Source: Escherichia coli
GTDB taxonomy: Bacteria > Pseudomonadota > Gammaproteobacteria > Enterobacterales > Enterobacteriaceae
Length of the DNA: 64,000 nucleotides
Strand: one strand, 5' to 3'
Assembly: GCF_030013205.1 (NCBI RefSeq)
Contig: NZ_CP122648.1
Shown in pieces: positions 1-64,000 of the stretch. The position numbers were made by a program, and so were the translations under genes. How positions within the stretch are numbered: position 1 is the stretch's first letter; every line of letters begins with the position of its first letter. Below the pieces are notes generated by a model. That model saw only the letters and a list, made by a program, of their open reading frames with translations, was not told the origin of the DNA and did not search any database.

Positions 1-313
1 TCCTTAAATGATGAGCAAATAGATTTCTCTATCCACTACAACAAATTCAGCCTGCGTGATCCCATCCTGCACGGGGTAATAGATGTTATCCGTAATGCAT
101 TTTGAAAAAGTATTGTTACAGCCAGATCACAGCGAAGAACGAAAAAATGGCACAATCCAACAACAATTTTACATTTTCGCGACCGCTTTGGCTGCTTTCA
201 GGTCCGTTTCAATGATATACTGCCAGTCGTTAATTCAAAAATAGTTGATAATTACAACAATCTATTGAATTGAAACGCTTTCCTTCGTAATTCGCAACTG
301 GAACACGCACGCT

Positions 314-1279
314 ATGAGTAAACCCATTGTGATGGAACGCGGTGTTAAATACCGCGATGCCGATAAGATGGCCCTTATCCCGGTTAAAAACGTGGCAACA
401 GAGCGCGAAGCCCTGCTGCGCAAGCCGGAATGGATGAAAATCAAGCTTCCAGCGGACTCTACACGTATCCAGGGCATCAAAGCGGCAATGCGCAAAAATG
501 GCCTGCATTCTGTCTGCGAGGAAGCCTCCTGCCCTAACCTGGCGGAATGCTTCAACCACGGCACAGCAACGTTTATGATCCTCGGCGCTATTTGTACCCG
601 CCGTTGTCCGTTCTGTGACGTTGCCCACGGTCGCCCGGTAGCTCCGGATGCCAATGAACCAGTGAAACTGGCGCAGACCATTGCCGATATGGCGCTGCGT
701 TATGTGGTTATCACCTCCGTTGACCGTGATGACCTGCGCGATGGCGGTGCCCAGCACTTTGCGGATTGCATTACTGCCATTCGGGAAAAAAGCCCGCAAA
801 TCAAAATTGAAACTCTGGTGCCGGATTTCCGCGGTCGTATGGATCGTGCTCTGGATATTCTAACCGCCACACCACCAGATGTGTTCAACCATAACCTGGA
901 AAACGTACCGCGTATTTACCGTCAGGTACGGCCTGGTGCAGATTACAACTGGTCGCTGAAGCTGCTGGAACGCTTTAAAGAAGCGCATCCGGAAATCCCG
1001 ACCAAGTCTGGTCTGATGGTGGGTCTGGGTGAAACCAATGAAGAAATTATTGAGGTAATGCGCGACCTGCGCCGTCATGGTGTGACGATGTTAACGCTGG
1101 GGCAATATTTGCAGCCAAGCCGCCATCACCTGCCGGTTCAACGTTACGTTAGCCCGGATGAGTTCGACGAAATGAAAGCCGAAGCGCTGGCGATGGGCTT
1201 TACCCATGCTGCATGCGGTCCGTTTGTCCGCTCGTCTTACCACGCCGATTTGCAGGCGAAAGGGATGGAAGTTAAGTAA
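314..1279 (+). CDS. lipA: lipoyl synthase
   Basis: 321-aa ORF with ATG start; radical-SAM cysteine motifs ([16 protein letters not shown]); matches E. coli LipA from memory. Confidence 0.96.
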
Positions 1280-1309
1280 TCCTGTAATAATTACTTACAT
1301 CTGTCTGAT

Positions 1310-1341
1310 AAAAAACCCGCTTTTTGAAGCGGTTTTTTTTG
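1310..1341. terminator. bidirectional intrinsic terminator between convergent lipA and tatE
   Basis: GC stem flanked by an A-run and a T-run (aaaaaacccgctttttgaagcggtttttttt). Confidence 0.6.
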
Positions 1342-1380
1342 TATCGAACAAGATATTGAGGGAGCGTCCTGCTCGCCACG

Positions 1381-1584
1381 TCACTCTTTATGAGAGAGCT
1401 TTTCAGCCTGAAGATCAACGTCTGCGCCTTTTTTCGCCGCAGCATCGTCATCATTCATCGCCTTCTTGAACCCTTTAATGGCCGCTCCAAGGTCTCCGCC
1501 CAGCGTACGTAACTTCTTAGTCCCAAACAGCAGAACGACCAGCGCCGCAACTACCAGCAGTTTGGTAATACTAATCTCACCCAT
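1381..1584 (-). CDS. tatE: twin-arginine translocase subunit TatE
   Basis: 67-aa [24 protein letters not shown]...; matches TatE from memory. Confidence 0.95.
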
Positions 1585-1712
1585 AGATACCTTCTTGACA
1601 TATAACCGGCAACAGAACGCGCCTTAAAAACCAGAGAATATTAACGGTCATTCGACGCGCGCACACAATAGCAATCTGTAACAAGGTGAATCAAGCGCCG
1701 AGTAAAAAAACA

Positions 1713-2501
1713 TCATAATAATTGCGGCGGCGCAAAGCGACGGTTGTTTAAGACGGGCAGTTGCGCGCGCACCTGACGCACACGTTCGGGCGTCACTTCC
1801 GCCATAATGAGTGCAGGCATTTCTGACGCTGCCGCAATGGTGACGCCAAAGGGATCTATAATCCGGCTTTGCCCGATATTTTTGTTCCCGCACTCCCCCG
1901 CCGCCACCATATAACAGGTGGTATCCAGCGCACGAGCGGCAAGCAACGTTGACCAGTGATGCTCTTTGAGCGGCCCACGAACCCAGGCGGCAGGAAGTAC
2001 CAGGATTTCAGCTCCCTGTAATGCCTGTGCCAGCGCCAGCTCTGGAAAGCGTAAGTCATAACAGGTCATCAGACCGACCTTCATCCCTTCCACCTCCAGT
2101 AACGGAGCTATTTCATTACCAGCATCAACATGGCGTGATTCCTGAATGGCAAATGCATCATAGAGATGCAGTTTGGCATAACGGGCGACGATGTTTCCTG
2201 CCTGTAGCGCCACCAGCATATTCCATGCGCGCCCCGGCGTTGAAGGAACATGAATCGTCAGAATTGTCGTCATCATGTTACGTTTACTTTCTCGCCGTAA
2301 ACGTCCGAGGAATTCGCCTTCCAGCAGCTGTGCTGATTTAACCGATAGATCTGCATCATGATCATCACGCGCCAACAATGCTTCCGGCAGGACAAACAGC
2401 GAAACGTCGTTTTCCGCCGCCTGCGCCATCAACGAGGCACAAATCTCAGCGTTCTTTTCCCACACAGATGTAACAGCAAACTGTCCTGCAGCAACCAGCA
2501 T
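1713..2501 (-). CDS. ybeM: C-N hydrolase (nitrilase-superfamily) amidase, intact
   Basis: 262 aa from the internal ATG, which has a GGAGG Shine-Dalgarno 5 nt upstream; the track ORF begins 2 codons earlier at GTG; uninterrupted frame. Confidence 0.85.
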
Positions 2502-2593
2502 TGCCACCTCCTGTCAGAGTCGTAAAATTCGCCAACGACGATTATTCGGCGTTACACTTATCACTCATACAAATCAAATAGCAGGATTTTGCA

Positions 2594-2977
2594 GTGTTAC
2601 AACTTCTTTTAGCAGTTTTTATTGGCGGTGGTACGGGAAGCGTGGCGAGATGGCTGTTAAGTATGCGATTTAACCCGCTGCATCAGGCGATTCCGTTGGG
2701 GACGCTGGCTGCAAACCTGATTGGGGCATTCATCATAGGAATGGGATTCGCCTGGTTTAGCAGGATGACGAACATTGATCCAGTGTGGAAAGTATTAATC
2801 ACCACCGGATTTTGTGGCGGTCTAACAACCTTCTCAACATTTTCGGCAGAAGTGGTGTTTTTGTTACAAGAGGGCCGCTTAGGCTGGGCGTTACTGAACG
2901 TTTTCGTCAACCTTTTGGGGTCTTTTGCCATGACCGCACTGGCTTTCTGGCTGTTTTCCGCCTCAACCGCACACTAA
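2594..2977 (+). CDS. crcB: fluoride export channel CrcB (Fluc)
   Basis: 127-aa hydrophobic [19 protein letters not shown]..., GTG start; matches CrcB from memory. Confidence 0.93.
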
Positions 2978-2982
2978 AGACC

Positions 2983-3014
2983 AAAAAAAACCCGCTGATT
3001 AAGCGGGTTTTGAA
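2983..3014. terminator. bidirectional intrinsic terminator between convergent crcB and cspE
   Basis: aaaaaaaacccgctgattaagcgggttttg hairpin with A-run and T-run flanks. Confidence 0.6.
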
Positions 3015-3030
3015 TTCTTGCTGACGTATC

Positions 3031-3240
3031 TTACAGAGCGATTACGTTTGCAGCAGAAGGGCCTTTGGCACCGTTAGTGATTTCGAACTCTACGCGCTGA
3101 CCTTCAGCAAGAGTTTTAAAACCATTAGTCTGGATTGCAGAGAAGTGTACAAACACGTCTTTGCTGCCGTCTTCCGGAGTAATGAAACCGAATCCTTTGG
3201 ACTCATTAAACCACTTAACGTTACCTTTAATCTTAGACAT
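3031..3240 (-). CDS. cspE: cold-shock-domain protein CspE
   Basis: 69 aa from internal ATG ([20 protein letters not shown]...); the track ORF is N-terminally extended. Confidence 0.95.
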
Positions 3241-3414
3241 CAAAATTACCTTTACATGAAAAATAGACACAAATGCTGTGTCGGTTACCAGTACACCAAT
3301 TGTGGTACGCTTTGTCCAGTGCAACTTTACTAAAAAGTGATAAAAGTCGCGTTATTTTTGATGTTAATTATTTTACCCATTGATTTTAAAGAGTTTACTA
3401 AAATTTCATTTGTC

Positions 3415-3975
3415 TCAAAACTGAAAGCGCATCCAGGCAAAGTACACATTGCCATTGTTATAGGTACCCGGAATGTAGGTCATCTGAAAAGTCACTGGAC
3501 CATAACCCACAGAGGCCAATGGCAGTAGAACCGGGAGAGGGATGTAATTCCAGTTATCGCGTGCCGTTACGCCAGCGGTGAATCCCAGTCCTAAATGAAA
3601 ATTTTCATCCGCCAGCGGTCGCCAGGTACTTTCCCATCCGTATCCGGCAATCGGTTCCCATTTGTTCCACGAGTCCTTAAATGCCATGGCATACAGGCCA
3701 TGCCAGTTTCCTTTTTCATCCCAACGCGACTGACCAAAACCGCCACCCCACGGTCGCTCGTTATAGCGATCGGTTTTTTCTTTGTCGTAAGCGAAACGAG
3801 CATGCCAGGTGATGGCAGGAATATATAAATCATAATGTTCAGGCTGTTGCCAGGTTTGTGTAATATTTTCTCCAAACGTTGTCATCCACTCATCTGCGTT
3901 AGCAAAAACTTTACCAACGCTGATTAACTGAATAAAAACAAAGGAAAAGATAGCGACATATTTACTCACGTTCAT
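3415..3975 (-). CDS. pagP: lipid A palmitoyltransferase PagP
   Basis: 186 aa from internal ATG ([14 protein letters not shown]...); matches PagP from memory. Confidence 0.94.
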
Positions 3976-4563
3976 TTGTGACCATAAAACATTTATCAAA
4001 AATCTACTACTAGCATAGCAAAGCTACAATTAACATAACCTTAATAGCCCCAACATAAAGAACAATCTGAATAGCTGCTCTATTTATTTCCGCTTGTTTA
4101 AGTTAAATATTTCCGCGCATCGATTAAAGATGATGTATCGTTTTCTGCGATGGGAATAGTCAAAAAAGAAAAACCAAGTATTTTTTGATGACAAAATGCA
4201 ACCAAGGAAAAATTTCTTTATTTTTTAATTGGATACAAAAATCACCTTAACGAAGAATATAATATATATCGTCAACCCATGCTCATGGCAGATTATTTTC
4301 TGAGCACGCAACCGCAGCTAACACCATTGCTATTAACAAATTTGCATCAATCCGCCATCAATTTACACACATTATTATGTGGTAATTGCCAAACGCTAAA
4401 TATGCGTTTTGTTATCTATGTATAAAAACAGCAACTTCAATGTCTTAATGGCAGTTTTTCTTGATTTTAATCAGCATTCATCGCCAATTTATTGGGCATA
4501 TTTTTTCCTTAAGTTTTAGGAATTTTTTATTATTTACTTTGGGGCCTGGAGACAGGAAAAATT

Positions 4564-5949
4564 ATGCTGACATTCATTGAACTCCTTATTGGGGTTGTGG
4601 TTATTGTGGGTGTAGCTCGCTACATCATTAAAGGGTATTCCGCCACTGGCGTGTTATTTGTCGGTGGCCTGTTATTGCTGATTATCAGTGCCATTATGGG
4701 GCACAAAGTGTTACCGTCCAGCCAGGCTTCAACAGGCTACAGCGCCACGGATATCGTTGAATACGTTAAAATATTGCTAATGAGCCGCGGCGGCGACCTC
4801 GGCATGATGATTATGATGCTGTGTGGCTTTGCCGCTTACATGACCCATATCGGCGCGAATGATATGGTGGTCAAGCTGGCGTCAAAACCATTGCAGTATA
4901 TTAACTCCCCTTACCTGCTGATGATTGCCGCCTATTTTGTCGCCTGTCTGATGTCTCTGGCCGTCTCTTCCGCGACCGGTCTGGGTGTTTTGCTGATGGC
5001 AACCCTGTTTCCGGTGATGGTAAACGTTGGTATCAGCCGTGGTGCAGCTGCTGCTATTTGTGCCTCCCCGGCGGCGATTATTCTCGCACCGACTTCAGGG
5101 GATGTGGTGCTGGCGGCGCAGGCTTCCGAAATGTCGCTGATTGACTTCGCCTTCAAAACGACGCTGCCTATCTCAATTGCTGCAATTATCGGCATGGCGA
5201 TCGCCCACTTCTTCTGGCAACGTTATCTGGATAAAAAAGAGCACATCTCTCATGAAATGTTAGATGTCAGTGAAATCACCACCACTGCTCCTGCGTTTTA
5301 TGCCATTTTGCCGTTCACGCCGATCATCGGAGTGCTGATTTTTGACGGCAAATGGGGTCCGCAATTACACATCATCACTATTCTGGTGATTTGTATGCTG
5401 ATTGCCTCCATTCTGGAGTTCATCCGCAGCTTTAATACCCAGAAAGTTTTCTCTGGTCTGGAAGTGGCTTATCGCGGGATGGCAGATGCGTTTGCTAACG
5501 TGGTGATGCTGCTGGTTGCCGCTGGGGTATTCGCTCAGGGGCTTAGCACCATCGGCTTTATTCAAAGTCTGATTTCTATCGCCACCTCGTTTGGTTCGGC
5601 GAGTATCATCCTGATGCTGGTATTAGTGATCCTGACAATGCTGGCGGCAGTCACGACCGGTTCAGGCAATGCGCCGTTTTATGCGTTTGTTGAGATGATC
5701 CCGAAACTGGCGCACTCTTCCGGCATTAACCCGGCGTATTTGACTATCCCAATGCTGCAGGCGTCAAACCTCGGTCGTACCCTGTCACCCGTTTCTGGCG
5801 TAGTCGTTGCGGTTGCCGGGATGGCGAAAATCTCACCATTTGAAGTCGTAAAACGCACCTCGGTGCCGGTGCTTGTTGGTTTGGTGATTGTTATCGTTGC
5901 TACAGAGCTGATGGTGCCAGGAACGGCAGCCGCGGTCACAGGCAAGTAA
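4564..5949 (+). CDS. dcuC: anaerobic C4-dicarboxylate transporter DcuC
   Basis: 461-aa polytopic membrane ORF, ATG start with GGAGACAGG Shine-Dalgarno; matches DcuC. Confidence 0.95.
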   Translation: MLTFIELLIGVVVIVGVARYIIKGYSATGVLFVGGLLLLIISAIMGHKVLPSSQASTGYSATDIVEYVKILLMSRGGDLGMMIMMLCGFAAYMTHIGANDMVVKLASKPLQYINSPYLLMIAAYFVACLMSLAVSSATGLGVLLMATLFPVMVNVGISRGAAAAICASPAAIILAPTSGDVVLAAQASEMSLIDFAFKTTLPISIAAIIGMAIAHFFWQRYLDKKEHISHEMLDVSEITTTAPAFYAILPFTPIIGVLIFDGKWGPQLHIITILVICMLIASILEFIRSFNTQKVFSGLEVAYRGMADAFANVVMLLVAAGVFAQGLSTIGFIQSLISIATSFGSASIILMLVLVILTMLAAVTTGSGNAPFYAFVEMIPKLAHSSGINPAYLTIPMLQASNLGRTLSPVSGVVVAVAGMAKISPFEVVKRTSVPVLVGLVIVIVATELMVPGTAAAVTGK

Positions 5950-5957
5950 ATAGTCAT

Positions 5958-5985
5958 GCCGGAGGCAAGTTTCCTCCGGCTTTAT
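5958..5985. terminator. hairpin terminator between convergent dcuC and dpiA
   Basis: gccggaggcaagtttcctccggc stem-loop followed by a T-rich run. Confidence 0.5.
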
Positions 5986-5989
5986 CATG

Positions 5990-6670
5990 TCACCCACTGT
6001 GGTATATGCGTTGCGGTCTGCCAACTTTGCCGTGAACAATTTCAGCAATAATCAGATGGCGGCTGGCGCAATATTCAAGATAACGTCTGGCAGTGGTGCG
6101 GCTGATAGTCAGTGCCTGCGCCACCGTTTCTGCCGTATGTTGCACACCAGGCTCTTTAAACAGTTTTCGCACTGCGTTTAGCGTCAAGGGGTCAATGCCG
6201 GTCGGCAGTTCGTCTTTGGGTTCACCGCGAGCATAGGCATTAAACATCTCATCAATTTGCTTCTGGCTGGCGCTATCAATACTTTCCAGCATATGTTTAC
6301 GCTGGCGGAAACGGGTTAGCGTTTGCCCCAGACGTTCATAGGCAATTGGCTTAATGAGATAATCAAATACACCACAACGTACGGCTTCAGACACCGTTTC
6401 CATATCACTGGCTGCAGTGGTAAACACCACGTCGCCGGGATAATGCGCCTGCACCAGTTCATGCAGTAAATTAATCCCTCTACCGTCAGGAAGATAGTTA
6501 TCGAGCAAGATTAGCCCCGGCTTAAAACGCTCGATCATCATTCGGGCCTGCGCCAGGTTTCCCGCCAGTAATATCTGACTGAATCCGGGAATGTGACGAA
6601 TATATTCCGCATGCATCTCTGCCAGCGGCGTTTCGTCCTCAACGATCAATAGGGTTAATGGAGCTGTCAT
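5990..6670 (-). CDS. dpiA: response regulator DpiA (CitB)
   Basis: 226-aa ORF with receiver domain (LLIVEDE...) and C-terminal HTH; matches DpiA. Confidence 0.94.
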   Translation of the reverse strand: MTAPLTLLIVEDETPLAEMHAEYIRHIPGFSQILLAGNLAQARMMIERFKPGLILLDNYLPDGRGINLLHELVQAHYPGDVVFTTAASDMETVSEAVRCGVFDYLIKPIAYERLGQTLTRFRQRKHMLESIDSASQKQIDEMFNAYARGEPKDELPTGIDPLTLNAVRKLFKEPGVQHTAETVAQALTISRTTARRYLEYCASRHLIIAEIVHGKVGRPQRIYHSG

Positions 6671-8297
6671 TAGGTTTCACTTTCGGAATATAGATTGAAA
6701 ATAAGGTACCGCAGGGATCATTATCTTCGAGAGTGATAACACCACCGCAGCGCGTTACGTAGCTGGCAATCAAGTACAACCCAATGCCATGTTCACCGGG
6801 CTCGTCAGCACGCGTACTGACACCCTGCTCAAATATTTTGTCTCGTAGAGACTCTGGAACGCCGCAGCCCTGATCGGCGACTTCAATCACCACATCATCG
6901 CCTTCATCGCTGAGGAATAATTCAACGATCTTGTTTCCTTCATCGCTACGTAGGCTGGCTTCGAAGGCGTTATCAAGTAAATTGCCAACAATGGCTGCAA
7001 ACTCGGTGCTGTCCAGTCCTGGCGGCAGTTGCGAAAGCTGACTTCCGGGGACGATGACCATTTTTAGCCCCAGTTCGCGGGCGCGCTGCACTTTACCAAA
7101 AAGCAGCCCCGCCACCTGGCGATCGGCAAACGCCTCGCGCAGGCTATCAATAAGCTGTTGCTGGGCCTGAGACTCCCCCTGCACCATCGCCAACACGCGA
7201 TCATACTCTTTCATCTGCAACAGACCATTGAGCGTCGACATCCAATTGAGATGCTCGTGTCGCAATGTGCGCAGGCTCTCGACGTATTGTTTAATTTGCG
7301 TCAGTTGCGCATTGAGGGTGGATATTTCGTCTTTACTACGAAAGCTGATAATGGCCCCCAGCAAATCATCACCAGAACGAATAGCTTCCCGGTTGGCAAT
7401 AACGCTCAGACCGTTAAAGTTCGCCACCACATCCTGTCGTTTTTCATCAATCTGTTCGGTAAAGAAATCGGCGGGCCTGACCACTTCAGCAATGGGTTTA
7501 CCCAACCATTGCCGTCCGGGGGAGCTCAGCCCCAGCATCTTTCTTGCGTTACGATTGATGGCGGTAATGTAACCGTGCGGATCCACCGCAATGAGCCCTT
7601 CATAAACCGAACTAAACAGCGCCTCTTGCTGACGGACCACGCGTGCGATTTGCTTTGGCTCCATGCCCATCATCTGCCGACGGATATGCGCGGCCAGGAA
7701 CCACGACAGCAACATCAGAATCCCTAACAGCACGACAAACACGCCAGCCATCGGTAATAAAAACTCAGCCCGCCAGCTATCGATTTTACTCACCAGGTAG
7801 CCAATCGACACCACGCCGATGACTTTTCCATCGTCATCAAAGATTGGCGTTTTGGCACGCATCGCCATGCCAATTGACCCTTTCCCGGTGATGAAGTAGC
7901 TCTCCCCTTTCTCCAGCGCGCCCGGTTTGGTGAACTGCATAGGATAACCAATTTTCTCCGGATTAGGATGGTAAAGACGAATCGAGTGCCGATCGCCAAT
8001 CACCACATAATCGAAATCAGTATCTCTTTGTAATTTATCAGCGATGGTCGCCAGCCTCTTGTAGTCACGCGTTTTCACTGCGCTGATGATACTGTCATTA
8101 GAAGCAATAATTTTTGCCTGATTCATTGCCATATCGCGCACATGAAGCGTTAAATAGTCCTCAAAACTGGCCGTAAAATATTGCGCCAGGGCTGCAATGA
8201 CAAATATTGAGAACACCAGAATCAGCAAAAAGATACGCAGCGGAAATGCCAGTCTTTGGAAAAATGCAAACTGTTTATTCTCGTTAAGCTGCAACAT
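6639..8297 (-). CDS. dpiB: sensor histidine kinase DpiB (CitA)
   Basis: 552 aa from internal ATG (MLQLNENKQFAFFQ...); overlaps the dpiA start by 32 nt. Confidence 0.93.
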   Translation of the reverse strand: MLQLNENKQFAFFQRLAFPLRIFLLILVFSIFVIAALAQYFTASFEDYLTLHVRDMAMNQAKIIASNDSIISAVKTRDYKRLATIADKLQRDTDFDYVVIGDRHSIRLYHPNPEKIGYPMQFTKPGALEKGESYFITGKGSIGMAMRAKTPIFDDDGKVIGVVSIGYLVSKIDSWRAEFLLPMAGVFVVLLGILMLLSWFLAAHIRRQMMGMEPKQIARVVRQQEALFSSVYEGLIAVDPHGYITAINRNARKMLGLSSPGRQWLGKPIAEVVRPADFFTEQIDEKRQDVVANFNGLSVIANREAIRSGDDLLGAIISFRSKDEISTLNAQLTQIKQYVESLRTLRHEHLNWMSTLNGLLQMKEYDRVLAMVQGESQAQQQLIDSLREAFADRQVAGLLFGKVQRARELGLKMVIVPGSQLSQLPPGLDSTEFAAIVGNLLDNAFEASLRSDEGNKIVELFLSDEGDDVVIEVADQGCGVPESLRDKIFEQGVSTRADEPGEHGIGLYLIASYVTRCGGVITLEDNDPCGTLFSIYIPKVKPNDSSINPIDR

Positions 8298-8676
8298 TGT
8301 TTTCCTTGCGGGTTGTCCCGAGCCTCTTTGACGAATGTAATTAAAATGTTGAATCAAAATACATAGATATTAAATATAATCGTGGCAAATTTTATTCATT
8401 AAATCAATTAAATCACTTAAACCTGCGGGTCATTTCGTAATTACATTAATTAAAAAACTTAAAACCATTAAATAAATAAAAAACCACTAACTCTATGTGA
8501 AATAAATCAAAATTTCACGCTGCAATACTCCTTAGGATGTATAGCGAAAGGAGAAAAAGATATACCTCGATCGCCCCCCTTTCTCCCAAGTGAAAATAAA
8601 AGGTTATCAGTTTGCAACATCGAACAACATTTGTTGCAAATCGATAACAACATGCACCTTCAGGATACTATTTATT

Positions 8677-9735
8677 ATGTTCGGCAATGATATTTTCACC
8701 CGTGTAAAACGTTCAGAAAATAAAAAAATGGCGGAAATCGCCCAATTCCTGCATGAAAATGATTTGAGCGTTGACACCACAGTCGAAGTATTTATTACCG
8801 TAACCCGCGATGAAAAGCTTATCGCGTGCGGTGGAATTGCCGGAAATATTATTAAATGCGTTGCTATCAGTGAATCCGTTCGCGGTGAAGGACTGGCGCT
8901 GACATTAGCCACCGAGCTAATTAACCTCGCCTATGAGCGGCACAGCACGCATCTGTTTATTTATACCAAAACCGAATACGAGGCGCTGTTCCGCCAGTGC
9001 GGTTTTTCCACGCTGACCAGTGTACCCGGCGTGATGGTGCTGATGGAAAACAGCGCCACGCGACTGAAACGCTATGCCGAATCGCTGAAAAAATTTCGTC
9101 ATCCAGGGAACAAGATTGGCTGCATTGTGATGAACGCCAATCCCTTTACGAATGGTCACCGTTATCTGATTCAACAGGCTGCAGCACAGTGCGACTGGTT
9201 GCATCTGTTTTTAGTTAAAGAAGATTCTTCACGCTTTCCCTATGAAGACCGGCTGGATCTGGTGTTAAAAGGCACCGCCGATATTCCACGCCTGACTGTG
9301 CATCGCGGCTCCGAATACATCATCTCCCGCGCTACGTTCCCTTGCTACTTCATTAAAGAACAGAGCGTCATTAACCATTGTTACACCGAAATTGATCTGA
9401 AGATTTTCCGTCAGTACCTCGCTCCCGCGCTGGGTGTAACTCACCGCTTTGTCGGTACTGAACCCTTTTGTCGCGTTACCGCCCAGTACAACCAGGATAT
9501 GCGCTACTGGCTGGAAACGCCGACTATCTCCGCACCGCCCATCGAACTGGTTGAAATTGAGCGGCTGCGTTACCAGGAGATGCCGATATCCGCTTCCCGG
9601 GTACGTCAACTGCTGGCGAAAAACGATCTCACGGCTATCGCGCCGCTGGTCCCTGCAGTCACGCTGCATTATTTGCAGAACCTGCTTGAGCACTCCCGCC
9701 AGGACGCGGCAGCTCGTCAAAAGACCCCCGCATGA
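8677..9735 (+). CDS. citC: [citrate (pro-3S)-lyase] ligase CitC
   Basis: 352 aa from internal ATG (MFGNDIFTRV...); matches CitC. Confidence 0.93.
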   Translation: MFGNDIFTRVKRSENKKMAEIAQFLHENDLSVDTTVEVFITVTRDEKLIACGGIAGNIIKCVAISESVRGEGLALTLATELINLAYERHSTHLFIYTKTEYEALFRQCGFSTLTSVPGVMVLMENSATRLKRYAESLKKFRHPGNKIGCIVMNANPFTNGHRYLIQQAAAQCDWLHLFLVKEDSSRFPYEDRLDLVLKGTADIPRLTVHRGSEYIISRATFPCYFIKEQSVINHCYTEIDLKIFRQYLAPALGVTHRFVGTEPFCRVTAQYNQDMRYWLETPTISAPPIELVEIERLRYQEMPISASRVRQLLAKNDLTAIAPLVPAVTLHYLQNLLEHSRQDAAARQKTPA

Positions 9736-9749
9736 GAAACAGGTGAAAA

Positions 9750-10046
9750 ATGAAAATAAACCAGCCCGCCGTTGCAGGCACCCTTGAGTCTGGGGATGTG
9801 ATGATACGCATCGCCCCACTCGATACGCAGGATATCGACCTGCAAATCAACAGCAGCGTTGAGAAACAGTTTGGCGATGCAATTCGCACCACCATTCTGG
9901 ACGTTCTCGCCCGCTACAACGTGCGCGGCGTACAGCTGAATGTCGATGATAAAGGCGCACTGGACTGCATTTTACGTGCACGACTGGAAGCCCTGCTGGC
10001 ACGCGCCAGCGGTATCCCGGCTCTGCCATGGGAGGATTGCCAATGA
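9750..10046 (+). CDS. citD: citrate lyase acyl carrier protein (gamma subunit)
   Basis: 98-aa ORF with AGGTGA Shine-Dalgarno upstream; matches CitD. Confidence 0.94.
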
Positions 10047-10951
10047 TTTCCGCTTCGCTGCAACAACGTAAAACTCGCACCCGCCGCAGCATGTTGTTTG
10101 TGCCTGGTGCCAATGCCGCGATGGTCAGCAACTCCTTCATCTACCCGGCTGATGCCCTGATGTTTGACCTCGAAGACTCCGTGGCATTGCGTGAAAAAGA
10201 TACCGCCCGCCGCATGGTTTACCACGCGCTGCAACATCCGCTGTATCGCGATATTGAAACCATTGTGCGTGTAAACGCGCTGGATTCCGAATGGGGTGTT
10301 AACGACCTGGAAGCCGTCGTTCGCGGTGGTGCGGACGTTGTGCGTCTGCCGAAAACCGATACCGCTCAGGATGTTCTGGATATCGAAAAAGAGATCCTGC
10401 GTATCGAAAAAGCCTGTGGTCGTGAACCCGGCAGTACCGGCTTGCTGGCGGCGATTGAATCTCCGCTGGGCATTACCCGCGCAGTGGAAATCGCTCACGC
10501 TTCCGAGCGTTTGATCGGTATCGCCCTCGGTGCAGAAGACTATGTGCGCAACCTGCGTACAGAACGCTCCCCGGAAGGAACTGAACTGCTGTTCGCTCGC
10601 TGCTCCATTTTGCAGGCCGCGCGCTCTGCGGGTATTCAGGCGTTCGATACCGTCTATTCCGACGCTAACAACGAAGCCGGATTCCTGCAAGAAGCCGCCC
10701 ACATCAAACAGCTGGGCTTTGACGGCAAATCGCTGATCAACCCGCGTCAGATTGATCTGCTGCACAACCTCTACGCACCGACCCAGAAAGAAGTGGATCA
10801 CGCCCGCCGCGTCGTAGAAGCCGCTGAAGCCGCCGCTCGCGAAGGCCTCGGCGTAGTTTCCCTGAACGGCAAGATGGTGGACGGTCCGGTTATCGATCGC
10901 GCCCGTCTGGTGCTCTCCCGCGCAGAACTTTCCGGCATCGGCGAAGAATAA
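10043..10951 (+). CDS. citE: citrate lyase beta subunit (citryl-CoA lyase)
   Basis: 302 aa from internal ATG ([10 protein letters not shown]...); 4-nt overlap with the citD stop. Confidence 0.94.
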
Positions 10952-10961
10952 GGCAATCAAA

Positions 10962-12494
10962 ATGACGCAGAAAATTGAACAATCTCAACGACAAGAACGG
11001 GTAGCGGCCTGGAATCGTCGCGCTGAATGCGATCTTGCCACTTTCCAAAACTCACCAAAGCAAACCTACCAGGCTGAAAAAGCGCGCGATCGCAAACTGT
11101 GCGCCAACCTGGAAGAAGCGATTCGTCGCTCGGGTTTACAGGACGGCATGACGGTTTCCTTCCATCACGCTTTCCGTGGCGGTGACCTGACCGTCAATAT
11201 GGTGATGGACGTCATCGCGAAGATGGGCTTTAAAAACCTGACCCTGGCCTCCAGCTCCCTGAGTGATTGCCATGCGCCGCTGGTAGAACACATTCGCCAG
11301 GGCGTGGTTACCCGCATTTATACCTCTGGCCTGCGCGGTCCACTGGCGGAAGAAATCTCCCGTGGTCTGCTGGCGGAACCGGTGCAAATCCACTCTCACG
11401 GCGGACGTGTGCATCTGGTACAGAGCGGCGAACTGAATATAGACGTGGCTTTCCTCGGCGTCCCGTCCTGTGATGAATTCGGTAATGCCAACGGCTACAC
11501 CGGTAAAGCCTGCTGCGGCTCCCTCGGCTATGCAATGGTTGATGCCGACAACGCGAAACAGGTTGTGATGCTCACTGAAGAACTGCTGCCTTATCCTCAT
11601 AATCCGGCAAGCATTGAGCAAGATCAGGTTGATCTGATCGTCAAAGTTGATCGCGTTGGCGATGCCGCGAAAATCGGCGCTGGCGCGACCCGTATGACCA
11701 CTAACCCGCGCGAACTGCTTATTGCCCGTAGCGCTGCGGATGTGATTGTCAACTCAGGCTACTTTAAAGAAGGTTTCTCCATGCAGACCGGCACCGGCGG
11801 CGCATCGCTGGCGGTAACCCGTTTCCTGGAAGACAAAATGCGTAGCCGCGATATTCGCGCCGACTTCGCCCTTGGCGGTATTACTGCAACGATGGTTGAT
11901 CTGCACGAAAAAGGTCTGATCCGCAAACTGCTGGATGTACAGAGCTTTGACAGCCACGCTGCACAATCGCTGGCCCGTAACCCCAATCACATCGAAATCA
12001 GCGCCAACCAGTACGCTAACTGGGGTTCAAAAGGCGCATCGGTTGATCGTCTCGACGTGGTGGTACTGAGCGCGCTGGAAATTGACACCCAGTTCAACGT
12101 TAACGTGCTGACCGGCTCTGACGGCGTACTGCGTGGTGCTTCCGGTGGTCACTGCGATACCGCGATTGCCTCTGCGCTTTCCATCATCGTCGCGCCGCTG
12201 GTACGCGGCCGTATTCCGACTCTGGTGGATAACGTGCTGACCTGCATCACCCCGGGCTCCAGTGTCGATATTCTGGTCACAGACCACGGTATCGCAGTTA
12301 ACCCGGCACGTCCGGAACTGGCAGAACGTCTGCAGGAAGCGGGGATCAAAGTGGTTTCTATTGAGTGGCTGCGTGAACGTGCGCGTCTGCTGACCGGTGA
12401 ACCACAGCCGATTGAATTCACCGACCGCGTCGTTGCTGTTGTGCGTTACCGCGATGGCTCGGTGATCGATGTTGTGCATCAGGTGAAGGAATAA
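10962..12494 (+). CDS. citF: citrate lyase alpha subunit (citrate CoA-transferase)
   Basis: 510-aa ORF; matches CitF. Confidence 0.95.
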   Translation: MTQKIEQSQRQERVAAWNRRAECDLATFQNSPKQTYQAEKARDRKLCANLEEAIRRSGLQDGMTVSFHHAFRGGDLTVNMVMDVIAKMGFKNLTLASSSLSDCHAPLVEHIRQGVVTRIYTSGLRGPLAEEISRGLLAEPVQIHSHGGRVHLVQSGELNIDVAFLGVPSCDEFGNANGYTGKACCGSLGYAMVDADNAKQVVMLTEELLPYPHNPASIEQDQVDLIVKVDRVGDAAKIGAGATRMTTNPRELLIARSAADVIVNSGYFKEGFSMQTGTGGASLAVTRFLEDKMRSRDIRADFALGGITATMVDLHEKGLIRKLLDVQSFDSHAAQSLARNPNHIEISANQYANWGSKGASVDRLDVVVLSALEIDTQFNVNVLTGSDGVLRGASGGHCDTAIASALSIIVAPLVRGRIPTLVDNVLTCITPGSSVDILVTDHGIAVNPARPELAERLQEAGIKVVSIEWLRERARLLTGEPQPIEFTDRVVAVVRYRDGSVIDVVHQVKE

Positions 12495-12497
12495 GCC

Positions 12498-13902
<1,405 letters not shown>

Positions 13903-13951
13903 TAATTTAAGCACTTGATAAAATTGGAATATTAATTGTCGGAGAACCCGT

Positions 13952-15415
13952 ATGTCTTTAGCAAAAGATAATATATGGAAATTATTGGCGCCCTTGGTGG
14001 TGATGGGTGTCATGTTTCTTATCCCTGTACCTGACGGTATGCCGCCGCAGGCGTGGCATTACTTTGCAGTGTTTGTGGCAATGATTGTCGGCATGATCCT
14101 CGAGCCAATTCCGGCAACAGCGATCAGTTTTATTGCGGTTACTATTTGCGTTATTGGCAGTAATTACCTGCTCTTTGATGCCAAAGAATTAGCTGACCCA
14201 GCGTTTAATGCGCAAAAACAGGCGCTGAAATGGGGTCTGGCTGGTTTTTCCAGCACCACGGTATGGCTGGTATTTGGCGCATTTATTTTTGCATTAGGGT
14301 ATGAAGTTTCCGGGTTAGGCCGTCGTATTGCCCTTTTCCTGGTGAAATTCATGGGCAAACGCACGCTGACGTTGGGTTATGCGATTGTCATTATCGACAT
14401 TCTGCTGGCACCGTTTACACCGTCCAACACCGCGCGTACCGGGGGTACGGTTTTTCCGGTCATTAAAAACCTGCCGCCGCTGTTTAAATCATTCCCGAAC
14501 GATCCGTCCGCGCGTCGTATTGGCGGCTATTTGATGTGGATGATGGTCATTAGTACCAGTCTGAGTTCGTCCATGTTTGTCACCGGTGCGGCACCAAACG
14601 TGCTGGGTCTGGAGTTCGTCAGCAAAATTGCCGGTATCCAGATTAGCTGGTTGCAGTGGTTCCTCTGCTTCCTGCCGGTTGGGGTTATCTTGCTTATCAT
14701 TGCGCCGTGGCTTTCCTACGTGCTGTACAAACCGGAAATCACACACAGTGAAGAAGTGGCAACCTGGGCGGGTGATGAACTAAAAACCATGGGTGCGCTG
14801 ACACGCAGAGAGTGGACGCTGATTGGTCTTGTATTGCTCAGCTTAGGTTTGTGGGTATTTGGCAGTGAAGTCATTAATGCTACTGCGGTAGGTCTGCTGG
14901 CAGTTTCGCTAATGCTGGCCCTGCACGTTGTGCCGTGGAAAGACATTACCCGCTATAACAGCGCATGGAACACACTGGTCAACCTGGCAACTCTGGTTGT
15001 GATGGCTAATGGCCTGACTCGTTCTGGTTTTATTGACTGGTTCGCCGGTACCATGAGTACGCACCTGGAAGGATTCTCACCAAACGCAACGGTGATTGTA
15101 CTGGTTCTGGTGTTCTACTTTGCACACTACCTGTTTGCTAGCCTGTCTGCGCACACCGCAACCATGCTGCCGGTTATTCTGGCCGTCGGTAAAGGTATTC
15201 CGGGCGTACCAATGGAACAACTGTGTATTCTGCTGGTGCTGTCTATCGGTATCATGGGCTGTCTGACGCCGTATGCAACCGGTCCTGGGGTGATTATTTA
15301 CGGCTGTGGCTATGTGAAATCAAAAGATTACTGGCGACTTGGTGCAATCTTCGGGGTGATTTACATCTCTATGCTGCTGTTGGTTGGCTGGCCGATTCTC
15401 GCCATGTGGAACTAA
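13952..15415 (+). CDS. citT: citrate:succinate antiporter CitT
   Basis: 487-aa polytopic membrane ORF with Shine-Dalgarno; matches CitT. Confidence 0.95.
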   Translation: MSLAKDNIWKLLAPLVVMGVMFLIPVPDGMPPQAWHYFAVFVAMIVGMILEPIPATAISFIAVTICVIGSNYLLFDAKELADPAFNAQKQALKWGLAGFSSTTVWLVFGAFIFALGYEVSGLGRRIALFLVKFMGKRTLTLGYAIVIIDILLAPFTPSNTARTGGTVFPVIKNLPPLFKSFPNDPSARRIGGYLMWMMVISTSLSSSMFVTGAAPNVLGLEFVSKIAGIQISWLQWFLCFLPVGVILLIIAPWLSYVLYKPEITHSEEVATWAGDELKTMGALTRREWTLIGLVLLSLGLWVFGSEVINATAVGLLAVSLMLALHVVPWKDITRYNSAWNTLVNLATLVVMANGLTRSGFIDWFAGTMSTHLEGFSPNATVIVLVLVFYFAHYLFASLSAHTATMLPVILAVGKGIPGVPMEQLCILLVLSIGIMGCLTPYATGPGVIIYGCGYVKSKDYWRLGAIFGVIYISMLLLVGWPILAMWN

Positions 15416-15445
15416 TACGTTCGCCAAACGCTGAATAAATCATCA

Positions 15446-15482
15446 CGCCCGCCAGGTAAGCCCACCTGGCGGGCTTTTTTAT
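15446..15482 (+). terminator. intrinsic terminator of the cit operon
   Basis: cgcccgccaggtaagcccacctggcgggc hairpin followed by tttttt. Confidence 0.7.
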
Positions 15483-15528
15483 GATTTAATAGATAGTATT
15501 CAGTGTATGTATGAGTTCCACACCCATT

Positions 15529-16335
15529 ATGAAAGCATTCTGGCGTAACGCCGCGTTGCTCGCGGTTTCTCTGCTTCCCTTCTCTTCTGCCAACGCCGTA
15601 GCGTTGCAGGCAAAACAGTATGGCGATTTTGATCGCTATGTCCTGGCCCTCTCATGGCAAACCGGATTTTGCCAGAGTCAACACGATCGAAATCGTAACG
15701 AACGAGATGAATGTCGCCTGCAAACCGAAACGACCAACAAAGCTGATTTTCTGACCGTACATGGTCTGTGGCCAGGATTGCCTAAATCGGTTGCTGCCCG
15801 TGGTGTTGATGAACGCCGCTGGATGCGCTTCGGTTGCGCTACTCGCCCAATCCCGAATCTACCAGAAGCGCGCGCCAGCCGAATGTGTTCATCGCCGGAA
15901 ACCGGGTTATCGCTGGAAACGGCAGCTAAACTAAGTGAAGTCATGCCAGGAGCTGGCGGACGTTCCTGCCTGGAACGCTACGAATATGCCAAACACGGTG
16001 CCTGCTTTGGTTTTGATCCAGACGCATACTTCGGCACGATGGTACGCCTGAATCAAGAAATTAAAGAGAGCGAAGCCGGAAAATTCCTTGCGGATAACTA
16101 CGGTAACACAGTGAGCCGCCGTGACTTTGATGCCGCCTTTGCCAAAAGCTGGGGAAAAGAGAACGTGAAAGCAGTTAAGCTAACGTGCCAGGGTAACCCT
16201 GCGTATTTGACTGAAATTCAGATCTCGATCAAAGCTGACGCCATCAACGCTCCGCTTTCTGCCAACTCATTCTTGCCACAACCACACCCAGGCAACTGTG
16301 GCAAAACCTTTGTGATTGATAAAGCAGGTTATTAA
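15529..16335 (+). CDS. rna: periplasmic ribonuclease I
   Basis: 268 aa from internal ATG (MKAFWRNAALLAVSLL..., signal peptide); matches RNase I. Confidence 0.94.
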   Translation: MKAFWRNAALLAVSLLPFSSANAVALQAKQYGDFDRYVLALSWQTGFCQSQHDRNRNERDECRLQTETTNKADFLTVHGLWPGLPKSVAARGVDERRWMRFGCATRPIPNLPEARASRMCSSPETGLSLETAAKLSEVMPGAGGRSCLERYEYAKHGACFGFDPDAYFGTMVRLNQEIKESEAGKFLADNYGNTVSRRDFDAAFAKSWGKENVKAVKLTCQGNPAYLTEIQISIKADAINAPLSANSFLPQPHPGNCGKTFVIDKAGY

Positions 16336-16564
16336 TCCTCTGATTTACAAAACACGCTAATTCGTCTTCCATAAACCATGACGATTAAGATTTATACATA
16401 ATGCGCTACATTGAGGAATTCCCTGAATGTGACGCAAATCACTTCAAAGAGTGAGCAACAGTCAGTATCATCATGTGAGTTAAACCCTCGCCGCCTGACG
16501 GTGAGGGTTTTCTTTTGGGTATGTTTATCTGCGACACTCGCAGTACCGACGACATGGAGTAAAA

Positions 16565-16975
16565 ATGTCCAGACCAACTATCATCATTAACGACCTGGAT
16601 GCCGAACGCATCGATATTCTGCTGGAGCAACCCGCCTATGCTGGTTTGCCAATCGCCGACGCGTTAAACGCAGAGTTGGATCGCGCCCAAATGTGTTCGC
16701 CAGAAGAGATGCCACACGACGTGGTGACAATGAACAGCCGGGTTAAATTCCGCAATCTTAGCGATGGCGAAGTGCGTGTGCGCACGCTGGTGTATCCGGC
16801 AAAAATGACCGACAGCAATACTCAGCTTTCCGTTATGGCTCCGGTAGGTGCTGCACTGCTGGGGCTGCGCGTTGGCGATTCCATTCACTGGGAACTTCCG
16901 GGCGGCGTTGCAACCCACCTTGAAGTGCTGGAACTCGAATACCAGCCAGAAGCTGCTGGCGACTACCTGCTTTAA
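16565..16975 (+). CDS. rnk: regulator of nucleoside diphosphate kinase (GreA/GreB-like)
   Basis: 136-aa ORF; matches Rnk. Confidence 0.94.
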
Positions 16976-17330
16976 TCCCATCTGCACAAGCGATAACTCG
17001 CTTTGCCCAGAGGATGCACTCGCATCCTCTTTTCGCTCAAATATCAACCAGATTTATCATTTTGCTCTTAAGCGCAGCATTCTAATCTGAACTGGTTATT
17101 CATCTGCGGAACCTCATATGAGCGAAGCTCTCGGTATCACTGCATTTTATATATTCATAGCCGCGATTATTGTTGCTGCAGTGCTATACCTTGAACAACG
17201 CTGGTAGCGCCTGGTTTTATTTATTTTCCAGCTCAATAGCAAATTCAGATCAAATCAGCCTCGCAAATCATAGATTCATAACCAATAATGTGCTGTTATG
17301 TATACATGCAAAAACAAGGAGAGAATGCTT

Positions 17331-17759
17331 ATGTACAAGACAATCATCATGCCAGTGGATGTTTTCGAAATGGAATTGAGCGACAAAGCTGTTCGCCACG
17401 CTGAATTCCTCGCCCAGGATGACGGAGTTATTCATCTACTTCACGTACTACCCGGGTCAGCCAGCCTGAGCCTGCACCGTTTTGCCGCTGATGTGCGTCG
17501 TTTTGAAGAGCATCTGCAACATGAAGCAGAAGAACGTCTGCAAACGATGGTCAGCCACTTCACCATCGATCCTTCCCGCATTAAGCAACATGTCCGTTTT
17601 GGTAGCGTGCGGGATGAAGTCAATGAGTTGGCAGAAGAACTGGGGGCTGATGTTGTAGTTATCGGTTCGCGCAACCCTTCGATTTCGACCCATCTGTTAG
17701 GTTCTAACGCCTCGAGCGTGATCCGCCACGCCAATCTGCCGGTGCTGGTTGTGCGTTAA
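17331..17759 (+). CDS. uspG: universal stress protein G
   Basis: 142 aa from internal ATG ([14 protein letters not shown]...); matches UspG. Confidence 0.94.
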
Positions 17760-17775
17760 TTGCCAGAATAAATAT

Positions 17776-17812
17776 CCCGCCCTGCCCGGAGCCATCCCGG
17801 CGGGGCTTTTTA
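17776..17812 (+). terminator. uspG intrinsic terminator
   Basis: GC-rich hairpin (cccgccctgcccggagccatcccggcggggc) followed by ttttt. Confidence 0.6.
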
Positions 17813-17814
17813 TT

Positions 17815-18525
17815 GCCATAATAAATATCCTCCGGCATAGCCGGAGGTTTTTCAAATGCGCCTATAAGGCTCTCTTACCAGCCGCGCCCTAACAGGCGCA
17901 CACGATCTGACATTTGCATCCAACTTCGTTACTTACGGCCCGTAAACGGGCTGCCCGGATAGGGAATCGATAACTGCTCTCCCATTTTATCCTCTTCAAG
18001 CTGGTGCTTTATGTAATCCTGTATCTTCGCCGTGTTCTTACCCACTGTATCGACGTAGTACCCTCTGCACCAGAACTCCCTGTTCCTGTATTTGAATTTC
18101 AAATCACCAAACTGCTCGTAAAGCATCAGACTGCTTTTCCCTTTCAGATATCCCATAAACCCGGATACGCTCATTTTGGGCGGGATCTCCACAAGCATAT
18201 GGATATGATCTGCACAGCATTCAGCTTCCAGAATCCGTACGCTTTTCCACTCACACAGCTTTCTCAAAATACTGCCTATTGCTCTACGCTTCTCTCTGTA
18301 GAACACCTGTCTTCGGTATTTTGGCGCAAAAACTATGTGATATTTACAGTTCCATCGGGTGTGCGCTAAGCTCTTTTCGTTCCCCATTGGGACCCCCTTT
18401 TGATTTCTTGTTTGACACTTGCAGTTGCCAGACCGCAAGGTGTTTTAACAAATCAAAAGGGGTTTTAATAACTGGCTCAAAGCTGAAAGCTTTCCGGAAC
18501 CCCCAGCCTAGCTGGGGGTTTTCTG
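17815..18525 (-). mobile_element. IS200-like insertion sequence (IS200/IS605 family); boundaries approximate
   Basis: about 710 bp of extra DNA between the uspG and ahpF terminators; it encodes a 152-aa Y1 (HUH) transposase and has the IS200 left-end hairpin (aacccccagcctagctgggggtt) plus an RBS-proximal structured leader. Confidence 0.75.
17929..18387 (-). CDS. tnpA: IS200 transposase TnpA (Y1 HUH transposase)
   Basis: 152 aa from internal ATG (MGNEKSLAHTRWNCKYHIVFAPKYRR... with the HxH motif in ADHIHML); near-identical to Salmonella IS200 TnpA from memory. Confidence 0.93.
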   Translation of the reverse strand: MGNEKSLAHTRWNCKYHIVFAPKYRRQVFYREKRRAIGSILRKLCEWKSVRILEAECCADHIHMLVEIPPKMSVSGFMGYLKGKSSLMLYEQFGDLKFKYRNREFWCRGYYVDTVGKNTAKIQDYIKHQLEEDKMGEQLSIPYPGSPFTGRK

Positions 18526-18532
18526 TGCACAA

Positions 18533-18562
18533 AAAAGCCGCCAGGTTTGACCCCGGCGGCTA
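18533..18562 (-). terminator. ahpF intrinsic terminator
   Basis: on the minus strand, gccgccggggtcaaacctggcggc followed by tttttt. Confidence 0.7.
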
Positions 18563-18590
18563 AGCAATTGCAGGTGAATCTTACTTCTTC

Positions 18591-20156
18591 TTATGCTGTT
18601 TTGGTGCGAATCAGGTAGTCAAAAGCACTCAGAGAGGCTTTGGCACCTTCGCCAGTGGCGATGATGATCTGCTTGTACGGAACCGTTGTACAGTCACCCG
18701 CTGCGAACACGCCTTTCACGTTGGTTTCGCATTTCGCATCAATGATAATCTCGCCCATGCGGTTACGTTCGACTGCGCCTTCGAGCCAGTTGGTGTTCGG
18801 CAGCAGACCAATCTGCACGAAAATACCGGCCAGTTCGATGTTGTGAATATCGCCGCTGACACGATCGCGATATTCCAGACCTACGACTTTGCTACCGTCG
18901 CCTTTCACTTCCGTGGTTTGCGCATTCAGAATAATGTCGACGTTTTTCAGGCTGCGCAGTTTGTCCTGCAGAACCTGGTCGGCTTTCATTTCTGGCGCAA
19001 ATTCCAGCAGCGTTACGTGCTCAACGATACCCGCCAGGTCAATTGCCGCTTCCACGCCGGAGTTACCGCCGCCGATAACCGCTACGCGTTTACCTTTAAA
19101 CAGCGGGCCGTCGCAGTGCGGGCAGTAGGTCACGCCTTTGGTGCGATACTGATCTTCGCCCGGAACGTTCATGTTGCGCCATTTTGCACCGGTCGCCACG
19201 ATAATGCTGCGTGCTTTCAGTACCGCGCCAGAAGCTGTTTCAATCTGATGCAGGCCACCTTCAACCGCTGCCGGGATCAGTTTGCTGGCGCTCTGGCTGT
19301 CGATCACATCAACGTCGTATTCATCAACGTGAACTTTCAGCGCACCTGCCAGTTTCTGGCCTTCGGTCTTCGGTACAGAAATGTAGTTTTCGATATCAAC
19401 GGTATCGAGGATCTGACCACCAAAACGTTCGCCCATCAAACCAGTACGGATACCTTTACGTGCGGAGTAAATTGCTGCCGCTGCACCCGCCGGGCCGGAA
19501 CCGACGATTAATACGTCATAAGCATCACGCTTGTTCAGCTCTTCTGCCGCACGTTTTTCCGCGCCAGTATCAATTTTGGCGACGATTTCAGTCAACGTCA
19601 TGCGACCCTGACCAAACTCTTTCCCGTTTACGAACACTGCCGGAACGCCCATCACGTTGCGATCGGTGATTTCGTTCTGGAAGGTGCCGCCGTCAATTGC
19701 AGTGTGCTTGATGCGCGGGTTCAGTACGCTCATCAGGTTCAGCGCCTGCACCACATCCGGGCAGTTGTGGCAAGAGAGCGAGTAATAGGTTTCGAATTCA
19801 AAATCACCGTCAATATGGCGAATCTGCTCCAGCAGAGACTGCGCTTCTTTCGACGGATGACCACCTGTCCACAGCAACGCCAGTACCAGCGAGGTAAACT
19901 CGTGGCCCAGCGGGGAGCCTGCAAAACGTGGCCCCTGGTTGGAACCTGGCTTGGTGATCAGGAAAGACGGCTTACGCACTGGCAAGCTGTTATCTTCTTT
20001 AAAGGTGACTTTGTCTGACAGTTCTGCGATTTCAGCCAACAGTTCCTTGATTTCTGCCGATTTAGCGCTGTCATCCAGCGTGGCAATTAACTCAACAGGC
20101 TTGGTCAATTTCTCAAGGTAAGCCTTGAGTTGAGTTTTCATATTTGTGTCGAGCAT
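18591..20156 (-). CDS. ahpF: alkyl hydroperoxide reductase subunit F
   Basis: 521 aa from internal ATG ([17 protein letters not shown]...); matches AhpF. Confidence 0.96.
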
Positions 20157-20326
20157 GTTTATCTCCTGGGCTTTAAACATCATCATGCAAGCGGCCTCTG
20201 CGGCTACCTGGATGCAGCTTGCATCATGGTGCGGGGAAGAAAATCGGGTGCCGCAGCACCCGAAGAATTAGGTGAATTTCCGAAGTATTTCGCGCCGGAG
20301 TTGGTAGCGCGAAAGACGAAGGAAAT

Positions 20327-20890
20327 TTAGATTTTACCAACCAGGTCCAGAGACGGAGCCAGAGTTGCTTCACCTTCTTTCCATTTAGCCGGGCAAACTT
20401 CACCTGGGTGAGAAGCTACGTACTGTGCTGCTTTGATTTTACGCAGCAGGTCAGACGCGTCACGGCCAATGCCTTCAGCGGTAACTTCGATTGCCTGGAT
20501 GATACCCTGCGGGTCAACAACGAAGGTCGCACGGTCAGCCAGACCTTCATCTTCACGCATGTTGTCGAAGTTACGGGTCAGGGCGCCAGTCGGGTCGCCG
20601 ATCATCGCATATTTGATTTTAGCGATGGTTTCAGAGCTGCTGTGCCATGCTTTGTGGGTGAAGTGAGTATCGGTAGATACTGCGTATACGTCTACGCCCA
20701 GTTTCTGCAGTTCTTCGTAGTGGTCAGCAACGTCACCCAGTTCGGTCGGGCATACGAAAGTAAAGTCAGCCGGGTAGAAGAAGAAGACGCTCCAGCGGCC
20801 TTCGGTATCTTTTTCGGTGATTTCGATGAATTCGCCGTTTTTGAATGCCTGGTTTTTAAAAGGTTTAATTTTGGTGTTAATCAAGGACAT
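20327..20890 (-). CDS. ahpC: alkyl hydroperoxide reductase subunit C (peroxiredoxin)
   Basis: 187-aa [24 protein letters not shown]...; matches AhpC. Confidence 0.97.
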
Positions 20891-21261
20891 CTATACTTCC
20901 TCCGTGTTTTCGATGAGATGTAAGGTAACCAATTTTTGCCGATTCGGCTAATGCGTTTCCATTATCAAATCGATAAGTTTTACCTTACAACCTTCGTAAG
21001 ACAACTTTGTGAACTTTGCACCGCCAGCGGCGATAAAAAGTAAAATGGCCCCCTTTCCAGGTGACCGTGTAATCTGAACTACCCTTTGGTATCTTCAGCG
21101 CCTGCCTGCAGGCTGAGGTGTTGCCCTTACAAATGCAACAACGACATGGATTACAACACCCTCATAAACAAAGGGCAATCACCTGATCTAAGCTCTTACC
21201 TATGGCAGTGATAGGTTATGCCTTTTACCCGACTTTTGCACTGACTGAAAAGGACAAATTA

Positions 21262-22008
21262 ATGTTAAAAAAGATACTTTTACTGGCTCTGCTTCCTGCA
21301 ATCGCCTTCGCAGAGGAACTTCCTGCCCCAGTAAAAGCGATTGAAAAACAGGGCATTACAATCATCAAAACGTTCGATGCTCCCGGAGGAATGAAAGGTT
21401 ATCTCGGAAAGTATCAGGATATGGGCGTCACCATCTACCTGACTCCAGATGGTAAGCACGCTATCTCCGGTTACATGTACAACGAGAAAGGTGAAAACCT
21501 GAGTAACACACTTATCGAAAAAGAAATTTACGCACCAGCCGGACGCGAAATGTGGCAACGGATGGAACAATCCCACTGGCTCCTCGACGGTAAAAAAGAC
21601 GCGCCGGTCATTGTTTACGTCTTCGCCGATCCGTTCTGCCCATATTGTAAACAGTTCTGGCAGCAGGCGCGCCCGTGGGTAGATTCTGGCAAAGTGCAAT
21701 TAAGAACATTGTTGGTTGGGGTTATCAAGCCAGAAAGCCCGGCGACAGCAGCGGCAATTCTTGCCGCCAAAGATCCCGCAAAAACCTGGCAAGAATATGA
21801 AGCCTCTGGTGGCAAGCTTAAGCTAAACGTGCCTGCAAACGTAAGTACAGAGCAAATGAAAGTGTTAAGCGACAACGAGAAACTCATGGACGATCTGGGG
21901 GCAAATGTCACACCAGCTATCTACTACATGAGTAAGGAAAATACACTGCAACAGGCCGTGGGGTTGCCCGATCAGAAAACGCTTAATATCATTATGGGGA
22001 ATAAATAA
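21262..22008 (+). CDS. dsbG: periplasmic disulfide isomerase DsbG
   Basis: 248 aa from internal ATG ([17 protein letters not shown]..., signal peptide; CPYC active site). Confidence 0.94.
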
Positions 22009-22215
22009 AAGATAATTCATGGATGGTTGAAATATATCCCTGTTTTTCAACCATCCTAAAAAAGCATGAATTGCTCGCTCTGCCCTAAGTGGCTGTGCTA
22101 TTTTAGAAAAACTTAATTCTGAGTTAAGCAAAAAAACATAATACAAATAAATACAACAGCAACATTATTGAACAAATGAATGATTTATAGAAGAGATAAT
22201 ATAACGGAGTATGTT

Positions 22216-23118
22216 ATGGCGAATCTTTATGACCTAAAAAAATTTGATCTGAATTTACTGGTCATATTTGAGTGCATTTATCAACACCTCAGCATTAGCA
22301 AAGCAGCAGAATCATTATATATAACGCCCTCTGCTGTTAGTCAGTCGTTACAACGTTTACGTGCGCAATTTAATGACCCGTTATTCATTCGCTCAGGGAA
22401 AGGTATCGCGCCGACTACGACAGGGTTAAATCTGCATCATCATCTTGAGAAAAATCTCAGAGGCCTTGAACAAACGATCAATATTGTTAATAAGTCTGAG
22501 CTAAAGAAAAATTTTATTATCTACGGTCCTCAGCTTATTTCTTGTACTAATAACAACATGCTAATCCGCTGTCTTAGACAAGATACTTCAATCGATATAG
22601 AATGCCATGACATACTGCTTTCAGCTGAAAATGCCGAAGAACTGTTGGTTCAACGCAAAACTGACCTGGCAATTACACTACAACCAGTAATTAGCCGCTC
22701 TGTCATCTGCATGCCGTTACATACTATTCGCAATTCTCTTATATGTAGCAACAAACATCCTCGTATTACCGATACCAGTAACTATGAACAAATTATCGCC
22801 GAAGAATTCACCTTGTTGATATCTAAATCAGCAGGGATTGACGAAATTCAAATGGACATAGATGAACGTTTTATGAACCGTAAAGTTTCATTTCGCAGTT
22901 CTTCTTTGTTGACGATAATTAATAGTATTTCTGTTACTGACTTATTGGGCATTGTGCCCACCGAACTGTACGATTTACATCGTGATTTTTTGAAGTTACA
23001 AGAGATAAAACTGGAACAACCACTTCCTGCGGTTAAACTTTATATTTCCTATAACAAGGCTTCGTTGAACAACCTTGTCTTCTCACGATTCATAGATCGT
23101 TTAAATGATAGCTTCTGA
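22216..23118 (+). CDS. ybdO: LysR-family transcriptional regulator
   Basis: 300 aa from internal ATG (MANLYDLKKFDLNLLVIFE...); N-terminal HTH; very AT-rich coding sequence. Confidence 0.9.
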   Translation: MANLYDLKKFDLNLLVIFECIYQHLSISKAAESLYITPSAVSQSLQRLRAQFNDPLFIRSGKGIAPTTTGLNLHHHLEKNLRGLEQTINIVNKSELKKNFIIYGPQLISCTNNNMLIRCLRQDTSIDIECHDILLSAENAEELLVQRKTDLAITLQPVISRSVICMPLHTIRNSLICSNKHPRITDTSNYEQIIAEEFTLLISKSAGIDEIQMDIDERFMNRKVSFRSSSLLTIINSISVTDLLGIVPTELYDLHRDFLKLQEIKLEQPLPAVKLYISYNKASLNNLVFSRFIDRLNDSF

Positions 23119-23264
23119 TTTAATACCACTGATAAATGTTATATTACGCATCAATTGATTCATTGTGTGAATATAAAATAATGTGCTCTATCTTGCTTCG
23201 TTTACCCTATAATTAGCGGATTCATCTCACGAGTCACCCCGTAACGTTCAGAGAGCGTTTTCAG

Positions 23265-24485
23265 ATGTCTATTTATAAAATCCCGCTTCCACTGAATATT
23301 CTGGAAGCTGCAAAAGAACGTATTACCTGGACACTTAACACCCTACCCCGCGTCTGCGTTTCTTTTTCGGGTGGTAAAGATTCCGGATTAATGCTGCATC
23401 TGACCGCCGAACTTGCCCGACAAATGGGCAAAAAAATTTGTGTTTTATTTATCGACTGGGAAGCTCAGTTCTCTTGCACCATTAACTATGTTCAGTCCCT
23501 GCGCGAGTTGTACACCGATGTCATCGAAGAGTTTTACTGGGTTGCACTCCCGCTTACAACGCAAAATTCCCTATCACAATACCAACCCGAATGGCAGTGC
23601 TGGGAACCTGATGTCGAATGGGTACGTCAGCCTCCGCAAGATGCGATAACCGATCCTGACTTTTTCTCCTTTTACCAGCCAGGCATGACCTTCGAACAAT
23701 TTGTGCGTGAGTTTGCCGAATGGTTTTCACAAAAACGTCCGGCGGCGATGATGATCGGCATCCGTGCGGATGAGTCCTACAACCGTTTTGTCGCCATCGC
23801 CAGTTTAAATAAACAACGTTTTGCCGATGATAAGCCCTGGACCACTGCCGCACCAGGCGGTCATAGCTGGTACATTTACCCCATCTACGACTGGAAAGTC
23901 GCTGATATCTGGACCTGGTATGCAAATCATCAAAGTCTCTGCAACCCACTGTATAACCTAATGTATCAGGCAGGCGTTCCTCTGCGTCATATGCGAATTT
24001 GCGAACCTTTTGGCCCGGAGCAACGACAAGGATTATGGCTCTATCACGTTATCGAACCGGATCGCTGGGCTGCTATGTGCGCACGAGTCAGCGGGGTAAA
24101 AAGTGGCGGCATTTACGCCGGACATGACAACCATTTTTATGGTCATCGGAAAATCCTCAAGCCCGAACATTTAGACTGGCAGGAGTATGCATTATTGCTA
24201 CTCAACAGCATGCCGGAGAAAACAGCTGAGCATTATCGCAATAAAATCGCCATTTATTTGCACTGGTATCAGAAAAAAGGCATCGAGGTTCCACAAACCC
24301 AGCAAGGGGACATTGGCGCGAAAGATATCCCCTCCTGGCGGCGAATATGCAAAGTTTTACTCAATAACGATTACTGGTGTCGGGCATTATCATTTAGCCC
24401 GACCAAAGCGAAGAACTATCAGCGTTATAACGAACGAATAAAAGGAAAACGTCAGGAATGGGGGATACTATGCAACAACGATTAA
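23265..24485 (+). CDS. ybdN: PAPS-reductase-like PP-loop ATP pyrophosphatase family protein
   Basis: 406-aa ORF with PP-loop motif SGGKDS (CVSFSGGKDSGLMLHL); matches YbdN. Confidence 0.9.
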   Translation: MSIYKIPLPLNILEAAKERITWTLNTLPRVCVSFSGGKDSGLMLHLTAELARQMGKKICVLFIDWEAQFSCTINYVQSLRELYTDVIEEFYWVALPLTTQNSLSQYQPEWQCWEPDVEWVRQPPQDAITDPDFFSFYQPGMTFEQFVREFAEWFSQKRPAAMMIGIRADESYNRFVAIASLNKQRFADDKPWTTAAPGGHSWYIYPIYDWKVADIWTWYANHQSLCNPLYNLMYQAGVPLRHMRICEPFGPEQRQGLWLYHVIEPDRWAAMCARVSGVKSGGIYAGHDNHFYGHRKILKPEHLDWQEYALLLLNSMPEKTAEHYRNKIAIYLHWYQKKGIEVPQTQQGDIGAKDIPSWRRICKVLLNNDYWCRALSFSPTKAKNYQRYNERIKGKRQEWGILCNND

Positions 24486-25087
24486 CGCAGGATTTAACCC
24501 AATTTCTCGCCAGCTTGCCGGAAGACGATCGCATCAAAGCGATTAATGAAATCCGCATGGCGATCCATAAGGTCAGTCCTTTTCGTGAAGAGCCGGTGCA
24601 TTGTGTTTTGTGGGTGAAAAATAGCCAGCTCGTGCCGAATGATTACAATCCCAATAATGTGGCACCACCAGAGAAGAAACTGCTGCAAAAATCCATTGAA
24701 ATAGATGGCTTTACGCAACCCATTGTGGTCACGCATACAGATAAAAATGCTCTGGAAATTGTTGATGGTTTTCACCGCCATGAAATAGGTAAAGGCTTAT
24801 CATCGTTAAAATTACGCTTAAAAGGTTATTTGCCAGTAACCTGTCTGGAAGGTACACGTAATCAACGCATCGCCGCGACTATTCGTCATAACCGCGCCCG
24901 TGGTCGCCATCAAATCACTGCCATGTCCGAAATTGTTCGTGAACTCAGCCAGTTGGGATGGGACGATCATAAAATCGGCAAAGAGCTGGGAATGGACAGC
25001 GACGAGGTGCTGCGCCTGAAACAAATTAACGGCCTGCAAGAACTGTTTGCCGACCGTCAATTTTCCCGCGCATGGACGGTTAAATAA
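24458..25087 (+). CDS. ybdM: ParB/sulfiredoxin-like nuclease-domain protein
   Basis: 209-aa ORF with DGxHR-type motif (VDGFHRHE); 28-nt overlap with ybdN suggests translational coupling. Confidence 0.9.
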   Translation: MGDTMQQRLTQDLTQFLASLPEDDRIKAINEIRMAIHKVSPFREEPVHCVLWVKNSQLVPNDYNPNNVAPPEKKLLQKSIEIDGFTQPIVVTHTDKNALEIVDGFHRHEIGKGLSSLKLRLKGYLPVTCLEGTRNQRIAATIRHNRARGRHQITAMSEIVRELSQLGWDDHKIGKELGMDSDEVLRLKQINGLQELFADRQFSRAWTVK

Positions 25088-26248
25088 CTACAGCTGGCGC
25101 AGGCGTTCAGCGGCTGCCAGCAACGTCGATTCCTTCTTGGCAAAACAGAGACGAATCAGTTTATGGGGGAAGGGATCGGCGCAAAACACCGACAGCGGAA
25201 TCGCCGCTACACCGTGCTCCCGCGTCAGCCACTGGCAAAACTCAACATCATCCAGCGTAGACACGGCGCTGTAATTCACCAGCAAAAAGTATGTACCTTC
25301 GCACGGTAAAATCTCCAGCCGGCTTTCACTTAAGGCATTCACCAGAATATCGCGTTTTTGGCGATAAAAGTCCGGTAACGCAAGATAATGCTCAGGTTCT
25401 GCACGTAGCATATCCGCAAGTGCCAGCTGTGCCGGGGTATTCACCGAAAAGGTCAGATACTGGTGTACCTTGCGAATTTCAGCGCTGATGGGCGCTGGCG
25501 CAACGCAATAACCCACTTTCCAGCCGGTCATATGATAGGTCTTGCCAAATGAAGAAACTGCCACCGCCCGCTCACGCAGCTGCGGATGCGCCAGCACGCT
25601 GGCATGGCCCTGTTGTGAAAAGTTGATGTGCTCGTAAACTTCATCGCTAATGACAAAAATCTCGTGCCCGGCAATTGCCTGCCACAAAGCGGCGAAATCA
25701 GCCTGCTGCCAGACAGTTGCACTGGGGTTATGCGGGGTGTTGAGGATCACCTGTCGGGTGCGCTCGCTTAACAATGCGGCAAATTCCTGCCAGTCCACGC
25801 GAAAATGCGGTGGTTGCAGTGCAATACGTTTCACTATTCCCCCCGAAAGCGCGATGGCGGGCGCGTAACTGTCATAGCTGGGATCAAAGCAGATCACTTC
25901 ATCACCATTGCGCACCAATGCGGTAATCGCTGCATATAACGCTTCCGTCGCCCCTGCCGTTACGGTGATATCACTATCGGCATCCGGTTGATAGCCATAC
26001 AGACGTTCCGTTTTCTGAGCAATCGCCTCGCGCAAGGCCTGCACGCCAGTCATAGGCGCGTATTGGTTTGCCCCCTGGTCAACATGGTACGCCAGCCGCT
26101 CCTGCAAATAGCGCGGACCATCAAAATCAGGAAAGCCTTGCGACAGGTTAATCGCCTGGTGTTGCTGCGCCAACGCGCTCATCTGGGTGAAAATAGTGGT
26201 GCCAAGTTGTGGAAGTTTGCTTTGTGGAATCAGAGGGTTATTTGTCAT
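25088..26248 (-). CDS. ybdL: methionine aminotransferase (PLP-dependent)
   Basis: 386-aa ORF; matches YbdL. Confidence 0.94.
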   Translation of the reverse strand: MTNNPLIPQSKLPQLGTTIFTQMSALAQQHQAINLSQGFPDFDGPRYLQERLAYHVDQGANQYAPMTGVQALREAIAQKTERLYGYQPDADSDITVTAGATEALYAAITALVRNGDEVICFDPSYDSYAPAIALSGGIVKRIALQPPHFRVDWQEFAALLSERTRQVILNTPHNPSATVWQQADFAALWQAIAGHEIFVISDEVYEHINFSQQGHASVLAHPQLRERAVAVSSFGKTYHMTGWKVGYCVAPAPISAEIRKVHQYLTFSVNTPAQLALADMLRAEPEHYLALPDFYRQKRDILVNALSESRLEILPCEGTYFLLVNYSAVSTLDDVEFCQWLTREHGVAAIPLSVFCADPFPHKLIRLCFAKKESTLLAAAERLRQL

Positions 26249-26355
26249 TTTTTATTGTGCCTGACGAAGTTGTGTTGAAGGCACTATAACACGATGCTAG
26301 TATTTGGCAATCAAGACGTTTAGATGTCTAAATAAAACAATAAGGACAACACAAC

Positions 26356-27444
26356 ATGCCTCACAATCCTATCCGCGTGGTCGTAGGCCCGGCTAACTAC
26401 TTTTCACATCCAGGAAGTTTCAATCACCTGCACGATTTTTTCACTGATGAACAACTTTCTCGCGCGGTGTGGATCTACGGCGAACGCGCCATTGCTGCGG
26501 CGCAAACAAAACTTCCGCCAGCGTTTGAACTGCCAGGGGCAAAGCATTTTTTGTTTCGCGGTCATTGCAGCGAAAGCGGTGTACAACAACTGGCGGCTGA
26601 CTCCGGTGACGATCGCAGCGTGGTGATTGGCGTCGGCGGCGGCGCACTGCTCGACACCGCAAAAGCCCTCGCCCGCCGTCTCGGTCTGCCGTTTGTTGCC
26701 GTTCCGACGATAGCCGCTACCTGCGCCGCCTGGACACCGCTCTCCGTCTGGTATAACGATGCCGGACAGGCGCTGCATTTTGAGATTTTCGACGACGCCA
26801 ATTTTATGGTGCTGGTGGAACCAGAGATTATCCTCAATGCGCCGCAACAATATCTGCTGGCGGGGATCGGTGACACGCTGGCGAAATGGTATGAAGCGGT
26901 GGTGCTGGCTCCGCAACCAGAAACGTTGCCGCTAACCGTGCGGCTGGGGATCAATAATGCGCAGGCCATTCGCGACGTCTTGTTAAACAGTAGCGAACAG
27001 GCGCTTGCCGATCAGCAAAATCACCAGTTAACGCAATCATTTTGCGATGTGGTGGATGCCATTATTGCTGGTGGTGGGATGGTCGGTGGTCTGGGCGATC
27101 GTTTTACGCGTGTGGCGGCGGCCCATGCCGTGCATAACGGTCTGACCGTTTTGCCGCAAACCGAGAAGTTTCTCCACGGCACCAAAGTCGCCTACGGAAT
27201 TCTGGTGCAAAGCGCCTTGCTGGGTCAGGATGATGTGCTGGCGCAATTAACTGGAGCGTATCAGCGTTTTCATCTGCCGACTACGCTGGCGGAGCTGGAA
27301 GTGGATATCAATAATCAGGCGGAGATCGACAAAGTGATTGCCCACACCTTGCGTCCGGTGGAATCCATTCATTACCTGCCAGTCACGCTGACACCAGATA
27401 CGTTGCGTGCAGCGTTCGAAAAAGTGGAATCGTTTAAAGCCTGA
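26356..27444 (+). CDS. ybdH: hydroxycarboxylate dehydrogenase (iron-type alcohol dehydrogenase family)
   Basis: 362-aa ORF; matches YbdH/HcxA. Confidence 0.93.
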   Translation: MPHNPIRVVVGPANYFSHPGSFNHLHDFFTDEQLSRAVWIYGERAIAAAQTKLPPAFELPGAKHFLFRGHCSESGVQQLAADSGDDRSVVIGVGGGALLDTAKALARRLGLPFVAVPTIAATCAAWTPLSVWYNDAGQALHFEIFDDANFMVLVEPEIILNAPQQYLLAGIGDTLAKWYEAVVLAPQPETLPLTVRLGINNAQAIRDVLLNSSEQALADQQNHQLTQSFCDVVDAIIAGGGMVGGLGDRFTRVAAAHAVHNGLTVLPQTEKFLHGTKVAYGILVQSALLGQDDVLAQLTGAYQRFHLPTTLAELEVDINNQAEIDKVIAHTLRPVESIHYLPVTLTPDTLRAAFEKVESFKA

Positions 27445-27453
27445 CGTACATAT

Positions 27454-27651
27454 TTAGCAGCAGCGCGCGCCGCCTTTTCCACCGTAGCGCGCGTCCTGCC
27501 GCTCACGGAAAAACTCCTCGTAGGTCATCGGCGTTTGATCGGGATGGTTAACCCGCATATGTTCGACATAGTTGTCGTAATCAGGCATACCAATCATCAG
27601 TTTCGCCGCCTGACCTAAATATTTTCCGGCTTTTGCCAGTGAATCAAACAT
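27454..27651 (-). CDS. ybdD: small DUF466-family protein, CstA partner
   Basis: 65 aa ([21 protein letters not shown]...); C-terminal cysteines; sits downstream of cstA on the same strand. Confidence 0.85.
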
Positions 27652-27715
27652 CAATACCTCCGGTAAACAGGTTGCTGAGAGAGTGCATTAATAGCTATCA
27701 ACGCACTTGGTCAGT

Positions 27716-27790
27716 CCCCTCGCCCCATCGGGGAGAGGGTTAGGGTGAGGGGGAACTCTCGGAGCCATGCCAACATTCCCCCTCACTCTG
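27716..27790. repeat. GC-rich interspersed extragenic repeat (BoxC-like)
   Basis: cccctcgccccatcggggagagggttagggtgagggggaa plus a nearby ccccctcac copy in the cstA-ybdD spacer. Confidence 0.5.
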
Positions 27791-27793
27791 ACT

Positions 27794-29899
27794 TTAGTGC
27801 GCGCCTTTCGCCTGCGCCACGATCTCCTCGACATTTTCCGGCATCGGCTCATATGGCGTTTCTTTCGCCGTTGGCTTCGGCTCTTTCAATGCCGCAAGTG
27901 CCGTCTTAATCGAGAACAGTGCCAGAACCACCACGACCACCATAAAGAAGATGGTTAACCCGGCATCCAGACGGTTGTTGAACACCAGTTGCGCCAGCTG
28001 TGACTCAGTATACTGCGATGGAATATTGCCGCTGTCGATCATTGCCTGGAACTTGTTAGCAATCGCCAGGAAGCCGACTTTCGCATCCGGGCTAAACGCT
28101 TTCTGCCAGCCTGCGGTCAGGGTACAAATCAGCAGCCAGGCCGTTGGTACCAGCGCCACCCAGGCGTAACGTTGACGTTTCATTTTGAACAACACTACGG
28201 CACAGAGCATCAGCGCCATCCCTGCCAGCATCTGGTTGGCAATACCAAACAGCGGCCACAGAGTGTTAATACCGCCCAGCGGATCGACCACTCCCTGATG
28301 GAGGAAGTAGCCCCACGCCAGTACGCACAGCGCCGTTGCCAGCAGGTTAGCAGGCAGTGAATCGGTCCGTTTCAGGCCCGGAGACACCACGCCCAGCAGA
28401 TCCTGCAACATAAAGCGCGCAGCACGCGTACCTGCATCCACCGCCGTCAGAATAAACAGTGCTTCAAACAAAATGGCGAAGTGATACCAGAACGCCACAT
28501 CCATCATGCCGCCCAGCGCGCCGTGCAGAATGTAGGCCATCCCCACCGCCAGCGTCGGCGCACCGCCCGCACGGGAAATGATCGACTGTTCACCCACTTC
28601 GCTGGCAATCTGGTTGAGCGTATCTGGTGTAATGCTAAATCCCCAGCTACTCACCACTTGCGCTGCAGAAGCGACCACATCCGCCGTACCTGCCGGAGCC
28701 AGCACCGCCATCGGGCTGTTCATAGCGAAGTACACACCCGGATCGATGATACAGGCGGAAACCAGCGCCATAATCGCTACGAAGGATTCCATTAACATCC
28801 CGCCGTAGCCGATAAAACACGCCTGCCCTTCGTTCGCCAGCATCTTCGGCGTGGTACCGGAAGAGATCAGCGCATGGAAGCCAGACACCGCGCCACAAGC
28901 GATGGTGATAAACAGGAACGGGAACAGGTTACCGGTCCATACCGGGCCAGTGCCATCGACAAATTTAGTTAGCGCAGGCATGGTCAGCGTCGGGCGCATA
29001 ATCAAAATGCCTACCGCCAGACCGACGATGGTCCCGATTTTCAGGAAGGTTGAGAGGTAGTCGCGCGGGGCCAGCAACAGCCACACCGGCAGCACCGCCG
29101 CCACAAAACCGTAACCCACCAGCATCCAGGTCAGCTGCACGCCGGTAAAGTCAAAGTACGGTGCCCAGGTCGGACTTTCTGCCACCCAGCCGCCAGAGAT
29201 AATGGCGAAAATCAGGAACACCAGGCCGATGACCGACACTTCGCCAATACGCCCCGGACGCAGATAGCGCAGGTAGATCCCCATAAACAGCGCCAGCGGA
29301 ATAGTGAACGCAACGGTATACGTTCCCCACGGGCTATGAGTCAGGGCTTTCACCACGATCATCGCCAGCACGGCAAGGATAATGACCATGATCATAAAGC
29401 AGGCCACCAGCGCTATCACCCCGGCGGTTGGCCCCATCTCTTCTTTGACCAGCTCACCCAGCGAGCGACCATCGCGGCGCGTAGAAACAAACAGCACCAT
29501 GAAATCCTGCACCGCACCGGCGAGAACCACCCCGGCGAGCAGCCAGATCATCCCCGGCAGGTAGCCCATTTGCGCTGCCAGCACCGGCCCAACCAGCGGA
29601 CCTGCTCCGGCAATGGCCGCAAAATGGTGACCGAACAGCACTTTCTTGTCCGTCGGCACATAGTCCAGCCCGTCGTTATGGCGCACCGCTGGCGTCATAC
29701 GCGTCGGGTCAACCGCCAGCACATTTTTGGCGATATACAGACCATAAAAACGGTAAGCGATCAGATAGATACAGACCGACGCCACCACAATCCACAGCGC
29801 GTTGATCTGTTCCCCACGATTTAAAGCAATATATCCCAGAGCAAATGCTCCCATTACAGAGAGCACTGTCCAGACGAGGTATTTCCCTGATTTGTTCAT
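27794..29899 (-). CDS. cstA: carbon starvation protein A (pyruvate/peptide transporter)
   Basis: 701-aa polytopic membrane ORF; matches CstA. Confidence 0.96.
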   Translation of the reverse strand: MNKSGKYLVWTVLSVMGAFALGYIALNRGEQINALWIVVASVCIYLIAYRFYGLYIAKNVLAVDPTRMTPAVRHNDGLDYVPTDKKVLFGHHFAAIAGAGPLVGPVLAAQMGYLPGMIWLLAGVVLAGAVQDFMVLFVSTRRDGRSLGELVKEEMGPTAGVIALVACFMIMVIILAVLAMIVVKALTHSPWGTYTVAFTIPLALFMGIYLRYLRPGRIGEVSVIGLVFLIFAIISGGWVAESPTWAPYFDFTGVQLTWMLVGYGFVAAVLPVWLLLAPRDYLSTFLKIGTIVGLAVGILIMRPTLTMPALTKFVDGTGPVWTGNLFPFLFITIACGAVSGFHALISSGTTPKMLANEGQACFIGYGGMLMESFVAIMALVSACIIDPGVYFAMNSPMAVLAPAGTADVVASAAQVVSSWGFSITPDTLNQIASEVGEQSIISRAGGAPTLAVGMAYILHGALGGMMDVAFWYHFAILFEALFILTAVDAGTRAARFMLQDLLGVVSPGLKRTDSLPANLLATALCVLAWGYFLHQGVVDPLGGINTLWPLFGIANQMLAGMALMLCAVVLFKMKRQRYAWVALVPTAWLLICTLTAGWQKAFSPDAKVGFLAIANKFQAMIDSGNIPSQYTESQLAQLVFNNRLDAGLTIFFMVVVVVLALFSIKTALAALKEPKPTAKETPYEPMPENVEEIVAQAKGAH

Positions 29900-30079
29900 A
29901 GTTGTTATCCGTGTGCGTGTCCATAGAGATGTTACATTTTGTTTCTATAACATCTTTGTGCAATTTAACAACACAGCAACTATGTAAATCCGAGTTGAAA
30001 CCAATATTTAACTTAACAATGTTAACTCGATCACTCCGTTAACCGAGTTTTCCTGCAATCTCATATAATTCTGTCGGGT

Positions 30080-30493
30080 TCATCCCAAAACTGCCGTACC
30101 CAGCCGACAAGTGCAGCAACGCCGCCCCTGTTCATCGAAAACGACGATTTCCCAGCTCTGATTTTGCCGCCCAAGATGCAACGGCTGGCAGACGCCGCGT
30201 ACCTTGCCTTCAGACACCGGGCGATGATGGGTGGCGTTAAGTTCCGTGCCCACCACACACTGTCCGTCGCAGGTCATCATAAATCCGGCCATCGATCCCA
30301 GCGTTTCCGCCAGCGCCGCCGACGCGCCGCCATGCAGCAGGCCAAACGGCTGATGAGTACGGGTATCAACCGGCATTTCGGCTTCCAGCACATCATCGTC
30401 CAGACGGGTGTAAACGATTCCCAGATGCGCCACCATTGTGTTATCGCTGGTGGCGTTCAGCTCGTCGAGCGTTAAATGGCGTTTCCAGATCAT
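30080..30493 (-). CDS. entH: proofreading thioesterase of enterobactin synthesis (hotdog fold)
   Basis: 137-aa ORF; matches EntH/YbdB. Confidence 0.94.
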
Positions 30494-30495
30494 GC

Positions 30496-31242
30496 TTATG
30501 CCCCCAGCGTTGAGCCGCCATCGACCACAATATCCTGTAGGGTGATATGGCTGGCGAGATCAGAGGCGAGGAACAAAATCGTATTGGCGATCTCCTGTGG
30601 ACGGGCGATTTTCCCCAGCGGAATGCCGAGTTTAAACTGCTCGCCAAAGCCGCGAATACGCTGCTCTTCGGCGTCATCGCTCACCCACAGCGTGCGTTGC
30701 ATATCGGTGTCGGTGGAACCCGGCGAAACCACATTACAGCGCACGCCGCTACCCGCCAGTTCCAGCCCAACGCTCAACGCCAGGCTTTTCAGCGCCGCTT
30801 TCGACGCGCCATAAGCACTCATACCAATGCGCGGCGTGTGTGCGGCGTCGGACGCAACAGTAACAATCGCCCCGCCCCGCTGACGGCGAAACTGGTTCAT
30901 GGTCTGCTGGAACAGGTTAAACGCACCACCGACATTGACCGCAAAAGTCTGCTGCCAGTCCTCCTTACTGAGCTGATCGGTCGCGCCCATGCGCAAAATT
31001 CCCGCCGCATTGACCAGCACGTCCAGTCGCTCCGTTTCAGCTAACAGTCGCTGACATACCTGCGCCACCTGCGCAGCATCGGCAACATCCATCACTTCGG
31101 TCGCAAAGGGATATTGCTCCTGAGCGAACGCTTGATCAAAACCAGTGACTTTCGCTCCCGCCTCAACAAACGCCAGCGCCGTGGCGTAGCCGATACCTTT
31201 CCCTGCGCCAGTTACCCAGACATTTTTACCGCTGAAATCCAT
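30496..31242 (-). CDS. entA: 2,3-dihydro-2,3-dihydroxybenzoate dehydrogenase
   Basis: 248 aa from internal ATG ([18 protein letters not shown]..., Rossmann motif). Confidence 0.95.
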
Positions 31243-32099
31243 TATTTCACCTCGCGGGAAAGTAGCTTCCACCAGGCGTCGATGGTCGGGTTTTTCGCCA
31301 GCATGACAAAGTCGATATCGCCATGCACTTTGCGCCAGCGCGCCGCCAGCGCCATCATGCGCACCGAATCCAGACCGTAGTCGATCAGGTTGTCGTCATC
31401 GAACGGTTCATCGGACTCGTCCAGCAACGGCAGGATCACCTCACGCAGCGCCGCTTTGCTGGCGGGGATAGGTGCTGGCAGTAATTCTTCGGTCATCACC
31501 ACCCGGCCAGAACGTCCGGCCACATATTTCAGCGACATCAAATGCTCGTCACGGCTGAAATCGGCCAGCGCATCTGCCACCATAAACGGTTTAATATCGC
31601 GCATAAATGCGTCGGTTGCGGTGGTCATACAGCCAATGTGGGCATATACCCCGGTAATAATCAGCTGGTTACGTCCACTCTCTTTCAGCATTTGCTCCAG
31701 CGGGGAACGATGAAACGCGCTGTAGCGCCACTTCACCAGCACCGTGTCGTCGGCATCTGGCGTCAGGCTATCCACCACCTTTTGCTGTTCCGGCGAACGG
31801 GTCAGGCCAGGCCCCCACATATCATTCAACAGCGCCCGATCTTCATCGCTCTGCTCTTTCGGCTGGGCGGTGTAATAAACCGGGATATTGTGCTGTTTGC
31901 AGTAGTCGCGTAGTGCCGCAATATTCGCGATCACCTGCTCCATCATCGGGCAGTTCTCGCCCCAGAAGCTGACAAAATAGTCCTGCATATCATGGATTAA
32001 CAACGCGGCACGTTGCGGTTCAAAGGCCCAGTCGACTTTATTCTGCGGAATATCGTGAGACTCCGGCAGTGCGTAAGCCTGTAATTTTGGAATAGCCAT
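31242..32099 (-). CDS. entB: isochorismatase / aryl carrier protein
   Basis: 285-aa ORF; matches EntB. Confidence 0.96.
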   Translation of the reverse strand: MAIPKLQAYALPESHDIPQNKVDWAFEPQRAALLIHDMQDYFVSFWGENCPMMEQVIANIAALRDYCKQHNIPVYYTAQPKEQSDEDRALLNDMWGPGLTRSPEQQKVVDSLTPDADDTVLVKWRYSAFHRSPLEQMLKESGRNQLIITGVYAHIGCMTTATDAFMRDIKPFMVADALADFSRDEHLMSLKYVAGRSGRVVMTEELLPAPIPASKAALREVILPLLDESDEPFDDDNLIDYGLDSVRMMALAARWRKVHGDIDFVMLAKNPTIDAWWKLLSREVK

Positions 32100-32112
32100 C
32101 GTGTTCTCTCCT

Positions 32113-33723
32113 TCAGGCTGATGCGCGTGACGCCAGCCACTGACGTAATTGTTTTTTCTCGACTTTCCCGACCGCCGTCAGCGGAAGTGAATCCACACAC
32201 TCCACGCGATCCGGTAATTTAAATTCGGCAATACCCTGTTCACGCAGGAAACGACGCACCTGCACCGCGCGTAGAGGCTCTTTTACCACCAGATAAGCAC
32301 AGCTTTTTTCGCCCATCAGCTCATCTTCCATGCTCACCAGTGCGGCGTAGATCACCGCCGGATGGCGCAGCAGCAGGTTTTCGATCTCTTCGGCAGCGAT
32401 CTTCTCGCCGCCACGGTTGATCTGATCTTTCTCGCGCCCCTGCACGGTGATGTACCCCTCTGGATCAATAGAGATCAGATCACCAGAACAGTAAAAACCG
32501 TTGGCATCAAAGGCGCTGGCATTGTGCTGCGGGCTTTTGTAATAGCCGCGGAAGGTGTACGGACCGCGCGTCATCAGGCGTCCGACTTCCCCTTGCGGCA
32601 GTGGATTTCCTTCGGCATCGGCAACCCACACTTCATCGTCCGGACACATTGGATAGCCCTGGGTATGGATTATTTTCTCCGCGCTATCATCAAGTCGGGT
32701 GTAGTTCACCAGTCCTTCCGCCATGCCGAATACCTGCTGTAACTGGCAGCCAATCTCTGCGGGAATACGCGCCGCAAGCGTGGCAGAAAGACGTGCACCA
32801 CCGACCTGTAACAGTTTCAGCGAGGCAAGCTGCGCCCGGCTTTCGCCTTCGGTCAGCGCCTGTAACCACAGGCTGACTGCGGGTGGCACCAGCGCGGTGA
32901 CGTTCACCTGATGTTTTTCAATCAATGGGAAGCAGAGCGTGGCGCTGGGGTCGGCAGCCAGAACGACAGTGCCGCCAGCGAGAAATACGCCCAGCGATCC
33001 TGGCGAACTCATGGCGTAGTTATGAGCCGCCGGGATCGCGCACAGGTAGCGTGTCTGTTGTGTGAACTGACAAATCTCGACGCTACGACGCACGCTGTAG
33101 TAGTAGTCGTTATGAGTGCGCGGGATCAGTTTCGGTGTGCCGGTGGTGCCGCCGGAAAGCTGGAAATAGGCCACTTCATCAGCAGGTGACGGCGTGGCAG
33201 TAAAATCCTCAGCCGGATGGTTAATCGCATCCTGCAAGTTATGCTCACCGCTGTCGTTGTGCAGTTGCACCACGCGAATGGAGGAATGCTCTGCAACAAA
33301 TGTATTGAGGAAATCATCTCCGCTAAACAGCGCATGCTGGCGATCGGCAATCAGTAACGCCGGTTCAATCTGGCTGGCATAGGCGTTCAGTTCACTACGC
33401 TGATGGCTGAACAGCGCCAGCACCGGCGCAACGCCCAGTTTCAGCAGTGCGAAAAAGGTAATGTAAAGTTCAGCGACGTTACCCAGTTGTACCAGCGCGG
33501 TTTCACCAGGTTTAATGCCCTGACGGCGTAAACTACACGCGAGGTTATCCGCCGCCTGATTCAGCTCTCGGTAACTCAACTGCCGCTCGCCGTCGATAAC
33601 CGCGATGCTGTCACTCGCAGCGTGGCGGGTCAGAATATCGGTCAGTGGCAAATCCTGCCAGTAGCCTTTTTCCCGATAGCGACGGGAAAACTCTTCCGGC
33701 CAGCGGGTGAATGGAATGCTCAT
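32113..33723 (-). CDS. entE: 2,3-dihydroxybenzoate-AMP ligase
   Basis: 536 aa from internal ATG ([12 protein letters not shown]...); adenylation-domain motifs. Confidence 0.95.
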
Positions 33724-33732
33724 CCTCACTCC

Positions 33733-34908
<1,176 letters not shown>

Positions 34909-34935
34909 ATCATCCTCCACAAAATGATAAAGGAT

Positions 34936-34958
34936 TTAATAATGATTATCATTTATAT
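34936..34958. promoter_or_regulatory. Fur box in the entC-fepB divergent promoter region
   Basis: taataatgattatcatttat resembles the Fur consensus GATAATGATAATCATTATC. Confidence 0.6.
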
Positions 34959-35096
34959 TTTCGGTAGCTAACCTAAAAGCAAACGCGCACTATGTCAACT
35001 CTTGAGGTAACGCAATCTGCAACTCGGGGTTGCATCTGGTTGTGGTTACAATGAAAATGAGAAGCATTAACTTCATTAATAACAGGAAGCTGACTT

Positions 35097-36053
35097 GTGA
35101 GACTCGCCCCGCTCTACCGCAACGCCCTTCTATTAACAGGACTTTTGCTTTCAGGAATAGTCGCAGTTCAGGCCGCCGACTGGCCGCGTCAGATTACTGA
35201 CAGCCGGGGCACTCATACCCTGGAAAGCCAGCCGCAGCGTATTGTTTCCACCAGCGTCACCCTGACCGGCTCACTGCTGGCGATTGATGCTCCGGTGATC
35301 GCCAGCGGCGCGACCACGCCAAATAACCGCGTCGCGGATGACCAGGGCTTTTTACGCCAGTGGAGCAAGGTGGCGAAAGAACGCAAACTGCAACGGCTCT
35401 ATATCGGCGAACCGAGTGCAGAAGCCGTTGCCGCGCAAATGCCGGATCTGATTTTAATTAGCGCAACTGGCGGGGATTCGGCGCTGGCGCTGTATGATCA
35501 GCTTTCCACCATAGCCCCGACATTAATCATCAATTACGACGACAAAAGCTGGCAGGCGCTGTTAACGCAACTTGGCGAAATTACCGGGCATGAGAAACAA
35601 GCGGCAGAGCGGATTGCACAGTTTGATAAGCAACTGGCGGCGGCGAAAGAGCAAATCAAATTACCGCCGCAGCCGGTCACTGCCATTGTCTATACCGCCG
35701 CTGCACACAGTGCCAATCTCTGGACGCCGGAATCAGCACAAGGGCAGATGCTGGAACAACTCGGCTTTACGTTGGCGAAATTGCCCGCAGGGTTAAACGC
35801 CAGCCAAAGCCAGGGCAAACGCCATGACATCATTCAGCTTGGTGGAGAAAATCTGGCTGCAGGGTTAAATGGCGAGTCACTATTCCTGTTCGCCGGTGAT
35901 CAGAAAGATGCCGATGCGATTTATGCTAATCCGCTGCTCGCGCACCTGCCTGCAGTACAAAACAAGCAGGTTTATGCGCTGGGAACCGAGACGTTCCGTC
36001 TGGATTACTACAGCGCCATGCAAGTGCTGGAACGGCTTAAGGCGCTGTTTTAA
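35097..36053 (+). CDS. fepB: periplasmic ferric-enterobactin binding protein
   Basis: 318-aa ORF with GTG start ([20 protein letters not shown]...); matches FepB. Confidence 0.93.
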
Positions 36054-36056
36054 GCA

Positions 36057-37307
36057 TTAACTGTCGGACGCTGTCACCTGCGGCGGCGTCTGGCGAAAAC
36101 GCCGCAACTCCACCAGCACCAGCAATAACAACACGCCGATAATCAACAAACCAAAACCGCTCGCGCTTGCGGAAGCAACCGGTGTCATCATCGCGCCCAA
36201 ACCGCCCAGCAGCGCCGCGCCTATGGCATCACCCGTCACGTTTTGTGCCGTCCACAAACCGTTAATCCGCCCTAACATCGCTTCCGGGGTTTGCGTTTGC
36301 AGCATTGTATATTGCAGCAACGAACTAACCGCGCTCAGCCAGCCGAACAGCGCCAGACAAACCACGCCTAAAATCCACATCGGCATCAAGCCAAACAGCC
36401 CAATGGCGAGGAACGATCCCAGCGTGGAGAGCAGCATCAATAACCCTGGTCGCGCGCTATGTGCCAGCTTCCCGCTGGTTAACGCGCCAATAGCCGCGCC
36501 GAGCGGGATCGCCGCATAGAGAAAACCAATCTGTGCCGCCGACATCTGCCAGTTGTCAGCCAGCGCCGGATACAGTACCCGCACCGCGCTCGCCATCGTC
36601 AATAAACCACCCAACAGCGCAATCCCTCCTACCAGCGGGCTGGCGAGCAGAAAACGAAATCCTGCCAGTAATGATTTCAACGGATGCTCACGCGGCTGCG
36701 GTGGCGGTGGCAACGCCGGAAGGCTTAACAACGGTAGCAAGGTAATAAACGTGCCCGCCGCCGCCAGCCCGTAGTTCCAGGCTACGCCGCCAGTCGCCAG
36801 CAGTAAACCACCAATCATAGGCGAAATCACCGATCCCAGGCGCACAGTCAACATGGTGATCGCCCCGGCCTGCATTAAGTTTTCACGCCCTACCAGTGCA
36901 GGTGTCGCCGCCAGTAGCGCCGTAACGCCAAGTGATGCGAAAAAACCATCCCATAAACCAAGTAAATAGATTGCCAACAATGACGGCTCCGGCAGCAGTG
37001 CATTAAGGCACAGTCCAATGAAGCCAATGCCACAGGTGCCGCGCGCCAGCAAAATCACTTTTTTGCGTTCATAGCGATCCGCCAGCACACCGCCGACCAT
37101 CAGGCCAACAAACATCGCGCCGCCGGTCAGCGTCACCGAAAGCCCCACCTGCCAGGTAGAATGCGTCATCATCTGGATCTGCACCGGCACCGCGACGCCG
37201 AGCAAACCCAGAGACACAATTGAGATAAAACGAGCGAGGAATACTGCACGAAACGCCGGGTGCGTTTTCAACAGGCTGAGGTTAAGCAGCCAGGATTGTT
37301 TATTCAT
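36057..37307 (-). CDS. entS: enterobactin exporter (MFS)
   Basis: 416-aa MFS-type membrane ORF; matches EntS. Confidence 0.94.
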
Positions 37308-37380
37308 TACAATGCCTTGCCATCAAATATTTTAAATACCTATTTTTAGGCTGCACATGCTAACATATCCAAATAAGATC

Positions 37381-37407
37381 GATAACGATAATTAATTTCA
37401 TTATCAT
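37381..37407. promoter_or_regulatory. Fur box in the entS-fepD divergent promoter region
   Basis: gataacgataattaatttcattatcat closely matches the Fur consensus. Confidence 0.65.
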
Positions 37408-37417
37408 GGAAGTTCGT

Positions 37418-38422
37418 ATGTCTGGTTCTATTGCCGTGACACGCGCCATTGCCGTGCCCGGATTGCTGTTATTACTGATTATCGCGACGGCATTAAGCCT
37501 GCTCATTGGGGCAAAATCACTCCCCGCTTTCGTAGTGCTGGAGGCCCTCTCCGGCACCTGCCAGAGCGCCGACTGCACCATCGTGCTCGACGCGCGACTG
37601 CCGCGCACCCTTGCCGGTTTACTAGCCGGCGGTGCGCTTGGCCTTGCCGGGGCGTTGATGCAAACCCTCACCCGAAACCCACTTGCCGACCCCGGCTTGC
37701 TTGGTGTGAACGCCGGAGCCAGCTTTGCCATTGTGCTGGGTGCGGCGCTGTTTGGTTACTCATCCGCGCAGGAACAACTGGCGATGGCCTTCGCCGGGGC
37801 GCTGGTGGCCTCATTGATTGTTGCCTTTACCGGCAGCCAGGGCGGCGGGCAGTTAAGTCCGGTGCGTTTAACCCTGGCGGGCGTGGCACTGGCGGCGGTG
37901 CTGGAAGGGCTGACCAGCGGCATCGCCCTGCTTAATCCTGACGTCTACGATCAGTTGCGTTTCTGGCAAGCCGGTTCGCTGGATATTCGCAATCTACATA
38001 CCTTAAAAGTGGTGCTGATCCCGGTGCTGATCGCCGGAGCAACCGCACTATTACTGAGCCGCGCGCTGAACAGTTTAAGCCTCGGCAGTGACACCGCGAC
38101 GGCGCTGGGTAGTCGCGTGGCGCGCACACAGTTGATTGGTCTGCTGGCGATTACCGTGCTTTGTGGTAGTGCGACGGCGGTAGTTGGCCCGATTGCCTTT
38201 ATTGGCCTGATGATGCCGCACATGGCGCGCTGGCTGGTAGGTGCCGATCATCGCTGGTCGCTGCCCGTCACGCTACTCGCCACCCCTGCCCTGCTGCTGT
38301 TTGCCGATATCATCGGGCGGGTGATTGTGCCCGGCGAACTGCGCGTTTCTATAGTCAGTGCCTTTATTGGCGCACCGGTGCTGATCTTCCTCGTGCGACG
38401 TAAAACGCGAGGTGGCGCATGA
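37418..38422 (+). CDS. fepD: ferric-enterobactin ABC permease
   Basis: 334 aa from internal ATG (MSGSIAVTRAIAVPGLL...). Confidence 0.94.
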   Translation: MSGSIAVTRAIAVPGLLLLLIIATALSLLIGAKSLPAFVVLEALSGTCQSADCTIVLDARLPRTLAGLLAGGALGLAGALMQTLTRNPLADPGLLGVNAGASFAIVLGAALFGYSSAQEQLAMAFAGALVASLIVAFTGSQGGGQLSPVRLTLAGVALAAVLEGLTSGIALLNPDVYDQLRFWQAGSLDIRNLHTLKVVLIPVLIAGATALLLSRALNSLSLGSDTATALGSRVARTQLIGLLAITVLCGSATAVVGPIAFIGLMMPHMARWLVGADHRWSLPVTLLATPALLLFADIIGRVIVPGELRVSIVSAFIGAPVLIFLVRRKTRGGA

Positions 38423-39411
38423 TTTACGTCTCTCGCCGATTAATCATCACCTGTTTGCTGCTAATTACCGCCTGTGTGGTTGCAGGTATCTGGGGATTAC
38501 GCAGCGGTACCGTCACGCTGGAAACCTCGCAGGTATTCGCCGCGCTGATGGGCGATGCGCCGCGCAGTATGACGATGGTGGTCACCGAATGGCGTTTACC
38601 ACGCGTGCTGATGGCGCTGTTGATTGGCGCGGCACTGGGCGTCAGCGGCGCGATTTTTCAGTCGCTGATGCGTAACCCGCTCGGTAGCCCTGACGTAATG
38701 GGCTTTAACACCGGGGCGTGGAGCGGCGTGCTGGTGGCGATGGTGCTGTTTGGTCAGGACCTGACGGCTATCGCGCTGGCAGCAATGGCGGGCGGCATTG
38801 TCACCTCGCTGCTGGTCTGGCTGCTCGCCTGGCGTAACGGCATCGACACCTTTCGGTTGATTATTATTGGTATCGGCGTTCGCGCCATGCTGGTGGCCTT
38901 TAATACCTGGCTGTTGCTGAAAGCGTCTTTAGAAACGGCGCTAACAGCGGGTTTGTGGAATGCCGGATCGCTCAACGGCCTGACGTGGGCAAAAACCTCG
39001 CCCTCCGCACCCATCATTATATTGATGCTCATTGCCGCCGCCTTGCTGGTGCGGCGGATGCGCTTGCTGGAGATGGGTGATGATACCGCATGTGCGCTGG
39101 GCGTCAGCGTCGAACGTTCGCGTCTGTTAATGATGCTGGTTGCAGTGGTGCTTACCGCTGCGGCAACGGCGCTTGCCGGGCCGATTTCTTTTATTGCTTT
39201 AGTCGCGCCGCACATTGCCCGACGCATTAGCGGCACCGTTCGCTGGGGGCTGACCCAGGCGGCGCTGTGCGGGGCGCTGTTACTGCTGGCGGCCGATCTC
39301 TGCGCCCAACAACTGTTTATGCCGTATCAACTTCCGGTTGGCGTCGTTACCGTCAGCCTCGGTGGTATTTACCTTATCGTCTTGTTAATTCAGGAGTCTC
39401 GCATAAAATGA
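38419..39411 (+). CDS. fepG: ferric-enterobactin ABC permease
   Basis: 330-aa ORF; 4-nt overlap with fepD. Confidence 0.94.
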   Translation: MIYVSRRLIITCLLLITACVVAGIWGLRSGTVTLETSQVFAALMGDAPRSMTMVVTEWRLPRVLMALLIGAALGVSGAIFQSLMRNPLGSPDVMGFNTGAWSGVLVAMVLFGQDLTAIALAAMAGGIVTSLLVWLLAWRNGIDTFRLIIIGIGVRAMLVAFNTWLLLKASLETALTAGLWNAGSLNGLTWAKTSPSAPIIILMLIAAALLVRRMRLLEMGDDTACALGVSVERSRLLMMLVAVVLTAAATALAGPISFIALVAPHIARRISGTVRWGLTQAALCGALLLLAADLCAQQLFMPYQLPVGVVTVSLGGIYLIVLLIQESRIK

Positions 39412-40223
39412 CCGAATCAGTAGCCCGTTTGCGCGGCGAACAGTTAACCCTCGGATATGGCAAATATACCGTTGCAGAAAATCTGACTGTAGAAATACCT
39501 GATGGTCACTTCACGGCAATTATCGGGCCAAATGGCTGCGGTAAATCCACGTTACTGCGTACCTTAAGCCGCCTGATGACGCCTGCTCACGGGCATGTCT
39601 GGCTGGATGGTGAGCACATTCAACATTACGCCAGTAAAGAAGTTGCCCGGCGGATTGGCCTGTTGGCGCAAAACGCCACCACGCCGGGAGATATCACCGT
39701 GCAGGAGCTGGTGGCGCGTGGGCGTTACCCGCATCAACCGCTGTTTACCCGCTGGCGCAAAGAAGATGAAGAAGCGGTAACGAAAGCGATGCAGGCCACG
39801 GGAATCACTCATCTGGCAGGTCAAAGCGTGGATACCCTTTCTGGCGGACAACGCCAGCGAGCGTGGATCGCGATGGTGCTGGCCCAGGAAACGGCAATTA
39901 TGCTGCTCGATGAACCAACGACCTGGCTGGATATCAGTCATCAGATTGATCTCCTGGAACTGTTAAGCGAACTGAACCGCGAGAAAGGCTATACCCTGGC
40001 GGCGGTGCTGCACGATCTTAATCAGGCCTGTCGTTACGCCAGCCATTTGATTGCATTGCGGGAAGGGAAAATTGTTGCTCAGGGAGCGCCGAAGGAGATT
40101 GTCACTGCTGAATTGATCGAGCGCATTTATGGTCTGCGCTGCATGATTATTGACGTTCCGGTAGCCGGAACTCCGCTCGTGGTGCCGCTCGGACGAACGG
40201 CACCTTCAACTGCCAAGATTTAA
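39408..40223 (+). CDS. fepC: ferric-enterobactin ABC ATPase
   Basis: 271 aa from internal ATG (MTESVARLRGEQL...); Walker A GPNGCGKST. Confidence 0.95.
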   Translation: MTESVARLRGEQLTLGYGKYTVAENLTVEIPDGHFTAIIGPNGCGKSTLLRTLSRLMTPAHGHVWLDGEHIQHYASKEVARRIGLLAQNATTPGDITVQELVARGRYPHQPLFTRWRKEDEEAVTKAMQATGITHLAGQSVDTLSGGQRQRAWIAMVLAQETAIMLLDEPTTWLDISHQIDLLELLSELNREKGYTLAAVLHDLNQACRYASHLIALREGKIVAQGAPKEIVTAELIERIYGLRCMIIDVPVAGTPLVVPLGRTAPSTAKI

Positions 40224-41353
40224 ACTAAGTGCTCTTCCATCACGGCATCCTGTTTTCTGGATGCCATCGCATGGCGCAACAGCACGCCACCACAAGCCAC
40301 CATCCCGCCGATCATCGCAGAAAGGATCACAATAATCGCCTTACCCGGACCGTCTTTTTTCACTGGCAATGACGGGCTTAACTGATATTTAAACGGCGTA
40401 AAATTCACATCGTTGATATTTGCTTTTGTTAGCTGCTCAACAAGATACTGGCGATTACGTAATTCACCGTTCAGTTCCGCAACGTCAGTAACCGCTTTTT
40501 CAATTTCCAGTTTGCGTTCAATACCGTCTGCGCCGAGAGAAATAGAGAAATCGGGGTCGTCTTTAACAGCCTGACCATTACTGTAAACGGGCTTTTTAAT
40601 TCCTGCCGCGTTAGCAATGTCGAGTGAATAATTGAGGCGCTGAATGTTTGCATCAAGTTGATTTTTCATTTTAATGCGGTCCTGAGCCAGTTTTTCTTTT
40701 TCAAACTGGGTTTTAAGCTCCAGTCTATTGCGCTCATTTTCTATCGACTCTTTCACCACCAGAGCAGAGATATAATCGATATACCCGCTCAAAACGGTTT
40801 GCGCCTCTTCATTGGTTGGCGCGGTAAAACTTAGCGTCCAGGAGGTATAAAGTGACGGTTCATCTTTTTTCTTACTGGCATTGTCATCAACCGCTTTCAT
40901 TTTTTCGCTCAATGCGACAATTGCGCGATGCAAATCCAGTTCGTCGATTTTCGCCTCTTTTAATTGGTCCATCACATAAGGTGTTGAGCGCAGGTACTCT
41001 TCCAGCAAGCTAACCGACTGAAACTTCTTGATAAACAGGTTAAATGCTTCTGTACGATCAATTTTGATATCCAGATCCAGCACTCGAAGCTTAGTGAATG
41101 TTTTCTCCAGCTCTTGCCACTGAACAGGTTCTGGAGGCGTGACAACCGCCGCGCTGGTCCATTTTTGCGGCAGGATGAAAGAGATCAGCAAGCCTGCGCA
41201 GGCAAACGCAAAAATGACCGCCATGACCGTTTTTTTGGCCCGCCATAAAACTGCGATTAGATTAAGTAAATCAATTTCATTATTACTGGGCGACGCCAGA
41301 GGATACTCAGGAAAATGAGCGTCACTTCCCTGTTTAATATTCAGTGATGACAT
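40220..41353 (-). CDS. fepE: polysaccharide co-polymerase family protein (O-antigen chain-length regulator-like)
   Basis: 377 aa from internal ATG (MSSLNIKQGSDAHFP...). Confidence 0.92.
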   Translation of the reverse strand: MSSLNIKQGSDAHFPEYPLASPSNNEIDLLNLIAVLWRAKKTVMAVIFAFACAGLLISFILPQKWTSAAVVTPPEPVQWQELEKTFTKLRVLDLDIKIDRTEAFNLFIKKFQSVSLLEEYLRSTPYVMDQLKEAKIDELDLHRAIVALSEKMKAVDDNASKKKDEPSLYTSWTLSFTAPTNEEAQTVLSGYIDYISALVVKESIENERNRLELKTQFEKEKLAQDRIKMKNQLDANIQRLNYSLDIANAAGIKKPVYSNGQAVKDDPDFSISLGADGIERKLEIEKAVTDVAELNGELRNRQYLVEQLTKANINDVNFTPFKYQLSPSLPVKKDGPGKAIIVILSAMIGGMVACGGVLLRHAMASRKQDAVMEEHLV

Positions 41354-41515
41354 GGGGTATAACCTGAAAATGAGTCCAATAGGGGAAATCTCCACGGCGC
41401 TCACTTTACCAGTTGGTGATAATTATCCGAAGCTGAAGTTTGTAAATTCCTTCCACTGAATGCAACATTCACTCTATTTAAGAGAAATATTCATCAAACC
41501 TATAAATCAAACAAA

Positions 41516-41552
41516 TAAAAAACCCATAATTATTTTCTGTAATTATGGGTTT
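41516..41552. terminator. hairpin terminator downstream of entF
   Basis: aaaaaacccataattattttctgtaattatgggttt: perfect AT-rich-loop palindrome with A and T flanks. Confidence 0.6.
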
Positions 41553-41567
41553 ATAGATAATGTTAAT

Positions 41568-44500
41568 TTATCTGTTTAGCGTTGCGCGAATAATCGGCCC
41601 AATTTTTTCAAATGCCCCTGGAGAGATAATATCCACATGCGCACAATCCTGACGATAGATATCCAGCTCGGCTATCCACGGCGACCAGACGCGTTCGGGA
41701 TTCATACCTTCCTGAAGCGTGCGTTCAGCAACAAACAGCGTCGCTTTACCGTCAAACGGTACGCTATGAGCAGTCGTCAGCAGGCGCACAGCATCAGCGT
41801 AGTTGCCTTCAATGGTGGTAAACAACTCCGTTGAAGTACTTCCCTGCTGTGCCGCCAGGAAGGCCTCGCGCTCGCGGTTAATCTCCGCCAGCACTTCCGG
41901 GTCCAGGCCATTAGCCTCTTTTTCCTGCCAGTTTTGCGTTTCTGGCGGCCAGGTATCCAGCAAGCCAAGAAATGCCACCTGTTCGCCACGGGCACGCAGC
42001 CGCGCCGCAATACCCTGCGCCAGCGTACCGCCCAGCGAATAACCCAGCAGGTAATAAGGGCCGTGCGGTTGATGCTCAAGTAACGTTGCCAGATGCGCTT
42101 CGCAGACTTCATCCAGATTTGCCGCGGTCTGCATGGGGCCATTGGGGCGCGGCGACTGAATGCCGATAATCGACCATTGTGGATCGAGATAACGCGAGAG
42201 CACGCTGAACTGCCAGGCAAAACCGGACGCAGGATGGAAACAAAACAGCGTCGGGCCATTACCTTCACGCAACGGCAGAATGGTTTCGAATCCCATGCGC
42301 CGGGAGCTGTCTTCTTCACCATCAATAATCGTTGCCAGTTTGGCGACAGTTGACGCGACCATCACCTGCCCCGGCGTCACCTGGCGGGTAAACTGCCGAC
42401 TTAACTGCGCAGCCAGTTTCATTGCCAGTAGCGAATGACCGCCAAGCGCGAAGAAATCAGCATCGGCATCCTGCACGTCACAACCCAGCAACGACGAGAA
42501 TGCCGCGGCGATAATCGTTTCACTGCCCGCTTTCGGCGCACGCCCCGGCGCTTGTGCCTTCAGTTCAGGCAACGGTAAGGCTTTGCGATCCAGCTTGCCG
42601 TTGGCGCTAAGCGGCAACTGCGGAAGTTGCAGCAGAACCACGGGCACCATATGCGGTGGCAATGTTTCGCGCAACTGCGCCTGCAATGCAGTGGTATCCA
42701 ACGGCAGGCCTGATTGCGACACCAGATACCCAACCAACTGACGCGCATCGCCTCCCGTTGCGGCAGCCTGGTTAATAACGCAGGCGTGGGTCACGGCCTG
42801 TTCAACGTCCGGCAGCGCCTGCATCACGCGATCGATTTCGCCCAGTTCGATACGCTGCCCGCGAATTTTTAGCTGATCGTCACTGCGCCCGAGGTACTCC
42901 ACCGCGCCGTTATCCAGCCAGCGGGCAACGTCTCCGGTACGGTACATCCGTTCGCCAGGGGCAAAAGGATTGGCAATAAAGCGGCTGGCGGTCAGATCGG
43001 GTCGTCCGAGATAGCCCTGCGCCAGTTGTATGCCAGTGAGATAGAGATCTCCCGCCACACCCGGCGGCACCGGATGCATCATCGCATCAAGAATACGCAG
43101 GCCCGTATTCCACACCGGATAACCAATCGGCACACTGCTGCCGCGCACCTGAGCCAGTTCCTCGCCAAAAGCCGGATACCAGCTGACATCTACCGCCGCT
43201 TCCGTCGGGCCATATAGATTATGCAACGGCACGCCGGTTAACTGTTGCCATTCGCGGCATAAATCAGCCGGTAAGGCCTCACCACTACAGAAAACCTGTT
43301 TTAACGTCGCGCAATTCTGGCGAGCGGTTTGCGGAGTCAGCGATGCAACAAATGCCGCCAGCATCGACGGCACAAAGTGCGTGGTCGTTACGCCATATTC
43401 GGCAAAGAATTGCTGCATAGCGAGCGGGTCGCGGTGCGCTTCCGGTTCAGCCATCACCAGTTTAGCCCCGGCAATAAACGGCCAGAAAAACTCCCACACC
43501 GAGACATCAAAACTGCACGGCGTTTTTTGGGCAACGACATCTTCGCCTGTAAGCGGGTAGTGGTTTTGCATCCAAAGCAGGCGGTTAACGATAGCCGTCT
43601 GCCCGACCATTACCCCTTTCGGCCTGCCGGTGGAGCCAGAGGTAAAGATGATATAAGCCGTGTGGTGCGGTTGTGAAAGTTGCAGCGGCGCACTGCCCTG
43701 CGGTGTAAGCGGGGCGTTATAGCAAAGGCTGGTTAAATCTGGAACATCGGCAAAGCGCGGCAGTTGATCGTCGGTGGTGATTAACAGCGACGGACGCGCA
43801 TCTTCCAGCATCATTTTCAGGCGATCGTCCGGATAGCCGGTATCCAGCGGTAACCAGGCCGCACCTGTTTCAACAATCGCATGTAGCGCCAGAGTCAAAA
43901 ATACCGAGCGCGGTAGCGCCACCGCCACGCTGTCGCCTGGTTTAACGCCGCGCTCACGCAGCAGATTCGCCAGCGCCACCACCTGCTCGCGCATTTCCAG
44001 ATAGCTGAACTGGTAACGCGCATCTGCCAGCGCCGGAGCATCCGGTGTTTTTGCCGCTTGTTCTGCCACCAGCGCGCTCAGCGTGGTTTCTGGAATCTCA
44101 ACCTGAGTGGCGTTGATCTGCGCTAACTGCGCATACTCACCTGGCAGCATAATATCGACATCGCCGCACAACAGCGCAGGATCCGCGGCGAACTGGGCAA
44201 TCAGCATTTTCAGGCGTTCAGCGTGGTGAATTAACGTTGGCTCATCGTAACGCTGTTTATTGGCGAGGATCTCAATACTCAAATCACCGTGTTCATCCGG
44301 GAACAGGGCCAGTTCAAGGTCATTAACCGGACCGGTTGCCAGGGTATGGGTTCGCGTCTGAACACCAGGAATATCCAGTTGGTAATCAAATACCTTGATA
44401 TTGAGTACCGGACCGAACAGCGGTTCCTCTCCTGCCGCTCGCCCGCTGTCACGGACAATTTGTTCGGCATCGTAACGTTGATGACGACGCATTTTTTTCA

Positions 44501-45449
44501 GTTGTGCTGCCAGTCGGGTTGCCAGTTCCGGCAGCGTTTCTTGCGCCTCAATATGAATACCCAACGGCAAAACGTTGAGCACGGGTCCGGTAGCCGTCAG
44601 CGCCGCCGAGCCCAGTCGACGCATAAAGATAAATCCGGCAGCGTAGTCCATGCGATTGCACAATCGCCCCAGCCACAAGGCTGCCAACGCAAGGGCTAAA
44701 TCGGTACGCTGCACACCTGAAAGTTGCGTAGCCAGCTGGCGGAATTCCCCGTCAGTAAATTCCAGTTTCAGGCGAAGAATATCTGCCGAAGCGCTGCGCC
44801 CCGGTAAAGGTGCCGGAGAAAGTGACGCGGGCGGTGGCAGTTGACGACGCTGTTCCGCCCAGAATGCCGCATCACGCTGCCAGGCTTCACTTTCGCGGTA
44901 CTGCTGATACTCTTCCACTACATCAGCGAAAGGCGTAAACGGCGAAGCAGGCGTTGGTTCGCCACGCAGCCATGCGCAGTAAATATTGGCGATCTGGCGG
45001 GTAATGGCCGGGAAACTGAAGCCATCGACCAGCAAATGGTGATAACGCTGATACCAGTACCAGCGGTTATCCGCCACCAGTATCAACTGATGAAAGACCA
45101 GTGGTTTACCGCTATCGACGCGCAGATCTTGTTGCAATTCCGCCTGCATTAATGCCCGCGCAGTACCGTGCGGATCAATGTTGGTTCGCAGGTCGATAAT
45201 TTCTGGCAGTTCGAACGTCAGCGCATCATCGACCCACTGCCAGACTTCGCCGTTATCTTCCGTAAAACGCATCCGCAGCGTATCTGCTTGCGCTAATCCG
45301 GCAACCACCGCGCGGGCCAGTAATGGCGCATCAACCTCTCCGGTTAACTCAACGTAATGCGCCACGCTCCAGGCGGAGGGTAAATCCGACAGTTTTTCTG
45401 CCATCCAGATGCCGGGCTGTGCAGCGACCAAAGGTAAATGCTGGCTCAT
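41568..45449 (-). CDS. entF: enterobactin NRPS (serine-activating C-A-PCP-TE)
   Basis: 1293 aa from internal ATG (MSQHLPLVAAQPGIWMAEKL...); the track ORF carries a 46-codon upstream extension. Confidence 0.96.
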   Translation of the reverse strand: MSQHLPLVAAQPGIWMAEKLSDLPSAWSVAHYVELTGEVDAPLLARAVVAGLAQADTLRMRFTEDNGEVWQWVDDALTFELPEIIDLRTNIDPHGTARALMQAELQQDLRVDSGKPLVFHQLILVADNRWYWYQRYHHLLVDGFSFPAITRQIANIYCAWLRGEPTPASPFTPFADVVEEYQQYRESEAWQRDAAFWAEQRRQLPPPASLSPAPLPGRSASADILRLKLEFTDGEFRQLATQLSGVQRTDLALALAALWLGRLCNRMDYAAGFIFMRRLGSAALTATGPVLNVLPLGIHIEAQETLPELATRLAAQLKKMRRHQRYDAEQIVRDSGRAAGEEPLFGPVLNIKVFDYQLDIPGVQTRTHTLATGPVNDLELALFPDEHGDLSIEILANKQRYDEPTLIHHAERLKMLIAQFAADPALLCGDVDIMLPGEYAQLAQINATQVEIPETTLSALVAEQAAKTPDAPALADARYQFSYLEMREQVVALANLLRERGVKPGDSVAVALPRSVFLTLALHAIVETGAAWLPLDTGYPDDRLKMMLEDARPSLLITTDDQLPRFADVPDLTSLCYNAPLTPQGSAPLQLSQPHHTAYIIFTSGSTGRPKGVMVGQTAIVNRLLWMQNHYPLTGEDVVAQKTPCSFDVSVWEFFWPFIAGAKLVMAEPEAHRDPLAMQQFFAEYGVTTTHFVPSMLAAFVASLTPQTARQNCATLKQVFCSGEALPADLCREWQQLTGVPLHNLYGPTEAAVDVSWYPAFGEELAQVRGSSVPIGYPVWNTGLRILDAMMHPVPPGVAGDLYLTGIQLAQGYLGRPDLTASRFIANPFAPGERMYRTGDVARWLDNGAVEYLGRSDDQLKIRGQRIELGEIDRVMQALPDVEQAVTHACVINQAAATGGDARQLVGYLVSQSGLPLDTTALQAQLRETLPPHMVPVVLLQLPQLPLSANGKLDRKALPLPELKAQAPGRAPKAGSETIIAAAFSSLLGCDVQDADADFFALGGHSLLAMKLAAQLSRQFTRQVTPGQVMVASTVAKLATIIDGEEDSSRRMGFETILPLREGNGPTLFCFHPASGFAWQFSVLSRYLDPQWSIIGIQSPRPNGPMQTAANLDEVCEAHLATLLEHQPHGPYYLLGYSLGGTLAQGIAARLRARGEQVAFLGLLDTWPPETQNWQEKEANGLDPEVLAEINREREAFLAAQQGSTSTELFTTIEGNYADAVRLLTTAHSVPFDGKATLFVAERTLQEGMNPERVWSPWIAELDIYRQDCAHVDIISPGAFEKIGPIIRATLNR

Positions 45450-45664
45450 TGCGCCTCCTGCAACTGGGTGAAATTCGACGGTGTCAGAGTACGCCAGTGG
45501 GCTTCCAGCCACTGCTGGCAGGACGCCTGTGACTGCGGCTGACACACAACGTCCCAGCCTGCCGGTAAGGCGCATTGTTGCGGCCACAGACTGAATTGCC
45601 CCTGCGCATTGCGCAAAATGTAAAACGCTCCCTGCGGATCATCGAAGGGATTACTGAATGCCAT
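45446..45664 (-). CDS. ybdZ: MbtH-like protein
   Basis: 72 aa (MAFSNPFDDPQGAFYILRN...); 4-nt overlap with the entF start. Confidence 0.93.
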   Translation of the reverse strand: MAFSNPFDDPQGAFYILRNAQGQFSLWPQQCALPAGWDVVCQPQSQASCQQWLEAHWRTLTPSNFTQLQEAQ

Positions 45665-45666
45665 AT

Positions 45667-46869
45667 TCAACTCCTGTCATGGAAAAGTGGTTGCCAGAGG
45701 TCGATTAGCCCCTGCATCAAGCCACCGCGCCAACAAAGCGCATCATGTCCGCCGTCAACCTGACGCCAGAAAATGGATTCTTTTATGGGGTGTAATTGCG
45801 CATACAGCGCCTGATTGGCCCGCATGATCATCGGCTCGCGAATACCCGCTTCCAGCACAATGCGCAGACCTTCGGCGCTAACTTCACCAGCTTTAAGTTG
45901 CTCAAGTAACACGCCCTCTTGCTGCCCGCCCCGATGCGGCCACCAGTACGATCCTGACTGGCTTAATACACAGCCAAAGCGTTCAGGCCAGTTTAGTCCG
46001 GCATACAGCGCAGAAAGCCCACCAAAACTCTGCCCGGCGACCACGGTGCGATCGGCGCGATCGCTAAAAGGGGCAATAGCTTTCACCAGGGGTAATAACT
46101 CTTGCTGTACTGCCAGCCAGAAATCCGCATTACACGGCAGTTCGTGGGCGCGGTGCGGGGTGTCGATAGCGTCGATCAACACATACACGGCGGGAGGAAG
46201 TTGCTGACGATGGGTCAGCGAAGTTAGCGCAGGCCAGACGGGCATACTCTGCGCCCAAAATTCGCCATCAAGCAAAACTGCCAGCGGGCGTTCTTCTGCT
46301 GTTGCATCGCCGGTGGTAAAAATCCATACACGGCGTGAATTTTTCAGCCGCTCACTTTTCCAGATAATTTCTTTGACAGGCGTTTCTGGCGCTTGCGGAC
46401 AATCCCATCCCGGTTGCAGAGGCGCTTGCGGCATTTCGAGTGCAGAAACAGCGTGCCCTCGCCCGCCTTTCCAGCTTTGTGGATTCAGCGGATCGGCTAT
46501 CGCCTGGGGTAATAGTTTTCGCCAGCCTTCACGTAATTCGAGGCGATCGGGGGATGGTGCAGAAAAAATGTCATCGCGTTCGGTGGGAATAAAACAGTAG
46601 CTGCCGCGCCAGTTGGCATTAAGTTGTGTCGTCCACTGCCAGACGTTGGTACCTGCAATTCGCTGCATCGACTGGGGCTGGCTGTTCTGATGGTGATCGG
46701 TCACACCAGTGATGTAGACCCATACGCGCTTTATCGTCGAGTATTCTTCAGAACCTTGGGGATCACGCCACCAGAAAGTGACCTCAAACATTTCGTCATT
46801 CAGACGCTGCCATTCCGGGCCATGTTTCGACTGCCACCAGCTCTCACTTCCTACTTTTAACGCCGTCAC
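45667..46869 (-). CDS. fes: ferric-enterobactin esterase
   Basis: 400-aa ORF with GTG start (MTALKVGSESWWQSK...); the start could instead be an internal ATG. Confidence 0.9.
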   Translation of the reverse strand: MTALKVGSESWWQSKHGPEWQRLNDEMFEVTFWWRDPQGSEEYSTIKRVWVYITGVTDHHQNSQPQSMQRIAGTNVWQWTTQLNANWRGSYCFIPTERDDIFSAPSPDRLELREGWRKLLPQAIADPLNPQSWKGGRGHAVSALEMPQAPLQPGWDCPQAPETPVKEIIWKSERLKNSRRVWIFTTGDATAEERPLAVLLDGEFWAQSMPVWPALTSLTHRQQLPPAVYVLIDAIDTPHRAHELPCNADFWLAVQQELLPLVKAIAPFSDRADRTVVAGQSFGGLSALYAGLNWPERFGCVLSQSGSYWWPHRGGQQEGVLLEQLKAGEVSAEGLRIVLEAGIREPMIMRANQALYAQLHPIKESIFWRQVDGGHDALCWRGGLMQGLIDLWQPLFHDRS

Positions 46870-46920
46870 ACCATAACCCCATGTTTACTGTGCAATTTTT
46901 CATTGATTGCAGAAATATAT

Positions 46921-46945
46921 TGATAATATTATTGATAACTATTTG
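46921..46945. promoter_or_regulatory. Fur box in the fes-fepA divergent promoter region
   Basis: tgataatattattgataactatttgc resembles the Fur consensus. Confidence 0.6.
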
Positions 46946-47111
46946 CATTTGCAATAGCGTAATGGCGCGCCGTGGGAAGCGCGGACATTAATTAACCAAC
47001 TGCACTACGTGTCTTTCAGGATCAAAGGTTTTCGCGGTAGCGGGATGCGTCGTGTTGATGACGACCATGCCCGACAGTTGCAATTCGTGGCAAAAATGCA
47101 GGAATAAAACA

Positions 47112-49352
47112 ATGAACAAGAAGATTCATTCCCTGGCCTTGTTGGTCAATCTGGGGATTTATGGGGTAGCACAGGCACAAGAGCCAACCGATACTCCTGT
47201 TTCACATGACGATACCATTGTCGTTACCGCCGCCGAGCAGAACTTGCAAGCGCCTGGCGTTTCGACCATCACCGCAGATGAAATCCGCAAAAACCCCGTT
47301 GCCCGCGATGTGTCGGAGATCATCCGTACCATGCCAGGCGTTAACCTGACCGGTAACTCCACCAGTGGTCAGCGTGGGAATAACCGACAGATTGATATTC
47401 GCGGTATGGGTCCGGAAAACACGCTGATTTTGATTGACGGCAAGCCGGTAAGCAGCCGTAACTCGGTGCGCCAGGGCTGGCGTGGCGAGCGCGATACCCG
47501 TGGTGATACCTCCTGGGTGCCACCTGAAATGATTGAACGTATTGAAGTTCTGCGTGGTCCGGCAGCGGCGCGTTATGGCAACGGCGCGGCGGGCGGCGTG
47601 GTTAACATCATCACCAAAAAAGGCAGCGGCGAGTGGCACGGCTCCTGGGACGCATATTTCAATGCGCCAGAACATAAAGAGGAAGGTGCCACCAAACGCA
47701 CTAACTTTAGCCTCACCGGTCCGCTGGGCGACGAATTCAGCTTCCGCTTGTATGGCAACCTCGACAAAACTCAGGCTGACGCGTGGGATATCAACCAGGG
47801 CCATCAGTCCGCGCGTGCCGGAACGTATGCCACGACGTTACCAGCCGGGCGCGAAGGGGTAATTAACAAAGATATTAATGGCGTGGTGCGCTGGGACTTC
47901 GCGCCTCTGCAATCACTCGAACTGGAAGCGGGCTACAGCCGCCAGGGTAACCTGTATGCGGGCGATACCCAGAACACCAACTCTGACTCCTATACCCGCT
48001 CGAAATATGGCGATGAAACCAACCGTCTGTATCGCCAGAACTACTCGCTGACATGGAACGGCGGCTGGGATAACGGCGTGACCACCAGCAACTGGGTGCA
48101 GTACGAACACACCCGTAACTCGCGTATTCCGGAAGGTCTGGCGGGCGGTACCGAAGGGAAATTTAACGAAAAAGCGACACAGGATTTCGTCGATATCGAT
48201 CTCGATGATGTGATGCTGCACAGCGAAGTTAACCTGCCGATTGATTTCCTCGTTAACCAGACGCTGACGCTGGGTACGGAGTGGAATCAGCAACGGATGA
48301 AGGACTTGAGTTCCAATACCCAGGCGCTGACCGGGACGAATACCGGCGGTGCTATTGATGGTGTGAGTGCCACCGACCGTAGCCCGTATTCAAAAGCAGA
48401 AATTTTCTCGCTGTTTGCCGAAAACAACATGGAGCTGACTGACAGCACCATCGTAACGCCGGGGCTGCGTTTCGATCATCACAGCATTGTTGGCAATAAC
48501 TGGAGTCCGGCGCTGAACATCTCGCAAGGTTTAGGCGATGACTTCACTCTGAAAATGGGCATTGCCCGTGCTTATAAAGCGCCGAGTCTGTACCAGACTA
48601 ACCCGAACTACATTCTCTACAGTAAAGGTCAGGGCTGCTATGCCAGCGCGGGCGGCTGCTATCTGCAAGGTAATGATGACCTGAAAGCGGAAACCAGCAT
48701 CAACAAAGAGATTGGTCTGGAGTTCAAACGCGACGGCTGGCTGGCGGGCGTCACCTGGTTCCGTAACGATTATCGCAATAAGATTGAAGCGGGCTATGTG
48801 GCTGTAGGGCAAAACGCAGTCGGCACCGATCTCTATCAGTGGGATAACGTACCGAAAGCGGTGGTTGAAGGTCTGGAAGGATCGTTAAACGTACCGGTTA
48901 GCGAAACGGTGATGTGGACCAATAACATCACTTATATGCTGAAGAGTGAAAACAAAACCACGGGCGACCGTTTGTCGATCATCCCGGAGTATACGTTGAA
49001 CTCAACGCTGAGCTGGCAGGCACGGGAAGATTTGTCGATGCAAACAACCTTCACCTGGTACGGCAAGCAGCAGCCGAAGAAGTACAACTATAAAGGTCAG
49101 CCAGCGGTTGGACCGGAAACCAAAGAAATCAGCCCGTACAGCATTGTTGGCCTGAGCGCGACCTGGGATGTGACGAAGAATGTCAGTCTGACCGGCGGCG
49201 TGGACAACCTGTTCGACAAACGTTTGTGGCGTGCAGGTAATGCCCAGACCACGGGCGATCTGGCAGGAGCCAACTATATCGCCGGTGCCGGGGCGTATAC
49301 CTATAACGAGCCGGGACGTACGTGGTATATGAGCATTAATACTCACTTTTGA
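47112..49352 (+). CDS. fepA: TonB-dependent ferric-enterobactin outer-membrane receptor
   Basis: 746 aa from internal ATG (MNKKIHSLALLVNLGIYGVAQA...); terminal F of the beta-barrel. Confidence 0.96.
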   Translation: MNKKIHSLALLVNLGIYGVAQAQEPTDTPVSHDDTIVVTAAEQNLQAPGVSTITADEIRKNPVARDVSEIIRTMPGVNLTGNSTSGQRGNNRQIDIRGMGPENTLILIDGKPVSSRNSVRQGWRGERDTRGDTSWVPPEMIERIEVLRGPAAARYGNGAAGGVVNIITKKGSGEWHGSWDAYFNAPEHKEEGATKRTNFSLTGPLGDEFSFRLYGNLDKTQADAWDINQGHQSARAGTYATTLPAGREGVINKDINGVVRWDFAPLQSLELEAGYSRQGNLYAGDTQNTNSDSYTRSKYGDETNRLYRQNYSLTWNGGWDNGVTTSNWVQYEHTRNSRIPEGLAGGTEGKFNEKATQDFVDIDLDDVMLHSEVNLPIDFLVNQTLTLGTEWNQQRMKDLSSNTQALTGTNTGGAIDGVSATDRSPYSKAEIFSLFAENNMELTDSTIVTPGLRFDHHSIVGNNWSPALNISQGLGDDFTLKMGIARAYKAPSLYQTNPNYILYSKGQGCYASAGGCYLQGNDDLKAETSINKEIGLEFKRDGWLAGVTWFRNDYRNKIEAGYVAVGQNAVGTDLYQWDNVPKAVVEGLEGSLNVPVSETVMWTNNITYMLKSENKTTGDRLSIIPEYTLNSTLSWQAREDLSMQTTFTWYGKQQPKKYNYKGQPAVGPETKEISPYSIVGLSATWDVTKNVSLTGGVDNLFDKRLWRAGNAQTTGDLAGANYIAGAGAYTYNEPGRTWYMSINTHF

Positions 49353-49391
49353 TGCTAACGTCAGATTGTTGACAAAGTGCGCGTAGTTCAT

Positions 49392-49489
49392 GCCGGATGC
49401 GGCGTGAACGCCTTATCCGGCCTACAAAAATCTTGCCAATTCAATATATTGCAGGACCACGTAGGCCTGATAAGCGTAGCGCATCAGGC
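49392..49489. repeat. REP (palindromic unit) elements, BIME-like pair
   Basis: gccggatgcggcgtgaacgccttatccggcctac and the inverted gtaggcctgataagcgtagcgcatcaggc between fepA and entD. Confidence 0.8.
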
Positions 49490-49526
49490 AGTTTTGCGTT
49501 TGTCATCAGTCTCTAATATGGTCGAC

Positions 49527-50147
49527 ATGAAAACTACGCATACCGCCCTCCCCTTTGCCGGACATACGCTGCATTTTGTTAAGTTCGATCCGGCGAGTTT
49601 TTGTGAGCAGGATTTACTCTGGCTGCCACACTACGCGCAACTGCAACACGCTGGACGTAAACGTAAAACAGAGCATTTAGCCGGACGGATCGCTGCAGTT
49701 TATGCGCTGCGGGAATATGGCTATAAATGTGTGCCCGCAATCGGCGAGCTACGCCAACCTGTGTGGCCTGCGGGGGTATACGGCAGCATTAGTCACTGTG
49801 GGACTACGGCATTAGCCGTGGTATCTCGTCAACCAATTGGCATTGATATCGAAGAGATTTTCTCTGTACAAACCGCAAGAGAATTGACAAACAACATTAT
49901 TACACCAGCAGAACACGAGCGACTCGCAGAATGCGGTTTAACCTTTTCTCTGGCGCTGACACTGGCATTTTCCGCCAAAGAGAGCGCATTTAAGGCATCG
50001 GAGAGACAAACTGATGCAGGATTTCTGGATTATCAGATAATTAGCTTGAATAAACAGCAGATCATCATTCGACTAGAGGATGAGCAGTTTGCTGTGCACT
50101 GGCAGATAAAAGAAAAGATAGTCATAACGCTGTGCCAACACGATTAA
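49527..50147 (+). CDS. entD: enterobactin synthase phosphopantetheinyl transferase
   Basis: 206 aa from internal ATG (MKTTHTALPFAGHTL...); matches EntD. Confidence 0.93.
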   Translation: MKTTHTALPFAGHTLHFVKFDPASFCEQDLLWLPHYAQLQHAGRKRKTEHLAGRIAAVYALREYGYKCVPAIGELRQPVWPAGVYGSISHCGTTALAVVSRQPIGIDIEEIFSVQTARELTNNIITPAEHERLAECGLTFSLALTLAFSAKESAFKASERQTDAGFLDYQIISLNKQQIIIRLEDEQFAVHWQIKEKIVITLCQHD

Positions 50148-50268
50148 TTGACAATACCCGGAGCGATTCGCCCGCAGCCAATGCTGACTGCGGGCGAAAG
50201 TGTAAAGCAGGTGCCTTACTACTCTGACCTGACAACCGGATATGCGGGGATTACTCCCCGCACAACGG

Positions 50269-50421
50269 CTACTTCTTCGGTTCGTAAGCGAGAACAGCCT
50301 TAAACTCAATATTACGTTCCTTCACCGTAAACTCACACAGCGAGTCTCCGACCAGAAGCGTAAATCCCAGCACCGTTAAACACAGCACTATGACTGCCAC
50401 AAGGGCATATTTCGTCAGCAT
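50269..50421 (-). CDS. hokE: Hok-family membrane toxin (HokE-like), copy 1
   Basis: 50 aa [50 protein letters not shown]. Confidence 0.85.
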
Positions 50422-50566
50422 GTTTATATTGCCTCCATGCGAAGAAGGGACTACCATCCGAGTTGTTGAGGTTCGGAGTGGCAGCCCCAGGATTGATAGA
50501 AATATCTCCTGGGGCTTCATCTTTCCAGACCTCAGAGTTAACCTGAAACCGGAAAGCTTCAGGCAC
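50333..50566 (-). CDS. mok-like overlapping reading frame (modulator of hok translation), copy 1
   Basis: 77-codon ORF in a different frame, starting upstream of hok and ending inside it ([16 protein letters not shown]...). Confidence 0.5.
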
Positions 50567-50630
50567 CCGCTGTTATCTTACCCTTCCTTAGCAAAATAAC
50601 TGTTTATTTATACAGCAAGTCCTGTTTCGG
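50560..50630 (+). ncRNA. predicted Sok-like antisense RNA, copy 1 (position inferred)
   Basis: inferred only from hok/sok architecture (antisense to the mok initiation region / hok leader); hairpin agtcctgtttcggact present; no promoter confirmed. Confidence 0.3.
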
Positions 50631-50670
50631 ACTTCTGTTGGCAACACTCGTTATTGCTCGTAAAACGAAA

Positions 50671-51131
50671 TCGCCCGCAGCCATCACTGACCACGGGCGA
50701 AAGTGTAAAGCAGGTGCCTTACCACCCTGACCTGACAACCGGATATGCGGGGATTACTCCCCGCACAACGGCTACTTCTTCGGTTCGTAAGCGAGAACAG
50801 CCTTAAACTCAATATTACGTTCCTTCACCGTAAACTCACACAGCGAGTCTCCGACTAGAAGCGTAAATCCCAGTACCGTCAAACACAGCACTATGACTGC
50901 CACAAGGGCATATTTCGTCAGCATGTTTATATTGCCTCCATGCGAAGAAGGGACTACCATCCAAATTGTCTGGTTTGGAGTGGCAGCCCCAGGGTTGATA
51001 GAAATATCTCCTGGGGCTTCATCTTTCCAGACCTCAGAGTTAACCTGAAACCGGAAAGCTTCAGGCACCCGCCGTTATCTTACCCTTCTTCAGCAAAATA
51101 GCTGTTTATTTATACAGTGAGTCCTGTTTCG
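50671..51131 (-). other. hok/sok-type type I toxin-antitoxin locus, copy 2 (ybdK-proximal)
   Basis: second unit of the tandem repeat; hok coding sequence differs from copy 1 by 3 synonymous substitutions; flanks carry indels. Confidence 0.7.
50772..50924 (-). CDS. hokE: Hok-family membrane toxin (HokE-like), copy 2
   Basis: 50 aa, protein identical to copy 1; the upstream mok-like frame is fused in-frame here (98-codon ORF 50772..51068). Confidence 0.85.
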
Positions 51132-51132
51132 G
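51062..51132 (+). ncRNA. predicted Sok-like antisense RNA, copy 2 (position inferred)
   Basis: inferred from architecture; extended hairpin agtgagtcctgtttcggacttctcact. Confidence 0.3.
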
Positions 51133-51355
51133 ACTTCTCACTCCTCATTTGATCAACTGAAGCTGAACCCGTTTTTTTCTGCATGCCTCAATCGTCAAAA
51201 TTCTTCGCCACCAGTCCGCACTGCCATAACTTGTCATATTGCAAAATGTAGCCAATTTGCTTCAGTCACCATCATCAAAAAAAGAAACATTCCAGAACTT
51301 CCGCATCTCGCCCAGTCGCTCCCACTTCTATACTGAATAGAAAACGCCAACATAA

Positions 51356-52483
<1,128 letters not shown>

Positions 52484-52548
52484 GCCGGGAATTGCCTTAC
52501 AGAAGAATATCCCTGACAATGGTGTTTTAACTTACATTTAACAATGTT

Positions 52549-52797
52549 ATGAAACACCCTTTAGAAACCTTGACCACCGCAGCAGGCATTTTGCTGATGG
52601 CTTTCCTTTCTTGCCTGCTGCTGCCCGCCCCCGCACTGGGGCTGACGCTGGCACAAAAACTGGTGACCATGTTCCATCTGATGGATCTTAGCCAGCTTTA
52701 CACTTTATTGTTTTGTCTGTGGTTTTTAGTGCTGGGCGCTATTGAGTATTTTGTTCTGCGCTTTATCTGGCGACGCTGGTTCTCGCTGGCGGATTAA
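52549..52797 (+). CDS. ybdJ: small inner-membrane protein
   Basis: 82-aa hydrophobic ORF; matches YbdJ. Confidence 0.88.
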
Positions 52798-52861
52798 ACG
52801 TCGATTATCGCCGAACTTCGCGGCATACTTTGCTTATTCTCCTTCGCCTAAAGGAACGTTT

Positions 52862-53230
52862 ATGGATAAGCAATCACTGCACGAAACGGCGAAACGCCTG
52901 GCCCTTGAGTTACCCTTTGTCGAGCTTTGCTGGCCTTTTGGCCCGGAGTTCGATGTTTTTAAAATTGGCGGCAAGATTTTTATGCTGTCGTCGGAGCTGC
53001 GCGGCGTCCCCTTTATCAATCTGAAGTCCGATCCACAAAAATCCCTGTTAAATCAGCAGATATACCCGAGCATTAAACCAGGATATCACATGAATAAAAA
53101 GCACTGGATTTCGGTTTATCCCGGCGAGGAAATCTCCGAAGCGTTACTTAGCGATCTGATCAACGATTCGTGGAATCTGGTGGTTGATGGTCTGGCTAAA
53201 CGCGATCAAAAAAGAGTGCGTCCAGGCTAA
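52862..53230 (+). CDS. ybdF: DUF419-family protein
   Basis: 122 aa from internal ATG ([19 protein letters not shown]...). Confidence 0.9.
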
Positions 53231-53323
53231 AGCGGAAATCTATAGCGCATTTTTCTCGCTTACCATTTCTCGTTGAACCTTGTAATCTGCTGGCACGCAA
53301 AATTACTTTCACATGGAGTCTTT

Positions 53324-53977
53324 ATGGATATCATTTCTGTCGCCTTAAAGCGTCATTCCACTAAGGCATTTGATGCCAGCAAAAAACTTACCCCGGAACA
53401 GGCCGAGCAGATCAAAACGCTACTGCAATACAGCCCATCCAGCACTAACTCCCAGCCGTGGCATTTTATTGTTGCCAGCACGGAAGAAGGTAAAGCGCGT
53501 GTTGCCAAATCCGCTGCCGGTAATTACGTGTTCAACGAGCGTAAAATACTTGATGCCTCGCACGTCGTGGTGTTCTGTGCAAAAACCGCGATGGACGATG
53601 CCTGGCTGAAGCTGGTTGTTGACCAGGAAGATGCCGATGGCCGCTTTGCCACGCCGGAAGCGAAAGCCGCGAACGATAAAGGTCGCAAGTTCTTCGCCGA
53701 TATGCACCGTAAAGATCTGCATGATGATGCGCAGTGGATGGCAAAACAGGTTTATCTCAACGTCGGTAACTTCCTGCTCGGCGTGGCGGCGCTGGGTCTG
53801 GACGCGGTGCCCATCGAAGGTTTTGACGCCGCCATCCTCGATGAAGAATTTGGTCTGAAAGAGAAAGGCTACACCAGTCTGGTGGTTGTTCCGGTAGGTC
53901 ATCACAGCGTTGAAGATTTTAACGCTACGCTGCCGAAATCTCGTCTGCCGCAAAACATCACCTTAACCGAAGTGTAA
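53324..53977 (+). CDS. nfsB: oxygen-insensitive NAD(P)H nitroreductase
   Basis: 217 aa from internal ATG ([17 protein letters not shown]...). Confidence 0.95.
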
Positions 53978-54036
53978 TTCTCTCTTGCCGGGCATCTGCC
54001 CGGCTATTTCCCCTCAGATTCTCCTGATTTGCATAA

Positions 54037-55332
<1,296 letters not shown>

Positions 55333-55335
55333 TTA

Positions 55336-55368
55336 AAAAAACCGCTCTCATCGAATGGATGAGAGCGG
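55336..55368. terminator. hairpin terminator between convergent ybdG and pheP
   Basis: ccgctctcatcgaatggatgagagcgg perfect stem with A/T flanks. Confidence 0.65.
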
Positions 55369-55399
55369 ACATCGTTTTGTCGGATGTAGCGTGAATGCC

Positions 55400-56776
55400 T
55401 TATTTCCGACGCAGCGTTTTAAATGCCACAAACAGGAATACAATCCACACCGGCAGCAGGATCGCTGACAAGCGCATATCATCCATCGTGCACATCAGCA
55501 GCAAAATCATGCCGAGGAAGGCAATACAAAGATAGTTGCCGAACGGATAAAGCAGCGCCTTAAACTGTGTTTCACGTCCCTGACGTCGCATCGCCGCGCG
55601 AAAACGCAGATGCGCCAGGCAGATCATAATCCAGTTCAACAGCAGCGTTGCTACCACCAGCGCCATCAGCAGACCAAACGCTTTTTGCGGCAGCAGATAG
55701 TTGATTAACACCACCAGCGAAGTGATCGCTCCGGAAAGCATCAGCGAGTTAATCGGCACGCCGCGACGGCTGACGCGAGTCAAAAACTTCGGCGCATTAC
55801 CCTGCACAGAAAGGCCAAACAGCATGCGGCTGTTAGAGTAAACCCCGCTGTTATACACTGACAGCGATGCTACCAGAATGACGAAGTTCAGCGCAGAAGC
55901 TACCACGTTGCTGTCGAGATTATGGAAAATCATCACAAACGGGCTACTGTTGGATTTCACTTCCACCCACGGATAGAGCGCCAGTAAAACTACCAGTGAA
56001 CCGATATAAAACAGCAGGATGCGATACACTACCTGATTTACCGCTTTCGGAATGCTTTTTTCCGGATCGCGCGCTTCAGCGGCAGTAATCCCAATCAGCT
56101 CCAGACCGCCGAAGGAGAACATAATCACCGCCAGCGACAAAATCAGCCCATTCCAGCCGGTGGCAAAGAAACCACCGTAGCGCCAGAGGTTGTCGATACT
56201 GGCTTTCTCGCCGCCGTGCCCAGAAAACAGCAGCCACAGGCCAAAGCCGATCATACCGATGATCGCCAGCACTTTAATCAGCGCAAACCAGAATTCGGTT
56301 TCGCCATATAAGCGCACGTTTACCAGGTTAACGGCGTTGATGATAATAAAGAAGGCGGCAGCCCAAATCCACGTTGGAACATCCGGGAACCAGTACTGCA
56401 TATAGATGCCCGCAGCGGTCAGCTCTGCCATTCCCACCAGCACGAACATCACCCAGTAGTTCCAGCCGGAGAGGAACCCGGCGAACGGTCCCCAGTATTT
56501 ATAGGCAAAGTGGGCAAATGAACCGGATACCGGCTCTTCGACCACCATCTCGCCGAGCTGGCGCATAATCAGGAAAGCGATGATCCCGGCGACGCCGTAG
56601 CCCAGTAATACAGCCGGACCCGCCATCTGAATCGCCGGGCCAATGCCAAGAAACAGACCAGTACCAATTGCGCCACCCAGCGCAATCAGTTGAATATGAC
56701 GGTTATGTAATCCGCGATGAAGCGTCGGCTCTTGATTCGACGCAGTATCTTCCGATACGGTTGACGCGTTTTTCAC
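55400..56776 (-). CDS. pheP: phenylalanine-specific permease (APC family)
   Basis: 458 aa from an internal GTG that has an AGGGGAAAGG Shine-Dalgarno (MKNASTVSEDTASNQ...); the track ORF is extended to an upstream GTG. Confidence 0.92.
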   Translation of the reverse strand: MKNASTVSEDTASNQEPTLHRGLHNRHIQLIALGGAIGTGLFLGIGPAIQMAGPAVLLGYGVAGIIAFLIMRQLGEMVVEEPVSGSFAHFAYKYWGPFAGFLSGWNYWVMFVLVGMAELTAAGIYMQYWFPDVPTWIWAAAFFIIINAVNLVNVRLYGETEFWFALIKVLAIIGMIGFGLWLLFSGHGGEKASIDNLWRYGGFFATGWNGLILSLAVIMFSFGGLELIGITAAEARDPEKSIPKAVNQVVYRILLFYIGSLVVLLALYPWVEVKSNSSPFVMIFHNLDSNVVASALNFVILVASLSVYNSGVYSNSRMLFGLSVQGNAPKFLTRVSRRGVPINSLMLSGAITSLVVLINYLLPQKAFGLLMALVVATLLLNWIMICLAHLRFRAAMRRQGRETQFKALLYPFGNYLCIAFLGMILLLMCTMDDMRLSAILLPVWIVFLFVAFKTLRRK

Positions 56777-56877
56777 GCCTTTCCCCTGTGTGTCTTTTTT
56801 GTTGAGGGGCACCTTTTAACATTTAGTGCCCATCGTCGCAAGACACAATCCACACGGTTAAACCGGGTATCCTGCTT

Positions 56878-59800
56878 TTATTTCCGTACCCGATGTCGGT
56901 GTAGCCACATCAGCTTATACGCCGCCGGGATAATAAACAGCGACAGCAAAGGCGCGGTGATCATGCCGCCAATCATCGGCGCGGCAATCCGGCTCATCAC
57001 CTCTGATCCTGCCCCCGTTCCCCACAGAATCGGCAGCAGACCAGCGATAATCACCGCCACCGTCATCGCTTTCGGGCGCACGCGCAGTACCGCGCCGTGA
57101 TACAACGCCTCATCCAGCTTCTGCTCGCTGAATGTTTGCGGATTATTCAACGACGGCTCGGCCTCTATGGCGTGACGTAAATACATCAGCATCACCACGC
57201 CAAATTCGGCGGCAACCCCGGCAAGGGCAATAAAACCGGTGCCCGTCGCCACAGAAAGATGAAAGCCCATCCACCACAGCAACCAGATGCCGCCCACCAG
57301 CGCAAACGGTACGCTGCTGATAATCAGCAACGCTTCGCCCACCCGACGGAACGCCAGATACAACAGCACGAAGATGATCATCAACGTCATCGGCACCATG
57401 AGTTTCAGCTTATGGTTGGCGCGCTCCAGTAGCTCGAACTGCCCGGAGAATGCCACGCTGGTGCCCGGTTTTAACTGCACTTTTTCGGCAATCGCTTTTT
57501 GCAGATCGTGAACCACCGACACCATGTCACGATCGCGGGCATCGATATAAATCCAGCTCGTCGGGCGCGCATTCTCGGTTTTCAGCATCGACGGTCCGGT
57601 AGAGACTTTAACGTCGGCCACGTCTGCTAGGGTGATTTGCTGCTTCATCGGCGTCAGGATCGGCAACTGGCGCAGCGCCTGCGGACTATCGCGCCAGCTT
57701 TGCGGATAACGCAGATTAATTGGATAACGGGCAATCCCTTCCACCGTTTCGCCAACCATCGCCCCGCCCACCGCAGAAGTCACAAACAATTGCACATCCG
57801 CCACCGTCATACCGTAACGCGCGGCTTTTTCACGGTTAATCTCAACGTTGATATAGCGCCCACCTTCCAGACGCTCAGCAAGCGCAGAAGCCACGCCTGG
57901 CACCGTTCGCGCCACTTCTTCAATTTGCTCCGCCATCGCGTCGATATCCGCCAGCACAGTGCCGGAAACTTTAATGCCGATGGGGCTTTTAATGCCGGTT
58001 GAGAGCATATCGATACGGTTACGAATTGGCGGCACCCACAGATTCGCCAGCCCCGGCAGACGCACGGTGTTATCCAGTTCCTCAATGATTTTGTCCATCG
58101 TCATGCCTGGCCGCCACTGATCCTGCGGCTTAAGCTGGATGGTCGTTTCTACCATCTCCAGCGGAGCAGAATCGGTGGCGGTTTCCGCTTTCCCGGTTTT
58201 GCCAAATACCCGCGCCACTTCAGGTACGCTCATAATCAGCTTGTCGGTTTTTTGCAGCATACTCGCCGCCTCTGCTGCGGAAATCCCCGGCAGCGTCGAT
58301 GGCATATACAACAAGTCGCCTTCATTGATCTGCGGTAAAAATTCCCCGCCAACTTTATTGAGCGGCCAGAGAACCGTCAGCACCGAAAGCGCCGCCACCA
58401 GCAGCGTGGTTTTCGGCCAGTGCAGTACTTTCAGCAACAGCGGATGATAAACACGAATCAAAAAGCGATTGAGCGGGTTACTGCTTTCCGGCGGAATTTT
58501 GCCACGGATCCAGTAACCCATCAGGATAGGGATCACTACGATCGCCAGCAGCGCCGCACCCGCCATCGCATACGTTTTGGTGAACGCCAGCGGGCCAAAC
58601 AGACGCCCTTCCTGCCCTTCCAGGGTGAAGATCGGGATAAACGACAACGTGATAATCAGCAGACTGATAAACAGCGCCGGCCCCACTTCAACAGATGCAT
58701 CGGTGATCACCTGCCAGCGCGTTTTATTATCCAGCGTGGCGTCAGGATGCTGGTGCTGCCACTCTTCCAGCCGTTTATGTGCATTCTCGATCATGACGAT
58801 AGCGGCATCGACCATCGCCCCGACGGCAATCGCAATACCGCCCAGCGACATAATATTGGCGTTCAGTCCCTGAAAGTGCATGACAATAAAAGCAATACAC
58901 AACCCCAGCGGCAACGAAATAATCGCCACCAGCGCCGAGCGCACATGCCAGAGAAACAGCGCACAGACTACCGCCACCACAATAAACTCTTCCAGCAACT
59001 TGCCGCTGAGGTTGTCGATGGCGCGGTCAATGAGCTGGCTGCGATCGTATGTTGTAACTATCTCCACGCCTTCCGGCAGACTGCTTTTCAGCGTTTCCAG
59101 TTTGTCTTTCACGGCGGCGATCACTTCTCGGGCGTTTTTGCCGGAGCGCAGGATCACCACCCCGCCCGCCACTTCGCCTTCGCCGTTCAGTTCGGCAATG
59201 CCCCGGCGCATCTCCGGGCCAATCTGGACCTTCGCAACATCGCGCAGATAAACGGGCACGCCATTTTCACTGGCTTTTAAAACGATGTGATTAAAGTCGT
59301 CGAGCGTTTGCAGATAGCCGCTGGCGCGCACCATATATTCCGCTTCCGCCAGTTCGATCGACGAACCGCCCGCTTCCTGGTTTGAAGCATCCAGCGCGCT
59401 TTTTACTTCGGCGAGACTGATGCCATATTGCGCCAGGCGCTGGGGATCGATAACCACCTGATACTCTTTCACCACACCGCCCACCGACGCCACTTCCGCA
59501 ACGTCAGGGATGGTTTTTAGCTCATATTTGAGAAACCAGTCCTGCAATGAGCGTAAATCGGCCAGATCGTGCTTACCGCTGCGATCCACCAGTGCATATT
59601 CATAGATCCAGCCAACACCCGTGGCATCTGGCCCCAGCTCAGCGCTGACTCCCGCAGGCAGCTTACCCTGTACCTGGTTGAGGTACTCCAGCACCCGCGA
59701 GCGCGCCCAGTATGGATCGGTGCCATCTTCGAAAATGACATACACATAAGAGTCGCCAAACTGCGAGAAACCGCGCACAGTCTTCGCGCCAGGCACCGAC

Positions 59801-60021
59801 AACATAGTGGTGGTTAGCGGATAAGTCACCTGATTTTCAACGATTTGCGGTGCCTGACCGGGATAGCTGGTTTTAATAATCACCTGCACATCAGAGAGAT
59901 CCGGCAGTGCATCCACTGGCGTGTTAATGATGGTCCAGGTGCCCCAGATACTCAGAAACAACGCGCCCATCAGCACCAGAAAACGGTTCGCCACCGAGCG
60001 ACGAATAATCCATTCAATCAT
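56878..60021 (-). CDS. cusA: Cu(I)/Ag(I) RND efflux pump
   Basis: 1047-aa ORF; matches CusA. Confidence 0.97.
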
Positions 60022-60032
60022 TGGTTATTCCC

Positions 60033-61256
60033 TCAATGCGCATGGGTAGCACTTTCAGAGCGCATCCGCTCCAGTGCGCCAGAAATATTGGCTTCGGAAT
60101 CAATCAGGAACAGGCCGCTGGAAACCACCTTTTCACCTTCCGCCAGACCAGAGCGTAATGCGGTGACGCCTTGCGATGCCTGGAAAACGGCAACGCGTTT
60201 CGGTACAAAGCGCCCGTCGGCATCAACGGTAATCACCCGCTGTTCGCTGCCGGTATCAATCAGCGCTTGTGACGGAATGAGCAGCATCGGTTCGCTGGCG
60301 GTGTTGAGTTGCAACCAGGCGTTCATTCCCGGCTTTAGCGCCTCGTCGGTGTTGTCGACTTCCAGGCGCAGCTGCAGCGTGCGGGTTGCGGCATCCACGC
60401 CGGGTAGCAGCGTCCATTTGCGGATGGTGAGTGTTTTATCAGGTCGTGCCGGAACGGTGAGCGTAAACTGCGAGGCATCTTTCACCAGCCAGGCGATGGA
60501 CTCCGGGATCGCGGCAGTGATCCACACCGGATCCATACCCTGAATTTTCGCGACCACGTTATCTTTGGCGATATTCATTCCCGCGCGCAGATCAAACGCG
60601 GTGATCACGCCATCAATGGGCGCTTTGAGCGTAAAGCGAGTCTGGATTTTTTGCGTGGCGATCAGGCGGCGAATATCCGCCTCCGGCATTCCCGCCAGTC
60701 TCAGCCGCTCAAGAATGCCTTCAGTCTGGGTCGCCGTACCGCCAGTTTCGCGCAGCAGTAAATACTCACTCTGCGCTTCCACCCAGTCGGGAATGGTCAG
60801 GTCGAGAAGCGGCGCGCCCTTTTGTACTTTATCGCCCACGGTAAGCGGATACACCTTGTCGATAAACCCGGCGGCGCGGGCCTGCACAATGGCATACTGA
60901 TACTCGTTGTAACTGACATTCGCCGGGAAACTTTGGGCAAAAGTCAGCGGCCCGCGCGTGACGGTCGCCGTTTTCACCCCCAGATTCTGCGTCTGAGTCG
61001 GGTCAATGCGCACACCAGACGCAGAACTCTCTTCATCGGCATATTTCGGCACCAGATCCATATCCATAAACGGCGATTTACCTGGTTTATCGAACCGCGT
61101 ATTGGGATACATCGGGTCGTACCAGAATAAGATTTTACGTTCTGCGGTCGACGTTTTTTCTGCGGGCGGTTCCGCCTTTGCAAACCAGGTAAAACCTGCC
61201 GCAGAAATAATACCGCCCGCGATCATGCTGCCGATAATAAGCGCGATTTTTTTCAT
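60033..61256 (-). CDS. cusB: Cu/Ag efflux membrane fusion protein
   Basis: 407-aa ORF; matches CusB. Confidence 0.96.
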   Translation of the reverse strand: MKKIALIIGSMIAGGIISAAGFTWFAKAEPPAEKTSTAERKILFWYDPMYPNTRFDKPGKSPFMDMDLVPKYADEESSASGVRIDPTQTQNLGVKTATVTRGPLTFAQSFPANVSYNEYQYAIVQARAAGFIDKVYPLTVGDKVQKGAPLLDLTIPDWVEAQSEYLLLRETGGTATQTEGILERLRLAGMPEADIRRLIATQKIQTRFTLKAPIDGVITAFDLRAGMNIAKDNVVAKIQGMDPVWITAAIPESIAWLVKDASQFTLTVPARPDKTLTIRKWTLLPGVDAATRTLQLRLEVDNTDEALKPGMNAWLQLNTASEPMLLIPSQALIDTGSEQRVITVDADGRFVPKRVAVFQASQGVTALRSGLAEGEKVVSSGLFLIDSEANISGALERMRSESATHAH

Positions 61257-61271
61257 CTCATTAAACCTGGG

Positions 61272-61604
61272 TTACTGGCTGACTTTAATATCCTGTAATA
61301 AAGAAAGGTTGCCCTGCTGGACAAAATTAAACGCCACTTTGTCGCCGGTTTTTATTTCGCCCATCTTCGTCTGCGGGGTGATGGTAAAGCGCATGGTCAT
61401 CTCCGGCCAGTTCACGGCAGCAATCGGATCGTGATGGATAGTGATTTTTTTGCTTTCCAGATCAATACCTTTTACCACCCCTGTGGCACTAATGACCTGC
61501 GGTTGTGCTTCGCTCATGGTTTCATGATGATGTTCGTTAGCCTGGGCATTAAAGCCAATAACGGTAAACAGACTGAACATTGCGACTTGCAGTGCTTTTT
61601 TCAT
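61272..61604 (-). CDS. cusF: periplasmic Cu(I)/Ag(I) metallochaperone
   Basis: 110-aa ORF with signal peptide; matches CusF. Confidence 0.95.
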   Translation of the reverse strand: MKKALQVAMFSLFTVIGFNAQANEHHHETMSEAQPQVISATGVVKGIDLESKKITIHHDPIAAVNWPEMTMRFTITPQTKMGEIKTGDKVAFNFVQQGNLSLLQDIKVSQ

Positions 61605-61627
61605 TTATTCTCTCCTGGAGTTAAAAA

Positions 61628-63010
61628 TTATTGCTGCCAACCGCCACCAAGTGCGGTATATAAAGAAATTTCGTTAACCTGACGGGCATAATTCAGGTCA
61701 AGTAAAGTTTGTCGGGTTGCAAATAAAGAACGTTCGGCATCCAGCACTTCCAGATAACTGACTGCGCCGTGCTGATATAATGCCCGCGCCCGTTGCAAAG
61801 TAATTTGCAGCGATGCCAGATAACGCTGCTGGGCGCTAATTTGATCGTTCAGGCTTTGACGTAATGCCAGCGCATCTGCCACTTCTTTAAAGGCATTCTG
61901 GATTTTCTGTTCATAATTCACCACCGACTGCTGCTGGCGAATTTCGGCGATATCCAGATTGGCCTGGTTGCGTCCGGCATTAAAAATGGGGATCTCAATT
62001 TTGGGAATAAAATTCCACATCCCGCTGCTGGCGTTAAATAAGGACGACAGATCGCTGCTGGCGGTCGATATTCCGCTGGTCAGACTGATAGACGGGAAAA
62101 ATGCCGCGCGTGCAGCGCCAATATTGGCATTAGCCGCCATCAACGCGTGTTCAGCTTCCATAATATCCGGGCGCTGCAATAAGATTTGCGACGACAAGCC
62201 CGCCGGTAATTTAACGCTTTGCAGGCTGTCGCTGTTTACTGTTTGCGCTTGCGGCAGCTTGCCGTAGCTTCCCAGCAACAGTTGCAATGCATTATTCGCC
62301 TGCGCCAGTTCCCCCTGACGTTTAGCGATGTCGCTGCGGGTACTTTCTATCACCCCGCGAGCCTGTTCCAGCGCCAGAACATTGCTGCTACCGGTCAACA
62401 GTTGTTTTTCGACAAACGCATATGACTGCTGATAATTACGCAGCGTTTCTTCGGCTATTTGCAATTGCGCATACGCCAGTTGCTGATTGAAATAGCTTTG
62501 CGCGACATTAGAAACCAGCAGAATATGCACCGCGCGCTGGGCTTCCTCAGTGGCTAAATAATTTTGGCGCTCGGCTTCGCTCATGTTCTTTAAGCGACCG
62601 AAAAAATCGAGATCAAAGCTGGCGTTAAGGCCGGTCGAAAACTCCCGTGTCGTGGCGGTATTCCCTTTAAGATTACCGCTCCAGCTGCCGCTGCCCTCGC
62701 CATTGAGCTGTGGGTAGCGGTCGGCATCGGTCAGACGATATTGCGCCCGTGCCTCCTGCACTTTCAGCGTCGCCATGCGCAAATCCCGGTTATTCACCAG
62801 CGCCTCGCTAATCAGCGTCTTCACCTGATTATCAATAAAAAAGGTGCGCCAGCCCGCGTTCTGGTAGTTATCTGCTGCGTTAACCAGGCCGTTCTGGCTG
62901 AGTGAGAACTGCTTCGGTACGGGCATTGCCGGACGCTGATAATCCGGTGCCAATGAACAACCGGTTAGCGCAAGGGCCACACAAAATGGCAGAAGTTTAC
63001 AAGGAGACAT
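61628..63010 (-). CDS. cusC: Cu/Ag efflux outer-membrane factor (lipoprotein)
   Basis: 460 aa from internal ATG (MSPCKLLPFCVALALTGCSL..., lipobox); the track ORF starts 2 codons earlier at GTG. Confidence 0.93.
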   Translation of the reverse strand: MSPCKLLPFCVALALTGCSLAPDYQRPAMPVPKQFSLSQNGLVNAADNYQNAGWRTFFIDNQVKTLISEALVNNRDLRMATLKVQEARAQYRLTDADRYPQLNGEGSGSWSGNLKGNTATTREFSTGLNASFDLDFFGRLKNMSEAERQNYLATEEAQRAVHILLVSNVAQSYFNQQLAYAQLQIAEETLRNYQQSYAFVEKQLLTGSSNVLALEQARGVIESTRSDIAKRQGELAQANNALQLLLGSYGKLPQAQTVNSDSLQSVKLPAGLSSQILLQRPDIMEAEHALMAANANIGAARAAFFPSISLTSGISTASSDLSSLFNASSGMWNFIPKIEIPIFNAGRNQANLDIAEIRQQQSVVNYEQKIQNAFKEVADALALRQSLNDQISAQQRYLASLQITLQRARALYQHGAVSYLEVLDAERSLFATRQTLLDLNYARQVNEISLYTALGGGWQQ

Positions 63011-63079
63011 AGGCACATAATTTCTGGTGATTTTATGCCGCCAACTTTACCCGCCAGGCTCTGATTTTCCGGTGACAGG

Positions 63080-63101
63080 AAAATGACAAAATTGTCATTT
63101 T
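63080..63101. promoter_or_regulatory. CusR box in the cusC-cusR divergent promoter
   Basis: perfect inverted repeat AAAATGACAAAATTGTCATTTT. Confidence 0.8.
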
Positions 63102-63166
63102 ACCAATAAGCGATTGCCATCTGATCCCGCTACTCTAGAATTGCCCGGGCAACATGTGGAGGAAAT

Positions 63167-63850
63167 ATGAAACTGTTGATTGTCGAAGATGAAAAGAAAA
63201 CCGGAGAATACTTGACCAAAGGGTTAACCGAAGCCGGTTTTGTGGTCGATTTGGCCGACAACGGGCTGAATGGCTACCATCTGGCGATGACCGGAGATTA
63301 TGATCTGATAATCCTCGATATTATGCTGCCGGACGTGAACGGCTGGGATATCGTGCGCATGTTGCGTTCCGCCAATAAAGGGATGCCGATTCTGTTGCTT
63401 ACCGCGCTTGGTACCATTGAACATCGCGTCAAGGGGCTGGAGTTGGGGGCGGATGACTATCTGGTGAAGCCGTTCGCTTTTGCTGAACTGCTGGCGCGGG
63501 TGCGCACTCTACTGCGGCGCGGGGCGGCGGTAATTATCGAAAGTCAGTTTCAGGTTGCCGATCTGATGGTCGATCTCGTCAGCCGCAAAGTCACCCGCAG
63601 CGGCACGCGCATCACTCTGACCAGTAAAGAATTTACTCTGCTGGAGTTTTTCCTCCGCCATCAAGGCGAAGTGCTGCCCCGCTCGCTTATCGCCTCGCAG
63701 GTGTGGGACATGAATTTCGACAGCGATACCAACGCCATTGATGTGGCAGTGAAGCGGCTGCGCGGCAAAATCGACAACGACTTTGAGCCGAAGCTGATTC
63801 AAACCGTGCGCGGCGTGGGTTACATGCTTGAGGTGCCGGATGGTCAGTAA
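63167..63850 (+). CDS. cusR: copper-responsive response regulator (OmpR family)
   Basis: 227-aa ORF; matches CusR. Confidence 0.96.
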
Positions 63851-64000
63851 GCCATTTCAGCGCCCGTTTTCGCTGGCAACCCGCCTGACCTTTTTTATCA
63901 GCCTGGCCACCATCGCGGCGTTTTTCGCCTTTGCCTGGATCATGATTCACTCGGTAAAAGTGCATTTTGCTGAGCAGGATATTAATGATTTAAAAGAGAT
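63840..64000 (+). CDS. cusS: copper-sensing histidine kinase, 5' partial (runs off the window)
   Basis: ATG overlaps the cusR end; reads [31 protein letters not shown]... Confidence 0.9.

Follow-up and report, generated by a model that had tools for sequence, protein, structure and literature searches.

The deaminated-glutathione amidases described in the literature are yeast NIT2 and mammalian Nit1 (PMC5714238; PMC7041631). The Escherichia coli protein to which the same reaction has been assigned, YbeM (EC 3.5.1.128), is encoded by a gene whose pseudogene status in K-12 is textbook knowledge. In MG1655 the gene (b4581, NC_000913.3 658031-658818, 788 bp) is annotated as a pseudogene, and it was split in former annotations into ybeH and ybeM. 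K-12 ybeM is regarded as a pseudogene and routinely serves as a neutral insertion site (PMC7242477; PMC6207328). In strain CFT073, ybeM is transcribed, bound by NsrR and about three-fold down-regulated under NO stress (PMC5320621).

The window analysed here is a stretch of 64,000 nucleotides from E. coli contig NZ_CP122648.1, in which ybeM is uninterrupted. We consider it highly probable that the region carries an ordinary functional ybeM allele coding for a cytoplasmic Nit1-type amidase, that an unbroken ybeM is both ancestral and the majority condition in E. coli, and that the K-12 pseudogene arose from a deletion of G200 which is common to a minority lineage of natural isolates.

The ybeM reading frame and its surroundings

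The ybeM frame comprises 262 codons and a TGA (789 bp) on the minus strand (Table 1). A preliminary description of this DNA had reported an intact frame of 262 amino acids starting at an ATG with a GGAGG Shine-Dalgarno sequence and had placed the gene between tatE and crcB; ORF analysis, translation and direct reading of the sequence confirmed the former, and the positions of the two neighbouring genes bear out the latter. An in-frame GTG (2505-2507, minus strand) located two codons 5' of the ATG extends the mechanical ORF to 264 amino acids. This GTG is unlikely to be the true start and was rejected, since it falls within the Shine-Dalgarno sequence and the start given in RefSeq is the ATG.

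The intergenic region shared by ybeM and crcB is 92 bp long, and a simple scan of it for a sigma-70-like promoter of ybeM on the minus strand gave no hit. Simple scans also returned a plus-strand sigma-70-like site (2501-2528), which would serve crcB, and a candidate ybeM promoter inside crcB (2837-2809), which scored no better than chance and was discarded. A search of the intergenic region for a fluoride riboswitch yielded no Rfam match at the gathering threshold.

Within ybeM there is also an out-of-frame ORF (2108-2251, minus strand) whose product begins with MFLQRRGAH, the peptide that a 29-bp ybeM fragment of UTI89 encodes; over-expression of this fragment was reported to cause filamentation (PMC6206680). 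Elsewhere in the window, Rfam matches include, besides the small RNAs and leaders listed in Table 1, two sok antitoxin RNAs about 500 bp apart (50413-50568 and 50916-51070, both on the minus strand), which suggests a tandemly duplicated hok/sok-type locus, and near them a match to the sRNA ES036 (CssrF; 49427-49468, plus strand).

Table 1. Positions of the features of the window that are discussed in the text.
Feature	Position	Strand	Basis and remarks
tatE	1381-1584	-	downstream neighbour of ybeM, same strand
ybeM CDS	1713-2501	-	ORF and translation, PF00795, NF033621, identity to the K_EC180 CDS; ATG 2501-2499, TGA 1715-1713
Cys147 codon (TCYD motif), nucleophile	2061-2063	-	NitFhit alignment, conservation
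Glu121 codon (QES), second conserved superfamily Glu	2139-2141	-	opposite the conserved 'ES' in the NitFhit alignment
Lys110 codon (KLHL motif), catalytic	2172-2174	-	NitFhit alignment, conservation
G lost in K-12 MG1655, DH1 and 860 complete genomes, present here	2302	-	codon 67 (Arg), gene position 200; located by aligning the gene to NC_000913.3 658031-658818
Glu40 codon (LPE motif), catalytic	2382-2384	-	aligned to LPE of NitFhit (1ems)
Shine-Dalgarno sequence GGAGG	2507-2511	-	direct sequence reading; 5-base spacer to the ybeM ATG (2501-2499)
crcB (fluoride exporter gene)	2594-2977	+	divergent neighbour upstream of ybeM
cspA-type thermoregulator model (spans cspE together with its leader)	2983-3341	-	Rfam
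rnk leader	16411-16519	+	Rfam
STnc490 sRNA	18397-18520	-	Rfam
STnc70 sRNA	21035-21128	-	Rfam

Family, fold and active site of YbeM

The YbeM sequence matched the Pfam CN_hydrolase profile (PF00795) with 141.4 bits against a gathering score of 23.2 (E = 4.2e-41), residues 3-245 covering profile positions 2-255 of 256; the ybeM frame is therefore not a chance ORF, and this full-length domain places its product in the nitrilase / C-N hydrolase superfamily. Within the superfamily, the protein exceeded the curated cut-off of the NCBIfam model for deaminated glutathione amidase (NF033621, de_GSH_amidase; 451.5 bits, cut-off 355), the match running from residue 3 to residue 261 of 262 and from position 2 to position 260 of the 260 profile positions. 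It remained below the cut-offs of both the YafV/omega-amidase model NF007757 (61.5 bits, cut-off 249) and NF043013, the model of the Yersinia-type deaminated glutathione amidase (82.7 bits, cut-off 500).

The identity of the gene is further defined by its close relatives. The 1.8 kb between window positions 1300 and 3100 were 100% identical to DNA of strain K_EC180, in which the ybeM CDS encodes WP_001305561.1 (RefSeq name 'deaminated glutathione amidase'), a protein identical to the one encoded in the window and recorded under this name on at least 1,000 contigs. Compared with WP_000959109.1 of O157:H7 and BL21(DE3), 261 of the 262 residues were identical, the sole difference being H124R. Residue 124 is His in the window and in ATCC 25922 and Arg in the O157:H7, BL21 and K-12 alleles, and this looks like a natural polymorphism of YbeM. 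The gene thus combines near-identity to the named E. coli YbeM with an orthologous position, the order tatE-ybeM-crcB being the same.

Alignment with Caenorhabditis elegans NitFhit (1ems) and yeast Nit2 (4h5u) mapped Glu40, Lys110, Glu121 and Cys147 to the catalytic residues of the superfamily. The Glu-Lys-Cys triad that the preliminary description had singled out for checking is present (Glu40, Lys110 and Cys147) and is accompanied by the conserved Glu121. All four residues were invariant in 14 enterobacterial orthologues as well as in 66 diverse homologues with identities down to 30%. An AlphaFold2 model built on the alignment of the 66 homologues (pLDDT 97.5, pTM 0.94) showed the alpha-beta-beta-alpha sandwich fold, and a Foldseek comparison with many solved members of the superfamily gave TM scores of 0.86-0.91. 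The best matches in the PDB were the Nit2 proteins of Kluyveromyces lactis and yeast (TM 0.90), and NitFhit matched as well (TM 0.91); among the yeast Nit2 entries was the C169S mutant, which contains a peptide-like ligand of endogenous origin.

The substrate of YbeM would be deaminated glutathione (2-oxoglutaramyl-cysteinylglycine), a by-product that transaminases form from glutathione. Judging from the family, Cys147 would attack the amide carbonyl of this compound, Glu40 would act as the general base, and Lys110 together with Glu121 would stabilise the tetrahedral intermediate; 2-oxoglutarate and cysteinylglycine would be released in the course of thioester hydrolysis. YbeM may accordingly be described as a putative metabolite-repair or salvage enzyme.

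Substrate assignment

Comparisons of sequence and fold do not cleanly separate the Nit1-type enzymes from the Nit2-type omega-amidases. When PDB sequences were searched with the YbeM sequence alone, NitFhit (1.7e-29) and yeast Nit2 (1.1e-26) ranked before mouse Nit2 (4.4e-22); in a profile search, mouse Nit2 (2w1v) and yeast Nit3 (1f89) came just behind NitFhit, and the Foldseek E-value of mouse Nit2 was close to that of yeast Nit2. The assignment of deaminated glutathione is based on the curated NF033621 model, on the nearly identical sequence of the E. coli protein that bears the name and on an enzyme assay. In that assay (Peracchi et al. 2017, PNAS 114:E3233), recombinant E. coli YbeM reportedly hydrolysed deaminated glutathione far better than 2-oxoglutaramate, the preference being said to be about 30-fold.

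It is quite unlikely that YbeM, although intact and active, has a physiological substrate other than deaminated glutathione, be it 2-oxoglutaramate, as for Nit2 and YafV, or some other small amide, and that the database name over-specifies its function. The near-level ranking of the omega-amidases Nit2 and Nit3 with the Nit1-type structures in the profile search and the similar fold scores of the two types would agree with such a substrate, but YbeM fails the omega-amidase model while passing that for deaminated glutathione amidase, the single-sequence search favours NitFhit and yeast Nit2 over mouse Nit2, and the reported preference points in the same direction. Keeping to deaminated glutathione, we infer both the substrate and the expression of YbeM in this strain.

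The K-12 lesion and the frequency of intact and broken alleles

The remark in the preliminary description that ybeM of K-12 is a frameshifted pseudogene was right: b4581 is annotated as such, and the alignment to the K-12 region that had been proposed as a check located the lesion at gene position 200, in codon 67, where a single G is missing. Apart from this one-base deletion (G200), the K-12 gene differs from that of the window by 12 substitutions, corresponding to 98.5% DNA identity. The allele of DH1 is identical to that of K-12 and is annotated as 'frameshifted'. Translation of K-12 ybeM stops after 75 codons, so that Glu40 is kept and Lys110, Glu121 and Cys147 are lost; the downstream part of the gene is open in another frame, but lacks Glu40.

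Among 5,423 complete RefSeq genomes of E. coli, 860 (about 16%) carried the deletion allele, counted as exact matches to the K-12 60-mer that spans the deletion, and 3,625 contained an exact match to the intact 61-mer of the window. Sampled genomes that matched neither sequence, such as that of ATCC 25922, showed point differences without the deletion. About 84% of the complete genomes, including BL21(DE3) and O157:H7, are thus free of the K-12 deletion. Its carriers include K-12 derivatives and isolates from humans, chicken, dog, cattle and river water; in strains 300709 (human stool, Mozambique) and 744 (blood, Houston), for example, the same deletion is present and ybeM is annotated as 'frameshifted'. 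All sampled enterobacterial orthologues (from E. fergusonii, Citrobacter, Salmonella, Leclercia, Kosakonia and Enterobacter) are 262 amino acids long. Taken together, the genome counts and the 262-residue orthologues across the Enterobacteriaceae indicate that intact ybeM is the ancestral and majority state and that K-12 carries a derived allele found in a minority of genomes. The preliminary description had stated that this strain keeps a potentially functional amidase; that the frame is intact and equipped with the catalytic triad stands, but the implied unusualness does not, given that about 84% of complete genomes lack the deletion and that the sampled orthologues have the same length.

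The dN/dS values among intact E. coli ybeM alleles were 0.00-0.08, which indicates purifying selection on the intact gene. That the frame is intact here merely by chance, the gene being dispensable and drifting in E. coli, as its loss in the K-12-like lineage might suggest, and silent or non-functional in this strain, is very improbable: the frameshift occurs in about 16% of complete genomes without obvious harm, ybeM of K-12 is in routine use as a neutral insertion site (PMC7242477; PMC6207328) and mice, yeast and Arabidopsis that have lost Nit1 show no overt phenotype (PMC7041631), but against these observations stand the low dN/dS, the invariant catalytic residues, the constant length of 262 amino acids across the Enterobacteriaceae and the transcription and NO response of ybeM in CFT073 (PMC5320621). 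Two further non-synonymous changes (V33A and V37A), and no synonymous ones, set K-12 and DH1 apart from wild isolates with the G200 deletion, a pattern that, with these tiny numbers, fits relaxed constraint and decay after inactivation.

Truncated YbeM protein clusters recovered by the homologue search led to two further frameshifts in draft and Logan assemblies, namely an additional T after position 152 and the loss of one A from the A5 run at 615-619. None of 5,426 complete genomes contained an exact copy of either diagnostic 60-mer, and the source assemblies also carry other broken genes, lipA and tatE among them, so these frameshifts probably represent errors of assembly or else are rare. 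Recurrent inactivation of ybeM in E. coli, which they might have indicated, is unsupported, both being absent from the complete genomes.

The surroundings of ybeM vary in other strains. Isolate AHB5 has an IS200/IS605 transposase between crcB and cspE (locus L007, 2096-2554). In strain 744, IS26 abuts ybeM and is directly followed by nfsB (locus L008, 3833-4537); the genes crcB, cspE and pagP, found elsewhere on this side of ybeM, are missing from the locus. When the segment from 1300 to 3100 was compared with E. coli genomes, 2 of 5,436 matching places lay on records classed as plasmids, and 2 of 5,426 genomes had no match at all.

Discussion

That ybeM is intact in this strain is correct but ordinary, as this is a well-annotated, common gene and its intact state is already known. 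The strain has the standard allele, predicted from its sequence to be functional, and this in itself matters little. Of more use is a by-product of the analysis, the exact placement of the K-12 lesion (G200, codon 67) and its occurrence in about 16% of complete genomes, wild isolates included. K-12 is a natural null for metabolite repair by YbeM, which is relevant whenever conclusions on the metabolism of K-12 are carried over to other E. coli.

The G200 deletion is a natural allele, present in about one in six complete E. coli genomes, and not a laboratory accident of K-12. We think it unlikely that it spread by selection rather than by hitch-hiking in a single clonal lineage, for instance because YbeM carries a cost in some niche. 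Had selection driven its spread, natural pairs of knockout and wild-type E. coli would be at hand for testing the value of glutathione-damage repair.

With respect to known systems, the protein encoded in the window shows no substantive difference from E. coli YbeM (EC 3.5.1.128; NF033621), His124 in place of the Arg124 of O157:H7 and BL21 being the only change. The K-12 MG1655 pseudogene occupies the same locus and is nearly identical at the DNA level, but it lacks G200 and carries V33A and V37A. The eukaryotic Nit1 and yeast Nit2 proteins (1ems, 4h5u, 4hgd, 7elf) resemble YbeM in fold (TM about 0.9), in the E-K-E-C site and in the assigned reaction (PMC5714238), whereas YbeM is only about 28-31% identical to them, is shorter and has neither the yeast insertions nor the Fhit fusion. 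The Nit2/YafV omega-amidases (NF007757; 2w1v, 1f89) share superfamily and fold with YbeM, which is a different paralogue, with another assigned substrate and a score far under the cut-off of their model.

Follow-up and report, generated by a model that had tools for sequence, protein, structure and literature searches.

The DNA stretch analysed, hereafter the window, comprises 64,000 nucleotides of Escherichia coli. According to the annotation, pagP, coding for the lipid A palmitoyltransferase, occupies positions 3415-3975 on the minus strand, while dcuC, coding for the anaerobic C4-dicarboxylate transporter, is found at 4564-5949 on the plus strand. The divergent spacer between them, delimited by the RefSeq annotation of both genes, extends from 3976 to 4563 and measures exactly 588 bp. 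Among the 47 intergenic gaps in positions 1-50000 of the window it ranks first in length, followed by gaps of 379 and 371 bp, and its DNA has 31.8% GC, compared with 51.9% in the window. These values bear out a first-pass annotation of this DNA, in which the spacer had been described as unusually long and AT-rich. Neither the RefSeq/PGAP genomes nor the curated record of MG1655 contain an annotated feature between pagP and dcuC. A repeat search of the spacer returned just one 10-nt chance repeat and one 11-nt inverted pair. The sequence is 100% identical to that of E. coli strain K_EC180, and a single copy per genome is present in 5381 of 5426 complete E. coli genomes.

Variation within the species was evaluated with nine E. 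coli spacer alleles, sampled down the similarity ranking. Since these were chosen by spacer divergence, the diversity values derived from them are inflated, whereas population counts are free of that bias. For the comparison across genera, a set of 80 pagP loci was used (one genome per species), about 45 of which have dcuC divergently upstream. Spacer length among the latter varies from ~290 to ~1300 bp. The cross-genus alignment revealed conservation restricted to the two promoter-proximal ends of the spacer, plus a block containing ATTAACA.

Occupancy of the spacer in K-12

Published K-12 data were placed on the window by the relation window = 659,755 - x (U00096.2), which reproduced the coordinate of the FNR motif exactly. 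The H-NS ChIP-chip regions 654,590-655,558 and 655,584-656,283 (PMC3688515) correspond to 4197-5165 and 3472-4171 of the window, respectively, and span essentially the whole spacer as well as the starts of pagP and dcuC. Among the sigma70 ChIP-seq peaks listed for anaerobic growth, only two are located in the spacer, at ~4520 and ~4013, with none between them (PMC3688515). In gSELEX experiments, performed in vitro, an H-NS site and RNA polymerase binding were flagged in the spacer, and the hexamers ATGACA-17-AATTAT, directed toward dcuC, were assigned to its middle, at window positions 4188-4216 in K-12 (PMC3946193). It is possible that transcription proceeds from these hexamers under other conditions or in hns mutants.

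A simple sigma70 consensus scan of positions 3900-4650 detected no promoter-like site. This fits activator-dependent promoters and gives no positive support for them. Consensus scans for SlyA, H-NS, PhoP and ArcA found no site above mononucleotide shuffles in the AT-rich DNA of the spacer.

Promoters at the two ends

At the dcuC end, an FNR box, TTGATTTTAATCAG, is located at 4461-4474 on the plus strand and matches TTGAT-N4-ATCAA at 9 of 10 positions. Read as its reverse complement, this box is the FNR motif bound in K-12, CTGATTAAAATCAA at 655,281, and the two K-12 FNR ChIP peaks (655,298 and 655,340) correspond to ~4457 and ~4415 of the window (PMC3688515). A distance of 22 nt separates the box from a conserved downstream hexamer resembling a -10, CATATT (4497-4502, plus strand), which is predicted as the dcuC -10 and contained in the block TTTATTGGGCATATT, and the sigma70 peak near 4520 (655,235 in K-12) coincides with the promoter predicted here. 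The alignment shows the FNR box and the TTTATTGGGCATATT block to be conserved in genera from Escherichia through Klebsiella and Raoultella, as is the Shine-Dalgarno region GGAGACAGGA (4548-4557, plus strand), located 6 nt before the ATG of dcuC. Within E. coli, the dcuC-proximal 138 bp display at least 95% identity in 5386 of 5405 matching genomes. The gene is activated by FNR, with expression ~20-fold higher anaerobically (PMC3688515).

Because the -10 hexamer is placed at 4497-4502, the transcription start of dcuC would lie near 4509 and the centre of the FNR box at about -41.5, which should correspond to a class II geometry. Class II FNR promoters carry TTGAT-N4-ATCAA near -41.5, and dcuCp resembles them in its 9/10 box, which is conserved and FNR-occupied, and in its anaerobic induction. 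It differs from them in that its -41.5 geometry is deduced from the predicted hexamer and in an extra conserved element ~125 bp upstream. The FNR study carries for dcuC the remark "TSS not in peak region" (PMC3688515), so a different or additional start may be used. The supplements of Kim et al. 2012 and of the Shigella M90T study hold no TSS entry for either dcuC or pagP.

At the pagP end, the minus strand contains a predicted -10 hexamer, TATGCT, at 4012-4017, which aligns with the -10 TATTAT of Salmonella pagP. Upstream of it, the block TATGTTGGGGCTATTAAG (4040-4057, minus strand) aligns, at a matching distance, with the footprinted, activating PhoP box of the same Salmonella gene. The consensus for such boxes is a direct repeat, (T/G)GTTTA-N5-(T/G)GTTTA, placed ~23 nt upstream of the -10. 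In Salmonella the pagP promoter was mapped with S1 and the PhoP box, CTGTTTATAGTTTGTTAAG, was footprinted with DNase 23 nt upstream of the -10 (PMC3335776). The alignment indicated that the block containing GTTAAG and the -10 TATGCT are conserved across genera, so that E. coli has the -10 and the GTTAAG half-site at positions orthologous to those of the Salmonella promoter ("architecture IV", Zwir et al. 2012). In contrast to Salmonella, the first half-site of E. coli (TATGTT) is poor; the two half-sites match at only 3/6 and 4/6, which makes the box degenerate, and the region further upstream is not homologous to that of Salmonella. Owing to this poor first half-site, the register of the PhoP box in E. 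coli is proposed tentatively. The start of pagP would be near 4005, giving a leader of ~30 nt.

Published K-12 data agree with a promoter at this position. The sigma70 ChIP-seq peak at 655,742 maps to 4013, on the predicted -10, and pagP expression is ~3.4-fold higher anaerobically (PMC3688515). A pagP-lacZ fusion was 18-fold up in an hns mutant, and inputs from SlyA, RcsB/GadE, PhoP and EvgA have been described (PMC4147861, PMC6106083). The sigma70 peak on the -10, the H-NS occupancy and the 18-fold derepression are those expected for the H-NS-silenced pagP already known for E. coli (SlyA, RcsB-GadE, EvgA-PhoP). A difference from the regulation described in K-12 is that three reported SlyA-like sites were not recovered by a 9/12 consensus scan.

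A RpoN peak obtained by gSELEX has been placed in the spacer (PMC8743547). It is located ~80-100 bp from a ChIP-seq sigma54 motif inside pagP (PMC4591121), at window positions 3901-3917. A sigma54 search of the spacer detected no site with the GG-N10-GC core, either in the window or in K-12, and the published peak is better explained by the site inside pagP.

Conserved element upstream of dcuC

Conservation pointed to one further element, ATTAACA-N6-CATCAAT-N4-CATCAAT, at 4332-4363. Its core, ATTAACA-N6-CATCAAT, covers 4332-4351 and the third repeat reaches 4363. Positions 4332-4353 are invariant in all nine sampled E. coli alleles, and the 56-nt block 4332-4387 aligns without gaps to cryptic Escherichia clades at 77-80% identity, compared with ~40-65% in its surroundings. 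Across ~30 species belonging to Escherichia, Citrobacter, Enterobacter and Lelliottia, most have ATTAACA at a distance of 121-137 nt before the FNR box (four species have it at ~90-97 nt), and in most species (C/T)ATCA(A/T) follows 6-7 nt after it. Since the distance to the FNR box holds whatever the total length of the spacer (417-911 bp), the alignments indicate that the element travels with dcuC and not with pagP.

Read on the minus (pagP) strand, the E. coli element consists of direct repeats in 11-bp phase, TGATG / TGATG / TGTTA. Such a layout is typical of response regulators of the OmpR/PhoB type. The 15-bp ArcA consensus, GTTAATTAAATGTTA, also contains direct repeats at 11-bp spacing. 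When this 15-mer was compared with the spacers, the best match of the entire spacer fell on the element in many relatives. The orthologous elements of several Citrobacter, Enterobacter and Huaxiibacter match at 12-13 of 15 positions, a score reached by 0-10% of shuffles. The E. coli element, on the other hand, matches at only 8/15 by hand count, a chance-level score, the best site of the E. coli spacer reaching 10/15. Common to ArcA sites and the element are the 11-bp-phased direct repeats and a conserved TGTTAAT, next to the anaerobic induction of dcuC. An ArcA ChIP study mentions this gene (PMC3798270). The stretch 4332-4363 probably serves dcuC as a binding site for a transcription factor, with ArcA as the leading, though weak, candidate.

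Small RNA candidates

The first-pass annotation had proposed that the spacer may contain a small RNA. Such an RNA could be encoded on the pagP strand or on the dcuC strand. For the former there is a Shigella candidate: Ssr31, a ~295-nt RNA predicted between pagP and dcuC on the pagP strand of S. flexneri 2a 301, gave a positive result in RT-PCR alone, without Northern blot or RACE (PMC4782007). The in vitro binding of RNA polymerase reported in the spacer (PMC3946193) would also agree with a transcript from this region. The RT-PCR result, however, does not establish a discrete RNA, as read-through or spurious transcripts would score as well.

The remaining evidence argues against such an RNA. 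A Rfam cmscan of positions 2900-5000 (E ≤ 10) returned only noise in the spacer, with E values of at least 3.6 and scores far below the gathering scores. Folding of 4224-4430 on the plus strand and of 3976-4275 on the minus strand gave no extra stability with respect to shuffles (z = -0.51 and -0.10, respectively). A consensus scan for promoters and terminators found no promoters and two weak plus-strand hairpins, and no terminator-like site on the minus (pagP) strand of the spacer. The sole terminator-like hairpin of the plus strand, AAACGC-N7-GCGTTT at 4391-4409, is specific to the type of allele present in the window: the full stem occurs in two of the nine alleles, a C:T mismatch (AACCGC) is found in the other seven, and cryptic Escherichia lack the hairpin. 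In addition, the middle of the spacer carries no sigma70 ChIP peak in K-12 and, except for one short DNA motif, cannot be aligned beyond E. coli. A small RNA in the spacer is considered improbable. Outside the spacer, the Rfam scan gave a strong match to a cspA-type thermoregulator upstream of cspE, at 2983-3341.

Variation in the middle of the spacer

Variation is unevenly distributed over the central part of the spacer. Segment 4061-4175 displayed a diversity of 0.052 among the nine alleles, which is about the neutral rate. Segment 4176-4278, a hypervariable stretch rich in A/T tracts, reached 0.14, about twice the neutral rate (fourfold sites of the flanking genes, 0.05-0.09), and has indels in its A/T tracts. 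When compared with the window allele over this segment, 3315 genomes were 90-95% identical and 1761 were 80-90% identical, with very few intermediate, which indicates discrete old haplotypes. The segment is not alignable across species; the larger segment 4101-4278 has 41% identity to E. whittamii.

DNA that is lineage-specific, AT-rich and neutrally evolving could be what is left of a gene or mobile element that was lost and has decayed, instead of regulatory or silencing DNA, and other genera do hold unrelated inserts or gene fragments at this place (e.g. AcrB-like fragments, Kosakonia locus L066). Nevertheless, neither tblastx nor blastn matched the sequence to the longer spacers present in other genera, there are no repeats or IS ends, and the sequence occurs once per genome. 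A positionally conserved motif is moreover common to genera whose spacers are otherwise unrelated. Although such an origin is judged unlikely, it would not conflict with a present role of the segment as an H-NS platform.

The 48-codon open reading frame

A 48-codon ORF with an ATG start is present on the plus strand at 4279-4425 (stop included) and begins MLMADYFLSTQPQ. The first-pass annotation had reported its length and strand correctly, with a start near 4291 that is wrong by 12 nt. Two further remarks made there hold: the ORF is unannotated, being absent from the RefSeq/PGAP genomes and from the curated MG1655 record, and it lacks a clear Shine-Dalgarno, none being present in the 30 nt upstream, AACGAAGAATATAATATATATCGTCAACCC. 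The small-protein gene that was implied by that description did not withstand the tests for chance occurrence, ribosome binding site, codon usage, frame, codon position and presence in sister clades, which are described below.

The length of the ORF is expected by chance. When the spacer was shuffled 2000 times with its dinucleotides preserved, 65% of the shuffled sequences contained an ORF of 48 codons or longer, and 44% contained one with an ATG start. Codon usage was evaluated by a CAI-like score built from the window's own genes. The ORF obtained 0.475, the lowest value in the window and below that of all 31 annotated genes (minimum 0.548); its GC3 is 0.38. Pfam and NCBIfam searches with both ORF alleles gave no family match, with one sub-threshold hit at E = 0.05.

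The frame is open in six of the nine sampled alleles, including that of K-12, and a 1-nt deletion in the other three reduces the product to 18 residues. The start codon is ACG in one sampled allele and GTG in another. A 51-nt probe specific to the deletion allele was found in 1027 of the 5381 spacer-bearing genomes (19%). The ORF haplotype of the window is present at ≥99% identity in only ~5% of the genomes, and 4865 genomes have it at 90-95% identity. The 18 variable sites of the ORF are distributed 6:6:6 over the codon positions in the nine alleles, and the pairwise diversity of the segment (0.059) equals that of fourfold sites (0.063 in dcuC, 0.086 in pagP and 0.048 in crcB).

Conservation had been put forward in the first-pass annotation as a check on the ORF, and it is kept neither within E. 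coli nor in sister clades. Its counterpart in E. whittamii codes for an unrelated product of 37 aa, with a divergence of the segment of 0.37 against 0.42 at the fourfold sites of dcuC and pagP. In Escherichia sp. E1V33 the ATG is replaced by ATA and internal stops are present, and in other genera the region cannot be aligned. The constraint that does exist inside the ORF region falls, according to the alignments, on the DNA motif at 4332-4363 and not on the peptide.

In the protein collection, the K-12 allele of the ORF is represented by only one 10-member "hypothetical protein" cluster, derived from old GenBank submissions. These automatic calls used four inconsistent starts, giving products of 48, 46, 41 or 32 aa. 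Neither the coordinates nor the gene names of the ORF are found in the ribosome-profiling supplement of Stringer et al. 2021, which is weak negative evidence. On the basis of its neutral divergence, its broken frame and the inconsistent old calls, the 48-codon ORF is a chance ORF in neutrally evolving DNA and not a gene.

De novo ORFs are known to arise in AT-rich DNA bound by H-NS. This, together with the few old "hypothetical protein" calls and the intact frame in six of nine alleles (one with an ACG and one with a GTG start), speaks for a real, young and lineage-specific small protein, expressed in those E. coli lineages that keep the frame. Against it stand the chance length, the missing Shine-Dalgarno and the lowest codon score in the window, the frameshift in 19% of the genomes with changes in the start codon and no codon-position bias, the neutral divergence and the absence from sister clades, as well as the lack of a sigma70 ChIP peak upstream of the ORF in K-12, of an entry in the supplement of Stringer et al. 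and of annotation in MG1655. Taken together, these results make such a protein very unlikely.

It is likewise highly improbable that the ORF is a dcuC leader peptide (uORF), transcribed from a distal promoter near 4188-4216 with the hairpin 4391-4409 as attenuator, for while the gSELEX-associated hexamers do lie upstream of the ORF in K-12, the hairpin overlaps the 3' end of the ORF and the "TSS not in peak region" remark may indicate a distal start, the distal -10 reads AATTTC in the window allele, a pair of the hairpin stem is lost in seven of nine E. coli alleles, neither ORF nor hairpin is conserved in cryptic Escherichia, Citrobacter or Salmonella, all of which retain dcuC with its FNR promoter, no in vivo sigma70 peak exists near 4220, and the peptide contains no run of regulatory codons.

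Discussion

The spacer between pagP and dcuC is very probably a shared, H-NS-coated control region with a promoter at each end, and the ORF in its interior arose by chance. The first-pass annotation had foreseen either regulatory sites for both genes or a small RNA. The first part of this proposal was right, and most of these sites are already documented for E. coli K-12; the small RNA is unsupported. The coordinates, composition and conservation given here, and the occupancy by FNR, sigma70 and H-NS, come directly from the present analysis or from published ChIP data.

The two genes are divergently transcribed and would be regulated independently of each other, sharing the spacer as control region. 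The pagP end (~3976-4060) would act as a weak sigma70 promoter, with the -10 TATGCT at 4012-4017 and no good -35. Its activity would depend on activators, namely PhoP, with SlyA and RcsB/GadE contributing also as counter-silencers. The dcuC end (~4455-4563) would function as a class II FNR-dependent promoter, with the box at 4461-4474, the -10 at 4497-4502 and a predicted start at ~4509, from which a leader of ~55 nt including the Shine-Dalgarno at 4548-4557 would be transcribed. Three points are inferred: where exactly transcription of both genes starts, in which register the PhoP box lies in E. coli, and which factor acts at 4332-4363.

The ~390 bp between both ends are AT-rich and coated by H-NS, which would keep pagP silent. 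This DNA evolves at or above the neutral rate and therefore accumulates chance ORFs, of which the 48-codon frame is an example. The sole constrained piece of the middle is 4332-4363, at a fixed distance to the FNR box, and a transcription factor that acts on dcuC is most likely bound there. It could be speculated further that this element is a distal operator not described before, and that a response regulator (ArcA or other) uses it to tune dcuC or to counter the spread of H-NS from the pagP side. The haplotypes of 4176-4278 could then represent natural regulatory variation in pagP/dcuC expression among E. coli lineages. The operator reading, together with its extension to the haplotypes, is tentative and more likely wrong than right.

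As a shared control region, the spacer belongs to a known kind of object, the H-NS-silenced divergent control region with multiple inputs. With other H-NS-bound AT-rich intergenic regions it has in common a GC content of ~30%, H-NS coverage and in vitro polymerase binding without in vivo sigma70 peaks, as well as neutral or faster evolution and the presence of a chance ORF. It differs from them in being located at a core-genome site between two conserved genes and not in an acquired island.

With this analysis a false lead is settled, namely the ORF listed by some pipelines as a "hypothetical protein". As by-products, the published K-12 ChIP features were placed exactly on the pagP-dcuC locus, and an upstream element of dcuC conserved across genera was obtained as a candidate cis-element. 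The wider importance is small, the spacer being an example of how neutrally evolving, H-NS-coated DNA generates chance ORFs.

An intragenic sigma54 site, TTGGTAAAGTTTTTGCT, was located on the minus strand at 3901-3917, inside pagP (3415-3975, minus strand) at about codons 20-25, and corresponds to the site previously detected by ChIP-seq (PMC4591121). In a separate gSELEX study, an RpoN/NtrC peak was allotted to the dcuC/pagP spacer (PMC8743547), and the distance between this peak and the intragenic site is about 80-100 bp. A search for the GG-N10-GC core of sigma54 promoters gave no match within the pagP-dcuC spacer (3976-4563). Because the spacer lacks this core, the gSELEX peak is probably the intragenic pagP site at 3901-3917.

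The 10-mer AGGAAAAATT, which forms the Shine-Dalgarno region of dcuC (4554-4563), was found a second time at 4205-4214, 349 bp upstream of the dcuC copy. In the window allele no start codon follows this upstream copy, so that the match is probably coincidental, the DNA being AT-rich.

The A/T-tract segment 4176-4278 is hypervariable, occurring as discrete haplotypes among E. coli. When E. coli genomes were compared with the window allele over this segment, 284 displayed an identity of at least 99% and only 12 fell between 95 and 99%, while 3315 were found at 90-95% and 1761 at 80-90%. The diversity of the segment was approximately twice that of the fourfold sites of the flanking genes.

In the 90% protein cluster P0010, which holds the 48-aa ORF of the K-12 spacer, one member is 436 aa long and derives from a Logan assembly. 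Such a length is out of keeping with the other peptides of the cluster (32-48 aa), and the long member is possibly a mis-called fusion.

Elsewhere in the window, a strong match to the Rfam cspA thermoregulator family (2983-3341, minus strand; 119 bits, E = 2e-31) covers the whole cspE region, comprising both the CDS and its 5' leader. An IS200C-type transposase (17929-18387, minus strand) lies between uspG and ahpF in the window strain. The deaminated glutathione amidase gene ybeM (1713-2501, minus strand) is intact in this strain, whereas it is a frameshifted pseudogene in K-12 and in the urinary E. coli isolate MINF_8D.

In MINF_8D (locus L004, 3151-4250), an IS1 element was observed 150 bp inside the spacer; dcuC, dpiA and dpiB are absent and citC comes directly next, which suggests that the dcuC side was lost through an IS1-mediated deletion. 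In some other genera the spacer is longer, as in Kosakonia oryziphila (locus L066), where it reaches 1024 bp, and such spacers contain fragments of unrelated genes, among them ORFs resembling transmembrane segments of RND efflux pumps. The pagP-dcuC position seems to be tolerant of insertions.

Follow-up and report, generated by a model that had tools for sequence, protein, structure and literature searches.

Phased TTAAA arrays in the divergent dpiB–citC control region of Escherichia coli

The dpiB–citC locus

The spacer between dpiB and citC is well characterised: it carries the divergent promoters of the E. coli citrate-fermentation regulon. It was analysed here within a 64-kb stretch of DNA, referred to as the window. 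The spacer region is E. coli chromosome: the surrounding 1 kb is 100% identical to strain K_EC180, and 5420 of 5426 complete E. coli genomes contain the same 1-kb stretch, with citC and dpiB as the annotated genes. The principal genes and the spacer are as follows:

4564–5949: DcuC, from a profile search
5990–6670, minus strand: dpiA (citB), response regulator (NCBIfam equivalog NF007467, E 4e-157; RefSeq)
6639–8297, minus strand: dpiB (citA), citrate sensor histidine kinase (NCBIfam equivalog NF011627, residues 1–552 of 552; RefSeq)
8298–8676: dpiB–citC divergent control region, 379 bp, 31.7% GC
8662–8665, plus strand: citC Shine–Dalgarno sequence AGGA, seen directly in the sequence
8677–9735, plus strand: citC, citrate lyase ligase, first gene of citCDEFXGT (TIGR00124, E 9e-179; RefSeq)

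Full-length profile matches identify the flanking genes as orthologues of dpiB and citC that diverge from the spacer: dpiB begins on the minus strand at 8297, citC on the plus strand at 8677, and the RefSeq boundaries agree. The initial annotation, which had described 8298–8676 as the 379-bp dpiB–citC spacer and as a divergent control region for anaerobic citrate fermentation, was therefore exact in its coordinates and correct in its gene assignment. CitD, CitE and CitF follow on the plus strand with equivalog-level profile matches. DpiA combines a Pfam Response_reg receiver domain with a DpiA-like HTH_64 DNA-binding domain, and its second-best family match in the profile search is DcuR (E 2e-39). 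The spacer is highly AT-rich, as had also been claimed: its GC content of 31.7% compares with 51.9% for the window, and just 0.36% of 379-bp windows across the 64 kb are as AT-rich.

For comparison, one genome per species was scanned, which yielded 80 citC loci. A divergent dpiB was present in 47 of these; together with a K-12-like locus (L001) they provided 48 spacers, mostly 320–440 bp in length. Alignments of 11 and of 27 sequences resolve the region into discrete conserved blocks set between freely varying linkers. Within Escherichia, substitutions pile up in the linkers and avoid the TTAAA arrays, the CRP/FNR-type site and the −10/NarL block described below. A GG column upstream of the citC ATG is conserved in the 27-sequence alignment.

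TTAAA arrays upstream of citC

TTAAA occurs eight times on the plus strand of the spacer, at 8341, 8370, 8399, 8408, 8417, 8450, 8459 and 8468, and its complement TTTAA is absent from that strand, all eight copies being in the citC sense. Six copies make up two triplets spaced at exactly 9 bp (8399/8408/8417 and 8450/8459/8468). The copies at 8341 and 8370 lie outside these triplets and are not conserved, the latter being absent from K-12. Reiterated motifs had been pointed out previously, and both of the strings quoted at the time were found, at 8402–8423 and 8445–8485. When one mismatch is allowed in the triple pattern, the second triplet grows to five phased units (8441–8485). We describe these elements as two putative DpiA arrays:

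8398–8424, plus strand: array 1, three 9-bp units ATTAAATCA, ATTAAATCA and CTTAAACCT, with TTAAA at 8399, 8408 and 8417
8441–8486, plus strand: array 2, five 9-bp units TTACATTAA, TTAAAAAAC, TTAAAACCA, TTAAATAAA and TAAAAAACC
8461–8471, plus strand: conserved core of array 2, AAAACCATTAA

The contribution of chance was gauged by shuffling the spacer 20,000 times with its dinucleotide composition preserved. TTAAA then occurred 2.8 times on average, and eight or more copies arose with P = 0.002; the maximum count of any 5-mer, however, was also about eight, owing to A-runs. The raw count is thus unremarkable at such AT-richness, and the signal lies instead in phasing, strand bias and conservation. 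Four adjacent 9-bp spacings were obtained in 0 of 20,000 shuffles, and a strand excess of eight (8:0) had P = 5e-5. The pattern TTAAANNNNTTAAA has five matches in the 64-kb window against 0.23 expected, four of them inside the spacer, and the triple 9-bp pattern is found nowhere in the window but the spacer. A repeat finder picked up the 9-bp family independently.

The AT-rich reiterated motifs are conserved among orthologous spacers. At least one exact 9-bp sense TTAAA pair is present in 39 of the 48 dpiB–citC spacers, at a near-constant distance from the citC ATG (conserved TTAAA positions at about −280/−271/−262 and −238 to −209), in genera including Escherichia, Citrobacter, Salmonella, Intestinirhabdus, Hafnia, Buttiauxella, Atlantibacter and Providencia. 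Across 18 lineages, the distances between sense TTAAA copies cluster sharply at 9 bp (30 pairs) and at 18 bp (14 pairs), whereas the antisense histogram is flat. Array 1 corresponds to a conserved alignment block at 8397–8423, within which TTAAATCAATTAAA is invariant across genera, and array 2 to a block at 8447–8484. The 11-mer AAAACCATTAA lies 170–335 bp upstream of citC, always in the citC sense, in most Enterobacterales, Serratia, Erwinia and Pantoea among them, and is almost absent elsewhere in the 7-kb loci. Among the Escherichia sequences compared, 8439–8491 is free of substitutions except for a C to T change at 8465 in K-12, and 8394–8412 is likewise spared. Conservation among related genomes had been set beforehand as a test of the motifs; phase, orientation and position are all kept from Escherichia to Providencia.

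Published work connects the arrays to DpiA. A passage of PMC10610042 that cites Scheu et al. 2012 reports a DpiA site 190–280 bp upstream of the citC start codon, which maps to 8397–8487 in the window, the span of both arrays. The same study describes an amoxicillin-evolved E. coli with a 1-bp deletion at −193 from the citC ATG (PMC10610042), corresponding to about 8483–8484 at the 3′ edge of array 2. In a biosensor study of the Citrobacter rodentium DpiAB–PcitC system, DpiA sites were placed by alignment to the EcoCyc annotation of MG1655 (PMC12405535), and EcoCyc, in the account given there, annotates DpiA sites in the dpiB–citC region. Removal of the DpiA sites from C. rodentium PcitC abolished the citrate response in an E. 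coli host (PMC12405535; bioRxiv 10.1101/2023.10.13.562223), and this foreign promoter can be driven by the DpiAB of the E. coli host (PMC12405535). Genomic SELEX attributes 11 sites to CitB (PMC4797297). The proposal that the repeated TTAAA motifs constitute multiple DpiA sites is accordingly upheld on two counts: the arrays coincide with the DpiA site reported in that passage of PMC10610042, and the C. rodentium orthologue loses its citrate response once its DpiA sites are removed. DpiA binding at the arrays and its need for induction are thus taken from the literature; the gene identities, phasing and conservation were computed here.

The citC core promoter and leader

CRP had been put forward in the initial annotation only as a protein to test for binding; a CRP-type sequence is present, not in the TTAAA arrays but beyond them on the citC side, where the following candidate promoter elements precede citC:

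8496–8511: CRP/FNR-family site TGTGA-AATAAA-TCAAA (TGTGAAATAAATCAAA), in conserved block 8496–8515
8526–8541: NarL-like 7-2-7 site TACTCCT-TA-GGATGTA (TACTCCTTAGGATGTA), overlapping the −10 hexamer, in conserved block 8524–8542
8533–8538, plus strand: predicted citC −10 hexamer TAGGAT

The first element fits the CRP/FNR consensus and is invariant as a site across genera, with 9/10 matches to the CRP core at 8496–8511 and 8/10 to the FNR consensus TTGAT-N4-ATCAA at 8497–8510. The second departs from the NarL pattern TACYYMT-NN-AKRRGTA at two positions, its left heptamer being perfect, and is conserved only in the Escherichia-to-Buttiauxella group. Matches to the CRP consensus are about as frequent in the window as expected (2 found, 1.6 expected) and individually not significant, and the same holds for NarL-like matches (2 found, 2.6 expected), which are not significant alone. 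The case for both putative sites rests on conservation and geometry, not on consensus scores. In 59 of 79 citC loci a TAnnAT hexamer lies 21 nt (±1) downstream of TGTGA-N6-TCA, and most of those 59 also have the core AACCAT(T/A)AA beginning exactly 33 nt before TGTGA. The same promoter geometry appears in four loci in which citC follows a transporter gene and does not face dpiB.

The CRP/FNR-type site is centred at 8503.5 and the −10 hexamer begins 29.5 bp further downstream, a spacing that points to class II geometry (−41.5). Transcription of citC would then start near 8545, giving a leader about 132 nt long. A sigma-70 scan of 8200–8780 returned no −35/−10 pair and no canonical promoter, as expected for an activator-dependent promoter, for which such a scan is uninformative. 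Nitrate inhibits induction of C. rodentium PcitC (PMC12405535), and NarL bound across the −10 hexamer would account for repression by nitrate. For the C. rodentium construct, cross-regulation by NarL and cAMP-CRP has been claimed, and citrate induction in E. coli requires glucose as a co-substrate (PMC12405535); the latter fits uneasily with a simple cAMP-CRP dependence of citC.

The identity of the regulator at 8496–8511 bears directly on the anaerobic requirement, of which the site would be the direct source if it were an FNR site and not a CRP site. We consider this possible, at somewhat less than even odds. The right half is a perfect match within the 8/10 agreement with TTGAT-N4-ATCAA and is of the FNR type, TCAA, in all lineages; FNR sites canonically lie at −41.5, where this one is predicted to be; and a network compilation gives FNR as a regulator of citC (PMC5311112). 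The left half, however, is of the CRP type, GTGA, in 59 of 79 loci and in most lineages, with ATGA or TTGA in Pantoea, Erwinia, Providencia and Moellerella (TTGA in Moellerella). Further against an FNR site, CRP sites are reported for the Klebsiella pneumoniae citS–citC region in a passage of PMC2735749 citing Meyer et al. 2001, and the claimed cAMP-CRP cross-regulation concerns the C. rodentium orthologue (PMC12405535). The putative site is a hybrid: its left half resembles that of a CRP site and its right half that of an FNR site.

Several further elements were located on either side of the arrays and promoter:

8334–8351: dpiB-proximal block AATGTAAT(T/A)AAAATGTT(G/T), near-invariant in 27 spacers (alignment block 8336–8350)
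8379–8391: block ATCGTnnCA(A/G)ATT just upstream of array 1, from the alignments
8590–8629: unexplained block TGAAAAyAAAAnGTTATyAnnTTGCaAC...CAACA in the predicted citC leader
8603–8648: inverted repeat with 17-nt arms and a 12-nt loop, followed by CUUUUAUUUU on the minus strand

The dpiB-proximal block contains the direct repeat TGTAA-N6-TGTTG, with its halves 11 bp apart, resembling those of the ArcA/OmpR family; an ArcA-like regulator may be proposed for 8334–8351, and TACATT (8339 to 8334, minus strand) is a candidate dpiB −10 hexamer, dpiB transcription being predicted to begin near 8327. The block at 8379–8391 can be made out in Atlantibacter, Edwardsiella and C. freundii M-21 as well.

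The leader block comprises a conserved stretch at 8592–8617 and CAACA at 8625–8629. It is non-coding, almost unchanged from Escherichia to Buttiauxella and still discernible in Pluralibacter and Edwardsiella, and it falls at +38 to +58 of the predicted transcript whatever the leader length. A structured cis-regulatory RNA was sought in the citC leader and neither a conserved fold nor a credible Rfam match was found: the RNAalifold consensus for 14 sequences was −0.54 kcal/mol, and an Rfam scan of 8100–8900 returned only noise (SCARNA7, E 0.05; tmRNA, E 0.9), far below gathering scores. An N-terminally extended CitC starting at GTG 8590 (381 aa, as Z0762 in EDL933) was rejected, indels among genera breaking the frame. 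Paralogous copies of 8586–8632 were sought in E. coli genomes, where the sequence is single-copy, and comparison of the block by eye with consensuses for sigma-54, IHF, Fur, PurR/LacI-family, TyrR, Cra and ArcA gave no fit at its conserved positions. The block may be the operator of a repressor, for which the neighbouring LysR protein CitR/YbdO is the candidate; deletion of CitR/YbdO de-represses citCDEF. CAACA repeats are found both in the leader block and upstream of citR and, since their spacings differ, we judge this coincidental. A ChIP-exo study of CitR reports no peak at citC (PMC9068703).

The hairpin at 8603–8648 has a folding energy of −18.5 kcal/mol (z = −6.2), and its right arm is conserved only within Escherichia. 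Together with CUUUUAUUUU on the minus strand, it forms a plausible intrinsic terminator for antisense transcripts; a terminator scan of 8200–8780 returned nothing, the 12-nt loop of the hairpin exceeding the loop limit of the scan. An overlapping antisense gene, nog1, has been published (PMC4683798), and its 101-codon GTG ORF is intact here on the minus strand at 8607–8912. The nog1 transcript would be one such antisense transcript.

Reading of the arrays and comparison with known systems

Taking these elements together, we assign a probability of roughly 0.88 to the reading of 8298–8676 as a DpiA-dependent dpiB–citC control region with two TTAAA arrays and an activator-dependent citC promoter. 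Under anoxia and in the presence of citrate, DpiB (CitA) phosphorylates DpiA (CitB), and DpiA-P would bind the two arrays of same-orientation 9-bp units, each consisting of (A/C)TTAAA and three variable bases. On the predicted transcript start, array 2 would occupy about −104 to −59, directly upstream of the CRP/FNR-type site and abutting it, and array 1 about −147 to −121, nearer dpiB. Array-bound DpiA would activate citCDEFXGT rightward, with the class II-type citC promoter fired by DpiA jointly with CRP or FNR, and dpiBA leftward, in positive feedback. NarL-P positioned over the −10 hexamer would confer nitrate repression.

DcuR, acting on part of the arrays instead of or besides DpiA, is a doubtful alternative; array 1 or the dpiB-proximal block would be its most likely target, in a DcuSR-to-CitAB cascade acting at the dpiBA promoter. 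Scheu et al. 2012 (J Bacteriol 194:636) reportedly place a DcuR site before citAB and find that deletion of dcuS or dcuR lowers citC expression. As DcuR is the second-best family match of DpiA (E 2e-39), similar AT-rich targets are plausible, and array 1 and the blocks at 8334–8351 and 8379–8391 lie nearer dpiB. However, the whole span from −190 to −280 is assigned to DpiA in the relevant passage of PMC10610042, and arrays 1 and 2 share one repeat unit.

Far less probable still is that the spacer is mainly an AT tract silenced by H-NS or other nucleoid proteins, with the TTAAA repeats as a by-product of composition: its GC content falls in the lowest 0.4% of the window, eight copies of one 5-mer are not unusual at such AT-richness and the RpoS holoenzyme gives a SELEX peak inside the citC/dpiB spacer (PMC5493296), showing that DNA-binding proteins are drawn to it in vitro, but against this stand the exact 9-bp phasing and 8:0 strand bias, the retention of position, phase and orientation across genera while linkers vary, and the specific DpiA site published at the array coordinates in that part of PMC10610042. 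The H-NS high-affinity motif TCGATAAATT has no match within two mismatches in 8298–8676 and is not enriched in the window. The suggestion in the initial annotation that nucleoid proteins such as H-NS also have sites here thus found no specific support, and the block-and-linker conservation points to specific sites.

With DpiA as the preferred reader of the arrays, their organisation bears on how it binds. Because the repeats are direct and in a single orientation, they suggest head-to-tail DpiA oligomers and not a symmetric dimer. A sequence search for a solved structure of the DpiA DNA-binding domain returned only the receiver domains of relatives. More generally, HTH_64 regulators may read unidirectional (A/C)TTAAA arrays whose core keeps a constant distance of 33 bp to a CRP/FNR site throughout Enterobacterales. 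If true, this would be an oligomeric mode distinct from the 10–11-bp OmpR/PhoB type, and one for which there is no structure. We regard as unlikely the joint proposition that DpiA-family regulators use strictly unidirectional 9-bp arrays and that the leader block is the operator of a repressor, two features that may be undescribed.

The region and its regulator belong to textbook E. coli physiology, are curated in EcoCyc and are in use as a citrate biosensor part; since the element is the already known DpiA-dependent control region, it is modest as a discovery. What is added is a base-level comparative map, a testable model of the citC promoter and one unexplained conserved leader element. At base level, the model predicts that citC transcription starts at about 8545 (±3), that CRP or FNR acts from a class II site and that a NarL site overlaps the −10 hexamer. 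The defined core AAAACCATTAA and its fixed spacing could aid the engineering of citrate sensors, and the core could help to interpret mutations such as the 1-bp deletion at −193.

The closest known system is the citA(dpiB)–citC region of E. coli K-12 (Yamamoto et al. 2008, 2009; Scheu et al. 2012; EcoCyc), which is the same locus with the same flanking genes. Its spacer is 97.1% identical (368/379), and the 11 differing positions include 8465 inside array 2, which is T in K-12 and C here, and one that creates the extra, non-conserved TTAAA at 8370 here. The K. pneumoniae citS–citC spacer is alike in several respects: according to the passages of PMC2735749 that cite Meyer et al. 1997 and 2001, CitB sites lie there in A+T-rich DNA together with CRP sites, so that a CitB-family regulator acts on AT-rich DNA between two diverging citrate operons, CRP activates in addition, and citC is the first gene on one side. 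Its partner operon, however, is described there as citS-oadGAB-citAB and not dpiBA, and the likeness is drawn from that description. None of the 80 citC loci is of the citS–citC type, and in the sole Klebsiella locus (L068) citC directly follows a transporter gene, with no AT-rich spacer.

In its core promoter, the region resembles class II CRP/FNR promoters, with TGTGA-N6-TCAAA at −41.5 if the start lies 7 nt after the hexamer; unlike plain class II promoters, citC has a CRP/FNR hybrid site, needs the upstream activator DpiA and has a start that is predicted. The arrays themselves recall those of OmpR, PhoB and ArcA, in which a phosphorylated response regulator likewise occupies short repeats of the same orientation and an activator-dependent promoter lies downstream. 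Those regulators use a winged helix and a register of 10–11 bp, whereas the register here is 9 bp and the DNA-binding domain a DpiA-like HTH_64.

Conserved blocks in the spacer and the citC start codon

One conserved element lies in the predicted citC leader, and two further conserved blocks lie on the dpiB side of the divergent spacer:

8590–8629, near-invariant block TGAAAAyAAAAnGTTATyAnnTTGCaAC...CAACA in the predicted citC leader
8334–8351, dpiB-proximal block with TGTAA and TGTTG at 11-bp distance, an ArcA-like direct repeat
8379–8391, second dpiB-proximal block, ATCGTnnCA(A/G)ATT, with no obvious assignment

The leader block is non-coding and single-copy; read on the minus strand it presents TGTTG, TGTTG and TGATA in 10-bp phase. 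No conserved fold was detected in it, and Rfam gave no match. On the dpiB side, the block at 8334–8351 overlaps TACATT, a possible -10 hexamer for dpiB.

The longest citC open reading frame extends from GTG 8590 to 9735 (+) and would encode 381 aa, with the start position taken for Z0762 in EDL933. Since indels among genera disrupt the frame opened by this GTG, it was rejected as the start; the true start of citC is ATG 8677 (352 aa), in agreement with RefSeq.

An antisense reading frame and an Escherichia inverted repeat

One further reading frame overlaps the 5' end of citC:

8607–8912 (-), intact GTG open reading frame of 101 codons, antisense to the citC 5' end

This frame corresponds to nog1, which is known from EHEC as an orphan gene overlapping another (PMC4683798); its product contains no Pfam domain. 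An inverted repeat at 8603–8648, present in Escherichia only, forms a predicted hairpin of -18.5 kcal/mol (z = -6.2). Because CUUUUAUUUU comes after this repeat on the minus strand (down to ~8590), the two together are a candidate intrinsic terminator, which could keep antisense (nog1) transcripts from running into dpiBA. Owing to its 12-nt loop, the hairpin at 8603–8648 was missed by the terminator scan.

Flanking regulators and other sites

Inside the window, the cit locus is flanked on both sides by genes for LysR-type regulators linked to citrate genes:

1–105, ybeF (partial)
22216–23118, citR/ybdO, annotated repressor CitR

Deletion of citR increases citCDEF expression (PMC9068703). Both citR and the DNA upstream of it are strongly AT-rich, with windows of low GC at 21841 to ~22560 and 22721 to ~23300.

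Elsewhere, an FNR-type sequence match, TTGATTTTAATCAG (one mismatch; 4461–4474), lies ~100 bp upstream of dcuC (start 4564), within a low-GC tract from 3761 to ~4640 between pagP and dcuC. An IS200C-family transposase gene (17929–18387, -) between uspG and ahpF is presumably a strain-specific insertion. Consensus-like matches cluster at 20817–20979, across the ahpC 5' end and upstream region: TTAAACCTTTTAAA at 20855, the FNR-like TTGGTGTTAATCAA at 20871, and the H-NS-motif-like TCGATGAATT at 20823 and TCGATAAGTT at 20970.

The DpiA core in Serratia and divergence from a K-12-like strain

In two Serratia citC loci (L049 and L054), an inverted copy of the DpiA core AAAACCATTAA sits between the predicted promoter and citC, ~86 bp before the gene; the usual sense copy upstream is also present. 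At least 99% identity to the 1-kb query was found in only 511 of 5420 genomes. Compared with the K-12-like strain gw25 (L001), the cit–dpi region (5990–12000) differs by 1–3%, coding DNA included, with identities of 97.3% for dpiAB, 98.8% for citC, 98.0% for citD–F and 97.1% for the spacer.

Follow-up and report, generated by a model that had tools for sequence, protein, structure and literature searches.

In all likelihood, the interval between rnk and uspG in the 64,000-nucleotide stretch of Escherichia coli DNA analysed here (the window) holds the known gene yldA, within a natural haplotype without ybdR that is common, and is not a recent deletion scar. The ybdR-less interval, referred to below as the short form, is widespread and old, and represents an undamaged state of the locus. 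It comprises three working parts, namely the intrinsic terminator of rnk, the 29-codon gene yldA, whose product is a single-helix inner-membrane protein, and the sequence in front of uspG. Both yldA and the ybdR-less arrangement are already present in public annotation, and the result matters little in itself, as the gene is named and annotated and the arrangement is normal in about a third of E. coli. Only three points are mildly new, namely the depth of the divergence between the haplotypes, the doubt over which haplotype is derived, and the resemblance of YldA to the small protein YoaI as a lead to function.

The features of the locus are listed in Table 1. The rnk-uspG spacer (16976-17330) is exactly 355 bp long, rnk ending at 16975 and uspG starting at 17331, as the original prediction had it. 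The window is collinear with strain K_EC180 and identical to it in the stretches compared, and its rnk gene is 99.5% identical to that of K-12. The gene order that had been given for K-12 is right, BW25113 carrying rnk, yldA, ybdR (on the opposite strand) and uspG. The absence of ybdR between rnk and uspG was likewise confirmed, and with it the claimed difference in gene content from K-12. The best tblastn match of ybdR in the spacer (E ~1) was no better than those of unrelated control proteins, and no match was found elsewhere in the 64-kb window. The uspG open reading frame extends upstream to an ATG at 17298 in the list of open reading frames, whereas the RefSeq start lies at 17331; this annotated start is supported by the strong Shine-Dalgarno sequence in front of it.

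Table 1. Features of the citT-ahpC region in the window (positions are those of the window)
Feature	Position	Strand	Basis or remark
citT	13952-15415	+	List of open reading frames, gene order
rna	15529-16335	+	RefSeq start 15529; longest open reading frame starts at 15511
rnk leader RNA	16411-16519		Upstream of rnk; Rfam RF01771, 124.9 bits
rnk CDS (regulator of nucleoside diphosphate kinase)	16565-16975	+	Left anchor; open reading frame and RefSeq annotation of K_EC180
rnk intrinsic-terminator hairpin and short T run	17009-17036	+	Fold, cross-genus invariance, K-12 breakpoint at 17036
Haplotype-specific spacer core, 276 bp	17037-17312	none	blastn breakpoints against K-12
Weak Shine-Dalgarno-like GGAA (putative)	17108-17111	+	6 nt upstream of the yldA ATG
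yldA, W-type allele, 29 aa (WP_001287361.1)	17118-17207	+	RefSeq and NCBIfam NF041476.1
yldA-uspG spacer	17208-17330	+	Holds the conserved uspG-proximal block (~17270-17312) and the uspG Shine-Dalgarno sequence
uspG Shine-Dalgarno sequence AAGGAGAG	17316-17323	+	Upstream of the annotated start 17331
uspG CDS (universal stress protein G)	17331-17759	+	Right anchor; RefSeq start
IS200C element, ~705 bp	17826-18530		Between uspG and ahpF
IS200C transposase tnpA	17929-18387	-	Gene order
ahpF	18591-20156	-	Gene order
ahpC	20327-20890	-	Gene order

The rnk terminator hairpin that had been noticed in the spacer is real. It occupies positions 17009-17030 (AGAGGATGC-ACTC-GCATCCTCT), has a GC-rich stem of 9 bp and folds at -15.5 kcal/mol (z = -3.5), with none of 200 shuffled sequences folding as well, and its stem is unchanged in an alignment of 12 genomes from several genera. 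It was not listed by a consensus terminator scan, we think because the maximal stem takes up part of the T run. A consensus promoter scan of the spacer returned no promoter for yldA or uspG and no consensus sigma-70 site. Between yldA and uspG no stable hairpin was found (fold of 17190-17250, z = 0.10), and a block close to uspG (CAGA.TCATA...TGCTGTTATGTAT.CATGC) is conserved in an alignment of Escherichia and two Citrobacter genomes. An Rfam scan with E values up to 1 gave nothing credible in the spacer, the only matches being the known rnk leader and others at chance level. The rnk leader RNA (RF01771, Enterobacteria) ends in a terminator-like hairpin of its own at 16482-16510.

A 29-codon hydrophobic open reading frame at 17118..17207 had been proposed as a possible small membrane-protein gene. 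Its coordinates and its peptide (MSEALGITAFYIFIAAIIVAAVLYLEQRW) hold, and this reading proved to be the right one, as family score, position and length all identify the frame as orthologous to yldA of K-12. In all short-form genomes examined, RefSeq gives the product, WP_001287361.1, as "small membrane protein YldA". The comparison of the peptide with small-protein families gave a match to the NCBIfam equivalog NF041476.1 with 59 bits (E = 3.2e-16) over residues 1-29 of the 29-position profile, which is above the curated cut-off of 45 bits, as is the score of K-12 YldA (57.9 bits). The frame starts 143 bp after the rnk stop codon on the same strand as rnk, and the offset is ~135-150 bp in most orthologous loci, K-12 included. 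The product contains 29 residues forming a single hydrophobic helix, with a C-terminal AVLYLE followed by a basic/aromatic tail. Against the Pfam family PF23689 (YldA-like), the window allele scored 22.9 bits (E = 9e-5), below the gathering threshold of 27, whereas the K-12 allele scored 73.6 bits. This gap suggests that the model is centred on the K-12 type, and in a third of E. coli genomes YldA would escape annotation based on Pfam. A PDB sequence search with the YldA peptide gave no match. The K-12 protein (MAEAFYILIGFLIMAAIIVMAVLYLENHS), encoded between ybdR and rnk, has been detected by chromosomal SPA tagging and immunoblotting (VanOrsdel 2018, PMC6001520).

A frame of 29 codons is unremarkable alone, as several open reading frames of 25-69 aa overlap the spacer on both strands; the frame at 17118-17207 is set apart from them by its conservation. 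A Rnk-based scan of species-representative genomes yielded 80 Enterobacteriaceae loci. The 36 yldA sequences compared (34 distinct loci) comprise the window and an identical copy (L002), K-12, ATCC 25922 and 32 scanned loci, and span Escherichia, Citrobacter, Enterobacter, Lelliottia, Leclercia, Phytobacter and one Kosakonia isolate. All 36 consist of an ATG and 28 further codons, thus exactly 29 codons. The residues M1, E3, A21, V22, L25 and E26 are invariant in this set, and the mean pairwise pN/pS is 0.38. Between E. albertii and the window, 6 of 90 sites in yldA differ, all of them synonymously (pS 0.30, pN 0), whereas 15 of 81 and 21 of 105 sites are changed in the non-coding flanks of the gene. 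Conservation in the multi-genus alignment ends directly past the yldA stop codon. These substitution patterns show that purifying selection acts on the protein encoded by yldA. The earlier remark that the frame has no convincing Shine-Dalgarno sequence is fair but incomplete, because the weak GGAA of the window lies at a site conserved in most orthologous loci. A purine motif (GGAA, GGGAA or GGGGA, the last in Enterobacter) precedes the ATG by 6-7 nt in most of the 36 sequences, with some Citrobacter, Kosakonia-type and Phytobacter loci as exceptions, and the GGAA is a putative Shine-Dalgarno sequence of yldA.

The two haplotypes are separated by sharp breakpoints. Homology to K-12 in blastn stops at 17036, just past the rnk terminator, and resumes at 17313, 18 nt before the uspG ATG. 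The interval between these points measures 276 bp in the window and 1611 bp in K-12, where it contains the K-type yldA, ybdR and the ybdR-uspG intergenic region. The 276-bp core gave no blastn alignment to K-12 even at a word size of 7, and a forced global alignment showed only weak similarity, for the most part within the 3' half of yldA. The YldA proteins of the window and K-12 are 52% identical, 14 of their 29 residues being different, and their genes show a pS of 0.75 and a pN of 0.36, synonymous sites between the two alleles being saturated. The window yldA is closer to a Citrobacter allele than to the K-12 allele. The stop codons of yldA and the convergent ybdR are 3 bp apart in K-12, and the pair has been listed as a convergent excludon in this strain (PMC12288877). 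The E. coli haplotypes differ by the replacement of the whole segment from the rnk terminator to the uspG ribosome-binding site, and not by a clean excision of ybdR.

Among 5426 complete E. coli genomes, 1816 contain the full-length core at 98.2% identity or above, and with it the short form, and the K-12-type combination of yldA and ybdR is found in 3605 of the 5426. Short-form genomes include ATCC 25922, ST131, 536 and E2348/69, which belong to phylogroup B2, and long-form genomes include K-12, O104:H4 and O157:H7. Compared with K-12 and other strains in this way, the interval without ybdR proves to be normal for E. coli, about a third of whose genomes have it. The identity of the short core to that of the window is 98.6-99.3% in other E. 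coli, 92-94% in the Escherichia lineages L003 and L004, 86% in E. albertii and ~73% in Citrobacter. The corresponding values for citT are 98-99%, 91-92%, 90.5% and 83%, respectively. As the identity of the core falls in step with that of the flanking genes, the short form has been vertically inherited in Escherichia.

All four combinations of yldA and ybdR occur across the Enterobacteriaceae. Neither gene is present between rnk and uspG in Kluyvera, most Kosakonia and the C. freundii group, whereas yldA only is present in this window, E. albertii, Lelliottia and Phytobacter, yldA together with ybdR in K-12, C. sedlakii and many Enterobacter, and ybdR only in Salmonella and Silvania. The K-12 yldA and the uspG-proximal sequence of K-12 resemble those of C. 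amalonaticus AUH_CA_2023_1 (L018), the Citrobacter MAG L019, C. sedlakii and C. koseri, whereas the window-type yldA resembles that of Citrobacter sp. R56 and C. amalonaticus S646.

Several genomes in the survey have further peculiarities. A truncated ybdR was found in one genome only, that of E. coli HH97 (L083, NZ_CP116409.1, 2940-3607). It contains a K-type yldA extended to 46 codons, followed by a window-like yldA 3' flank and a 192-bp frameshifted ybdR pseudogene; the stretch is rich in G runs, and either an error of assembly or genuine recombination between the two haplotypes may have produced it. The genome of L004 (NZ_JAATUR010000029.1), labelled E. coli SCPM-O-B-8794, shares only 88-91% identity with the window over rna and citT, and probably represents a cryptic Escherichia lineage rather than E. 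coli proper. The gene ahpF adjoins uspG in most other genera, but in the C. freundii group (L006, L007, L009-L011, L015-L017, L020 and L038) a search of the ~6 kb downstream of uspG did not reveal AhpF, which suggests that this side of uspG has undergone another rearrangement.

The "possible deletion scar" of the original prediction would require that a K-12-like ancestor recently lost ybdR and that the 29-codon frame is a chance frame in the leftover DNA. Such a history could draw on the presence of ybdR at this place in K-12 and two thirds of the complete genomes, on the frequency of short open reading frames in this AT-rich spacer, and on the failure to find a strong Shine-Dalgarno sequence or a consensus promoter. 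It is nevertheless extremely improbable and is not supported by the locus. Neither residual ybdR nor flanks matching the ybdR haplotype up to a junction were found, and no junction repeats were found. K-12 has its own yldA at the same place, beside ybdR, so the frame predates any difference in ybdR and was neither created nor exposed by its absence. A recent excision of ybdR cannot yield a core that gives no blastn alignment to K-12 together with yldA alleles as deeply diverged as these. The short form is also orthologous in E. albertii and two other Escherichia lineages, with a divergence that tracks the flanks, and the one genome with a truncated ybdR, HH97, by contrast retains a K-type yldA and fragments of ybdR. 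A global alignment of the K-12 segment from yldA to uspG with a ybdR-less K-type Citrobacter locus, made for the ybdR junction, gave scattered meaningless blocks except in the last 70 bp before uspG. The conserved block might also be non-coding, being kept as RNA or DNA in the form of a uspG leader, a regulatory site or an element of the rnk 3' UTR, and such a role would suit its position, as uspG follows it directly in the same orientation and no terminator separates the two. This reading can hardly be maintained, however, for a sequence whose substitutions follow a codon pattern, are synonymous only in the comparison with E. albertii and accumulate ~3 times more slowly than in either flank, and in which the length of 29 codons is fixed and the positions of start and stop are conserved across genera. 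The spacer has no Rfam match, folding is no better than that of shuffled sequence (z = -0.25 and 0.10), and the K-12 homologue is made as a protein (PMC6001520).

The direction of the change is less certain than the identity of the interval. We incline, with moderate confidence, to the view that the short form is older within Escherichia and that recombinational replacement brought in the K-12 form, with its diverged yldA and ybdR. Within Escherichia, the short form is the more parsimonious ancestral state: every sampled non-coli Escherichia (E. albertii, L003 and L004) is short-form with a divergence tracking the flanks, and no Escherichia outgroup with ybdR was found among these three, so that fewer changes are needed if the branch to the K-12 and O157 lineages gained the gene. 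The genome scan yielded only three non-K-12-like Escherichia loci, with E. fergusonii, the named cryptic species and the E. coli type strain left out. Against this stands the possibility, doubtful but not negligible, that ybdR and its yldA are older residents of the Escherichia-Salmonella-Citrobacter lineage and that the short form is either an equally old allele kept by selection or recombination or an import into Escherichia; the K-12 form would then be ancestral and the window derived, on a timescale far older than E. coli. K-12 ybdR is 80-81% identical to that of Salmonella and C. sedlakii, and rnk and uspG are 82-83% and 78-80% identical between the same genera, respectively. Its G+C content (50.1%) matches that of the genome and gives no sign of foreign origin. 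Because its divergence equals that of its neighbours and its G+C content is normal, ybdR could equally be an old resident of the lineage. The Citrobacter relatives of both yldA allele types, the occurrence of all four gene combinations across the family and the mosaic of old alleles in the neighbouring uspG also agree with an ancient polymorphism. A literature search on ybdR returned no paper on which strains have or lack it. At this locus K-12 cannot serve as a neutral reference, and its lineage may have acquired ybdR, rather than the window strain having lost it.

The gene uspG is unusually diverse and mosaic in E. coli. Over the 429 sites of the gene, the window shows 26 differences from ATCC 25922 and 10 from K-12, whereas only 2-3 of the 411 sites of rnk are changed in the same comparisons. 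Sites 6-36 of uspG in the window match the B2 type, and nucleotides 276-330 match K-12 and O157, the B2 allele in this part resembling E. albertii and Escherichia L003. The UspG protein of the window (WP_000278505.1) is identical to that of O157:H7, the genes having 16 nucleotide differences, all synonymous. The IS200C element between uspG and ahpF is missing from K-12, O157:H7 and ATCC 25922, and a perfect hairpin with an 8-bp stem is located at its uspG-proximal end (17829-17847).

The resemblance of YldA to YoaI, including an aligned glutamate of known function, is a functional lead and provides a hypothesis that is cheap to test. YldA residues 4-25 have a mean Kyte-Doolittle hydropathy of 2.5. 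The protein has an acidic Glu3 at the N-terminus, a predicted helix of residues ~4-25 and a tail of the form E-(Q/R/N)-(R/H)-W, and the positive-inside rule would place the N-terminus outside and the C-terminus inside. The NCBIfam model NF041475.1 (YoaI) matched the window allele with 30 bits (E = 4e-7); as this is below the cut-off of 45, YldA is related to the YoaI family but is not a member of it. In the reverse comparison, YoaI scored 18.5 bits against a profile of 33 YldA sequences, over a similarity that spans a mostly hydrophobic stretch of 25 residues, and the best of 2000 composition-preserving shuffles scored 9.2, so that none reached this value. The pair E26-R27 of YldA, with the invariant glutamate, aligns on E31-R32 of YoaI. 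Glu31 is located in the cytoplasmic tail of YoaI, and the substitutions E31A and E31Q abolish binding and activation of EnvZ (PMC11429745).

By analogy, YldA might bind a larger membrane protein such as a sensor kinase, as YoaI and other small membrane proteins do, with the invariant tail Glu26 taking the role of YoaI Glu31 in EnvZ binding; we regard a YoaI-like mechanism as rather doubtful, and offer it tentatively. The window yldA and uspG are co-directional and 123 bp apart with no hairpin between them, which makes co-transcription plausible, and the two genes may form one transcript in the ybdR-less haplotype, although this transcription model is a guess. A bolder and unlikely version would make YldA a YoaI paralogue that docks on a sensor kinase or another membrane protein via Glu26, the two diverged alleles being a functional polymorphism rather than a neutral one. 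If this were true, the two YldA alleles could differ in partner specificity or in coupling to the UspG stress response; each is linked to a different uspG upstream region, and one also to ybdR.

Intergenic segments of E. coli can carry old alternative alleles that are swapped by homologous recombination between conserved flanks. The segment described here differs from other strain-variable segments of this kind in that it showed no signatures of mobile elements and has ybdR as its single cargo gene, and is like them in having two discrete alleles (33% and 66%), breakpoints that fall sharply at conserved elements (the rnk terminator and the uspG ribosome-binding site) and a neighbour, uspG, that is itself mosaic. 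The YldA of the window shares with that of K-12 (b4734-class) its location just downstream of rnk on the same strand, its length of 29 aa, its one hydrophobic helix, the C-terminal core AAIIV.AVLYLE and a score above the NCBIfam equivalog cut-off. The two proteins are identical at 15 of 29 residues, the N-terminal half being different and the last three residues being QRW in the window and NHS in K-12, and the downstream neighbour of the gene is the co-directional uspG in the window, whereas it is the convergent ybdR in K-12.

YoaI, a protein of 34 aa that binds and activates EnvZ (PMC11429745), is like YldA a single-helix small inner-membrane protein. YldA is encoded at a different locus, is five residues shorter at the N-terminus, has Ala21 in place of the invariant Ser26 of YoaI, and scored 30 and 22.5 bits against the YoaI model, both below 45. 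The two proteins share the pattern E..IT...(helix)..VL.(L/I)ER, in which E3, I7-T8, V22-L23 and E26-R27 of YldA correspond to E8, I12-T13, V27-L28 and E31-R32 of YoaI, respectively.

Follow-up and report, generated by a model that had tools for sequence, protein, structure and literature searches.

A complete IS200C-type insertion sequence behind the ahpF terminator of Escherichia coli, and the terminator-abutting geometry of IS200-group copies

Introduction

The closest described relatives of the element analysed here are the IS200 copies of Salmonella, for which a regulatory layout has been published. A bidirectional terminator occupies nt 12–34 at the left end, a weak promoter lies near nt 40, a stem-loop at nt 69–138 occludes the Shine-Dalgarno sequence, and a 90-nt antisense RNA, art200, is encoded as well (PMC4513863, PMC5435999). 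The left-end hairpin blocks transcription entering from outside (PMC4513863, PMC5435999), the leader stem-loop represses translation (PMC4513863), and Y125F TnpA is the catalytically dead control for the Salmonella element (PMC4513863).

IS608 of Helicobacter pylori and ISDra2 of Deinococcus radiodurans encode a homologous TnpA and, like the element described below, carry subterminal hairpins that each follow a short guide. They also insert 3′ of a short left-flank target, without duplication, and their orientation follows the lagging-strand template. According to the IS608 model, cleavage takes place at a tetranucleotide complementary to the 4 nt that lie 5′ of each hairpin foot and act as a guide (PMC6006769). 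The targets of IS608 and ISDra2 are fixed words, TTAC or TTGAT, whereas our element adjoins a T-run behind a GC hairpin, and it differs further in having neither tnpB nor an omega RNA. IS1541 of Yersinia pestis and Y. pseudotuberculosis, which occurs in tandem copies in Y. pestis, has a left-end hairpin 22-mer identical to that of our element, and a hairpin plus T-run likewise abuts its left end; its first 12 nt, GTGCCCAG, differ slightly from the GTGCACAG found here. E. coli K-12 carries IS609, which is a different element and not IS200. The published inventory of K-12 insertion sequences contains no IS200 and one element of the IS200/IS605 family, IS609 (PMC5009759 Table 1), which never transposed in mutation-accumulation lines (PMC5009759).

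Here we analyse a 64,000-nt stretch of E. coli DNA (contig NZ_CP122648.1 of assembly GCF_030013205.1, hereafter the window), in which an earlier note had pointed to an IS200-like insertion between uspG and ahpF. We conclude that positions 17820–18530 very probably hold an intact IS200C, a member of the IS200 group of the IS200/IS605 family, which is probably competent for transposition and which entered directly behind the T-run that ends the ahpF terminator. The copy itself is known, ordinary, already annotated and neutral. The analysis adds its exact ends and orientation, the recurrent use of its target site, a quantified rule relating IS200-group insertions to terminators and the lagging strand, and a hypothesis in which the target mimics the right end of the element.

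Results

The insertion and its limits

In the window the spacer between the convergent genes uspG and ahpF is 831 bp long (17760–18590), and the identical locus has been annotated by PGAP in strain K_EC180. Alignment with the empty sites of WG5::PA8 and K-12 MG1655 reveals an exact insertion of 711 bp; the remainder of the spacer has two substitutions. The normal length of the spacer is 120 bp. In MG1655 it is empty, and its 120 bp are exactly 711 bp short of the window spacer. The genes and the insertion are arranged as follows.

17331–17759, plus strand: uspG (Pfam Usp and RefSeq annotation of the identical locus)
17820–18530, minus strand: complete IS200C-type insertion sequence, 711 bp (difference between filled and empty site)
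18591–20156, minus strand: ahpF (Pfam Pyr_redox_2 plus thioredoxin, and RefSeq annotation of the identical locus)

The estimate of about 710 bp of extra DNA in the earlier note thus becomes a measured 711 bp at 17820–18530. The IS is co-oriented with ahpF on the minus strand, and we number it in that orientation, so that nt 1 is window position 18530. The junction lies within an A/T run, which leaves the ends ambiguous by up to 2 nt. There is no target-site duplication, as the occupied site minus the empty site equals 711 bp exactly; one extra A/T at the junction in some other lineages may be due to register slippage. The tips, GTGCACAG at the left and GGATATTTATT at the right, are common to independent copies at hns/galU, in the prophage gene lom and at ldrD/bcsG. 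They begin with GTGCAC and end with TTTATT, which are not inverted repeats of each other, and the element has no terminal inverted repeats.

The view of the earlier note that K-12 carries no IS200 agrees with the empty MG1655 spacer and with the published inventory, with the qualification that the inventory does include a family relative in IS609, which is absent from the uspG–ahpF spacer.

The surroundings of the site also vary. The window and the matching swine strains have the order rnk, yldA, uspG without ybdR (window 16976–17330), while a 1.2-kb ybdR lies between yldA and uspG in K-12 MG1655, XJ5.2 and E100341. Several Rfam matches lie elsewhere in the window. Gathering-level matches to the cspA thermoregulator (2983–3341, minus), the rnk leader (16411–16519, plus) and STnc70 (21035–21128, minus, adjoining ahpC) represent housekeeping RNA elements of the expected kind. 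There is a match to the ES036 sRNA at 49427–49468, and two adjacent matches to sok antitoxin RNA on the minus strand (50413–50568 and 50916–51070, ~82 bits each) imply tandem hok/sok-type loci.

Transposase

The insertion contains one open reading frame with family support.

17929–18387, minus strand: tnpA, 152-aa Y1/HUH transposase, element nt 144–602 (Pfam Y1_Tnp, NCBIfam transpos_IS200)

TnpA matches Pfam Y1_Tnp (PF01797) over its full length with an E-value of 3.8e-38 (130.7 bits) and the NCBIfam equivalog model transpos_IS200 (NF033573) with an E-value of 1.9e-43 (147.7 bits, compared to a cut-off of 55). It is 95% identical to the TnpA of Salmonella IS200F, and also 95% identical to a Y. 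pestis transposase over 136 aa. The closest relatives of known structure are the Sulfolobus TnpA proteins (2EC2, 2F4F), IS608 TnpA (2A6M/2VJV) and ISDra2 TnpA (2XM3), with which the DHIH and Y-I-x-x-Q motifs of the window protein align (E about 1e-16 to 1e-19). The HUH motif is formed by H61, I62 and H63, and the catalytic tyrosine is Y125 in a Y-x3-Q context. The near-identity to IS200 TnpA claimed earlier is borne out by the identity to IS200F and by the Pfam and NCBIfam matches.

The exact protein sequence is WP_000526135.1, which occurs on at least 1000 contigs under the public name “IS200/IS605-like element IS200C family transposase”. This RefSeq/PGAP name of an identical protein suggests that the subtype is IS200C. 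No other family-supported reading frame is found in the 711 bp; there is no tnpB and no iscB. The element thus shows the features of the IS200 group, namely a Y1 HUH transposase, tnpA alone, a length of ~700 bp and subterminal hairpins at both ends, and all family tests that were run on the IS200-like element in the spacer came out positive.

Hairpins and leader

The non-coding parts of the element are listed here from left end to right end.

18498–18520, minus strand: left-end subterminal hairpin AACCCCCAGC-TAG-GCTGGGGGTT, element nt 11–33 (perfect 10-bp stem)
18397–18520, minus strand (tnpA-sense): tnpA 5′ leader, Rfam RF01405 (STnc490), model positions 1–124 of 124
Element nt 38–52, minus strand: small hairpin (Rfam match)
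18394–18462, minus strand: long stem burying the Shine-Dalgarno sequence AAAGGGGGU, element nt about 69–137 (RNA fold)
18379–18468, plus strand: putative position of the art200 antisense sRNA, ~90 nt (placed solely from homology to PMC4513863 Fig. 1)
17857–17900, minus strand: inverted repeat TGCGCC...GGCGCA, element nt 631–674 (13-nt arms, 85% complementary)
17829–17847, minus strand: right-end subterminal hairpin CCTCCGGC-TAT-GCCGGAGG, element nt 684–702 (fold and inverted repeat)
17820–17828, minus strand: 9-nt tail ATATTTATT ending the element, element nt 703–711 (empty-site comparison)

The left-end hairpin, which the earlier note had called characteristic of IS200, is preceded by GAAAA, has a DNA fold of –11.7 kcal/mol (z –4.0) and lies inside the full-length STnc490 match, which scores 146.4 bits compared to a gathering score of 56. 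In analogy to IS608, this would be the hairpin bound by TnpA. The stem over the Shine-Dalgarno sequence folds as RNA with –40.4 kcal/mol (z –3.8) and its inverted repeat is 94% complementary. At its putative position art200 is complementary to the leader and to the first three tnpA codons. The TGCGCC...GGCGCA repeat follows the tnpA stop codon and precedes the right-end hairpin. The latter is preceded by GAAAAA, has a DNA fold of –10.0 kcal/mol (z –4.2) and appears terminator-like on both strands in a terminator scan. The two end hairpins are alike in the same orientation (78%), with GAAAA before both.

Judged from the sequence, the anatomy of the window element is that of the published IS200. 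Salmonella IS200 (IS200F and others) and E. coli IS200C belong to the same size class of 707–711 bp, have a single tnpA with 95% identical products, and share the left-end terminator hairpin (nt 11–33 here, 12–34 as published), the Shine-Dalgarno stem-loop and the Rfam family. The numbering is offset by ~1 nt, the left junction being in a T-run, and nothing substantive differs.

The landing site

The element lies between two intrinsic terminators.

18531–18561, minus strand: ahpF intrinsic terminator, the target (terminator scan, DNA fold)
17779–17814, plus strand: uspG intrinsic terminator, intact (hairpin 17779–17806, then TTTTTATT)

The ahpF terminator consists of the hairpin AGCCGCCGGGG-TCAAA-CCTGGCGGCT at 18536–18561 followed by TTTTTT at 18531–18536, and the first base of the IS directly adjoins the end of this T-run. 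Its DNA fold is –11.2 kcal/mol (z –4.05) and its sequence is identical in the empty sites. At the other side 5 nt separate the right tip of the IS from the uspG terminator. Comparison with the empty sites, the terminator scan and folding agree that both terminators keep their stems and T-tracts, in line with the earlier proposal that the element sits between two rho-independent terminators and disrupts neither gene. The 3′ ends of ahpF and uspG would be expected to be little affected, since both terminators are intact and the end hairpins of the IS add terminator-like blocks. Rfam matches near the site to anti-hemB, snoZ223 and Actino-pnp are below their gathering scores and we attribute them to chance or to generic terminator shape.

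A 22-nt direct repeat of 91% identity lies at 17756–17777 and 17809–17830. Directly 5′ of the uspG terminator hairpin, the native sequence (AATAAATATCC; in K-12 AATAAGTATCC) agrees with the right tip of the IS, and on the minus strand the uspG terminator reads as a hairpin plus ATATTTATT, the same as the right end of the IS. This likeness may be a coincidence in T-rich sequence or a convergence on terminator shape; no IS insertion was seen at this minus-strand uspG hairpin plus ATATTTATT.

Recurrent insertion at the ahpF terminator

The core of the IS finds a match in 3090 of 5426 complete E. coli genomes, ~43% being without any match, and 2063 of the 5426 have a copy that covers at least 80% of the core. 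The number of IS200 places per genome has a median of 1 and a maximum of 35. Of the 5426 genomes, just 28 contain the IS at the uspG/ahpF site, always in one orientation, and IS-free references lack the 711 bp, so the spacer comparison that the earlier note had proposed supports an insertion. Eighteen of the 28 are swine ETEC or O139:H1 isolates with 99.8–100% identity to the window, which belongs to this group or is indistinguishable from it; the remaining ten come from varied human, bovine and hospital sources. The swine ETEC/O139:H1 group has 19–33 IS200 places per genome, far above the average E. coli copy number of 2.9 (PMC4513863).

We compared junctions and IS variants in six of the other ten filled genomes plus the window. 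Three junction registers are present (2A-IS-6A, 3A-IS-6A and 4A-IS-5A) and three IS variants, with 0, 4 and 29 differences over 709 bp. Five genomes share one and the same IS core, with flanks that differ at 8–40 of 430 positions. The variant with 4 differences occurs in one genome and is identical to a prophage-borne copy elsewhere; the variant with 29 differences also occurs in one genome. The site is occupied on both spacer alleles, with or without the adjoining ybdR. As the registers and the IS variants differ and the flanks have diverged, with the orientation constant, these sequence comparisons identify the ahpF terminator as a recurrent hot spot, entered at least three or four times independently in different lineages, and not the site of one inherited event.

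These results bear on the possibility that the element is ancestral at the locus and that K-12 and most other E. coli have lost it by precise excision or deletion. Elements of the IS200/IS605 family do excise precisely, and an empty site would then look like one that was never occupied. However, ancestry is hard to reconcile with a site that is occupied in just 28 of 5426 genomes, on either spacer allele and whether or not ybdR is present. The differing junction registers and a 4%-divergent IS variant at the same site speak against it too, and IS cores with 0 differences over 709 positions between flanks that differ by 2–9% indicate that the IS is younger than its hosts. We regard an ancestral element as scarcely credible and retain recurrent insertion.

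Another reading is that the copy is not a live transposon and has become a domesticated regulatory locus, kept for the 5′tnpA and art200 sRNAs. For Salmonella, regulation of host genes by both RNAs has been described, and IS200 has been called essentially immobile (PMC5435999; bioRxiv 10.1101/2024.06.26.600842), and the window leader matches its Rfam model almost perfectly. Yet the tnpA reading frame and the catalytic residues are intact, the insertion sites are polymorphic among strains with up to 35 places per genome (19–33 in the swine lineage), and identical copies occur in diverged backgrounds. Domestication in place of mobility therefore appears very unlikely. With an intact tnpA, polymorphic sites, many copies and identical copies in diverged backgrounds, the comparisons indicate that IS200C has probably been mobile recently, and the roles of sRNA source and transposon are not mutually exclusive.

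Several partial copies were also encountered. Plasmids of the pO157 type (~92–95 kb; six hits, H28, H29 and H96–H99) contain unannotated fragments of 130–143 bp that are 92–93% identical to the right-end part of IS200; these are O157:H7 virulence plasmids. In other large E. coli plasmids (H17, H23, H89, H92) IS200C is interrupted or truncated by IS1 after ~327–343 bp. The exact 22-nt left-end hairpin is also present in metagenome-assembled genomes assigned to Bacillota, Peptococcaceae, Saccharibacteria, Elusimicrobiaceae, Oxalobacter and Desulfovibrionaceae (Mailhella), often at contig ends and with the first 12 nt particular to each group. This suggests a very wide horizontal spread, although some of the cases could be binning contamination.

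Terminators at other IS200-group insertion sites

At all four E. coli sites that we inspected, the element directly follows a gene terminator, and the gene (ahpF, galU, lom or ldrD) has the same orientation as the IS. At the ldrD/bcsG site (strains AR_0067 and HCP17S3_I4) IS200C follows right after the ldrD terminator, which resembles that of ahpF, and its right tip is only ~5 nt from the bcsG stop codon. Four hits (H59–H62) that first appeared to be transduction of the ahpF terminator together with IS200 are in reality this similar ldrD terminator beside bcsG.

We then scanned species-representative genomes for the 22-nt left-end hairpin, which gave at least 120 loci from Y. pestis, Vibrio ruber, V. 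penaeicida, Brenneria, Edwardsiella, Pluralibacter, Mailhella, and Oxalobacter, Bacillota and Peptococcaceae MAGs. The sample is dominated by few genomes, with ~45 loci from one Y. pestis assembly besides Vibrio ruber and Mailhella MAGs. Among the matches listed, the 75 nt upstream of the IS contain almost everywhere a GC hairpin and a T-run abutting the element. A strict test called for a perfect stem (5 bp or longer, three or more GC pairs), a loop of 3–8 nt and then a T-tail with five or more T in 8 nt, the whole ending at the junction. It is passed by 94 of 121 unique left flanks (78%) among the matches listed, compared to 55 of 5000 random controls, 271 of 3000 T-rich controls, and 387 of 3840 T-rich TT-V sites outside long ORFs, this last non-coding control being crude in that only ORFs of at least 100 aa were excluded. 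Most of the 27 flanks that fail have imperfect hairpins by eye. The terminator-abutting geometry is found in about 80–90% of the IS200-group copies surveyed.

The stem ends 6–9 nt from the IS in the surveyed flanks, and the distance from the right-end hairpin to the right tip is 9 nt. Flank positions –6 to –1 are near TTTTTT over the 121 flanks among the matches listed, and T is found at –2 and –1 in 121 of 121, partly as a consequence of how the boundary was defined. The 6 nt 5′ of the target hairpins contain on average 3.1 A compared to 2.1 in a control that includes many non-terminators (p = 4e-9); the ahpF target hairpin has no such 5′ A-tract. The expectation that IS200 favours hairpin-rich sites was therefore right in that 94 of 121 flanks have a hairpin at the junction, and too vague in its wording, the actual site being directly 3′ of the T-run of a terminator on the same strand.

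In Y. pestis NCTC5923 there are head-to-tail tandem copies of IS1541 exactly 710 bp apart (L080 2660–3391 and L082 12604–13335). The second copy begins directly after the right tip of the first, which ends in GGATATTTATT, and the junction formed is that expected of a circular intermediate.

Strand and replication

GC skew, used here as a proxy for the direction of replication, is negative throughout on the plus strand of the window, so that the IS top strand lies on the G-rich strand and has the sequence of the lagging-strand template, in agreement with reports on this family. Among the matches listed, the IS top strand shows positive GC skew at 83 of 99 surveyed loci (p = 4e-12). Insertion behind the opposite-strand uspG terminator was found in none of the 5426 genomes, as against 28 behind the ahpF terminator, although uspG offers TTTTTATT.

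Discussion

The association with terminators has a simpler potential origin than targeting. If TnpA needed only a short T-rich target, insertions would persist where they are harmless, past the ends of genes. The guide and target logic of IS608 needs only 4–5 nt (PMC6006769). T-runs are concentrated at terminators, and IS200 can enter genes, for example in hisD984 of Salmonella. An insertion inside inv of Y. pestis is a further such case. Survival of this kind does not readily account for an in-register hairpin at 78% of IS flanks as opposed to 10% of T-rich TT-V sites outside long ORFs, nor for the tight spacing of 6–9 nt between stem and junction, nor for an orientation that is strict, 28 to 0, despite TTTTTATT on the uspG strand, nor for the reuse of the right end of another copy as a target. 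We therefore favour real targeting of a hairpin plus T-run and keep survivorship as a partial alternative, which we think unlikely to be the explanation.

Activity and a single-strand mechanism are probable for the window IS200C from its homology to IS608 and ISDra2. Following the paradigm of these elements, TnpA would excise the top strand as a single-stranded circle and insert it into DNA that is single-stranded at the replication fork. T-rich cleavage sites would be selected by the GAAAA guide bases, whose AAAA would pair with TTTT (left flank) and TATT (right tip). To this we add an inference of our own, that the target must also offer a GC hairpin 6–9 nt upstream of the cut. An intrinsic terminator would then act as a mimic of the right end, with the same geometry as its hairpin plus 9 nt. 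We put forward tentatively, as a possibility about which we remain more doubtful than confident, that IS200-group transposases pick their targets by structure and sequence together: a terminator hairpin, the end of a T-run 6–9 nt further on, and the lagging-strand template, in imitation of the right end (hairpin plus ATATTTATT). The idea stems from the agreement between the stem-junction spacing of 6–9 nt at the targets and the 9 nt at the right end. It departs from the IS608 model, where a target hairpin is unnecessary.

In a full-text search, with several older primary papers outside its coverage, we found no explicit statement on terminator targeting by IS200. The idea is not wholly new, since Odaert et al. 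(1998, J Bacteriol 180:178) reportedly saw stem-loops resembling terminators at 8 of 14 IS1541 sites and regarded them as possible hot spots. Class C group II introns provide a parallel. They home just downstream of the stem-loops of intrinsic terminators, reading structure and a short sequence in single-stranded DNA. These introns are unrelated retroelements, consisting of a ribozyme plus a reverse transcriptase, and their resemblance to IS200 is convergent only.

The copy described here sets the strain apart from K-12, agrees with the swine ETEC/O139:H1 group with its many IS200 copies, and could be of use as a typing marker. With regard to the family, the terminator-targeting geometry is a modest refinement. 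The placement of IS200-group elements behind intrinsic terminators provides a testable target rule for the least understood branch of IS200/IS605, and it accounts for the rarity of gene disruption by these elements. If the right-end-mimic proposal is true, terminators would be safe harbours throughout the genome and recurrent hits such as those at the ahpF terminator would be explained. It would also speak against IS200 as an immobile relic, since diverged lineages of E. coli have received identical copies at one and the same site. Repeated independent insertion argues that IS200 is mobile in natural populations of E. coli despite its dormant reputation.

Follow-up and report, generated by a model that had tools for sequence, protein, structure and literature searches.

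The window analysed here, a stretch of 64 kb, includes the rna-rnk-uspG / ahpF-ahpC region of Escherichia coli, in which uspG encodes universal stress protein G. The window contains exactly two copies of AATAAATATCC, at 17767-17777 and 17820-17830, both on the plus strand downstream of uspG and 53 nt apart, each preceding a GC-rich hairpin and then a T-run. An earlier, sequence-only reading had described this as two consecutive uspG terminator hairpins, each with the same motif in front, and had suggested either a local duplication linked to a neighbouring IS200 insertion or the subterminal hairpin of the element itself. The twin arrangement is real, with both copies, hairpins and T-runs located, and the hairpin ends given at about 17812 and 17856 are close once the T-runs are counted. 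The description as two uspG terminators is apt for their appearance and wrong for their origin, since only the first hairpin is the native terminator. The features of the locus, including the complete insertion element that separates uspG from ahpF, are collected in Table 1.

Table 1. Features of the uspG-ahpF locus, with positions in the window and the basis of each assignment.
Feature	Position	Strand	Basis
uspG CDS, universal stress protein G	17331..17759	+	Pfam Usp PF00582, E = 2.5e-29; uspG in annotation of identical record NZ_CP062203
Native AATAAATATCC copy, A-rich tract just 5' of uspG terminator stem	17767..17777	+	Empty-site allele L001
Native uspG intrinsic terminator, hairpin 17779-17806 and CTTTTTATT 17807-17814	17779..17814	+	RNA fold; in all empty sites
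Native flank TTTATTGCCAT, first half of second 22-nt copy and 3' flank of IS right end	17809..17819	+	Repeat family D1; empty site
IS200C, complete, 711 bp	17820..18530	-	Empty-site comparison; in-silico deletion; tnpA annotated as IS200C family
Right-end linker and putative cleavage site, ATATTTATT with cleavage after its last base, ends TTATT	17820..17828	-	Invariant terminus; role by IS608 analogy (PMC3201880)
Right-end subterminal hairpin (IP_R), CCTCCGGC-TAT-GCCGGAGG	17829..17847	-	DNA and RNA folds; likeness of left and right ends; conservation
GAAAAA 5' of right-end hairpin foot, putative guide G_R	17848..17853	-	Conserved GAAAA; role by IS608 analogy
Second, larger imperfect palindrome, tnpA 3' UTR / right-end region	17857..17900	-	Inverted repeat I6, 13-nt arms
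tnpA, intact 152-aa Y1 (HUH) transposase	17929..18387	-	Pfam Y1_Tnp PF01797, E = 3.8e-38; ORF list
IS200 left-end RNA structure (STnc490 model), left-end hairpin and tnpA 5' UTR stem-loop	18397..18520	-	Rfam RF01405
Left-end subterminal hairpin (IP_L)	18498..18520	-	Inverted repeat I10; fold -18.7 kcal/mol
Insertion target, ahpF intrinsic terminator hairpin (18536-18561) and T-run TTTTTT abutting IS left end	18531..18561	-	Terminator scan; empty sites
ahpF, co-oriented with tnpA, upstream of IS left end	18591..20156	-	Annotation of identical record; ORF list

The IS200C insertion and its boundaries

A megablast search of positions 17300-19000 against 5426 complete E. coli genomes recovered the full stretch in 28 genomes only, and nearly all of the others gave matches in two pieces with the span in the record 711 bp shorter. 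The uninterrupted native allele, carrying both AATAAATATCC and TTTATTGCCAT, is found in about 459 genomes at 99% identity or more, compared with the 28 that have the insertion. Three empty sites, from M21170, a K-12 derivative and an O157:H7 genome, were compared, and each reads ...GGGGCTTTTTATTGCCAT / AAAAAAGCCGCC... (also given as ...GGCGGGGCTTTTTATTGCCAT / AAAAAAGCCGCCAGG..., with the slash at the insertion point), such that the native flank TTTATTGCCAT joins AAAAAAGCC directly. In-silico removal of 17820..18530 gives the exact M21170 allele across a junction segment of 260 nt. The insertion is seamless, with zero extra target bases left after the exact 711-bp deletion. Deletions shifted by +1 or +2 nt also restore the M21170 allele, owing to shared A's, while shifts of -1 or +3 fail, leaving a boundary ambiguity of +0 to +2 nt from shared A/T bases. 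The left end of the element begins at 18530 (GTGCACAGAAAACCCCCAGC...) and the right end closes at 17820 (...GAAAAACCTCCGGCTATGCCGGAGGATATTTATT).

The 711-bp element has the size expected of the small elements of this kind (about 700-711 bp with tnpA only), and tnpA is the single open reading frame with family support inside it, matching the PF01797 profile over its full length (profile positions 2-121 of 121). An identical copy is annotated by PGAP as belonging to the IS200C family, and 711-bp copies with 100% identity are present at other E. coli loci. The left end matches the full Rfam RF01405 model (positions 1-124) with 146 bits against a gathering score of 56 (E = 1.5e-31). Two further RNA models scored over the hairpins, Ysr202 (24 bits vs gathering score 315) and anti-hemB (20 bits vs 49.5), and both were set aside as chance matches involving the generic terminator portion of the model only. 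As in the rest of the IS200 group, the two ends (GTGCACAG... and ...ATATTTATT) do not form a pair of inverted repeats, and there is no target-site duplication. Just internal to the right-end hairpin, the larger palindrome at 17857-17900 is the main feature when the 111-nt right end is folded (-43.3 kcal/mol, z = -3.85); it is kept in IS200F and IS1541, and could have a role in end recognition too.

E. coli IS200C, Salmonella IS200F and Yersinia IS1541 share the 711-bp size, the lone Y1_Tnp tnpA and the STnc490 left end, and the copy described here agrees with this group in every respect that could be tested, with no difference of substance. The uspG-ahpF spacer is one more insertion site of a standard, intact IS200C, an already known feature.

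Two hairpins of different origin

The first hairpin has the properties of an intrinsic terminator of uspG, namely a GC-rich stem and a T-run after the stop codon, conserved within the species. It begins 20 nt past the stop codon, folds as RNA with -22.5 kcal/mol (z = -3.0) and is followed by CTTTTTATT. K-12, O157 and M21170 all have it, the O157 stem differing by changes that preserve pairing. The motif in front of it, which reads GGATATTTATT on the minus strand, is AATAAGTATCC in K-12, and the O157 sequence diverges upstream of the hairpin. The first motif and first hairpin are the native uspG terminator, and the K-12 and O157 variants are ordinary polymorphism of the native terminator region.

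The second hairpin, CCTCCGGCATAGCCGGAGG (17829-17847), has an 8-bp stem and a 3-nt loop and folds with -15.5 kcal/mol (z = -4.0). Seven of its eight pairs are GC, and it is flanked by T5 on the plus strand (17848-17852) and by AUAUUUAUU on the minus strand, and a terminator scan flags it in both orientations. By sequence it has the layout of an intrinsic terminator, with a GC-rich stem-loop followed by a T-run on the uspG strand. It is, however, absent from the empty sites of all three lineages and is therefore no native uspG terminator. Positions 17820..17828 are the AATAAATAT of the second motif copy, and the final CC of the motif sits in the hairpin stem; the second motif, the second hairpin and the T-run together make up the last 33 nt of the right end of the element. 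Read on the element strand, this end runs GAAAAA, CCTCCGGC TAT GCCGGAGG and ATATTTATT up to the terminus, and what looks like the T-run of a terminator on the plus strand (TTTTTC) is the complement of the GAAAAA.

The conservation of this end was followed beyond the locus. A scan of species-representative genomes found at least 120 stretches that match the 30-nt right terminus exactly, those listed including E. albertii, Citrobacter youngae, Erwinia, Tatumella, Edwardsiella, Dickeya, Serratia, Budvicia and Yersinia pestis, with about 65 copies from the last species (IS1541) among the matches listed. In each listed stretch the DNA past ...ATATTTATT is unrelated. Ten E. coli IS200C copies at different loci, which include pheP-ybdG, tkt-prohibitin, wzzB-hisIE, potE-pgm, guaA-yfgI and rplS-yfiB, have the same ends, and overall more than 130 unrelated sites, from no fewer than 10 genera, carry the invariant right terminus. 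E. coli IS200C, Salmonella IS200F and Yersinia IS1541 agree in every one of their last 34 nt, with the bases just internal to these differing among the three (CATTTG, CATCAG and CATATG, respectively). The only right-end variants are decayed or truncated relics (pO157 fragments L136 and L137; L138 and L140, which are without the terminus).

Across IS200C, IS200F and IS1541 no covariation was found within the right-end hairpin, the last 34 nt being invariant, and the structural evidence is confined to the comparison of the hairpins at the two ends of the element. The left-end hairpin, CCCCCAGC-TAG-GCTGGGGG, and the right-end hairpin, CCTCCGGC-TAT-GCCGGAGG, are 78% alike and in the same orientation, and their stems differ at two positions, both compensatory (C-G to T-A; A-T to G-C). 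GAAAA precedes both the left-end and the right-end hairpin in every species copy examined.

The second of the two suggestions in the sequence-only reading was, thus, borne out: the empty sites lack the second hairpin and the invariant terminus recurs at more than 130 sites, as expected for the subterminal hairpin of the element itself. Both of the comparisons that it had proposed gave the same answer, in that the empty site has the first hairpin and is missing the second motif and hairpin, and the IS200 references share the last 34 nt, which places the second hairpin within the element. Its placement of the hairpin beside the right end needs correction, as the hairpin lies inside the element, the right terminus being at 17820. 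That both hairpins could be native, forming tandem terminators of uspG with the insertion beyond them, would account for their terminator-like form on the plus strand, but this arrangement has practically no probability given that the M21170, K-12 and O157 empty sites carry only the first hairpin and the second moves with the element in other species. We conclude with high confidence that the second motif and hairpin are the conserved right end of IS200C, that the hairpin is most likely a site for the Y1 transposase, and that no duplication took place.

Target sites and the proposed working of the right end

The T-run abutting the left end belongs to the ahpF intrinsic terminator, which the terminator scan matches with 10 pairs, 8 of them GC, and which the empty sites also have. 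The window copy follows GGCGGCTTTTTT, and the junction at the ahpF terminator reads AGCCGCCGGGGTCAAACCTGGCGGCTTTTTT / GTGCACAG. The sequence 5' of the left end was compared in 73 complete, non-tandem copies, and T occupies position -1 in 73/73, -2 in 71/73, -4 in 66/73 and -5 in 73/73. The resulting target consensus is TT(T/A)TT directly before the left end, to which the right end's own TTATT also conforms. In 88% of the 73 copies a GC hairpin has its foot 2-12 nt upstream of the left end, compared with 8% of control TTNTT sites and 11% of control TTTTT sites at the same loci and with 1% on the right-end side. In E. coli, the loci compared have a gene in the tnpA orientation upstream of the left end and usually a convergent gene past the right end, an arrangement that uspG-ahpF shares. 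Tandem copies, in which a right end is followed directly by a left end, occur in Y. pestis. The general association with terminators is not new, as terminator-like sequences have been reported to be most over-represented immediately upstream of IS200/IS605 elements (preprint 10.1101/2025.07.22.666184). The association of a hairpin with TT(T/A)TT could reflect either structural targeting or the survival of harmless insertions.

The related element IS608 offers a model for how such an end may work. Its Y1 transposase binds subterminal hairpins on one DNA strand and cleaves some distance away, and the cleavage sites are read not by the protein but by pairing with 4-nt guides located 5' of the hairpin feet (PMC3201880). 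In IS608 the right cleavage site falls within the element, 10 nt 3' of the right-end hairpin, and insertion takes place 3' of a short target that abuts the left end (PMC3201880). IS200C is inserted between the convergent uspG and ahpF terminators, directly 3' of the ahpF T-run. By analogy with IS608, its right-end hairpin would be the subterminal palindrome that the Y1 transposase binds on single-stranded DNA, and the A-run 5' of the hairpin foot would act as a guide, pairing with the T-rich cleavage site TTATT, whose 3' side would be cut 9 nt 3' of the foot. The boundaries, the origin of each copy, the conservation and the target rule are direct observations; we infer the guide role from this likeness to IS608, and transposase binding and cleavage 3' of TTATT both from it and from the exact conservation of hairpin, linker and terminus. 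If so, the right end resembles a bidirectional terminator on the plus strand (AATAAATAT, hairpin, TTTTT) because its A-run guide is complementary to its T-rich cleavage site. The same hairpin may additionally halt uspG read-through into the element. In the literature we found no explicit description of the function of the IS200 right-end hairpin or of a TT(T/A)TT target.

It is possible but doubtful that the right-end hairpin has a mainly transcriptional role and is no transposase site; as a bidirectional terminator, it would end the tnpA mRNA on the minus strand and stop read-through from uspG on the plus strand. The 8-bp stem with 7 GC pairs, the T5 and AUAUUUAUU on its two sides and the scan matches in both orientations are all compatible with such a role, and there is a precedent at the other end of the element, where the IS200 left-end hairpin is a documented bidirectional Rho-independent terminator that protects against impinging transcription (PMC4513863). 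Nevertheless, a terminator has no need of the linker, the terminal TTATT up to the boundary and the 5' GAAAA, all of which are conserved and would be needed for a cis-acting transposition site. The likeness of the left and right hairpins in the same orientation is, likewise, what is expected where one protein reads one strand. The two roles are not mutually exclusive, and an effect of the hairpin on uspG read-through or on the tnpA mRNA is plausible, on the analogy of the left-end hairpin, alongside the transposase-site role that we prefer.

The likeness to IS608 and ISDra2, whose subterminal imperfect palindromes are known as IP_L and IP_R, covers a hairpin close to each end, the two being oriented alike, a short conserved sequence 5' of the hairpin foot (GAAAA in IS200C) that is complementary to T-rich cleavage sites, insertion 3' of a short target, and a right cleavage site within the element about 9-10 nt 3' of the hairpin. 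There are also differences. The hairpins of IS200C are perfect, 8-10 bp long and GC-rich, whereas those of IS608 and ISDra2 are imperfect, and the distances from hairpin foot to putative cleavage site are 12 nt on the left and 9 nt on the right in IS200C, compared with 19 and 10 nt in IS608. The target TT(T/A)TT of IS200C resembles its right cleavage site TTATT, while the corresponding IS608 sequences are TTAC and TCAA. Unlike IS608 and ISDra2, IS200C is without tnpB, and its guide and cleavage roles are proposed by analogy with them.

Two other kinds of intergenic hairpin invite comparison. Like Rho-independent terminators, the second hairpin has a GC-rich stem-loop and a T-run, with an A-tract opposite as in bidirectional terminators; it differs from them in being borne by a transposon and absent from the empty site. 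REP and BIME sequences, GC-rich hairpins that lie between genes and are related to IS200/IS605 ends, are recognised by Y1 HUH enzymes, the TnpA_REP proteins (PMC3333891). The second hairpin differs from these as a single copy at the end of an autonomous insertion sequence, with the sequence of an IS200 right end and no REP/BIME cluster.

The repeated motif and what the locus means

The repeat at the right-end junction is longer than first noted, extending over 22 nt with 20/22 identical positions, from TTAATTGCCAGAATAAATATCC at 17756-17777 to TTTATTGCCATAATAAATATCC at 17809-17830. Taken alone, an exact 11-mer repeat within 100 nt is not unusual, as the window has 7 exact 11-mer pairs no more than 100 nt apart and simulated windows have 2.9 +/- 2.7. 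The 22-mer pair, on the other hand, is the sole one of its kind in the window and has no counterpart in 30 simulated windows. It is a composite, in which the first 11 nt are native in both copies and the last 11 nt of the second copy come from the terminus of the element. In the empty site the two native stretches of the 22-mer are, by eye, already 14/17 alike.

A direct repeat that spans the junction, and that simulated windows lack, is what a duplication of the target site or of flanking DNA during insertion might leave behind, as the sequence-only reading had proposed. The evidence from the locus nevertheless makes such an origin scarcely credible. Removing the 711 bp gives back the empty allele without any surplus base, the two repeat copies sit together on the right-end side instead of flanking the element, and the half that is borne by the element is its invariant terminus at more than 130 other sites. 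The native half is older than the insertion, with the first copy present in the roughly 459 genomes that have no IS at this site, and IS200/IS605 elements generate no target duplications (PMC3333891). Gene conversion after insertion, with the IS copy overwriting the native motif, was considered and rejected, as the AATAAATATCC allele is about 16 times commoner without the element.

With duplication set aside, the question is whether the match between native DNA and the element terminus carries any meaning. We scored 130 unique 120-nt right-end flanks for the terminal GGATATTTATT, with the opposite strand as control. An 11/11 echo was found at the uspG-ahpF locus only and a 10/11 echo at one other flank. 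The remaining flanks mostly scored 6-8 of 11, the same as the opposite-strand control, so that there is no systematic echo near IS200-group right ends in this set. The echo is best read as coincidental, native DNA happening to match the IS terminus, although the match is improbable and the judgement was made after the fact. Speaking against coincidence, the composite 22-mer is statistically unusual. The match was probably aided by a shared grammar, since on the element strand both sequences consist of a GC hairpin that ends in GG and is followed by a T-rich tail.

Alternatively, the echo may owe nothing to chance, with the uspG terminator being either a pseudo-end that recruited the transposase or the relic of a former IS200 right end. 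On the element strand, the uspG terminator consists of a hairpin followed by GGATATTTATT and CTGGCAAT, and the right end of the element is a hairpin followed by GGATATTTATT and, past the terminus, ATGGCAAT; the 11/11 match, with a further 9/11 in the adjoining bases, is improbable a priori. Moreover, sites with a hairpin and TTATT or TTTTT do serve the IS200 group as targets, the group's own right end in tandem copies included. We consider this highly improbable all the same, because none of the 129 other independent flanks has an 11/11 echo, the uspG hairpin is unrelated in sequence to that of the element, and the known target recognition in the family uses just 4-5 nt 5' of the cleavage point (PMC3201880). 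The mismatch in the K-12 motif and the divergence of O157 upstream of the hairpin likewise look like ordinary native polymorphism, and the relic form was rejected outright, with a stem unrelated to the IS hairpin and a region that varies as native DNA does. A more general proposal, that IS200-group transposases recognise intrinsic terminators as right-end mimics, beyond the pairing of a 4-5 nt guide, and that the uspG mimic helped to recruit the element before it inserted at the ahpF T-run, is in our view very unlikely; if it were true, the echo would record how the target was chosen and would be no coincidence.

For annotation, the finding means that the second "terminator" downstream of uspG is to be labelled as the right end of IS200C (17820..18530), and neither as part of uspG nor as a duplication caused by the insertion. 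The case also illustrates why the ends of IS200-group elements resemble bidirectional terminators, with a putative A-run guide, a GC hairpin and a putative T-rich cleavage site following one another on the element strand. Of some wider interest is the target rule, which bears on how the "dormant" IS200 picks its sites or survives at them.

The repeat around the uspG terminator

The direct repeat that spans the IS200C boundary is partly older than the insertion, as the empty site of strain M21170 (L001) also carries an imperfect native direct repeat, TTAATTGCCAGAATAAA and TTTATTGCCATAAAAAA, on both sides of the uspG terminator hairpin, and this native repeat supplies half of the 22-mer. A weaker version is found in K-12, and none in the O157 allele. 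The native repeat is probably a chance occurrence in AT-rich DNA. In the O157:H7 empty site (L004 640-700, compared with window 17760-17815), the sequence diverges strongly from the uspG stop codon to the terminator stem, within which the substitutions preserve pairing (GCCGCCCTGCCTGG...CCGGCAGGGC). Approximately 260 genomes match this uspG 3' region at 80-90% identity.

Coordinates of repeats, hairpins and element remnants in the window and the compared loci
Feature	Position	Strand	Details
Native imperfect repeat copies	window 17756-17772 and 17809-17825; L001 656-672 and 709-725		14/17 match, by eye
Second, larger imperfect palindrome	window 17857-17900	(-)	13-nt arms, 18-nt spacer; located between tnpA stop codon and right-end hairpin
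Rfam STnc490 match	window 18397-18520	(-)	tnpA-sense strand, beginning at left-end hairpin
Intrinsic-terminator-like hairpin and T-run, 5' flank of IS left end	window 18531-18561	(-)	similar setting in most 5' flanks of L007-L134
Truncated IS200 right-end relics, ~140 bp	L136 301-441; L137 301-434		pO157-type plasmids; truncated by IS3-family element

Placement of IS200-group elements

IS200-group elements, including IS200C, IS1541 and relatives, almost always lie directly 3' of a GC hairpin and T-run resembling an intrinsic terminator. In the 5' flanks of loci L007-L134, TT(T/A)TT is the consensus abutting the left end, and a hairpin was present upstream in 88% of 73 copies, compared with 8-11% of control TTNTT/TTTTT sites. 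Such placement is compatible with either targeting or survival, and it was partly anticipated by a recent preprint on terminator-like sequences upstream of IS200/IS605 elements (10.1101/2025.07.22.666184).

In Yersinia pestis NCTC5923, IS1541 copies stand head-to-tail in tandem, with the right end (...GGATATTTATT) joined straight to the left end GTGCCCAG (L019 307-1046, L020/L022, L065). The right end of IS1541 itself matches the target consensus of the element, and it appears to have been used as a target in the tandem copies; alternatively, these arrays represent fixed right-end/left-end junctions.

Structures at the element ends

The fold of the IS200C right end is dominated by the larger palindrome, which is kept in IS200F and IS1541 and could be an mRNA 3'-end stabiliser or a component of the right end. 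In the plasmid relics, the right-end hairpin has decayed (ACTCCAGCTATACCGGAAG), yet the terminus ...ATTTATT is intact; such relics are common on virulence plasmids of O157, O111 and O121. At the left end, the Rfam STnc490 model matches the tnpA-sense strand; STnc490/art200 is described in the literature as antisense to the tnpA 5' UTR.

Copy variants and mobility

One IS1541 copy in NCTC5923 (L025) measures 729 bp end to end, as opposed to 710, and therefore contains a 19-bp internal insertion or duplication. IS200 is usually portrayed as a nearly dormant element. 711-bp copies with 100% identity to the IS200C of the window, at up to 35 places per genome, reside at differing chromosomal loci of different strains, such as pheP-ybdG (L125) and tkt-prohibitin (L126), which suggests recent mobility of IS200C.
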